Notes under the pieces: generated by a model | Told to the model about the DNA's origin: nothing | The model's input: only the letters and a program-made list of their open reading frames with translations | The model's database searches: none | Virus record (IMG/VR): IMGVR_UViG_2563366822_000006 | Source: a virus | Taxonomy: Duplodnaviria; Heunggongvirae; Uroviricota; Caudoviricetes | DNA length: 5,042 bases | Strand: one strand, 5' to 3' | Made by a program: the position numbers and the translations under genes | Shown here: piece by piece, positions 1 through 5,042 of the stretch | Layout of the letters: each line of letters opens with the position of its first letter | How positions within the stretch are numbered: the first letter of the stretch is position 1

Positions 1-185
1 GCGCTGAAATTTCTTTTTTTCATTGGAGCACCTGTGTTGTTCTGAGGTGAGCATATCACCTCTGTTCAGGTGGCCAAATTCAGTGTGCCACTTCAGGGAT
101 TATTATCGGGTGCACTGATGCTGTATCGACAAATTATCATGACCGTACATCATATTACTCCGATAAAGCAATAGAGACACAGTAT

Positions 186-482
186 GTGAGTTCATCTGAA
201 CGTACTTCTGATGTTAGTGAGGATATCCGTCTGTATGCCCATCAAATCAAGAGCGCCATCGAAAAACAGTTCGGGGATGCGAGTAAGTATTCAGGAAAAG
301 AGTGTACACTGAGAATGCATATGGCCCCGAATGGCCTTCTACTGGAGGTTAAAAGAGAAAGTGGAGACCTCGATTTATGTCGTGAAGCGATGAATGCGAT
401 AAAGAATGCTGATATACCTGCCCCCCCTTCGCCGGAAGTATATAAAGTATTTCAAAATGGGGTGCTGGATTTTAAACCCTGA
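186..482 (+). CDS. TolA C-terminal domain (domain III)-like protein, no recognisable signal peptide; possibly a decayed or frameshifted paralog
   Basis: The 98-aa translation aligns by eye to E. coli TolA domain III (YAxQIKSAIE...GKxCTLR...APxGxLL...GDxxLC...PPSxxVYxVFxNxxLDFKP, ending in the same DFKP C-terminus) and keeps both cysteines of the TolAIII disulfide. The start is GTG (186) with only a weak Shine-Dalgarno sequence, and the in-frame upstream stretch (51-185) has no start codon. Confidence 0.6.
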   Translation: MSSSERTSDVSEDIRLYAHQIKSAIEKQFGDASKYSGKECTLRMHMAPNGLLLEVKRESGDLDLCREAMNAIKNADIPAPPSPEVYKVFQNGVLDFKP

Positions 483-524
483 TATTTATTGTTTTGTAAT
501 AAACGGTTTCGGCTTAGGTTTGTT

Positions 525-553
525 CTGACACAACTACGGCACTGAGCTAAATT
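525..553 (+). promoter_or_regulatory. Candidate sigma70 promoter for the TolA-like lipoprotein gene (-35 CTGACA, 17-bp spacer, -10 TAAATT)
   Basis: Hexamers read directly from the sequence about 80 bp upstream of the GTG at 633; the match to consensus is partial. Confidence 0.25.
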
Positions 554-632
554 TAGCGGATAGTCAGCTCTGAGCCAGTGGCGGACGTAACAACTACTAT
601 TGCTGAGATTTTAATGGATTGAGGAGCAAGAA

Positions 633-1028
633 GTGGGATTAAAGAAAATCGTTATGTTGACTTTTGGGGTCGGTTTTGTTGCGGGATGCACACCTTTACA
701 CCCTTCAGATTGCCACAAAACTACTGCTACAGGTAGTTGCAGTTCAGGACGCTGGGATGATCAGGATGAATGGGGGGCGCAAGCGCGGGGAATCAGAGCT
801 GCAATTAATGCCAAACTTGATGAGCCGCATAACTGGAAAGGGAAAAAATGCAGGTTGCATATGGAATTCTCTCAGGATGGCACGGCGTTAAAAATATCTA
901 CCAGTAACGGTGATAAAGCCTATTGCGAAGCGATAAAGTCCGCAGCTCATAAAGCCAAATTTCCGGCCTTCAACAATCCGGAAGTCTACAGAGATTTTCA
1001 GAAATCTGGCTTTGACATGCGAGGTTAG
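633..1028 (+). CDS. Predicted lipoprotein carrying a TolA domain III-like fold
   Basis: GTG start 6 nt after the Shine-Dalgarno sequence GAGGAG (621-626). The N-terminus MGLKKIVMLTFGVGFVAGC has a basic n-region, a hydrophobic h-region and the lipobox VAGC. The C-terminal ~80 aa conserve the TolAIII pattern (GKKCRL...DG.L...GD..YCEA...AK.P....PEVY.DF) including the two-cysteine pair. Confidence 0.7.
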   Translation: MGLKKIVMLTFGVGFVAGCTPLHPSDCHKTTATGSCSSGRWDDQDEWGAQARGIRAAINAKLDEPHNWKGKKCRLHMEFSQDGTALKISTSNGDKAYCEAIKSAAHKAKFPAFNNPEVYRDFQKSGFDMRG

Positions 1029-1153
1029 CTCTTCAATTACTATATCTCATTCATAGCAAACTGACAGATTTGATGATGTTCTATATACGAAACCTGTGAT
1101 GTCAAGTCTGAGCTAATACAAATAAACATAATATCAGAGAAATACATTTTATT

Positions 1154-1177
1154 AGCTCGCTACGGCGAGCTTTTTAT
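1154..1177 (+). terminator. Rho-independent terminator (stem AGCTCGC / GCGAGCT, loop TACG, then TTTTTAT)
   Basis: Perfect 7-bp GC-rich inverted repeat followed directly by a T-tract, between the TolA-like lipoprotein gene and the holin gene. It could be a moron terminator or a tR'-like late terminator. Confidence 0.6.
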
Positions 1178-1279
1178 ATTGCATCGTCTCCAGCATATAT
1201 ATCAATTAAGGCTCTGATTGATGTGTCTGGAAGCCTACACATAATAACTATGCCATCCGTTCCGTGCGGAGGTGAGGCT

Positions 1280-1495
1280 ATGAAATCCATGGACAAAATT
1301 TCAACAGGCATTGCCTACGGCACCTCCGCAGGCAGTGCTGGCTACTGGTTTTTACAGCTGCTCGATAAAGTCACGCCCTCACAGTGGGCAGCAATAGGTG
1401 TGCTGGGTAGCCTGGTATTTGGCCTGCTGACGTACCTGACAAATCTTTATTTCAAGATTAAAGAAGACAGGCGTAAGGCTGCGAGAGGAGAGTAA
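1280..1495 (+). CDS. S: Class II holin, S21-type pinholin with dual-start motif (antiholin/holin)
   Basis: The 71-aa product [71 protein letters not shown] is near-identical to my recollection of phage 21 S21 / E. coli EssD-EssQ. The Met1-Lys2-Ser3-Met4 dual start is present, with the Shine-Dalgarno sequence GGAGGTGAGG just upstream. The ORF-track start at 1223 is an in-frame artefactual extension. Confidence 0.9.
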
Positions 1496-1499
1496 TCCA

Positions 1500-1807
1500 A
1501 TGACTCAAGACTATGAACTGGTTGTGAAAGGAGTCCGTAATTTTGAGAATAAAGTTACGGTAACTGTAGCCTTACAGGACAAAGAACGCTTTGACGGTGA
1601 AATTTTTGGCCTGGATGTCGCCATGGACCGTGTTGAAGGAGCTGCGCTGGAGTTTTATGAGGCAGCAGCCAGAATGAGCGTCCGGCAAGTCTTCCTGGAA
1701 GTAGCAGAAAAATTGTCAGAAAAAGTTGAGTCTTATCTGCAGCATCAGTACTCCTTTAAGATTGAAAATCCTGCCAATAAGCACGAGCGTCCTCATCATA
1801 AATATCT

Positions 1808-1811
<4 letters not shown>
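1500..1811 (+). CDS. ydfR: YdfR-like (DUF1327) prophage protein of unknown function, inside the lysis cassette
   Basis: 103-aa ORF sitting between holin and endolysin, the same size and position as ydfR in the E. coli Qin prophage. Its ATG lies 4 nt after the holin stop and its stop overlaps the endolysin start (ATGA). Confidence 0.75.
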
Positions 1812-2835
<1,024 letters not shown>

Positions 2836-3195
2836 ATTAATATTAAATCGGATTATTTTTAGCGCTGAATGTGAAATTTAAATAAAAAGGACTCTTCCAT
2901 GAGTCAAAATCCTTGAAATCTTAAGGGTAAGATAAAAGGTCATTAGACAGAATGACACGTTTTATTAATAAATAAAGCTATTGTTTCATTCGTGTGTTTT
3001 TCTTTACAAAAGTAATCCTTGCTATGGTTGGTTAATCATGCGTTAATGGTGTTCTGGTTTGTTACAAAATTATCTGAAGCAGTCATTGTTATAATTTTAT
3101 TATTTGTACCTCTTGAGATTTCCTTGTTGGTTTTTCTCTCTGATATTTTTTTTCGGACCATTCTGCCCAAGGGCTAACTTCTTCAAAAGGTAATA
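2836..3195 (+). promoter_or_regulatory. AT-rich promoter and long 5' leader region of the cold-shock gene (CspA-family-type leader)
   Basis: A 360-bp AT-rich non-coding stretch with no ORF longer than a few codons. CspA-family genes characteristically have long 5' UTRs; a -10-like GTTAAT (3042-3047) lies 17 bp downstream of TTGCTA (3019-3024). Exact promoter and transcription start are not determinable from sequence alone. Confidence 0.35.
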
Positions 3196-3411
3196 ATGAT
3201 GTCTAACAAAATGACTGGTTTAGTGAAATGGTTTAACCCTGAAAAAGGTTTTGGTTTCATCACGCCGAAAGATGGTAGCAAAGATGTGTTTGTGCATTTC
3301 TCAGCTATTCAGAGCAACGATTTCAAAACGTTAACTGAGAATCAGGAAGTCGAATTTGGTATTGAGAACGGACCTAAAGGCCCTGCAGCTGTTCATGTAG
3401 TGGCACTTTGA
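3196..3411 (+). CDS. cspI: Cold-shock protein, CspA family (CspI-like, prophage-encoded)
   Basis: Translation [71 protein letters not shown] carries the cold-shock-domain RNP1 (KGFGFI) and RNP2 (VFVHF) motifs. It differs from my recollection of CspA, CspB and CspG and matches CspI. Shine-Dalgarno AAGG is upstream; the true start may be the second ATG (3199). Confidence 0.9.
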
Positions 3412-3615
3412 GGTAGAAAATATTACAAACCATATTCACTTTAGATGCCCGTGTTGCCATGGTTCTCAGTATAGAACATCATCTTTTGATGTTTCTGACA
3501 GAAATCCTTTCGGGGCAAAATGTATCTTTTGTAAATCAATGATGATTACATTTGATAATATTTCACAATACTTAAATGTTAGCCATCTGTCGTTAGATTT
3601 AAGAAAGTGAAAATG

Positions 3616-3638
3616 AAGGCTCCTTCGGGAGCTTTTTT
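3616..3638 (+). terminator. Rho-independent terminator (stem GGCTCC / GGAGC(T), UUCG tetraloop, T6 tract)
   Basis: Hairpin plus T-tract read directly. It lies about 200 bp after the cspI stop and about 45 bp before the next ORF. An A-rich 5' flank makes it potentially bidirectional. Confidence 0.55.
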
Positions 3639-3682
3639 GCTTAGTGTCTAGTCGATGGATACTCACATATTACGGTAACATT

Positions 3683-3913
3683 ATGAAAAAAATAATAGTT
3701 TTTTTTAACTCTGAACCAGCAATGGTAGTGCCAGTGATGACCGGAGTTAACACCATCATGCGTGAATATCCAAATGGCGAAACAACACACCTCACTGTAA
3801 TGGCTGCAGGGTTTCCATCTCTGACCGGAGATCATAAAGTCATTTATGTAGCAGCGGATCGACATGTAACTTCAGAAGAAATTCTGGAAGCAGCAATGAG
3901 ACTCTTGAATTGA
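3683..3913 (+). CDS. Small hypothetical prophage protein (possibly YnfN-like); start codon uncertain
   Basis: ORF in the position ynfN occupies in the Qin prophage (cspI - ynfN - gnsB). In-frame ATGs at 3683, 3722, 3737 and 3758; the 3758 start gives a 51-aa product with a GGAG about 11 nt upstream. I cannot recall a reference sequence, so there is no direct homology support. Confidence 0.45.
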   Translation: MKKIIVFFNSEPAMVVPVMTGVNTIMREYPNGETTHLTVMAAGFPSLTGDHKVIYVAADRHVTSEEILEAAMRLLN

Positions 3914-4030
3914 TTTGATTCTAATGCATTGATAATAAATGATAATCATCTTTATCTGTTTGTGTGAAATTTAGACCGTCGTATGTTGATTATTGCGATG
4001 TTTCATCTTATCTTTTATACGTTTGCTCCA

Positions 4031-4036
4031 TATAAT
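4031..4036 (+). promoter_or_regulatory. Candidate -10 hexamer (TATAAT) upstream of the gnsB-like gene
   Basis: Perfect consensus -10 about 50 bp before the start codon. No good -35 at 16-18 bp spacing; a TTGACA at 4036-4041 overlaps it. Confidence 0.25.
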
Positions 4037-4082
4037 TGACACTACTGTGTACCAGGACAGTCATAACAGACTAAAAGAGGAA

Positions 4083-4259
4083 ATGATGAACATTGAAGAG
4101 TTAAAAACAAAAACAGAAGCAGATATTTCTGAATATATAACAAAAAAAATCATTGAGCTTAAGAAAAAGACCGGGAAAGAAGTTACCAGTATCCAGTTTA
4201 CTGCACGGGAAAAAATGACTGGTCTTGAAAGCTATGATATCAAGATTGATTTAATCTAG
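4083..4259 (+). CDS. gnsB: GnsA/GnsB-family protein
   Basis: Product MMNIEELKTKTEADISEYITKKIIELKKKTGKEVTSIQFTAREKMTGLESYDIKIDLI matches my recollection of the 57-aa GnsA/GnsB family (MNIEELK...TGKEV...FTAREKMTGLESYD.KI). Strong Shine-Dalgarno AAGAGGA before ATG 4083. The ORF-track start at 3993 is an artefactual extension. Confidence 0.85.
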   Translation: MMNIEELKTKTEADISEYITKKIIELKKKTGKEVTSIQFTAREKMTGLESYDIKIDLI

Positions 4260-4324
4260 CATGTTTATAGTATTAGCATCAATTTCTCATCAGATGCTAT
4301 TCAACAATACAAATTACCCATAAA

Positions 4325-4347
4325 CCTCGTTTTTACGGGGTTTTGTT
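4325..4347 (+). terminator. Putative intrinsic terminator (stem CCTCG / CGGGG with one G-U pair, loop TTTTTA, then TTTTGTT)
   Basis: Short hairpin followed by a T-tract about 65 bp downstream of the gnsB-like stop. The stem is short, so confidence is low. Confidence 0.4.
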
Positions 4348-4554
4348 ATATTTAAACATTACCGAATAGATATAAATCTCGATTGTCGATGGTATTGGTT
4401 GTGTGACAATACCTAGTCTTTCCGGTATGCCTGAAGAGAATACAAACGACAGATTATGTAAGGGAAACGCGCTGAAACTTTCACTCTTTCATGCTGAGTG
4501 ATTTGACGTTATATTTTTAGCCGCAAGTGAAGAGCAAACGAATGGAGCGACAAA

Positions 4555-4761
4555 ATGCATAAAGATCAATACACTGATGCCCCCTCCCAGGAGCAGGTTC
4601 GTGTAAAAACTATGCTTAATAGCACCATTTCGATGGGTTACCCGGATGTTGTAATTGCATGTATAGAACATCAAGTATCTCTGGAAGCATTCAGGGCAAT
4701 TGAGGCCGCGTTAGTAAAGCACGATAAGAATACGAAGGATTATTCCTTGGTGGTTGACTGA
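4555..4761 (+). CDS. Hypothetical small prophage protein (possibly YdfO/DUF1398-like by position; unverified)
   Basis: 68-aa ORF with Shine-Dalgarno GGAG 8 nt before the ATG, in the position ydfO occupies after gnsB in Qin-like prophages. I cannot confirm homology from memory. Confidence 0.45.
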
Positions 4762-4855
4762 TCACCATAACTGCTAACCATTCTGACCATTTCACAATGT
4801 GTAAGTTCACAGAGATATTGCAATTGCCTCCGGATAAGTAAGGGGAGATTGCACT

Positions 4856-5023
4856 ATGCAAATGCAGCATCTGATGGTTGGCTATCCTAAGTACTACCAA
4901 ACGGCCGATTATGCGTTGAGGCTTTCAGTGATGGCTGATATAGCAACAATGAAGTGGTCAACAAAAACTGGCCACCGAGTTAGAGTTTTTCCAGTATCGA
5001 TTTTCCGATTCGTTTGGGGGTAA
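4856..5023 (+). CDS. Hypothetical small ORF (55 aa); may be a gene remnant
   Basis: ATG preceded by Shine-Dalgarno AAGGGGA (4840-4846), ending at TAA 5021-5023. It is absent from the ORF track (below the length cut-off) and shares a weak GYP-centred motif with the preceding ORF. Confidence 0.25.
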   Translation: MQMQHLMVGYPKYYQTADYALRLSVMADIATMKWSTKTGHRVRVFPVSIFRFVWG

Positions 5024-5042
5024 TCCACCGTTATATTCGTGC

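Follow-up and report, generated by a model that had tools for sequence, protein, structure and literature searches.

A leaderless TolA-like reading frame in a prophage as the very probable 3' remnant of a lipoprotein gene interrupted by IS911

Near the left end of the prophage stretch analysed here (5,042 nt in length and referred to as the window), a short open reading frame (ORF) codes for a TolA-like domain that keeps both disulfide cysteines and has no signal peptide. The question is how a domain of this kind came to be encoded without an export signal. The ORF starts with GTG, and as read from the sequence this codon is preceded, 10–13 nt upstream, by GAGA only, which makes a weak ribosome-binding site. 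In the same frame, the ORF list and translation show that 51–185 is open, contains no ATG, GTG or TTG, and encodes GIIIGC at 96–113. A sequence-only reading of the window had described these features correctly, along with a hydrophobic stretch in frame 1 (1–45) ending at a stop and a T7 run at 14–20, both of which are present. It had proposed a lipoprotein gene whose 5' end was lost by a frameshift, possibly through slippage at the T7 run, leaving a leaderless fragment. The features of the TolA-like region are the following:

186–482, plus strand: longest ORF in the remnant, with GTG start, 98 aa, no signal peptide and a weak Shine-Dalgarno sequence
216–479, plus strand: region homologous to TolA domain III, equal to residues 55–142 of the intact protein
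96–113, plus strand: signal peptide/lipobox remnant G-I-I-I-G-C, with the codon of the lipidated Cys at 111–113 (compare MGFRSASILTLIISGIIIGC, followed by TDA, in the intact orthologue)
96–482, plus strand: 3' 387 nt (codons 15–142 and the stop codon) of a 429-nt prophage lipoprotein gene, very probably a pseudogene through IS911 insertion
421–427, plus strand: C7 homopolymer inside the TolA-like gene, in frame in the window, with C6 variants elsewhere

The translated segment 51–479 matched the Pfam family TolA_C (PF06519) with an E value of 2.3e-23 and 82.7 bits (cutoff 25) over profile positions 4–96 of 96, and the remnant matched the PDB entries for TolA domain III (1S62, 3QDP and 1TOL) with E values of about 1e-27 (best 5e-28), 52 of 88 residues being identical. 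The TolA assignment is far above chance. In the alignment, the cysteine codons at 303–305 and 378–380 correspond to the cysteine pair of E. coli TolA domain III, as had been supposed from the window alone. These residues, C84 and C109 in the numbering of the intact protein, are invariant columns in an alignment of 8 sequences, and formation of the disulfide itself is predicted.

A search of related prophages for an intact, longer lipoprotein ORF, which the sequence-only reading had suggested as a check, found a 142-aa ORF at the orthologous loci. In E. coli 55989 the gene is a 429-nt CDS annotated 'tolA', and its 142-aa product (WP_000506936.1; MGFRSASILTLIISGIIIGCTDAVSTNYHDRTSYYSDKAIETQYVSSSERTSDVSEDIRLYAH...LDFKP) begins with MGFRSASILTLIISGIIIGC. 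In this protein a basic n-region leads into a hydrophobic core and then the lipobox (I-I-G-C), and about 35 residues of low-complexity linker connect these to a TolA-III-like domain. With the lipobox pattern [LVI][ASTVI][GAS]C, the N-terminus of this orthologue (R4, hydrophobic core, I-I-G-C) is predicted to be a lipoprotein signal peptide, with Thr, not Asp, at position +2 after the lipobox Cys; from this Thr, sorting to the outer membrane is predicted. Variants sharing 91%, 74% and 66% identity also end their signal peptides in a lipobox Cys (MGFRSASTLTLIAGGIIVGC, MYCRAVPVLVLILASLTTGC and MYCRGLPVLVLIFACLTAGC, respectively), and the Cys column is conserved in variants of 65–91% identity as well as in the paralogue described below. 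Judged by the intact orthologue, the IIIGC of the window is thus a real lipobox, as had been guessed.

At the 55989 locus, the TolA-like gene is preceded by genes for RusA, a Q-type antiterminator and two tRNAs, and is followed by a second TolA-C-domain gene and then by holin, DUF1327, lysozyme and Rz-like genes; the arrangement in phage mEp460_ev081 is the same. A sigma-70-like site matching 10 of 12 positions (TTGAGC-18-TATAAT) ends 30 nt before the ATG of the intact gene, which is preceded by GAGG. The exact 142-aa sequence was found on at least 1000 contigs, versus 76 for the 98-aa product, and the 5' 161 nt (the promoter-proximal region and first 44 codons) are uninterrupted in 786 of the 790 complete E. 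coli genomes that have them. These sequence comparisons indicate that the long, 142-codon form is the real gene.

Megablast with positions 1–1100 of the window as the query against 5,426 complete E. coli genomes located the point at which the window departs from this gene. At least 80% of the query was covered in 774 genomes, with every best match beginning at base 96 and showing 99.9% identity, and from base 96 onward the window is collinear with about 780 of the complete genomes. Positions 96–482 align with the 55989 gene (WP_000506936.1) without a mismatch or an indel, and the sole mismatch to 55989 within 96–1100 is at position 666, in the next gene. The homology breaks at 95/96, exactly at the IS911 terminus (...CACTTCA). 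In the 55989 alignment the break falls between ...ATTATTAGT and GGGATTATT..., the codons on its two sides being ...ATT ATT AGT and GGG ATT ATT ATC GGG TGC..., and in the window the IS end adjoins GGG and replaces everything to the left of it. IS911 is thus positioned between codon 14 (AGT) and codon 15 (GGG), 42 nt into the gene. Where the start codon, the n-region and most of the h-region should be, the window has IS911 sequence, and of the lipoprotein signal peptide only G-I-I-I-G-C is left in the window's own copy. The earlier proposal of a lipoprotein gene that had lost its 5' end and become a leaderless fragment therefore stands, whereas a frameshift as the cause does not, since 96–482 contains no indel.

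The sequence to the left of the break was assigned as follows:

1–95, minus strand: left end of IS911 (IS3 family), from IRL through the 5' leader to the seventh codon of orfA, identical to the IS911 of Sf6 at 94 of 95 nt
60–95, minus strand: IRL, the 36-bp terminal inverted repeat of IS911, with its outer end, 5'-TGAAGTGG..., at base 95
1–23, minus strand: start of IS911 orfA (ATGAAAAAAAGAAATTTCAGCGC = MKKRNFS), orfA beginning at base 23

In a search of phage records, positions 1–95 matched (E=8e-40) the annotated 'insertion sequence:IS911' of Shigella phage Sf6, the matching segment being the orfA-bearing end of the element on the opposite strand. The element ends at base 95 with ...CCACTTCA, also read as ...GTGCCACTTCA, which is the 5' terminus of the inverted repeat, and the outer bases of this IRL match those of the IRR found from 4950 onward. 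The minus-strand translation of 1–23 (ATGAAAAAAAG) equals the N-terminus of Sf6 IS911 OrfA. The terminal inverted repeats of IS911 measure 36 bp and its OrfA has 100 aa (PMC2909936); positions 1–95 contain such a 36-bp repeat, with 5'-TG...CA-3' termini and with orfA just inside IRL. The same 95 bases match thousands of unrelated places in the complete E. coli genomes, plasmids included. The remainder of this IS911 copy lies upstream of the window, in which a single junction is visible. The earlier reading had also considered that the upstream sequence might belong to an unrelated conserved gene, which would have spoken against it; this was right in spirit, the upstream sequence being IS911.

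With the IS identified, its breakpoint exact, the intact orthologue in hand and the lipobox conserved, we consider it very probable that the TolA-like ORF is the 3' remnant of a 142-codon prophage lipoprotein gene, made a pseudogene by IS911 between codons 14 and 15. We further infer that IS911 arrived by a simple insertion and left a remnant with neither expression nor function. In the window, the promoter-like site, the ribosome-binding site, the ATG and the first 14 codons no longer adjoin the rest of the gene. The severed codons account for the n-region and most of the h-region, i.e. 14 of the 20 signal-peptide codons, so that 96–482 offers no export signal and, ahead of GTG 186, no in-frame start. 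Any fragment that was translated would stay in the cytoplasm, apart from the partners of TolA-III and from disulfide formation, both periplasmic. The copy is accordingly taken as a pseudogene. The partners known for TolA-III (the N-terminus of TolB, g3p-N1 and colicins A and N) are without exception met in the periplasm (PMC7391070, PMC4339652), so that a cytoplasmic fragment is expected to be inert. No promoter-like site comparable to that of the intact locus faces the remnant within 1–185, where the sole match is a 9/12 site at 126–153. A functional product from ORF 186–482 seems unlikely, judging from these features; low-level translation from GTG 186 is possible. Since no difference from intact copies has accumulated in the remnant, the event is recent.

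A simple insertion would make two predictions for the sequence beyond the left edge of the window: i) a 3-bp target duplication, GGG, so that the IRR would be preceded by ...TTACGTTGATTATTAGTGGG and GGG would form a direct repeat, and ii) ...ATTATTAGTGGG about 1.25 kb upstream, directly abutting the IRR that belongs to this IS911 copy. The same element, with ends 98.9% identical, interrupts another gene of a lambdoid phage, gene 54 (ninG) of Sf6, which is annotated 'disrupted by insertion sequence IS911'; that case involves another target gene and another site, and the window shows one IS junction only. The knock-out of a prophage gene by an IS is an ordinary event of an already understood kind. 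The correct annotation of the window's copy would be 'pseudogene, disrupted by IS911', a case of routine insertional inactivation in an IS-rich genome.

Megablast did not find the IS911/TolA-like junction in the complete E. coli genomes, exact patterns across it (37 and 23 nt) had no match in GTDB species representatives, IMG/VR or JGI metagenomes, and the products of three junction-spanning ORFs had no match in a look-up of exact products. The allele therefore appears to be private to the source lineage, as far as those collections go.

This result also bears on the possibility that the IS end and the gene were joined not by transposition but by recombination between IS911 copies, or by an adjacent deletion or inversion, the 5' end of the gene then being elsewhere or lost. 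In addition to the junction being found in no other genome, a second IS911 end lies at 4950–5042 in the same orientation, together with a nested fragment of the IS481 family, which indicates an IS-rich genome, a setting in which such events are common. However, the breakpoint is exactly where transposition would put it, at the end of the IS, the window can be explained without any rearrangement, and the gene would be affected in the same way by either event. We therefore regard this origin as unlikely.

The right end of the window deserves description in its own right. Positions 4950–5042 are the IRR end of the second IS911 copy, which matches the IS911 of Sf6 at 92 of 93 nt and is oriented as is the copy at 1–95. 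Direct IS911 repeats thus bracket a 4.85-kb segment containing the TolA-like genes, the lysis cassette, cspI, ynfN and gnsB, and this arrangement would allow the segment's loss by recombination or its transfer as a composite unit. Homology to the intact prophages ends at about 4798–4801; next comes, at 4802–4949, the left end of an IS481-family element whose transposase ATG is at 4856. Copies in EPEC E2348/69 and other strains match this fragment at 100% identity, and IS911 cuts it at 4950. The nested insertions of the IS481-family element and IS911 point to an IS-rich source genome.

Another reading would take the 98-aa GTG product as a genuine, functional, leaderless and cytoplasmic TolA-III protein. 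The ORF is intact and the 98-aa product has been called on 76 contigs, one source naming it 'TolA protein (fragment) of prophage'. We examined ten loci chosen via this reported product, a selection biased toward truncated forms, and each of the ten was found to have its own lesion upstream of the GTG:

L005: IS1, upstream of the GTG
L006 and L007: IS2, in either orientation, upstream of the GTG
L004, L008 and L010: insertion of a T, upstream of the GTG
L012: deletion of a T, upstream of the GTG
L009 and L013: two different nonsense mutations, upstream of the GTG
L011: start-codon mutation ATG>AAG, upstream of the GTG

A different upstream lesion at every examined locus indicates that the 98-aa product is a by-product of gene disruption, and the proposal that these GTG products are true leaderless orthologues was rejected on this ground. 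Furthermore, the intact orthologues do not share a leaderless start at the same GTG, the finding that would have counted against a lost 5' end, but all carry signal peptides. The Shine-Dalgarno sequence is weak, and the known partners of TolA-III as well as the disulfide are periplasmic (PMC7391070). A functional leaderless protein is hence very improbable. Decay of the TolA-like gene is shown by these loci to be recurrent, not to be the norm, the sample being biased. IS1 or IS2 junctions also occur in further homologous variants, namely P0076 (Shigella sonnei), P0052, P0081 and L027. Over these E. coli and Shigella genomes the gene has been inactivated independently, by IS2 in both orientations and at several sites, and some of the IS2 junctions give rise to fusion ORFs leading out of the IS (MTSLKTSIKTITYLSDIGCLEIQGASL-...).

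An assembly artefact, i.e. a repeat-induced chimera formed at an IS copy, was considered because IS911 is present in multiple copies and both ends of the window lie in IS911. The join, however, is precisely at the terminal base of the IS, and complete genomes have IS1 or IS2 in this gene through separate insertions, which shows such events to be real and common, so we give this explanation very little credence.

Slippage at the T7 run, with the frame-1 hydrophobic stretch as the original signal peptide, can be dismissed: a T7 run and a hydrophobic peptide do occur upstream in another frame, but they belong to bases 1–95 and hence to IS911, the run being the A7 of the orfA start region on the other strand and of the same length in the Sf6 copy, and no indel separates 96–482 from the intact gene. 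The frame-1 translation of 1–45, ALKFLFFIGAPVLF followed by a stop, with its hydrophobic end LKFLFFIGAPVLF, is what the IS911 leader and orfA start give when read in antisense, and the true signal peptide (MGFRSASILTLIIS) is unlike it.

The gene interrupted by IS911 is the first of two. The features that complete the pair are:

633–1028, plus strand: intact paralogue, a second TolA-C-domain lipoprotein (MGLKKIVMLTFGVGFVAGC...), with a GAGGAG ribosome-binding site upstream
1154–1179, plus strand: intrinsic-terminator-like hairpin (1154–1171) and T-run, at the same site in the intact locus

The paralogue matched PF06519 with E=1.3e-14, is 29% identical to the product of the first gene over its full length, and also belongs to PHROG 5772. 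Starting from GTG 633, it has a proper signal peptide (MGLKKIVMLTFGVGFVAGC) with a lipobox Cys; RefSeq often calls a 124-aa form from an internal Met, which lacks the basic n-region. The IS911 copy upstream may have a polar effect on expression of the paralogue. This hairpin marks the end of the cassette of two TolA-like genes and lies before the holin gene. From its layout, the cassette looks like a promoter-genes-terminator 'moron' occupying a slot between Q and the holin gene. Prophages of this group (loci L015–L024; 1500–4450 of the 55989 locus) vary in the cargo that they carry between the Q antiterminator/tRNA genes and the holin gene: in place of the TolA-like pair, which brings a promoter-like site and a terminator of its own, there may be a lipocalin gene with an AraC-family gene, or cspB/cspF-like genes.

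The intact family corresponds to PHROG 5772, annotated as of 'unknown function'. It was found in 1 of 50,697 deposited phage genomes and in about 780–890 of the 5,426 complete E. coli genomes (approximately 15%). PADLOC gave no match for the TolA-like family, and a literature search for a role of prophage TolA-like lipoproteins returned nothing relevant and no described function. Two profiles bear on its name. The TolA equivalog NF007065 gave a score of 107.8, below its cutoff of 213, with only profile positions 293–386 of 387 matching. The model TIGR02794 gave 75.6 (cutoff 59.45) and was passed only through its C-terminal approximately 100 positions, which explains the name given by PGAP. Neither the transmembrane domain I nor the helical domain II, which couple full-length TolA to TolQR, is found in this protein of 142 aa. 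Judging from these comparisons, the PGAP name 'cell envelope integrity protein TolA' is an over-call, and the protein is not TolA.

PGAP has treated the gene inconsistently, annotating a 142-aa CDS in some genomes, such as 55989 (L001), and elsewhere marking only the 261 nt homologous to TolA as a 'tolA pseudogene, incomplete, missing N-terminus' (504838 and B4103-1). B4103-1 is so annotated despite 99.9% identity to the window over 96–1100, and for roughly 60% of the genomes listed in two spread samples of the matches, the 5' part was without annotation. The notion that most E. coli copies are pseudogenes was rejected, since PGAP tends to annotate only the TolA-homologous part, as 'missing N-terminus', even where the 142-codon ORF is intact. 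Given the three forms in RefSeq (a 142-aa 'TolA', a 'pseudogene missing N-terminus' and a 98-aa product), automated readers will keep flagging this gene.

The window's own copy matters little, and the sole part worth following up is the uncharacterised, well-conserved intact family of stand-alone TolA-III lipoproteins, for which a role in tolerance to colicins or filamentous phages, or in lysis, is plausible. The domain shares 59% identity over 88 residues, including both cysteines, with E. coli TolA domain III (approximately residues 334–421; 1S62, 3QDP/3QDR and 1TOL). The positions of TolA-III kept in the prophage protein include D336, I337, Y340, A341 and Q343–E349 of alpha2, which reads D-I-x-x-Y-A-x-Q-I-K-S-A-I-E in the alignment, and L-D-F-K-P of beta3, which includes D418 and K420. 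The alpha2 and beta3 regions contact g3p-N1, ColN and the N-terminus of TolB (PMC4339652, PMC7391070), and the backbone amides of D418 and K420 make beta-strand addition with the same three partners (PMC4339652). Unlike E. coli TolA, the prophage protein has a lipoprotein signal and a short linker in place of transmembrane domain I and the long helical domain II, and its gene is prophage-borne, between the Q antiterminator/tRNA genes and the holin gene.

We tentatively suggest, as a possibility short of an even chance, that PHROG 5772 is a prophage 'moron' in which domain III of the host TolA has been captured in the form of a tandem pair of lipoproteins, acting as a periplasmic decoy or interfering with Tol-Pal or lysis. 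A decoy would intercept ligands that use TolA-III by beta-strand addition, such as g3p of Ff phages, colicin N and colicin A, and would thereby make lysogens tolerant. Alternatively, with expression from the late operon, the protein could compete with TolA for the N-terminus of TolB and loosen the outer membrane for lysis or vesiculation. A TolA-III decoy uncoupled from TolQR would be the most economical mechanism, as far as the domain layout suggests. The affinity of ColN is about 1 uM for TolA and about 40 uM for TolB (PMC4339652); with such values, a decoy present at a modest level could intercept incoming toxins or phage proteins with little effect on Tol-Pal, and strong expression from the late operon could instead disturb Tol-Pal and make the outer membrane weaker at lysis. 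If the suggestion is true, the recurrent knock-outs by IS1, IS2, IS911, indels and nonsense mutations could reflect a cost of interference rather than neutral decay of the prophage.

The proposed protein may be compared with Llp of T5 and Cor of phi80/N15, which are likewise small phage or prophage lipoproteins, in their case of the outer membrane, that face the periplasm, interfere with an import pathway and so block a route of entry. Both Llp and Cor act on FhuA. The TolA-like protein, in contrast, would mimic a periplasmic hub, TolA-III, and the likeness would be functional only, no sequence relationship being claimed. Llp is described in bioRxiv 10.64898/2026.03.26.714494.

Two minor observations concern sequence variation and annotation in the window. 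In E. coli 504838, C6 in place of the C7 at 421–427 shifts the last approximately 19 codons and removes the beta3 strand LDFKP, and the same C-terminal frameshift is found in a Logan assembly (P0059). The 61-mer around this tract differs somewhere in 47 of 776 complete genomes, and the C7/C6 difference could be either real length variation or a homopolymer error of long reads. Lastly, a ymcF/ynfQ-like zinc-ribbon ORF at 3422–3610, directly after the cspI-like gene, contains no ATG, GTG or TTG start and was missed by the ORF lister for this reason. It was rejected as an anomaly, being identical to the RefSeq ynfQ of E. coli 1428, in which ATT is the first codon.

Follow-up and report, generated by a model that had tools for sequence, protein, structure and literature searches.

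Lipoproteins with a free-standing TolA domain III in the Q-to-holin interval of a Qin-like prophage, candidate decoys for TolA ligands

Two TolA domain III genes as prophage cargo

Why would a prophage carry, directly ahead of its lysis genes, two adjacent genes whose products resemble the C-terminal domain of the host protein TolA (TolAIII)? The window, by which we mean the whole stretch of 5,042 nucleotides that was analysed, holds a cryptic Qin-like lambdoid prophage locus with two small TolAIII lipoprotein genes. The first (gene 1, product ORF1) is disrupted by an insertion sequence in this copy, and the second (gene 2, product ORF2) is whole. The features of the locus are:

1 to 95, minus strand: left end of IS911; its terminal inverted repeat ends at 95, and the orfA start codon lies at 23, reading toward 1
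96 to 482, plus strand: remnant of gene 1, codons 15-142 and the stop of a 142-codon TolAIII lipoprotein gene
216 to 479, plus strand: TolAIII domain of gene 1, matching E. coli TolA residues 334-421 with 59% identity
621 to 626, plus strand: Shine-Dalgarno sequence GAGGAG of gene 2, 6 nt upstream of the GTG start, by direct reading
633 to 1028, plus strand: gene 2, a 131-aa prolipoprotein with its signal peptide at 633-686 and Cys19 at 687-689
762 to 1025, plus strand: TolAIII domain of gene 2, spanning residues 44-131, with 31% identity to E. coli TolA 334-421
1154 to 1179, plus strand: terminator-like hairpin, a 7-bp stem with 5 GC pairs, a loop of 4, then a T run
1280 to 1495, plus strand: holin of the essD/S21 type, dual start MKSM, Pfam PF04971, opening the lysis cassette
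1500 to 1811, plus strand: ydfR, Pfam PF07041, following the holin
1808 to 2341, plus strand: SAR lysozyme, Pfam PF00959
2338 to 2835, plus strand: Rz, Pfam PF10721, with an embedded Rz1-like lipoprotein

A previous sequence-only reading had placed the pair between Q and the holin, and this position is borne out. The lysis cassette follows directly downstream, with an S21-type holin, DUF1327, a SAR-type lysozyme and Rz/Rz1, and the PGAP annotation of an identical region agrees with this gene content. Between Q and the holin, K-12 Qin, which is annotated as cryptic, carries ynfS-cspF-cspB-ynfU instead; K-12 has neither of the two genes, and homology to K-12 Qin is not regained until about 25 nt ahead of the holin ATG. 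The hairpin therefore belongs to the inserted material, and the gene pair together with the terminator-like hairpin is cargo (a 'moron') placed between Q and the holin of a Qin-like prophage. Another locus (L001) has a terminator-like hairpin at the same site. Within positions 1-1600 of the window the hairpin (1154-1171) is the sole terminator-like site, where about 1.1 are expected in shuffled sequences. The GC content of the cargo (0.40-0.45) differs only slightly from that of Q and the lysis genes (0.45-0.50), and no Rfam RNA elements were found in the 483-632 spacer or elsewhere near both genes.

The earlier description of 186-482 as an intact gene for a signal-less TolAIII copy does not hold. 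Positions 1-95 are 98-99% identical to the annotated IS911 copies of Shigella phages Sf6 and SfII, and the reverse complement of positions 1-23 is ATGAAAAAAAGAAATTTCAGCGC. In all close E. coli relatives of the locus the alignment starts only at position 96, and the junction between IS911 and gene 1 is absent from all complete E. coli genomes searched. In the relatives free of the insertion, the frame of gene 1 opens 42 nt upstream of window position 96 and encodes a product of 142 aa, MGFRSASILTLIISGIIIGC followed by TD, with its own lipoprotein signal and the lipobox IIGC. This intact form is present in phage mEp460_ev081 and in E. coli IMT16316, with E. coli ECCHD184 as a further carrier, and a lipobox (I/T/A)GC is kept among variants of the gene 1 family down to 65% identity. 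ORF1 is thus a predicted lipoprotein in its intact form; in the window copy the signal has been cut by IS911, leaving its tail and the lipobox Cys (codon 111-113). The window lacks the first 14 codons together with the ribosome-binding site and a promoter-like site, and direct reading of its sequence finds no in-frame start codon from the stop at 48-50 up to the GTG at 186. The promoter-like site (TTGAGC-18-TATAAT, 10/12 matches, a consensus match only) lies 30 nt upstream of intact ORF1 and is not conserved upstream of the 65% variant. With the hairpin behind gene 2 and the different cargo of K-12 Qin, this site would fit a self-contained module. Because IS911 took the start codon, the ribosome-binding site and the promoter-like site, gene 1 is inactive in the window, and gene 2 is the sole possibly working copy there.

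TolA domain III on a predicted lipid anchor

That both ORFs contain TolAIII-like domains is confirmed by profile, sequence and model comparisons. Against Pfam PF06519 (TolA C-terminal; gathering score 25 bits), the ORF at 186-482 scores 84.1 bits (E=8.3e-24) and the ORF at 633-1028 scores 54.6 bits (E=1.3e-14). The E. coli TolAIII match among PDB sequences has E=1.8e-28 for ORF1 and E=5.1e-9 for ORF2. A structural comparison with TolAIII had been named beforehand as a check, with lack of a TolAIII fold as the refuting outcome, and the alpha/beta fold, in which a three-stranded sheet packs against helices, is present in both proteins. The AlphaFold model of intact ORF1 superposes on 2x9a_B with TM 0.96 and an rmsd of 0.6 A, and that of ORF2 on 3qdp with TM 0.92 and an rmsd of 1.2 A; the top Foldseek matches of both models are E. 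coli TolAIII, and pLDDT is about 80-95 across the domain. The two cysteines of the TolAIII disulfide, equivalents of TolA C363 and C388, are found by alignment in each protein as had been noted, and the pair is nearly invariant in an alignment of 44 short lipoproteins and 34 TolAs, so that an equivalent disulfide is predicted in both. The likeness of the ORF1 C-terminus to TolA also stands, since it ends in LDFKP as TolA does.

The lipoprotein signal proposed for ORF2 is likewise present (MGLKKIVMLTFGVGFVAGC), with a hydrophobic core lying between a KK n-region and the lipobox VAGC. The signals of ORF2 and of intact ORF1 both fit the lipobox pattern [LVI][ASTVI][GAS]C. PGAP places the start of gene 2 at ATG 654, and the KK n-region upstream of this ATG is conserved in the family; ORF2 is identical to WP_001348108.1 except for the choice of start codon. 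A plasmid allele of gene 2 has homology to the window from 603 to 1031, that is, over the Shine-Dalgarno sequence and the gene. The mature protein begins with a linker (CxPLHPSxCHKTTATGSCSSGRWDDQDEW) that contains a conserved Cys-x8-Cys and is almost invariant across genera, yet is modelled as disordered. Part of this linker, SSGRWDDQDEW, weakly resembles the TolB box of colicin E9, DGSGW...W, a likeness that we set aside. Judged from dN/dS values of 0.07-0.17 (against Enterobacter, Citrobacter and a third genome), gene 2 is under strong purifying selection across genera. The residue at position +2 is Thr in both proteins (CTP and CTD), and among the aligned sequences of both families it is Thr or Ala, never Asp. 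Because of the +2 Thr and the lack of a Lol-avoidance Asp, sorting to the outer membrane is predicted for both.

The two proteins lack the remainder of TolA. Their N-termini are lipoprotein signal peptides with predicted cleavage before the Cys, with no further hydrophobic segment, and the transmembrane anchor that couples TolA to TolQ and TolR is absent from both. The long helical domain II of TolA, rich in Ala, Lys and Glu and spanning the periplasm, is absent as well, with just 25-35 residues, modelled as disordered, separating the lipid-modified Cys from TolAIII. Matches to the full-length TolA HMM are limited to the last ~90 profile positions. For NCBIfam NF007065 both scores (ORF1 107.8 bits, ORF2 54.1 bits) are below the equivalog cutoff of 213; the TIGR02794 cutoff of 59.45 bits is passed by ORF1 (75.6) and not by ORF2 (47.2). 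PGAP labels ORF1 'tolA, incomplete, missing N-terminus', a partial tolA label explained by the short ORF1 passing TIGR02794.

Such a label invites the explanation that the ORFs are functionless, decaying fragments of a captured host tolA, which we regard as very unlikely. ORF1 is certainly inactivated by IS911 in the window, other ORF1 alleles are truncated or frameshifted (P0130, P0144, P0153), so that ORF1 is dispensable in some lineages, and the carrier resembles the cryptic Qin prophage of K-12. We rejected an origin of ORF1 from a piece of host tolA, however, on account of the intact gene's own lipoprotein signal, which it combines with its own start and Shine-Dalgarno sequence and no domain II sequence. 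The 142-codon frame is maintained between ORF1 alleles of only 65% identity (dN/dS 0.36), and of 5426 complete E. coli genomes, 782 carry the intact allele at 99% identity or more. The strong purifying selection on ORF2 also speaks against decay.

To what extent could the two domains bind the ligands of TolA? With ligand sites on TolAIII defined after PMC4339652 and PMC3365938, ORF1 retains most of the area that g3p, colicin N and TolB engage, with 11/16 residues of helix alpha2 and 7/10 of strand beta3 identical to TolA, LDFKP included, and within the colicin A site it keeps lysines K379 and K396. ORF2 retains only 4/16 residues in alpha2, 2/10 in beta3 and none of the three cation-pi lysines for colicin A, and with so little left of the side-chain contacts to g3p, colicin N and colicin A, its ligand may differ. 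The contacts of TolAIII are largely backbone-mediated, and the backbone amides of D418 and K420 of TolA bind g3p and colicin N (PMC4339652). ORF2 has no prolines at the equivalent positions, and its model retains the fold and the disulfide cysteines as well as free edge strands, on which beta-augmentation depends.

These retained features count against a second explanation, that the TolAIII/TonB-like fold and the Cys-x8-Cys linker, above all in ORF2, bind a ligand foreign to TolA (a component of conjugation or pilus machinery, for example, or another outer-membrane protein), the likeness to TolA being ancestral only. In its favour, the ORF2 clade is long diverged, with the low identity and the changed contact positions given above. 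The near-invariance of a linker that is modelled as disordered points the same way, as do the precise constraint implied by the dN/dS values and the location of an ORF2-type gene 68 nt after the nikB relaxase gene, within the transfer region of an IncK2/Z plasmid. Against it, the ORF2-type gene stands single in many unrelated contexts with no fixed partner gene apparent. We consider this explanation improbable.

Distribution of the family and its bearing on lysis

The ORF2 family is found on about 600 E. coli/Shigella plasmids (607 plasmid records). The settings include the leading region of pO157, the IncK2/Z transfer region, and many plasmids of the IncI complex and IncF. In Citrobacter and Enterobacter it occupies chromosomal sites outside phages, and one chromosomal ORF2-type gene adjoins defence-type genes of the GmrSD/HEPN kind. 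The prophage pair is present in about 14% of complete E. coli genomes, and some allele of ORF2 in about 23%. The family is therefore not phage-specific and is located mostly outside phages. A tblastn search with ORF2 of 50,697 phage records returned mEp460_ev081 only, and a BFVD fold search gave nothing significant; with a single phage record and no BFVD match, we rejected the idea that these genes are a common feature of sequenced lambdoid phages. An obligate two-gene system was also rejected, as ORF1-type genes occur alone in other prophages and ORF2-type genes alone on plasmids and chromosomes.

Short TolAIII lipoproteins are a broad class in Enterobacterales. Some are fusions of TonB_C and TolA_C domains (P0181, P0230, P0247), an example of such a fusion being WP_213354707.1, and on a ColRNAI plasmid of K. 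pneumoniae a TolAIII lipoprotein gene overlaps a TonB_C gene with a signal peptide, about 850 bp from an operon for a colicin E3-like (cloacin-type) bacteriocin, its immunity protein and its lysis protein. The two window proteins are both members of phrog_5772 (E about 1e-63), which its catalogue lists as 'unknown function', and PGAP names the family 'cell envelope integrity TolA C-terminal domain-containing protein' with no mechanism or phenotype attached. Neither protein matches a family in the PADLOC defence models. The sequence-only reading had recognised no characterised function for the pair, and our full-text literature searches, which found no functional study of phage-, prophage- or plasmid-encoded TolA-like proteins, are in accord with it. 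One candidate record, a prophage gene seemingly linked to TolA and induced 32-fold by ciprofloxacin in a transcriptome paper, was discarded because the supplement says only 'tail fiber protein'. The TolAIII lipoprotein family is thus widespread on phages, plasmids and chromosomes, and uncharacterised.

These patterns separate two parts of the framing proposed from the sequence. The fold, the predicted lipoprotein nature of ORF2 and the position between Q and the holin stand; the view of the genes as prophage-encoded and tied to lysis is too narrow, since the ORF2 family is mostly at plasmid and non-phage sites and a terminator-like hairpin precedes the holin. For the same two reasons a lysis-specific role of the TolAIII lipoproteins is unlikely. 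The plasmid and chromosomal spread together with the purifying selection suggests a function useful to any host and not to the lytic cycle.

Candidate decoys and their known counterparts

As the most plausible reading, and in line with a decoy role already raised by the sequence-only reading, we propose that both genes encode non-energised decoys for TolA ligands, and give this a probability of roughly 0.45. Each protein would consist of a lipid anchor, a flexible linker of 25-35 residues and a free-standing TolA domain III. From the signals and contact surfaces above we infer an outer-membrane location, ligand binding and a protective phenotype for both, which would put the anchored domain where colicin translocation domains and the N1 domain of g3p enter the periplasm. 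Because the transmembrane helix and domain II of TolA are absent, there would be no coupling to TolQR or to the proton-motive force. The proteins may then compete with TolA by capturing its ligands through the same beta-strand augmentation surfaces, in a complex that leads nowhere. Group A colicins and g3p of the Ff/If1 type are the candidate ligands, possibly joined by the N-terminus of TolB, and the outcome would be a host tolerant to Tol-dependent invaders.

Periplasmic TolAIII reportedly makes cells colicin-tolerant. When TolAIII alone is exported to the periplasm, E. coli becomes leaky, an effect that has served as a tool (Wan & Baneyx 1998, as applied in PMC6195910). A decoy that binds TolB too could be costly. 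The affinity of TolAIII for TolB is weak (Kd 40-200 uM; PMC7391070) and that for colicin N is about 1-3 uM (PMC4339652), and therefore a decoy at low level could intercept invaders without titrating TolB.

The same binding site could serve a different end, in which the tethered TolAIII binds the N-terminus of TolB (or Pal or CpoB) and damps the TolA-driven dissociation of TolB from Pal. The outer membrane would then be held less tightly to the cell wall, which would increase vesiculation or make it easier for the spanins to break the outer membrane once the late operon is expressed at lysis. The genes are immediately upstream of the holin on the path of the Q-dependent late transcript, overproduction of periplasmic TolAIII makes cells leak periplasmic proteins (PMC6195910), TolB, g3p and colicin N share one TolAIII site (PMC4339652, PMC7391070), and beta3 is among the best-conserved parts in the short lipoprotein class. 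However, the hairpin lies between the pair and the lysis genes, the ORF2 family resides largely outside phages, in plasmids and chromosomes, the same lysis cassette occurs without these genes in K-12 Qin and in other lambdoid phages, and the weak affinity for TolB means that high expression would be needed. We judge such modulation of Tol-Pal unlikely.

For the decoy reading, the fusions and adjacency with exported TonB C-terminal domains and the neighbouring bacteriocin operon lend comparative support. The C-terminal domains of TolA and TonB have in common that they are the heads of two import machines parasitised by colicins and phages. A wider and more tentative form of the proposal is that mobile elements of Enterobacterales carry a class of 'transducer-head decoys' that had so far gone unrecognised. 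Such proteins, lipoproteins of the outer membrane or proteins of the periplasm, would have no domain other than the C-terminal one of TolA and/or TonB, and would intercept g3p and the translocation domains of Tol- or Ton-dependent bacteriocins; we hold this wider proposal possible, with less confidence than the reading of the window genes themselves. Interception would occur at the periplasmic face of the outer membrane and would confer a broad, receptor-independent tolerance. The putative carriers would be prophages, plasmids of IncF and the IncI complex, bacteriocin plasmids and small chromosomal islets, with the window genes as prophage members.

Insensitivity to colicins and filamentous phages is known to be reached through specific immunity proteins, through loss of the receptor or through tol mutations, the last two being costly. 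If the decoy reading is true, a mobile and dominant co-receptor decoy would be a different route, transferable and receptor-independent. It would affect the course of colicin-based competition among gut bacteria and bear on how promising colicins and filamentous phages are as antimicrobials or delivery vehicles. Duplicates and pseudogenes annotated as 'tolA' in genomes would also have to be read differently. The lack of both genes in K-12 may explain why neither has been studied. Even if the decoy proposal fails, a strongly conserved TolAIII lipoprotein that faces Tol-Pal from the side of the outer membrane would offer a new means of probing force transduction between TolB and TolA.

Among known systems, TolAIII of Tol-Pal (PDB 1TOL, 1S62, 3QDP, 3QDR, 2X9A) is alike in Pfam family, fold and cysteine pair, and ORF1 shares with it the 59% identity, the LDFKP of beta3 and most of alpha2. 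The window family differs from Tol-Pal TolA in having neither transmembrane helix nor domain II, in its lipoprotein signal and short linker, and in its predicted location at the opposite, outer membrane. Artificial periplasmic TolAIII (Levengood-Freyermuth 1993; Wan & Baneyx 1998) is likewise an isolated and exported TolAIII; it is a soluble, overproduced host fragment, whereas the window genes are natural, lipid-anchored, diverged and on mobile elements. The artificial domain is the experimental precedent for a dominant-negative or decoy effect.

Small outer-membrane lipoproteins of mobile elements such as Llp of T5, Cor of phi80 and N15, and TraT of F shield the host from incoming phages or DNA, and Llp and Cor do so by binding the outer-membrane receptor FhuA. 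Host protection by the window proteins is proposed here by analogy with these; judged from the absent Pfam and PADLOC match, there is no sequence or fold relationship, and unlike Llp and Cor, which block a surface receptor, the window proteins would mimic a periplasmic co-receptor. In g3p-mediated tolerance the same pair, g3p N1 and TolAIII, stops further Tol-dependent entry. There g3p saturates the TolA of the infected host cell, and the reading proposed here is the inverse, in which extra TolAIII would saturate the TolA-binding domain of the invader.

Two TolAIII-type genes in the late region of a Qin-like prophage

The window lies in a Qin-like lambdoid prophage of E. coli or Shigella and covers its late region, with the layout below.

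Features of the window
1-95, minus strand: left end of IS911, 95 nt at the left edge, inserted into the signal-peptide coding part of gene 1
186-482: TolAIII-type ORF1 (gene 1), first listed start GTG 186, stop at 482
483-632: spacer of 150 nt between ORF1 and ORF2
633-1028: TolAIII-type ORF2 (gene 2)
1154-1179: hairpin (1154-1171) plus T run, between ORF2 and the holin
1280-1495: S21-type holin, first gene of the lysis cassette
Rest of the lysis cassette: DUF1327/ydfR, lysozyme, Rz with an embedded Rz1-like lipoprotein
Right of the lysis cassette: cspI with a cspA-type 5' thermoregulator, then ynfN, gnsB and small ORFs

Both proteins match PF06519, the family of the TolA C-terminal domain (TolAIII), at 84.1 bits for ORF1 and 54.6 bits for ORF2 against a gathering score of 25, and solved E. 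coli TolAIII chains are found from sequence alone (E=1.8e-28 and E=5.1e-9, respectively). AlphaFold models, for which family alignments were the input, are confident across the TolAIII domain and disordered N-terminal to it in both proteins. In Foldseek comparisons with E. coli TolAIII, the check proposed with the sequence-only reading, both models superpose: intact ORF1, the form present in relatives without IS911, on 2x9a_B (TM 0.96, rmsd 0.6 A) and ORF2 on 3qdp (TM 0.92, rmsd 1.2 A). Aligned to TolA residues 334-421, ORF1 is identical at 52 of 88 positions and ORF2 at 27 of 88, the equivalents of C363 and C388 are kept in both, and ORF1 ends in LDFKP. The sequence-only reading, which had described TolAIII-like domains with the disulfide cysteines in both proteins, a DFKP terminus in the first and a VAGC lipobox in the second, and had placed the genes upstream of the lysis cassette, is borne out on these points.

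In K-12 Qin, ynfS, cspF, cspB and ynfU lie between the Q antiterminator and the holin; the locus annotated in relatives has tRNA-Ile, tRNA-Arg, a DUF3927 gene and both TolAIII genes in this slot. The window's arrangement, minus the IS, is also annotated in phage mEp460_ev081 and E. coli IMT16316, with 99.9% identity. Because K-12 similarity does not return until about 25 nt upstream of the holin ATG, we count the TolAIII pair and the hairpin at 1154-1171 as cargo; the cargo has slightly lower GC. Intact ORF1 is preceded, at a distance of 30 nt, by a sigma-70-like site (10/12, a consensus match only). The site is not conserved in front of an ORF1 variant with 65% identity, which has terminator-like hairpins downstream as well. 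The TolAIII unit has the appearance of a moron. In an intact relative (L002 4709-4961), to the left of where the window begins, the tRNA-Ile, tRNA-Arg and DUF3927 genes are further cargo of this slot, flanked by a tR'-like terminator that follows Q and by the TolAIII pair.

The lysis cassette (1280-2835) is of the phage 21 type, with a dual-start (MKSM) holin (PF04971), a lysozyme whose Gly/Ala-rich N-terminal segment is typical of SAR endolysins, and an Rz1-like lipoprotein frame with an LTSC lipobox inside Rz. The Rfam cspA thermoregulator (RF01766) matches over its full length at 3041-3457 (110 bits), a stretch that takes in the 5' UTR and start of cspI (3196-3411).

Gene starts and lipoprotein signals

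Positions 1-95 share 98-99% identity with the IS911 copies that Sf6 and SfII, two Shigella phages, carry. Read on the opposite strand, 1-23 gives the beginning of IS911 orfA, and the match to all close relatives of the locus begins only at position 96. In relatives without the IS, the ORF1 frame opens 42 nt upstream of position 96 with an ATG that a GAGGA Shine-Dalgarno precedes; its 142 residues begin MGFRSASILTLIISGIIIGC and continue TDAV..., with a lipoprotein signal and an IIGC lipobox, the latter retained in family variants as low as 65% identity. The ORF1 copy in the window is inactive, because its first 14 codons, ribosome-binding site and upstream promoter-like site are all lost and no in-frame start codon follows the stop at 48-50 until GTG 186. 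The ORF1 gene model of the sequence-only reading therefore needs correction: the gene is broken by IS911 in the window, and its intact form is a 142-residue lipoprotein. None of 5426 complete E. coli genomes carries this IS911 junction; the allele is therefore specific to the source strain, and the window may derive from Shigella or an unsampled E. coli lineage. PGAP also labels intact ORF1 'tolA, incomplete, missing N-terminus', which is an annotation artefact: short as it is, the protein scores above the TIGR02794 cutoff (75.6 bits against 59.45), and this triggers the label. Several ORF1 alleles are truncated or frameshifted. Pure decay describes ORF1 in the window, but as a general account of these genes it is very unlikely, since conserved frames, signals and selection speak against it elsewhere.

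For ORF2, PGAP places the start at ATG 654 (WP_001348108.1), which drops the positively charged n-region, whereas GTG 633 has GAGGAG 6 nt upstream and restores a KK n-region conserved in homologues. Because of these features, and because homology to the plasmid allele of ORF2 begins at 603, just before GAGGAG, 633 is probably the start and the annotated ATG 654 probably wrong. Both mature proteins have Thr at +2, so by the sequence rule Lol sorting should deliver both to the outer membrane. The ORF2 linker (window 690-761, residues 20-43), CxPLHPSxCHKTTATGSCSSGRWDDQDEW, is nearly invariant across genera and is modelled as disordered; its Cys-x8-Cys pair recurs in representative proteins of related clades (P0168, P0171, P0177, P0179 and P0187).

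Distribution of the two families and of related lipoproteins

Of the 5426 genomes, 785 carry the intact ORF1 region (782 of these at least 99% identical), and the family is essentially limited to E. coli and Shigella. The 65% ORF1 variant again occurs between Q and holin, in other lambdoid prophages and without ORF2. The prophage allele of ORF2 occurs in 782 genomes, and an allele of 87-88% identity on about 600 E. coli and Shigella plasmids. ORF2-family genes lie in the leading region of pO157 near psiB, psiA and hok (L016 4815-5246), and in the IncK2/Z I-complex plasmid pSH275-2 68 nt downstream of the relaxase gene nikB, before trbCBA (L018 6965-7396). Alleles 78-89% identical occupy unrelated non-phage chromosomal sites; an Enterobacter allele lies between glutathione peroxidase and RidA genes, a Citrobacter allele adjoins arsRBC, and one in another genome lies between nrdDG and GmrSD/HEPN genes. 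Among 50,697 phage records searched with ORF2 by tblastn, only mEp460_ev081 carries the TolAIII pair, and a fold search against predicted viral structures (BFVD) gave no significant match. The right arm of this phage (LR597641.1) is Qin-like (hokD, rem, ydfU, Q, essD, ydfR, rrrQ, cspI, ynfN, gnsB), which suggests that the phage has a cryptic prophage as the source of the region; in the record's annotation the holin is called 'Phage tail fiber protein'. The dN/dS ratio is 0.07-0.17 for ORF2 across genera and 0.36 for ORF1 between its two variants. From these distribution and selection data we conclude that ORF1 and ORF2 are independent modules and that ORF2 is general mobile-element cargo, not a phage lysis accessory, so that the earlier phage- and lysis-centred framing has to be revised. 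A role in modulating Tol-Pal or lysis would fit the position before the holin and the leakiness of cells with soluble periplasmic TolAIII (PMC6195910), but the terminator-like hairpin before the lysis genes, the non-phage distribution of ORF2 and the weak affinity for TolB make it unlikely.

When a profile from both families was run over 1.84 billion representative proteins, 569 reached E<=1e-3, many of them 118-153 residues long. A recognisable lipobox is seen in 45 of 59 short representatives, where it precedes a short linker and then a TolAIII domain, usually ending ..FKNAxLDF(K/R)(P/L); named members come from Serratia, Erwinia, Dryocola and Citrobacter. Per-position conservation in the short lipoproteins correlates with that in true TolAs (Spearman 0.71), with strand beta3 among the best-kept segments. 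In a rough NJ tree, ORF1 falls in a clade of lipoproteins beside enterobacterial TolAs and ORF2 in a divergent one. With intact ORF1 as the tblastn query, TolAIII-like ORFs turn up on 1307 plasmid records.

A possible decoy function and comparison with known systems

TolAIII is a hub at which the TolB N-terminus, g3p-N1 and colicin N bind helix alpha2 and strand beta3, and colicin A binds strand beta2 (L375-P380, with K368, K379 and K396), all by beta-strand augmentation (PMC4339652, PMC3365938, PMC7391070). In alignment to TolA, ORF1 keeps 11/16 of these positions in alpha2, 7/10 in beta3 and 2/3 lysines, with LLEVKR where TolA has LLDIKP. ORF2 keeps 4/16, 2/10 and 0/3, retains D418 and has no proline at the two backbone-donor positions. 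This divergence, the nearly invariant Cys-x8-Cys linker and the presence of an ORF2-family gene in an IncI-complex transfer region would all fit a different partner for ORF2, which we consider improbable.

We favour, with a probability of about 0.45, a decoy mechanism, the idea of the sequence-only reading, which stands as a hypothesis. With neither the TM helix nor domain II, the two proteins could not transmit force from TolQR. Incoming translocation domains would first meet a TolAIII domain anchored beneath the outer membrane, which would retain them in a dead-end complex. Soluble periplasmic TolAIII reportedly makes cells colicin-tolerant (Levengood-Freyermuth, 1993). TolAIII binds colicin N at about 1-3 uM (PMC4339652) and TolB at 40-200 uM (PMC7391070), and this difference suggests that decoy at modest levels could affect invaders and still leave Tol-Pal working.

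Two further arrangements bear on function. In P0181, P0230 (Citrobacter freundii WP_213354707.1) and P0247, TonB_C (PF03544) and TolA_C (PF06519) are fused in single lipoproteins, and on the 10,060-bp K. pneumoniae ColRNAI plasmid NZ_CP028801.2 (L015 4908-5641) a TolAIII lipoprotein gene overlaps a Sec-signal TonB C-terminal-domain gene by 4 nt, with a colicin E3-like bacteriocin, immunity and lysis operon about 850 bp away. The decoy reading fits this fusion and adjacency, because the trait shared by the two domains is to be parasitised by group B and group A bacteriocins and by phages.

Catalogues hold PHROG 5772 ('unknown function') and the PGAP names, and PADLOC has no model for either protein. 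Literature searches found no functional study, in line with the earlier view that this is not a characterised lambdoid moron function; the only published trace in the literature searched is a passing remark on the Klebsiella plasmid genes. The TolAIII domain itself is textbook knowledge, and what is new is a natural, mobile TolAIII-only protein that is predicted to be lipid-anchored.

Follow-up and report, generated by a model that had tools for sequence, protein, structure and literature searches.

The DNA analysed here, a 5,042-nt stretch of a Caudoviricetes genome (the window, at its full length), probably carries at positions 96-1243 the 3' remainder of a 1,350-bp cargo cassette, whose transcription in the lysogen would be stopped at an intrinsic terminator (1154-1177) that late, Q-dependent transcription would read through. 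By comparison with its relatives, the host setting is the late operon of lambdoid E. coli and Shigella prophages, between Q and the holin. The features of the window are collected in Table 1; the lysis cassette begins with the holin gene.

Table 1. Features of the window (positions are those of the whole stretch)
Feature	Positions	Strand	Remarks
IS911 / IS3-family left end	1-95	-	IRL and first orfA codons (MKKRNFS...); reads leftwards
TolA-1 remnant	96-482	+	3' 387 nt; pseudogene; cut inside the signal peptide
Spacer between TolA genes	483-632	+	150 nt; promoter-like 525-553 and GAGGAG 621-626
TolA-2	633-1028	+	131-aa predicted lipoprotein, intact; PF06519 E 1.3e-14
3' untranslated stretch	1029-1153	+	AT-rich, 29% GC; holds the 1061-1089 site and the 1110-1121 arm
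Intrinsic terminator (predicted)	1154-1177	+	7-bp stem, UACG loop, five T
Cassette tail	1178-1243	+	Last 66 nt; right junction 1243/1244 with sequence of cassette-free phages
Holin leader and ribosome-binding region, GGAGGTGAGG	1244-1279	+	Common to phages without the cassette
S21-type (class II) holin, dual start MKSM	1280-1495	+	PF04971 E 5.5e-36
ydfR-like	1500-1811		Lysis cassette; PF07041
Lysozyme	1808-2341		Lysis cassette; PF00959
Rz-like	2338-2835		Lysis cassette; PF10721

Comparison with intact relatives, namely phage mEp460_ev081 and the complete E. coli genomes that carry the cassette (775 of 5,426, ~14%, among them IMT16316, GB089, and O91:H21 FWSEC0008), delimits a discrete block that would run from -106 to 1243 in window coordinates. 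It consists of two TolA-like genes flanked by 160 bp on their upstream side and, counting the terminator, 215 bp on their downstream side, and it is bordered by an STnc100-type small RNA element on the left and an S21-type holin on the right. The order in intact copies is a 160-bp AT-rich leader, TolA-1, the 150-nt spacer, TolA-2, the 125-nt 3' untranslated region, the terminator, 66 bases, and the holin leader. In L001, an intact-cassette relative whose coordinates are numbered separately from those of the window, positions 5617-5798 and 7149-7500 match PhiR49_2, and the gap between these matches is 1,350 bp in L001 versus 188 bp in PhiR49_2. E. coli GABEEC132, an "empty site" genome, gives the same insertion pattern. 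By this presence/absence between the same flanks, which is one mark of a moron, the cassette is an insertion relative to related phages. On the right, homology picks up again from 1244 in PhiR49_2 and from 1253 in HannyBb, and the same slot is filled otherwise in HannyBb, 640R1, and Stx2 phages. Among the relatives compared, the cassette is combined with either of two Q types and either of two packaging backbones, always with the S21-type holin on its 3' side. Its GC content (36-47%) differs modestly from that of Q (47-52%) and the lysis genes (46-50%). The copies are ~99% identical (98-100% among 88 copies), and covariation can therefore support neither a promoter nor a terminator. Across 50,697 phage records, two TolA-domain-III lipoproteins as phage cargo were found in one record, and the noncoding parts of the cassette had no other match.

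A moron is an extra, usually independently expressed gene inserted into a phage operon (definition quoted in PMC2629481). The cassette resembles the morons of lambdoid phages in its presence or absence between the same flanks, in its leader with a promoter-like site, in its predicted 3' terminator, and, modestly, in a GC content below that of its neighbors, and the Q-S slot also holds stx2AB in Stx phages. Among familiar morons are stx1/stx2 and nanS-p, which occupy the same Q-to-S interval, as well as bor and lom of lambda. The cassette differs from these in that TolA-domain-III lipoprotein cargo is undescribed in phages and in that its head has here been lost to IS911. The comparative anatomy thus fits a moron, although the self-contained unit proposed in the first-pass annotation (483-1279) was drawn too small, as the block is larger and its best promoter-like site lies upstream of TolA-1.

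In the window, the IS911 end stands in place of the 5' region of the cassette and the first 42 nt of TolA-1, the insertion point being 42 nt past the TolA-1 ATG (14 codons gone). Base 96 is where homology to the intact cassette starts in 88 of 88 relatives, and bases 1-100 match thousands of copies labelled "IS3-like element IS911 family transposase." In the source scaffold, KB732916.1 of GCA_000351925.1, which has two gaps, the window is immediately preceded by an N-gap, and the IS911/TolA-1 junction was absent from the viral contig collection searched. Intact TolA-1 (L001 5959-6387) has 142 aa and is a lipoprotein bearing a TolA C-terminal domain, and its signal peptide and lipobox read from the sequence as MGFRSASILTLIISGIIIG-C. 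The earliest in-frame start remaining in the window is a GTG at 186, which is without the signal peptide. Because IS911 took both the promoter-like site and the first 14 codons, TolA-1 is a pseudogene here, and as judged from this junction the window's copy of the cassette is a decapitated remnant. Of the "TolA-like genes" of the first-pass annotation, that at 633-1028 is intact, but 186-482 is only the 3' part of the 142-aa gene. TolA-2 alone could still be made from this genome, either from the weak site at 525-553 or by read-through.

TolA-2 starts with GTG behind its Shine-Dalgarno sequence and carries a predicted lipoprotein signal, MGLKKIVMLTFGVGFVAGC, with the lipobox VAGC, the lipobox cysteine at position 19, and threonine at +2. 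The end of this signal, MGLKKIVMLTFGVGFVAG-C, agrees with the lipobox pattern [LVI][ASTVI][GAS]C, as does that of TolA-1; both lipoprotein calls were made from the signal and lipobox as read by eye from the translations. Threonine at +2 after the lipobox cysteine suggests sorting to the outer membrane. Both proteins match the TolA C-terminal domain by profile and by comparison with known TolA sequence or structures. TolA-1 scored 82.6 bits against PF06519 (E 2.4e-23) and TolA-2 scored 54.6 bits, with a cut-off of 25. TolA-1 aligned with residues 334-421 of E. coli TolA over 88 residues (E 5e-28, ~60% identical as counted by eye from the alignment), and TolA-2 aligned with solved TolA domain III structures (E 5e-9, ~30% identical, also counted by eye). 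The two cysteines of E. coli TolA domain III (~334-421; PDB 1S62, 1TOL, and 3QDR) are kept in both.

The likeness ends with this domain. Only profile positions 265-387 of full-length TolA were matched, and scores were below the full-length cut-offs for NF007065 (TolA-1 at 108 bits and TolA-2 at 54, versus 213) and for TIGR02794 (TolA-2 at 47 versus 59); the RefSeq name "tolA: cell envelope integrity protein TolA" on TolA-1 is therefore an over-annotation. In contrast to full E. coli TolA, the cassette proteins have a lipoprotein signal peptide instead of domain I (the membrane anchor and TolQR coupling) and are also without domain II, so that they cannot transduce force and could at most compete for ligands.

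TolA-2 had 369 homologues. More than 600 IncI-gamma/K-type plasmids have a relative 3' of the nikB relaxase gene, and in many Enterobacteriaceae relatives occur as single genes. At 31 loci of distant homologues in other genera and on plasmids, nucleotide homology is confined to ~598-1031, bases 483-597 are unconserved in the other genera, and the neighbors are unrelated host genes. Neither the 525-553 site nor the terminator accompanies the gene in other genera or on plasmids, and the confined homology indicates that the promoter-like site and the terminator are not part of the gene itself. A literature search for prophage TolA-like genes or for the cassette found no study of either. EDL933_2012 has been called a TolA-type protein and was 32-fold induced by ciprofloxacin (PMC11125564). 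We rejected it as a TolA relative, as the gene is annotated as a tail fiber and no TolA-like gene was found in that 49-kb stretch of EDL933.

The first-pass annotation had named two candidate sigma70 sites. At 525-553 the hexamers are present (CTGACA-17-TAAATT, 9 of 12 consensus positions), but the site is weak or marginal: its score was reached by 4.3% of shuffles of its own spacer (P 0.043), and the window holds 12 sites of this quality versus 11.8 expected from shuffles. Rough position-weight scoring places it second among the plus-strand sites of the 3-kb Q-to-S interval. The spacer around it showed no terminator and no significant structure (fold z = -0.31). The second site, CTGACA at 1061-1066 with a -10 around 1082-1089, is at the level of chance. 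The hexamer is followed by TATATA at 15 nt or TATACG at 17 nt, both without the conserved final T; the site ranks 21st, has a local shuffle P of 0.72, and is not reported by the consensus scan. The best promoter-like site of the cassette is instead TTGAGC-18-TATAAT (L001 5900-5929), ~30 nt before the TolA-1 ATG, which is missing from the window owing to IS911. It is the top plus-strand site of the 3-kb Q-to-holin interval (local shuffle P 0.013), but its score is equalled in 11% of shuffled 3-kb intervals and is not compelling alone. E. coli M8, whose variant has TolA-1 only, shows TGTAAT in place of TATAAT, with loss of the key A, and in the OkiPb01696 variant the site is absent. Other candidates were discarded: TTGATG-16-CATAAT (1218-1245), before the holin, was attributed to chance because it straddles the cassette junction and has a local P of 0.06, and minus-strand open reading frames at 1040-1147 and 1174-1311 with a minus-strand promoter-like site at 1067-1039 are short, unsupported, and at chance level.

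The weak or marginal standing of each promoter-like site, together with the loss of the TolA-1 site in the M8 and OkiPb01696 variants, agrees with a purely late cargo, a reading that we consider possible but rather unlikely. The cassette would then have no working promoter of its own, its transcripts would come solely from Q-modified polymerase that started at pR' or from read-through out of STnc100 or cargo lying upstream, and the hairpin would be one of a series of terminators keeping lysis dependent on Q. The position of the cassette inside the late transcription unit also agrees with this, as does its left junction, which lies inside a copy of STnc100 (RF02076) whose own terminator is displaced, so that transcription begun upstream could run on into the cassette. 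A terminator ahead of the holin is common irrespective of the cargo: of 9 different Q-S intervals compared, 7 have a terminator-like hairpin on the plus strand 40-200 nt upstream of the holin. A purely late cargo sits less well with the best plus-strand site of the interval standing just ahead of the first ATG, or with a block that has its own AT-rich leader and terminator in the manner of a moron. Exported cargo of this type, such as bor and lom of lambda, Cor, and Llp, also usually acts in the lysogen.

As the alternative to a moron, the first-pass annotation had read 1061-1177 as a late promoter with a terminator of the pR'/tR' kind, whose read-through would require Q. The geometry recalls the pR'-6S RNA-tR' unit of lambda, with a CTGACA hexamer ~90 nt before a good intrinsic terminator upstream of the holin, but the real homologue of that unit is found beside Q. 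Intact relatives have, immediately after Q and ~1.3 kb upstream of the cassette, a promoter (L001 4571-4672) that aligns with lambda pR' and is followed by its own terminator. It has TTGAyT, GGTAAATT, and an AAyGATGGG pause-type element in common with lambda, none of which is present at 1061-1090, and its tR' homologue, AACCCGCCGCCGAGCGGGTT-T6, is followed by tRNA-Met and tRNA-Arg. An extended -10, a -10-like pause element, and GGG are all present at L001 4571-4620, whereas 1061-1100 has none of them. Terminators likewise come after Q where it is of the other type. Position 1061 does not adjoin a Q gene: the end of Q is ~2.4 kb upstream of it in intact relatives, and no Q gene was found in the window or within 6.3 kb upstream in the source assembly. 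The 1061-1177 sequence is entirely missing from cassette-free phages that have this holin. Because the true pR'/tR' lies directly after Q, we reject the pR'/tR' reading of 1061-1177, which is contradicted by the comparative data and hardly credible.

The GC-rich stem and T-tract that had been noticed between the TolA-like gene and the holin were confirmed. The hairpin AGCTCGC-TACG-GCGAGCT (1154-1171) has a perfect 7-bp stem with five G-C pairs and a cUACGg tetraloop and is followed by TTTTTATATT. It was found by the consensus scan and folds at -13 kcal/mol; shuffled sequences gave -4.6 +/- 1.9 (z = -4.4), and none of the 200 matched it. With a stem of at least 5 pairs, a loop of 3-8 nt, a T-rich tract, and a stability far beyond that of shuffles, the hairpin and T-tract are by sequence a textbook intrinsic terminator. 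The T-tract is on the plus strand only, so that the terminator would act on transcripts with the orientation of the TolA and holin genes. It lies 125 nt past the TolA-2 stop (1028), 108 nt ahead of the holin ATG (1280), and 66 nt short of the right junction, which gives the cassette a predicted 3' terminator of its own. It is kept in every cassette copy, with variants only at loop base 1163 and at C1158, which changes to T (G-U pair kept) or G. We detected no second plus-strand terminator-like site from L001 5280 to 7059.

Bases 1110-1121 may pair with 1147-1158 and thereby occupy the five 5'-most bases of the terminator stem; this competing pairing could lower the efficiency of the terminator. 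It is highly unlikely, however, that the terminator is part of an attenuator in which this pairing makes read-through into the holin tunable. Eleven of the 12 bases are complementary, the nascent RNA up to base 1160 forms the helix at -9.2 kcal/mol, and such a match in any overlapping register arises in ~0.9% of shuffles, but the terminator wins at equilibrium (-12.7 versus -7.9 kcal/mol, with pair probabilities of >0.99). Neither a leader peptide nor a ligand-binding fold nor a known protein site was apparent, the near-identical copies offer no covariation to draw on, and a leaky terminator before the holin would be costly to the lysogen.

Small RNAs are typical neighbors of this holin operon. 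STnc100 has been described 75 nt downstream of stx2 (PMC12370729), and the PasA, PasC, and PasD small RNA units beside this holin operon are abundant in uninduced EPEC (PMC8550237; bioRxiv 10.64898/2026.05.13.724894). The cassette resembles these units in occupying the same Q-to-holin interval and in having an intrinsic terminator at its 3' end; the small RNA units also recur as linkers between cargo genes. The cassette differs from them in the sequence of its terminator, and PasA and PasC lie on the strand opposite to the holin. We consider it very unlikely that 1090-1177 or the whole 3' untranslated region gives rise to a comparable small regulatory RNA, whether derived from the 3' untranslated region or transcribed from 1061. 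The hairpin and U-tract after an A/U-rich stretch are like those of Hfq-dependent small RNAs, and an untranslated stretch of 125 nt is long, but the U-tract has only five U and the promoter at 1061 is at chance level. The whole 251 nt of 1029-1279 fold with a z of -2.0 including the terminator, and the remainder does little better than shuffles. Rfam gave no match in 1029-1279 (E <= 1), the only hit being a sub-threshold STnc350 at 614-684 (22 versus 60 bits); no STnc100 or Pas sequence was found in the window, and PasA and PasD2 of E2348/69 had no similarity to window positions 1-1300.

The cargo cassette with its own terminator is the probable explanation. In the lysogen, transcription from the cassette or from the STnc100 element would yield two lipoproteins of outer-membrane type, and the transcripts would end at 1154-1177, so that transcription could not reach the lysis genes for the pinholin and SAR-endolysin. 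In lytic growth of lambda, Q-modified polymerase transcribes everything from pR' to the holin, including any gene there that has a promoter of its own. After induction, Q-modified polymerase starting at pR' would ignore 1154-1177, as it does tR', and the TolA and lysis genes would be transcribed together. The cassette is codirectional with the late operon, so Q read-through would also express it, as is the case for stx. Because the cassette lies between pR' and the holin and Q-modified polymerase would cross it anyway, the choice between a moron and a late product, on which the first-pass annotation had made the role of the TolA-like genes depend, is a false one, and the products may be both lysogen expressed and late.

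TolA domain III binds the N terminus of TolB, colicin A, and g3p-N1 (PMC7391070). On domain identity alone, the cassette proteins are probably periplasmic TolA-domain-III decoys, for which the N terminus of TolB, group A colicins, and the g3p of filamentous phages would be possible ligands. Phages encode other small lipoproteins exported to the envelope; Llp of T5 and Cor of phi80 and N15 are outer membrane lipoproteins that block a receptor or entry route. The cassette proteins are likewise small, phage-encoded, exported envelope lipoproteins, with a plausible role in excluding competitors that use a machine of the host envelope. They differ in having no sequence relation to Llp or Cor and in that their target would be Tol ligands rather than FhuA. 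A broader proposal, which we put forward tentatively and consider unlikely as a whole, is that the cassette and its relatives form a widespread mobile class of envelope defense. Decoys tethered in the periplasm of a lysogen or plasmid host would soak up TolA ligands, with colicin tolerance, phage exclusion, or tuning of Tol-Pal (vesiculation or lysis) as the outcome; their transcription would be firmly coupled to the STnc100 element, in which the cassette took the place of the terminator, and the new terminator and the competing pairing would set the leak into the holin.

The architecture described here is ordinary, with cargo, a terminator, and lysis genes in a Q-controlled late operon, and the view of late control is unchanged. 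What is gained are the true limits of the unit, the placement of the real pR'/tR', and the recognition that lysogenic and late expression are not mutually exclusive. The more interesting part is the cargo: a lipoprotein-anchored TolA domain III is carried by about one in seven of the complete E. coli genomes, by hundreds of conjugative plasmids, and by many other enterobacteria. If these proteins are decoys for colicins or filamentous phages, they would represent a new class of mobile protective genes.

In scaffold KB732916.1 (assembly GCA_000351925.1), the single contig between two N runs is a perfect match to the 5,042-base window. From 96 to 4801 the window shares 99.9% identity with mEp460_ev081, a temperate coliphage (LR597641; L001, our intact relative, in which positions equal window positions plus 5905). 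It comes from a Qin-like lambdoid prophage, where it covers the distal portion of the Q-to-lysis region. Bases 1 to 95 belong to one end of an IS911 element inserted 42 nt into the first TolA-like gene (TolA-1), which is therefore a pseudogene in the window genome. The right end (about 4950 to 5042) is a repeat end as well; a second IS3-family-like end (TGAAGTGGTCAACAAAAACTGGCCACC...) was seen there, recurring inverted at 13531 to 13623 of L126, the locus covering this scaffold. Both window ends adjoin N-gaps of KB732916.1 (the regions concerned are L126 4924 to 6368 and 11411 to 13395). No Q gene lies in the 6.3 kb of scaffold upstream of the gap, which hold host genes (an ansP-like permease, a GST, and a VgrG-like gene that is truncated). 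The scaffold join is uncertain because it runs through a repeat. The locus looks like a prophage remnant riddled with IS elements.

Features of the window (window numbering) and of compared loci (L-numbers)
Feature	Position	Remarks
STnc100 copy (RF02076)	-247 to -57 (L001 5658-5848)	conserved 180-bp linker; 114 bits vs threshold 47
Cassette, 1,350 bp	-106 to 1243 (L001 5799-7148)	in order: 160-bp AT-rich leader, TolA-1, 150-nt spacer, TolA-2, 125-nt 3' UTR, terminator, 66 bases
TolA-1, 3' part only	ends 482	TolA-like lipoprotein gene
TolA-2, intact	633-1028	TolA-like lipoprotein gene
Terminator	1154-1177	
Holin's own leader	1244-1279	36 bases, common to cassette-free phages
S21-type holin	1280-1495	
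ydfR-like gene, lysozyme, Rz-like gene		3' of holin, in this order
cspA thermoregulator 5' UTR (RF01766)	3041-3457	full-length match at cold-shock gene; 110 bits vs threshold 78
Prophage cold-shock gene	3196-3411	after Rz-like gene, with cspA-type 5' UTR; then gnsB-like and other small genes
TolA-1-only variant, E. coli M8	L120 2693-3121	94% identity
TolA-1-only variant, E. coli OkiPb01696	L121 2433-2861	82% identity
Plasmid TolA-2 variant	L118 4965-5396 (pB2C_83)	also L119, L087, L088
Insertions in cassette, viral contig L011	2725-3921; 4614-5942	about 1.2 kb; about 1.3 kb
Terminator-like hairpins before holin	40-200 nt upstream	L003, L084, L085, L120, L122, L131
Q-to-holin intervals with STnc100 linkers		L120, L121, L084, L085, L123

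Comparison with phages having the same flanks delimits the cassette as a discrete block, in whose position PhiR49_2 has 188 bp instead and which E. coli GABEEC132 lacks. The block, non-coding parts and proteins alike, occurs in one of 50,697 phage records, 125 viral contigs, and 775 of the 5,426 complete E. coli genomes. Two unrelated Q types lie upstream of it and the lysis and packaging modules downstream vary, with the S21-type holin invariably next. The AT content of the cassette is somewhat above that of its neighbors. Judged by these sequence comparisons, the block is a moron in the comparative sense quoted in PMC2629481. At the two insertions in contig L011, presumably IS elements, window bases 553 to 556 (4 bp) and 1238 to 1246 (9 bp) are repeated on either side; one insertion is at the end of the promoter-like site at 525 to 553, the other at the cassette/holin junction. 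In the two TolA-1-only variants, TolA-1 is followed by STnc100 copies, with a terminator (AGCCCCTCTCCGGAGGGGCT plus a T-run) that would end the transcript.

The terminator placed by the first-pass annotation after the TolA-like gene and ahead of the holin is borne out as described. A pattern scan reported the hairpin at 1154 to 1171 (AGCTCGC-TACG-GCGAGCT, then TTTTTATATT), with its T-run on the plus strand only, and the fold has -13 kcal/mol versus -4.6 in shuffles (z = -4.4; 0 of 200 shuffles equally stable). Plus-strand terminator-like hairpins, different in sequence in each interval, lie 40 to 200 nt ahead of the holin start in seven of the nine different Q-S intervals examined, with none in the remaining two, lambda and HannyBb. 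Given how common such hairpins are, the one at 1154 is just the form that a widespread device takes in the cassette and nothing special. This distribution suggests a general insulation of the lysis genes against cargo transcription: on the simplest reading, transcription of the cargo region in the lysogen would have to be halted ahead of the holin and endolysin. The Q-modified polymerase of lambda overrides terminators after induction, and by this precedent the pre-holin stops would then be overridden. The segment 1110 to 1121 is complementary to 1147 to 1158 at 11 of 12 positions, the 3' arm overlapping the terminator stem in its first five bases. Nascent RNA to 1160 favors this pairing (-9.2 kcal/mol), and the terminator prevails once its own 3' arm is present. 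An equally good match arises in about 0.9% of shuffles, and the pairing is possibly a competing, antiterminator-like one.

The other option raised for this region, a pR'/tR'-like late promoter and terminator pair requiring Q, is contradicted by the position of the real pair. In L001, Q (273 aa, PF03589) ends at 4565 and is directly followed by TTGATT-16-(TG)G-TAAATT, then CATAATGATGGG, which aligns base for base with lambda pR' (TTGACT, GGTAAATT, AACGATGGG). A terminator (AACCCGCCGCCGAGCGGGTT-T6) lies about 45 nt past this pR', with tRNA-Met and tRNA-Arg next; relatives with the other Q type (DUF1133) have terminators after Q too. Since the pair adjoins Q, the cassette lies some 1.3 kb downstream of the late promoter and its terminator. 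No pR' features were found at 1061 to 1100, and 1061 to 1177 was rejected as such a pair. In Rfam, the short pR'-to-tR' leader of the 273-aa-Q phages (L001 4566 to 4672) scores below threshold against both Trp_leader (25.6 bits) and isrK (18.1 bits). IsrK is an RNA of the Gifsy-1 prophage, and a relation of the leader to it is possible.

Promoter-like sites were ranked by a rough position-weight score using hexamer frequencies from the literature. The sigma70 hexamers noted at 525 to 553 (CTGACA-17-TAAATT) are present and rank second on the plus strand of the 3-kb Q-to-holin interval but are marginal: 4.3% of shuffles of their own spacer attain the score, and such matches are equally frequent in the window and in shuffles (12 versus 11.8). 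The pair proposed at CTGACA 1061 is not supported, as its TATATA/TATACG -10 entails a 15-nt spacer or loss of the conserved last T, it is absent from the sites reported by the pattern scan of the window, and it ranks 21st with a score matched by 72% of shuffles. The cassette's best site, TTGAGC-18-TATAAT (L001 5900 to 5929, 30 nt 5' of the TolA-1 ATG), is the highest on the plus strand of the interval (local P of 0.013); its equivalent, window -5 to 24, is replaced by IS911. The site is not kept in the two TolA-1-only variants, and its conservation elsewhere is uninformative because full copies are all about 99% identical; a promoter of the cassette's own is therefore a plausible candidate. 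The anatomy, a block with leader and terminator, supports the self-contained moron of the first-pass annotation.

Transcription may also enter from the left. Q-to-holin intervals repeatedly carry STnc100 copies between their cargo genes: M8 has five, OkiPb01696 four, phage 640R1 two, and PhiR49_2 one. Such copies also occur 75 nt downstream of stx2 (PMC12370729). The left junction of the cassette is inside an STnc100 copy, whose terminator is displaced; in place of the family's 3' terminator, L001 has an AU-rich hairpin without a U-run. As no terminator-like site was found from this copy to window 1154, a transcript begun at or before it would cross both TolA genes and stop at 1154 to 1177. 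STnc100 is related to PasD (bioRxiv 10.64898/2026.05.13.724894), and uninduced EPEC contains RNAs of the PasD type in abundance (PMC8550237 supplement).

TolA-1 matches E. coli TolA residues 334 to 421 (E of 5e-28; roughly 60% identical positions) and TolA-2 matches TolA at E of 5e-9 (roughly 30%), the percentages being our own count on the printed alignment; both retain the cysteine pair. Whereas E. coli TolA has a membrane anchor and long helix, these proteins have lipoprotein signal peptides in their place, and both fall below full-length TolA models, so they cannot substitute for TolA. RefSeq names TolA-1 "tolA: cell envelope integrity protein TolA," yet it has domain III only and falls below the NF007065 cut-off. 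EDL933_2012, discussed as a TolA-type protein in PMC11125564, is a tail fiber protein in that paper's own table and in RefSeq. Domain III binds the TolB N terminus, colicin A, and g3p-N1 of filamentous phages (PMC7391070). As this is the ligand-binding part, the most economical guess is that TolA-1 and TolA-2 might act as decoys or competitors.

Relatives of TolA-2, 65 to 89% identical, occur in Citrobacter, Enterobacter, Klebsiella, Leclercia, Serratia, and others. The homologues (L089 to L116) each occur as a single gene, at numerous unrelated sites in the chromosomes of at least a dozen enterobacterial genera, and conservation is confined to the reading frame and roughly 35 nt in front of it; in a Leclercia example the gene adjoins hyc hydrogenase genes. 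An 88%-identical variant lies directly downstream of a nikB/MobA-type relaxase gene on >600 E. coli and Shigella plasmids of IncI-gamma/K type (IncI-gamma/K1; MOBP, MPF_I). The same plasmid segment is present in two probably mis-binned MAG contigs labeled "Lachnospiraceae" and "Treponemataceae." Nucleotide similarity of chromosomal and plasmid relatives to the window ends at about 598 and 1031, so the spacer, 3' UTR, and terminator are the phage cassette's own.

The TolA-like genes are likely to be both lysogenic and late products, since the cassette is part of the transcript under Q control. In the window genome the unit is a headless remnant. An architecture of this kind is nothing unusual in a lambdoid prophage; the TolA-like cargo is unstudied and moderately interesting.

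Follow-up and report, generated by a model that had tools for sequence, protein, structure and literature searches.

The window analysed here, a stretch of 5,042 nucleotides, is the late or lysis region of a lambdoid coliphage. Between bases 1200 and 2850 it shares 99.9% identity with Escherichia phage mEp460_ev081, in which the corresponding region comes after the Q antiterminator genes. The holin gene S, ydfR, the endolysin gene R and the two spanin genes lie close together on the plus strand (Table 1). A consensus scan of the S-ydfR-R-Rz interior detected nothing resembling a terminator, nor any promoter-like site above the shuffle background.

Table 1. Lysis genes of the window and the elements recognised within them (positions are those of the window)
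Feature	Position	Strand	Description
S21-type pinholin gene S	1280..1495	+	71 codons; PF04971 (Phage_holin_2_1), E 5.5e-36; PHROG holin
Candidate starts of S	Met1 at 1280, Met4 at 1289	+	MKSMDK..., as in S of phage 21
Shine-Dalgarno element AGGAG of ydfR	1486..1490	+	In the last S codons, 9 nt upstream of the ATG at 1500; predicted dG -9.5 kcal/mol
ydfR allele	1500..1811	+	103 codons and stop; PF07041, E 1.1e-51
Conserved N-terminal domain of ydfR	1500..1715	+	Codons 1-72; pI 4.6
Allele-specific tail of ydfR	1716..1811	+	Codons 73-103; predicted to be disordered past residue 77
Deletion junction	1797..1798	+	About 370 bp of the 206-aa form (L009) absent; from the DNA alignment of window, L009 and BP-4795
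SAR (signal-anchor-release) endolysin gene R	1808..2341	+	177 aa; Phage_lysozyme (PF00959), E 6.2e-24; hydrophobic N-terminus, Kyte-Doolittle 1.67 at residue 9
Rz-like inner-membrane spanin gene	2338..2835	+	DUF2514 (PF10721), E 3.6e-38; PHROG 312; GTG start overlaps the R stop
Rz1/RzoQ-like lipoprotein spanin gene	2531..2785	+	Nested in Rz, +1 frame; PHROG 11621 (Rz-like spanin), E 3.4e-8

The second gene of this cassette codes for a protein with a single Pfam match, DUF1327, at 173.5 bits against a gathering cut-off of 25, and the match covers positions 1-93 of the 93 in the profile. The median dN/dS of its N-terminal domain is 0.30 (pairwise Nei-Gojobori estimates, pairs with dS above 0.05), which indicates purifying selection. 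Taken together, the profile match and this ratio identify the open reading frame as a real gene and not a chance one. The protein is acidic (pI 5.55 overall), and its 19-residue mean Kyte-Doolittle hydropathy peaks at 0.67, whereas the membrane segments of S and R reach about 1.7. No transmembrane segment, lipobox or muralytic domain was found in it. The product of ydfR is therefore cytoplasmic, and it lacks the marks of the core lysis proteins (holin or antiholin, endolysin, spanin).

An almost identical protein is encoded in the laboratory strain E. coli K-12. YdfR of its Qin prophage (b1555, P76160) shares 101 of 103 residues with the window protein, the two substitutions being G37D and M59R. 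The likeness extends to the neighbourhood: in Qin the genes essQ, ydfR, rrrQ and rzpQ/rzoQ are followed by a csp gene and gnsB, which is the order of the window, and rzoQ is nested just as the embedded lipoprotein spanin gene of the window is. There, too, ydfR starts after a spacing of 4 nt from the holin gene and shares an ATGA overlap with the lysozyme gene. Two differences should be mentioned. Upstream of the cassette the window has TolA-like passenger genes where Qin has cspB, and Qin is a defective prophage, whereas the window cassette is nearly identical to that of an isolated phage. The family, listed as DUF1327 in Pfam and as 'YdfR family protein' at NCBI, and its position were thus already known, and the window gene is the phage copy of the K-12 gene; what is new here is the boundary of the domain, the origin of the R overlap by deletion, the evidence for dispensability and the absence of a Shine-Dalgarno element from R.

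The earlier note on this DNA had described an acidic YdfR-like frame without a transmembrane segment inside an S-R-Rz cassette, starting 4 nt past the holin stop and overlapping the endolysin start with its own stop. All of this agrees with our results: the holin ends with TAA at 1493-1495 in front of the ATG at 1500, and the TGA at 1809-1811 overlaps the ATG at 1808 as ATGA.

Are these two junctions properties of the whole family or of this allele? To answer this we compared 38 ydfR-bearing loci, taken from GenBank phages, IMG/VR and GTDB genomes and including the window itself. In all 38 the gene starts 3-4 nt past the stop of an S21-type holin gene, with a Shine-Dalgarno sequence GGAG or GGGGAG in the last holin codons, and it was seen at no other position. 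The coupling of ydfR to the holin gene is therefore universal in the family. The junction with R behaves differently. The ATGA overlap occurs only in the 103-aa allele (two frameshifted copies of 129 aa overlap R by 83 nt), and in other alleles the distance from the end of ydfR to R is 50, 53, 55, 63, 319-343 or 448-452 nt. In PhiR12_2, Stx2-86 and Evi reverse-strand genes are set between ydfR and R, that of PhiR12_2 coding for a DUF1823 protein, so that the junction of S and R behaves as an insertion hotspot.

The longer members of the family show where the overlap came from. Among them are ORF47 of BP-4795 (114 aa), gp05 of Stx2-86 (268 aa), the protein of Stx2_95 (329 aa) and the 206-aa form L009. 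They share with the window protein the N-terminal domain (46-83% identity), and their genes share the spacing of 3-4 nt from the holin, the type of R and an R leader without a Shine-Dalgarno element. They differ in having a coiled-coil and C-terminal modules and in a distance of 50-452 nt between their end and R; in the window allele a deletion removed these modules. In the DNA alignment with the 206-aa allele about 370 bp are missing from the window, and the sequence ...CGTCCTCATC, ending at 1797, is fused straight to the conserved R leader, ATAAATATCTATGA. Since the breakpoint joins the R leader, the last four codons (HKYL) and the overlapping stop are by-products of the truncating deletion. 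Judged from this alignment, the 103-aa allele is a deletion derivative of the 206-aa form, and it was the deletion that made the ATGA overlap. The overlap with R is not a feature of the family and hence does not support a lysis function.

The same conclusion follows from cassettes that do without the gene. Among 80 IMG/VR loci whose holin is at least 93% identical to S of the window, ydfR is present in 22 and absent from 58, most of the latter having a lysozyme of phage-21 type, about 33% identical to R of the window, with a start that overlaps the holin stop. VT2-Sakai has, only 4 nt past its S21-type holin gene, an R of the window type, with no ydfR between them. These 58 loci and VT2-Sakai show that ydfR is dispensable for the S21/R lysis system. 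An obligatory link to the 177-aa endolysin, which perfect co-occurrence in the IMG/VR sample had suggested, was rejected as well, because this R type is found in 457 phage records against 100 for ydfR, and because of VT2-Sakai. We conclude that ydfR is an optional, fast-evolving passenger of the lysis cassette and not a core lysis gene.

Its rate of change was evaluated by comparing the genes of the cassette with one another. Where S proteins are 99% identical, YdfR is either 78-81% or 100% identical; where S has diverged to 79-82% and R to 88-90%, the N-domain of YdfR is down to 46%. YdfR is therefore the fastest-evolving gene of the cassette, and the alleles of S and YdfR reassort, which speaks, if weakly, against a co-evolving interface between the two proteins.

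These observations bear on the role in lysis timing or endolysin regulation that the earlier note had thought plausible. In such a case YdfR would be a cytoplasmic regulator of pinholin lysis. Its acidic N-domain would bind either the basic C-terminal tail that S21 exposes to the cytoplasm or the tethered SAR endolysin on its cytoplasmic side, and would thereby shift the time of lysis. The nearest precedent is the action of T4 RIII on holin T, a likeness by description, with no homology to YdfR shown. RIII is a small soluble cytoplasmic antiholin that acts together with RI in the lysis inhibition of a different holin class. YdfR is dispensable for S21/R cassettes, and this sets it apart from the RIII system. 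The constant place of ydfR directly downstream of an S21-type holin gene, its position within the same late transcription unit and the match in charge between the N-domain and the basic holin tail are all consistent with a regulator of lysis. So is a phenotype from an envelope-integrity screen, in which the Keio ydfR mutant was CPRG-positive, that is, envelope-leaky (Paradis-Bleau et al. 2014, supplement; PMC3879167). However, this phenotype may also be explained by the kanamycin cassette driving the downstream endolysin gene rrrQ through the kept ATGA junction. The gene is missing both from VT2-Sakai, whose holin and endolysin are of the same types, and from every P21-type S/R cassette in the sample; the reassortment of S and YdfR speaks against such a partnership, and an interaction with lysis proteins is nowhere reported. 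With the overlap specific to one allele and the only published biochemistry pointing to RNase E (see below), we do not favour this role and regard it as unlikely.

The position of ydfR has nevertheless a consequence for R. The gene occupies the slot in which R starts in phages without ydfR, and it uses the same ribosome-binding site in the 3' end of S; in VT2-Sakai the Shine-Dalgarno element inside S serves R. The predicted free energy of the duplex with the 16S 3' end is -9.5 kcal/mol for ydfR and -8.5 for R of VT2-Sakai, but +1.2 for R of the window and, in four further loci that carry ydfR, between +0.6 and +1.6 for R. Among the loci with ydfR the R start could be located in 33, and in every one of these the R leader is AU-rich and G-poor, mostly in the recurrent form ATAAATATC, and 32 of the 33 contain ATAAATAT. 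The predicted duplexes and the leaders indicate that the endolysin gene is without a Shine-Dalgarno element wherever ydfR is present. Because R has none, in the window allele it would be reached mainly by termination-reinitiation at the ATGA, and ydfR is probably a translational leader of R in this allele, acting in cis. The suggestion that ydfR is translated in step with the lysis proteins is thus sustained by the Shine-Dalgarno element in the last S codons and by the absence of one from R; what is not sustained is its extension to the family, since the R overlap is allele-specific, or to a lysis function. Against a leader in cis it must be said that alleles with a gap of 50-452 nt must start R independently from the same leader without a Shine-Dalgarno element.

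Could this effect in cis be the whole function of the gene? YdfR would then be the remnant of a longer multi-domain protein with no function in trans, kept because its frame brings ribosomes to the R start. The origin of the allele by deletion, the predicted disorder of its tail, the absence of a Shine-Dalgarno element from R and the many frameshifted or truncated ydfR copies in databases would fit a remnant, as does the finding that overexpression barely alters the transcriptome (PMC13232886). On the other hand, the N-domain is under purifying selection and remains intact in alleles uncoupled from R. Forms of 72 aa, consisting of the N-domain alone, are present in viable phages such as Evi. 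The 103-aa allele itself is intact in the isolated phages mEp460_ev081, HannyBb and Tritos, and a match covering at least 80% of ydfR is found in 1789 complete E. coli genomes. We consider a gene acting in cis only to be improbable.

The distribution of the family is narrow in taxonomy and dense within it. An exhaustive HMMER scan of 1.84 billion representative proteins gave 55 YdfR matches in all. Ten of them were retrieved, and all were typical family members except one metagenomic, repetitive protein of 3128 aa, which was rejected as a relative: its E-value of 1e-7 extends over six repeats at about 33% identity, and the repetition has probably raised the score. When 5.8 billion clusters were searched with a profile, 502 proteins were recovered, and those with a named source among the matches listed came from Escherichia or Shigella. 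In GTDB, with one genome per species, matches occurred only in E. coli, E. ruysiae, E. albertii and Shigella flexneri and in two metagenome bins. The bins, assigned to Veillonella and Bacillota, were discarded as carriers outside Escherichia, their sequences being 84-97% identical to E. coli, which points to binning contamination. The 100 phage records that match ydfR are all Escherichia lambdoid phages, many of them Stx-converting. The YdfR family is thus confined to lambdoid phages of Escherichia and Shigella. Within E. coli a DNA match to ydfR of the window is present in 3451 of 5426 complete genomes (about 64%).

Conservation across the family is limited to the first 72 residues or so, and the tails beyond them are mosaic. 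The invariant or nearly invariant positions of the alignments are Y5, E6, L7, V9, K10, G11, N14, V21, L25, E46, G47, L50, Y53, E54, A57 and A69, and the core invariants among them (Y5, V9, K10, E46, G47, L50, Y53, E54, A57) are all present in the window sequence. Family lengths are 72, 103, 104, 114, 116, 161, 169, 176, 183, 206, 211, 268, 287, 296, 305, 325 and 329 aa. In the long forms a coiled-coil and a further C-terminal region without a Pfam match are added; across these forms Pfam recognised nothing beyond DUF1327. One E. coli contig encodes a protein of 207 aa in which the DUF1327 N-domain, together with its linker, stands twice in tandem; this may be an internal duplication or an assembly artefact. 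In phage H-19B (AF034975) the gap of 400 nt between S and R, unannotated in GenBank, contains an intact YdfR-family frame of 114 aa at 1616-1960.

The structure prediction proposed in the earlier note was run with AlphaFold2. The model of the window protein has three beta strands (residues 5-14, 18-27 and 34-43) and then a helix (50-75), with pLDDT of 71-88 over residues 1-75 and below 50 over 77-103. An independent model of the 296-aa long form agrees with it in the secondary structure of the N-domain; with a mean pLDDT of 50 it was rejected as a guide to the lost C-terminal modules and kept solely for this confirmation. Structural searches with the N-domain model gave no informative neighbour, all similarities being at noise level, and PDB sequence searches with the family profile and two long forms returned nothing significant.

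A fast-evolving protein with exchangeable C-terminal modules invites comparison with proteins engaged in an arms race. YdfR could serve in counter-defence, superinfection exclusion or another form of host takeover, with a target other than RNase E and with its modules swapped in the course of conflict. Its rate of evolution, the modular and mosaic C-termini, the reverse-strand passenger genes that the same slot accepts and the restriction to one host genus would all be compatible with this. Yet PADLOC gave no match for the window protein or for five of six longer relatives, the E-value of 0.0032 for the sixth, a 169-aa form, being judged noise. The structural similarities are likewise at noise level, and expression from the late operon would be too late for most counter-defence roles. 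We therefore think such a function quite improbable.

A more specific indication comes from published work. Gopel et al. (2026) used RNase G as bait in a two-hybrid screen in which a fragment of K-12 ydfR, codons 1-72, turned up three times, and this fragment gave a stronger signal with RNase E constructs (PMC13232886). Of the RNase E constructs, Rne1-597 alone gave a positive signal with the full-length fusion, and Strep-YdfR co-purified Rne1-598-FLAG from lysates, together with DNase-resistant nucleic acid (PMC13232886). In the same study ydfR was almost silent in standard growth, and its overexpression changed few transcripts by RNA-seq (PMC13232886). The statement that the function of the family is unknown has thus become partly outdated by the RNase E interaction. 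All five PHROGs that share the domain are labelled 'unknown function'. Another screen names ydfR among the candidate genes for survival of streptomycin, the MIC being three-fold higher (PMC12924614), and a literature search on essQ and rrrQ found nothing relevant.

The interacting fragment, residues 1-72, coincides with the conserved domain that we delimited independently. Our tentative preference, held with rather less than even confidence, is that YdfR is an accessory late protein and that its acidic, conserved domain of 72 aa has a binding partner in the host, the catalytic half of RNase E being the likeliest, while in the deletion allele its frame also brings ribosomes to R. On this account the N-domain would be a host-factor-binding module, directed most likely at the N-terminal, catalytic half of the enzyme, for which binding of the K-12 protein, 98% identical to that of the window, has been reported. 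YdfR might then alter how RNA is processed or degraded late in infection, or it might bring a particular RNA to the enzyme. It would not act directly on holin or endolysin, and in the window allele its translation would set the endolysin level through reinitiation at the ATGA.

Several points speak against the involvement of RNase E. The evidence consists of two-hybrid signals and a co-purification carried out without nuclease treatment, so the contact may be RNA-bridged; the acidity of YdfR, for its part, argues against direct binding of RNA. Overexpression altered few transcripts, and the full-length fusion was positive with a single construct. It is also odd that the N-domain has diverged down to 46% identity when the supposed target enzyme is highly conserved.

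RNase E is a known target of phage proteins, namely gp0.7 of T7, Srd of T4, which binds the catalytic half, and Dip of phiKZ (PMC4980113). Should the reported contact be direct, YdfR would share with Srd its binding site, the catalytic N-terminal half of the enzyme (PMC13232886, PMC4980113). It differs from all three in its setting, since ydfR belongs to the late lysis operon of temperate phages, whereas Srd, gp0.7 and Dip are early genes of virulent phages, and its small effect on the transcriptome is a further difference (PMC13232886). PDB searches revealed no homology of YdfR to Dip or to any other solved structure, and Pfam and PHROGs returned only DUF1327 and families of unknown function. 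A bolder version of the RNase E account, which we find rather doubtful, is that the 72-residue domain is a temperate-phage modulator or adaptor of RNase E, of a new structural class unrelated to Srd, gp0.7 and Dip. Being made along with the lysis proteins, it would act in the last minutes of infection and tune how stable the long late transcript, or host RNAs, are or how they are processed.

The question is of some general weight, because ydfR is an uncharacterised 'y' gene of K-12 with a match in about two thirds of the complete genomes of E. coli and in numerous Shiga-toxin phages. If YdfR is such a modulator, then, through prophages, a modulator of RNase E would be present in most E. coli genomes. 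If the link to RNase E is direct, phage control of RNA decay would extend to temperate lambdoid phages; otherwise ydfR is an ordinary passenger gene. Since the conserved unit is a 72-residue domain whose gene is tied to the holin but optional for lysis, and since ydfR probably gates R in the window allele, an effect of a knockout on the translation of R must not be confused with the function of the YdfR protein.

Some other features of the window deserve mention. Between the Q region and S lie two passenger frames on the plus strand, at 186-482 and 633-1028, with the TolA C-terminal domain (PF06519; E 8e-24 and 1e-14). The second of them starts with MGLKKIVMLTFGVGFVAGC, which resembles a lipoprotein signal. 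Proteins of this kind could interfere with the Tol-dependent entry of colicins or phages. A terminator-like hairpin follows both frames at 1154-1171. Downstream of the spanin genes, within 3041-3457 on the plus strand, there is a cspA-type thermoregulator leader (Rfam RF01766, 110 bits) with a csp gene at 3196-3411, and gnsB is located at 4086-4259, a layout like that of cspI...gnsB in Qin.

Follow-up and report, generated by a model that had tools for sequence, protein, structure and literature searches.

Genomic Organization of the cspI–gnsB Block

The window analysed here is a stretch of 5,042 nucleotides from the Caudoviricetes record IMGVR_UViG_2563366822_000006, and positions 2836–4347 of it very probably represent a Qin-type lambdoid-prophage accessory (moron) block, cspI-ynfQ-(ynfR)-ynfN-gnsB, which follows the spanin gene and precedes the packaging genes (Table 1). 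The block is real and conserved as a unit. It has been annotated before and for the most part characterised: RefSeq lists all four genes, cspI, ymcF(ynfQ), ynfN and gnsB, which are annotated in thousands of genomes, and the cold induction of cspI, its RNA thermometer and the lipid phenotypes of gnsB have been published.

An earlier reading of this DNA from the letters alone (hereafter the sequence-only reading) had described an AT-rich turn directly after the lysis cassette, and the composition of the window bore this out, with GC falling from 0.476 in the lysis cassette (1280–2835) to 0.343 in 2836–4347, and with values of 0.303 in the rzpQ–cspI intergenic region and 0.310 in gnsB. The boundaries that it had drawn were accurate as well, position 2836 being the first base past the rzpQ stop codon (2835) and 4347 falling just beyond the gnsB terminator (4322–4343). 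The identities that it gave to a CspA-family gene and a Gns-family gene were right, but the second gene does not directly follow the first; the 674 bp between cspI and gnsB hold ynfQ/ymcF, a ynfR remnant, an intrinsic terminator and ynfN, and two to three intervening genes had thus been overlooked.

Table 1. Features of the cspI–gnsB block, in positions of the window.
Feature	Position	Strand	Remarks
AT-rich region upstream of the cspI promoter	2836..3018	+	Non-coding, GC about 0.30, outside the mapped 5' UTR
Predicted cspI promoter	3019..3047	+	-35 TTGCTA 3019-3024, 17-bp spacer, extended -10 TG-c-GTTAAT 3039-3047
cspI 5' UTR, putative cold-responsive RNA thermometer/leader	3054..3198	+	RF01766 match; K-12 homology
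cspI, CspA-family cold-shock protein (RNA chaperone), 70 aa	3199..3411	+	PF00313; RefSeq annotation
ynfQ/ymcF-family small CxxC zinc-ribbon-like protein, 62 aa	3422..3610	+	PF23641; ATT start
ynfR remnant, 12 codons (MKAPSGAFLLSV)	3613..3651	+	Comparison with K-12 (21 codons)
Intrinsic terminator-like hairpin	3615..3640	+	9-bp stem 3615-3636, loop UUCG, then U-run
ynfN, intact 76-aa form	3683..3913	+	K-12 YnfN identity
TATAAT hexamer, possible gnsB -10	4031..4036	+	50 nt upstream of gnsB; predicted from sequence
gnsB, Gns-family protein, 57 aa	4086..4259	+	PF08178
Intrinsic terminator after gnsB, 3' boundary of the block	4322..4352	+	9-bp stem, T-rich tail

CspI and Its Cold Response

The first gene of the block matches PF00313 over residues 5–69 of 70 (1.6e-31; 108 bits against a cutoff of 27), and its product carries the RNP1 motif KGFGFI (residues 16–21) and the RNP2 motif VFVHF (residues 30–34), as these motifs are defined in PMC6719143. 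The protein is identical to K-12 CspI at all 70 residues, to CspG at 55/70 and to CspB at 49/68; judged by this identity together with the Qin synteny, the product is the CspI ortholog specifically. Cold induction of cspI goes back to Wang 1999, as cited in PMC13271884 and PMC6719143, and a published RT-PCR study found cspI mRNA to be very low in exponential phase at 37 °C and up at 15 °C. The sequence-only reading had named growth of a deletion strain in the cold as the phenotype to look for, and the published picture goes partly against it: deletion of cspI alone has a marginal effect on growth at 15 °C, which is explained by the redundancy of Csp proteins, and double and triple deletions show phenotypes.

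Predicted Promoter and RNA Thermometer of cspI

Upstream of cspI lie 363 bp of non-coding intergenic DNA, of which about 145 nt (about 3054–3198) represent the 5' UTR; the "~360-bp leader" of the sequence-only reading therefore holds as a non-coding stretch and not as a transcribed leader. The part upstream of the promoter contains a small inverted repeat at 2890–2905, and it aligns to the K-12 rzpQ–cspI region with scattered substitutions only. For cspI, a review lists a putative Rho-utilisation (Rut) site "upstream of promoter" (PMC12360218).

The cspI promoter was placed by homology with the upstream regions of cspG and cspB, since TTGCT and ATGCGTTAAT are invariant in the alignment of all three. 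A generic sigma-70 scan of the window did not call this promoter, because its -10 element lacks an A at position 2. The promoter geometry would put +1 near 3054, which equals 3199 minus 145 and agrees with the published length of 145 bases for the cspI 5' UTR (PMC6719143).

The leader and the start of the gene match the Rfam cspA thermoregulator RF01766 at 3041–3457 over the full model (positions 1–428), with 110.1 bits (gathering score 78 bits) and an E value of 2.2e-28. The Shine-Dalgarno sequence of cspI, AAGG, lies at 3187–3190, and in the predicted fold of 3054–3288 (MFE -56.9 kcal/mol, z -2.45) a long-range stem between UTR and coding sequence pairs both the Shine-Dalgarno sequence and the AUG. 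Investigation by DMS-MaPseq has demonstrated that the K-12 cspI UTR switches structure at 10 °C and acts as an RNA thermometer, and the switch reportedly requires that the RNA folds in the cold (PMC13271884). The aligned UTR of the window differs from that of K-12 at three positions, and an extra in-frame ATG, absent in K-12, is present at 3196, before the cspI start. Equilibrium folding (ViennaRNA) returned the same MFE and ensemble structure at 10 °C and 37 °C, with the Shine-Dalgarno sequence about 80% paired at both temperatures, and so did not reproduce the switch.

Other candidates in this region were discarded. The leader ORFs 3019–3177 (+) and 3036–3170 (-) were taken to be spurious, as both run across the conserved promoter and UTR and are unannotated in RefSeq, and the Rfam matches to STnc350 (E 0.97) and sR19 (E 0.14), far under their gathering scores, were set aside as chance hits.

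Small Genes between cspI and gnsB

The product of ynfQ belongs to the YmcF-like family (PF23641, 6.2e-34) and is identical to K-12 YnfQ at 58/62 residues and to YmcF at 43/62. Its ATT start lies 10 nt past the cspI stop codon, and its Shine-Dalgarno sequence GAGGT overlaps that stop; both the start and the Shine-Dalgarno sequence are kept in all 13 sequence variants examined. A fold test found no hairpin between cspI and ynfQ (z +1.37), and ynfQ is probably co-transcribed with cspI.

Downstream of ynfQ, ynfR is shortened relative to K-12 by a change of TAT to TAG; the same truncated form occurs in 48 related loci and 21-aa forms in 36, and RefSeq flags the gene as "too short". In K-12, where ynfR lies downstream of cspI, a YnfR-SPA fusion was strongly cold-induced (PMC6001520). 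The remnant overlaps a terminator-like hairpin of -12.4 kcal/mol (z -2.44), whose stem includes GGCUCC/GGAGCU and which a terminator scan reported on the minus strand. This hairpin probably ends the cspI-ynfQ transcript, although leakily.

YnfN is identical to K-12 YnfN at 48 of 51 residues over the common part. The K-12 gene has suffered a 1-nt deletion, a T8-to-T7 frameshift that leaves a 51-aa product; among related loci the ORF encodes 76 aa in 70 and is frameshifted in 8. YnfN homologues fall into 52 protein clusters, all from Escherichia or Citrobacter where named, and YnfN has no match in Pfam or NCBIfam. An AF2 model (pLDDT 88.5) consists of five strands and a C-terminal helix, and it has no significant neighbour in the PDB (best E 0.18, TM below 0.36) or in BFVD (best E 0.012, TM 0.46, an uncharacterised protein).

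gnsB and Its Known Phenotypes

The gnsB product covers profile residues 1–54 of 54 of PF08178 (2.1e-33; 114.5 bits against a cutoff of 27), is identical to K-12 GnsB at 53/57 residues and to GnsA at 36/57 (63%), and matches 4xo1 and 4xo2, both solved structures of GnsA (E 8e-20). The TATAAT hexamer upstream of gnsB lacks a good -35 element and is conserved in K-12; the generic sigma-70 scan of the window did not call a gnsB promoter. The terminator behind gnsB (-11.0 kcal/mol, z -2.62) is likewise conserved in K-12, and two terminator-like hairpins separate the transcription units of the block.

The sequence-only reading had presented GnsA and GnsB as multicopy suppressors linked to lipid unsaturation and cold-sensitive secretion, and the published phenotypes are as it described them: in multicopy, K-12 gnsB increases the share of unsaturated fatty acids and acts as a suppressor of fabA6(Ts) and of a cold-sensitive secG null mutation, as the work of Sugai 2001 is summarised in a citing paper, which itself describes the rescue of a relA fadR strain at 25 °C by plasmid-borne gnsB. 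By analogy, a comparable lipid effect might be ascribed to the GnsB of the window, which is 4 of 57 residues off K-12 GnsB. In addition, the sequence-only reading had counted two cold-related functions side by side. This stands for cspI, with its published cold induction and 5'-UTR thermometer, and is unsupported for cold induction of gnsB itself; no report of cold induction of gnsB or ynfQ was found in the literature searched. In published RNA data, gnsB is not among the Tritos lysogen genes that exceed background more than 5-fold.

Conservation and Synteny

Stretch 2836–4347 is 100% identical in many E. coli genomes and is present in 2151 of 5426 complete genomes. It also occurs in the isolated phages mEp460_ev081 and Tritos, the Tritos allele being 91.5% identical to the window, and it is complete in all seven phage records that carry it. 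The block occupies an optional late-region slot between rzpQ and the packaging genes, and the related phage mEp460 lacks it.

Among 95 loci retrieved via a Gns relative, gns is preceded in the same orientation by both csp and a ymcF-like gene in 94, the 95th being cut by a contig end. This set includes Citrobacter and the chromosomal paralogue cspG-ymcF-ymcE-gnsA; as the loci are mostly closely related E. coli prophages, they amount to roughly four independent lineages. In one Citrobacter locus no middle gene could be recognised. Seen from sequence comparison, these data support a co-inherited cassette rather than random cargo, and the suggestion of a selected module made in the sequence-only reading is supported by the synteny in 94/95 loci together with the cspG-gnsA order.

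Proposed Role of the Block in the Lysogen

Expression in the lysogen also supports the lysogenic-conversion (moron) idea of the sequence-only reading, as does the existence of the related phage without the block. In the inducible prophage Tritos, the lysogen transcribes the K-12-type allele of the block, cspI exceeding the prophage background 93-fold and ynfN 27-fold, and the expression profiles of cspI and ynfN are near-identical (PMC7406224).

A stepwise mechanism could be proposed, the first part of which has been shown for the near-identical K-12 and Tritos alleles. Under prophage repression, cspI would be transcribed from its own cspA-type promoter. At 37 °C, the 5' UTR of about 145 nt and the start of the coding sequence would form a long stem-loop in which the ribosome-binding site and the start codon are concealed, while at about 10–15 °C a shorter, register-shifted structure would permit translation; CspI would therefore accumulate after a cold shift and back up CspA and CspE. 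The close spacing of ynfQ and the uninterrupted junction suggest that ynfQ is translated from the cspI mRNA, and the leaky terminator at 3615–3640 might let some transcription run on into ynfN. With its hexamer at 4031 and terminator at 4322, gnsB is probably a separate short transcription unit, and GnsB might raise the unsaturated fatty acids of the membrane, as seen on overexpression. During lytic growth, the whole block would presumably be read within the Q-antiterminated late transcript. The block is passed on as a unit, with cspG-ymcF-ymcE-gnsA as its chromosomal paralogue.

Going further, the order csp - ymcF-like - X - gns might represent a single cassette, mobile and cold-gated, that has travelled between the chromosome and lambdoid prophages; in it, the thermometer in the leader would govern how the downstream small proteins are expressed, and an exchangeable middle gene (ynfN, ymcE or none) would tune or neutralise the Gns activity on membrane lipids. 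We regard this as a speculative and rather improbable extension. The downstream small proteins concerned are the AUU-started zinc-ribbon YnfQ and the orphan-fold YnfN.

Alternative Explanations

Another, less likely but still plausible explanation for the block is that it serves as a general stress or stationary-phase fitness cassette, and that its cold inducibility was inherited with the CspA-type leader and is not the selected trait. Previous studies showed that cspI, ynfN and cspB are among the few most highly expressed genes in long-term stationary phase at 37 °C, and that a cspI knockout lost in competition (PMC7406224); cspI thus matters under these conditions too, and cold may therefore not be the only or main selective context. 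Transcription of cspI and ynfN is also high in LF82 grown overnight in LB, for which no cold shift was reported, gnsA and gnsB rise as cultures exit log phase (bioRxiv 10.1101/310961), and the near-neutral single cspI deletion at 15 °C points the same way. However, the leader is probably a bona fide cold-responsive thermometer (RF01766; PMC13271884), cspI mRNA is scarce in exponential phase at 37 °C and rises in the cold, and what multicopy gnsB does relates specifically to low temperature or membrane fluidity. The stress and cold readings are, moreover, compatible with each other.

It is improbable that gnsB is the toxin of a toxin–antitoxin (addiction) pair that stabilises the prophage, with ynfN or ynfR as antitoxin and with cspI next to it by coincidence. 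The name speaks for a toxin, as Pfam calls PF08178 "GnsA/GnsB toxin" and RefSeq uses "addiction module toxin", and so does the presence of a toxin homologue, given the resemblance of GnsB to GnsA; ymcE-gnsA is listed among the type II TA systems of E. coli (PMC8484670), and overexpression of gnsA or gnsB raised persisters 10- to 10^4-fold and lowered ATP (bioRxiv 10.1101/310961). The antitoxin side fits poorly, however. No YmcE-like sequence was found in the window by tblastn or pairwise comparison, and YnfN and YnfR were rejected as YmcE equivalents, having no similarity to YmcE. Whereas ymcE overlaps gnsA by 11 nt, a gap of 172 bp with a -10-like hexamer separates ynfN from gnsB; ynfN is frameshifted in the K-12-type alleles (8 loci), in which gnsB is intact, and the Citrobacter locus mentioned above does without a recognisable middle gene. 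Multicopy gnsB is tolerated and rescues growth at 25–30 °C in a published study. The "toxin" label is ill-fitting for Gns at the window locus. We hold it to be just as doubtful that the co-location is random cargo, that is, that Csp and Gns are unrelated passengers, adjacent only through a single recent ancestor. Most of the retrieved loci are indeed near-identical E. coli prophages, and neither the Gns nor the YnfN family extends beyond Escherichia and Citrobacter, which implies a shallow time depth. The order csp - ymcF-like - X - gns is nevertheless kept at 61–63% Gns and 77–79% Csp identity, both among the late genes of a prophage and, outside prophages, on the chromosome beside yccM and torS, and it persists though the middle gene is exchanged (ynfN, ymcE or none).

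Significance

A csp gene, a ymcF-like gene, a variable gene and gns keep together as a conserved cassette of four, which occurs in inducible phages and cryptic prophages as well as at a chromosomal site. If the reading as a single mobile cold-gated cassette were true, the phage would deliver a coordinated RNA-plus-membrane cold-acclimation package and not two independent genes; a cassette that acted as a cold-gated unit would offer a neat example of how a phage can adapt E. coli to the environment outside the host. In addition, the window allele keeps an intact 76-aa YnfN, which K-12 has lost, and is therefore the better template for studies of YnfN function.

Comparison with Known Systems

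The closest known system is the Qin prophage of K-12, in which essQ-ydfR-rrrQ-rzpQ-cspI-ynfQ-ynfR-ynfN-gnsB (b1556–b1550) has the same gene order and orientation as the window; in the region 3' of cspI the mean column identity is 93%, and promoter, UTR and both terminators are conserved. The two differ in ynfN (76 aa in the window, 51 aa in K-12) and ynfR (12 codons against 21), and the window has the extra ATG at 3196 and a 36-bp insertion after gnsB. The surroundings differ as well: a ybcW-like ORF (4555–4761) follows the block in the window, whereas Qin has ydfO on the opposite strand, and upstream of the holin gene the window has TolA-C-like ORFs where Qin has cspB, cspF and ynfU.

The chromosomal cspG-ymcF-ymcE-gnsA locus of K-12 (b0990–b4517) has the same order of a csp gene, an ATT-started CxxC protein, a middle gene and gns, the same 10-nt gap between csp and the ATT start, and promoter blocks in common with cspI. 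Unlike the block of the window, it lies outside any annotated prophage, its genes overlap in a tight operon, and ymcE, which takes the middle position there, has no relationship to ynfN or ynfR. The cspG UTR is 155 nt long and includes a 13-nt segment that is deleted in cspI, and the cspI UTR has been reported to diverge in sequence from the UTRs of both cspB and cspG (PMC13271884).

As in the cspA thermoregulator (RF01766), the cspI leader combines a long 5' UTR, a cold-box region, an extended -10 promoter and pairing between UTR and coding sequence that masks the ribosome-binding site, although the cspI UTR measures only 145 nt, compared with 159 nt. The 3' terminator segment of the model has no convincing counterpart at cspI, because ynfQ directly follows the gene.

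Among late-region morons of lambdoid phages, such as bor of lambda and sitABCD, cspB and cspI of the LF82 prophages, the block is likewise an AT-rich insert between the lysis and packaging genes, and like them it has terminators and, judged by homology, a promoter of its own. Whereas a classical moron is a single gene, the block has at least two transcription units, with four to five genes between them.

Gene Content of the AT-Rich Block

The 5042 bases of the window make up the late-gene region of an E. coli phage that is lambdoid and of the Qin type, Qin being a cryptic prophage of K-12. Escherichia phage mEp460_ev081 shares 99.9% identity with it over 96-4801; the identity ends at both window edges, with 1-95 and 4802-5042 outside the match, which suggests mosaic recombination joints. 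The two TolA-like ORFs occupy the slot from the Q antiterminator to the holin, where cspB, cspF and ynfU are found in K-12 Qin, E. coli strain S88 and the inducible LF82 prophage Tritos, and they could plausibly provide a putative phage TolA-domain decoy against Tol-dependent colicins or filamentous phages. The K-12 annotation likewise places rzoQ inside rzpQ, an ordinary lambdoid feature.

Features of the window and their positions
Feature	Position	Remarks
TolA-C-terminal-domain-like ORF	186-482	upstream of holin; 98 aa, TolA C-terminal (domain III) homology, PF06519 at 8e-24
TolA-C-terminal-domain-like ORF	633-1028	upstream of holin; 131-aa predicted lipoprotein (lipobox VAGC), TolA domain III homology, PF06519 at 1e-14
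P21-type holin	1280-1495	
ydfR	1500-1811	
lysozyme	1808-2341	
rzpQ	2338-2835	DUF2514, spanin-like
o-spanin rzoQ counterpart	2489-2785	embedded in rzpQ, +1 frame; lipobox (LTSC)
AT-rich block	2836-4347	last in gene order after rzpQ
inverted repeat	2890-2905	small; T-run on minus strand
cspI promoter (inferred)	3019-3024; 3039-3047	-35 (TTGCT); extended -10 (ATGCGTTAAT)
cspI	3199-3411	cold-shock-domain protein, PF00313 at 1.6e-31
ynfQ/ymcF	3422-3610	PF23641 at 6e-34; 62 aa, CxxC motifs
ynfR small ORF	3613-3651	12 codons here, via TAT-to-TAG change
hairpin with U-run	3615-3640	strong; -12.4 kcal/mol, z -2.44
ynfN	3683-3913	intact 76-aa ORF
gnsB	4086-4259	Gns-family, PF08178 at 2.1e-33
gnsB terminator	4322-4343	
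DLP12-type ybcW counterpart	4555-4761	

A sequence-only reading had proposed a cold-adaptation module of a CspA-family gene and a Gns-family gene in a stretch that turns AT-rich after the lysis cassette. The turn is confirmed by the GC content, which is 0.476 for the lysis cassette and falls to 0.343 across the block, and the limits given for the stretch were exact, at the first base past the rzpQ stop and just beyond the gnsB terminator. Both gene assignments were also correct: the cspI translation contains RNP1 (KGFGFI) and RNP2 (VFVHF) and matches E. coli K-12 CspI at 70/70 residues, while the gnsB product is identical to K-12 GnsB at 53/57 and to GnsA at 36/57 residues, and the solved structures of GnsA (4xo1 and 4xo2) also match it.

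Further genes lie between cspI and gnsB, as shown by the K-12 Qin map and by the way RefSeq annotates the identical stretch of E. coli S88. The gene ynfQ/ymcF begins with ATT, 10 nt past the cspI stop (3410-3424), and was therefore missing from the mechanical ORF list. Its Shine-Dalgarno (SD) sequence, (G/A)AGGT, overlaps the csp stop codon. The ATT and the SD are kept in all 13 distinct upstream variants (Escherichia and Citrobacter, cspG locus included), none of which offers an alternative ATG, GTG or TTG start, suggesting that the weak start is maintained, possibly for regulation. The ynfR ORF overlaps the terminator hairpin, and its truncated form occurs in 48 related loci and a 21-aa form in 36. 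The 76-aa ynfN is the common form, present in 70 of the 78 related loci with the anchor sequence and frameshifted in the other 8; in K-12 ynfN (5955-6110 of L002, the compared sequence that carries it), a T8 run around codon 7 is shorter by one T, leaving a 51-aa C-terminal remnant. AF2 models YnfN with confidence (pLDDT 88.5; five strands and a C-terminal helix); searches of PDB and BFVD with this model gave no significant match.

Promoter and Leader of cspI

The proposed leader of about 360 bp corresponds to the non-coding DNA that separates rzpQ from cspI, which is indeed 363 bp long, but the leader is only part of it. Alignment of the sequences upstream of the window cspI and of K-12 cspI, cspG and cspB revealed two invariant blocks, TTGCT (-35) and ATGCGTTAAT, whose geometry places the transcription start near 3054 and predicts a 5' UTR of 145 nt. 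The same length is on record for cspI, with 5' UTRs of 159 (cspA), 160 (cspB), 155 (cspG) and 145 (cspI) bases published (PMC6719143), and the window's UTR differs from that of K-12 cspI at three positions only. The Rfam cspA thermoregulator gives a full-length match at 3041-3457 (110 bits; gathering score 78), and the predicted fold of 3054-3288 is more stable than those of shuffled controls (z -2.45). In this fold the 5' portion of the UTR and the start of the coding region form a long stem, and the SD and AUG are mostly paired. The fold agrees with the conformation that DMS-MaPseq gave for the K-12 cspI, cspG and cspB leaders at 37 C; at 10 C these leaders switch to a stem-loop that is shorter and shifted in register (PMC13271884). 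Equilibrium folding at 10 C did not reproduce this switch.

The remaining ~218 bp (2836-3053) are AT-rich and hold the promoter (3019-3047), preceded by 2836-3018. This upstream part, with G-over-C skew, is the sole candidate region for the putative Rho-utilisation (Rut) site that a review places upstream of the cspI promoter (PMC12360218).

Proposed Transcription Units and Gene Function

No hairpin was found between cspI and ynfQ. K-12 YnfR-SPA, whose coding region spans the 3615-3640 hairpin, is strongly cold-induced (PMC6001520), the expression profiles of cspI and ynfN are near-identical across growth phases (PMC7406224), and in Tritos expression exceeds background 93-fold for cspI and 27-fold for ynfN (PMC9928086). 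Taken jointly, these findings suggest that cspI and ynfQ share a transcript, with part of the transcription continuing into ynfN. The gene gnsB is treated as a separate transcription unit, since it lies 172 bp beyond ynfN, with a TATAAT at 4031-4036, a good SD and a terminator of its own, and is not listed for Tritos among the genes that exceed background more than 5-fold (PMC9928086).

The mechanism of cspI is established in K-12, where the gene is cold-induced and leader-controlled (PMC13271884, PMC6719143). At 37 C there is very little cspI mRNA, and the level goes up at 15 C; CspI stimulates rRNA transcription in vitro at 15 C; a single deletion is nearly silent, while cspA/cspI double and cspA/cspE/cspI triple deletions grow more poorly at 15 C (PMC12562117). 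The gene is also important in long-term stationary phase at 37 C (PMC7406224). The evidence on gnsB function comes only from overexpression, which, according to a preprint citing Sugai 2001, increases unsaturated fatty acids and suppresses fabA6(Ts) and a cold-sensitive secG null (bioRxiv 10.1101/2024.03.27.586906). It also rescues a relA fadR strain at 25 C (same preprint), and raises persisters and lowers ATP (bioRxiv 10.1101/310961). Literature searches found no report of cold induction of gnsB. Of the two cold-related functions proposed, that of cspI is upheld; that of gnsB is an assumption whose only basis is multicopy suppression.

In Pfam and RefSeq, Gns proteins carry the label of addiction-module toxin, and ymcE-gnsA is among the listed type II systems (PMC8484670), so gnsB might be read as the toxin of a toxin-antitoxin pair. 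This is quite improbable here, because nothing similar to the partner YmcE occurs at the locus, the upstream ynfN is distant and is broken in K-12-type alleles that keep gnsB intact, and gnsB in multicopy is tolerated (bioRxiv 10.1101/2024.03.27.586906).

Linkage and Comparison with Known Systems

The block is present in 2151 of 5426 complete E. coli genomes (coverage of at least 80% in 2099), and all seven phage records with any substantial part of it carry it whole. A linkage survey anchored on Gns rather than DNA identity covered 95 loci, 15 from species-representative genomes and 80 on viral contigs. In 94 of them, gns is preceded on its own strand by a csp gene and a ymcF-like gene; in the sole exception, a contig end interrupts the locus. 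Most of the loci are closely related E. coli prophages, which leaves about four independent lineages. The set includes seven Citrobacter loci (Gns identity 81-88%), the chromosomal cspG-ymcF-ymcE-gnsA locus of three further Escherichia species (61-63%) and K-12's own chromosomal copy. Across loci csp, the ymcF-like gene and gns are constant and the middle gene is ynfN, ymcE or none, which speaks for a cassette inherited as a unit. As a caveat, both the Gns and the YnfN family seem limited to Escherichia and Citrobacter. The non-random linkage of csp and gns claimed in the sequence-only reading holds, as do its gene identities and cold link, while it overstated the leader and missed three features.

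The block belongs, at near-identity, with the cspI-gnsB region of K-12 Qin and with the morons known from Tritos, and all that is essential about it has been annotated or published before. As would be expected of optional cargo, it is absent from the related phage mEp460.
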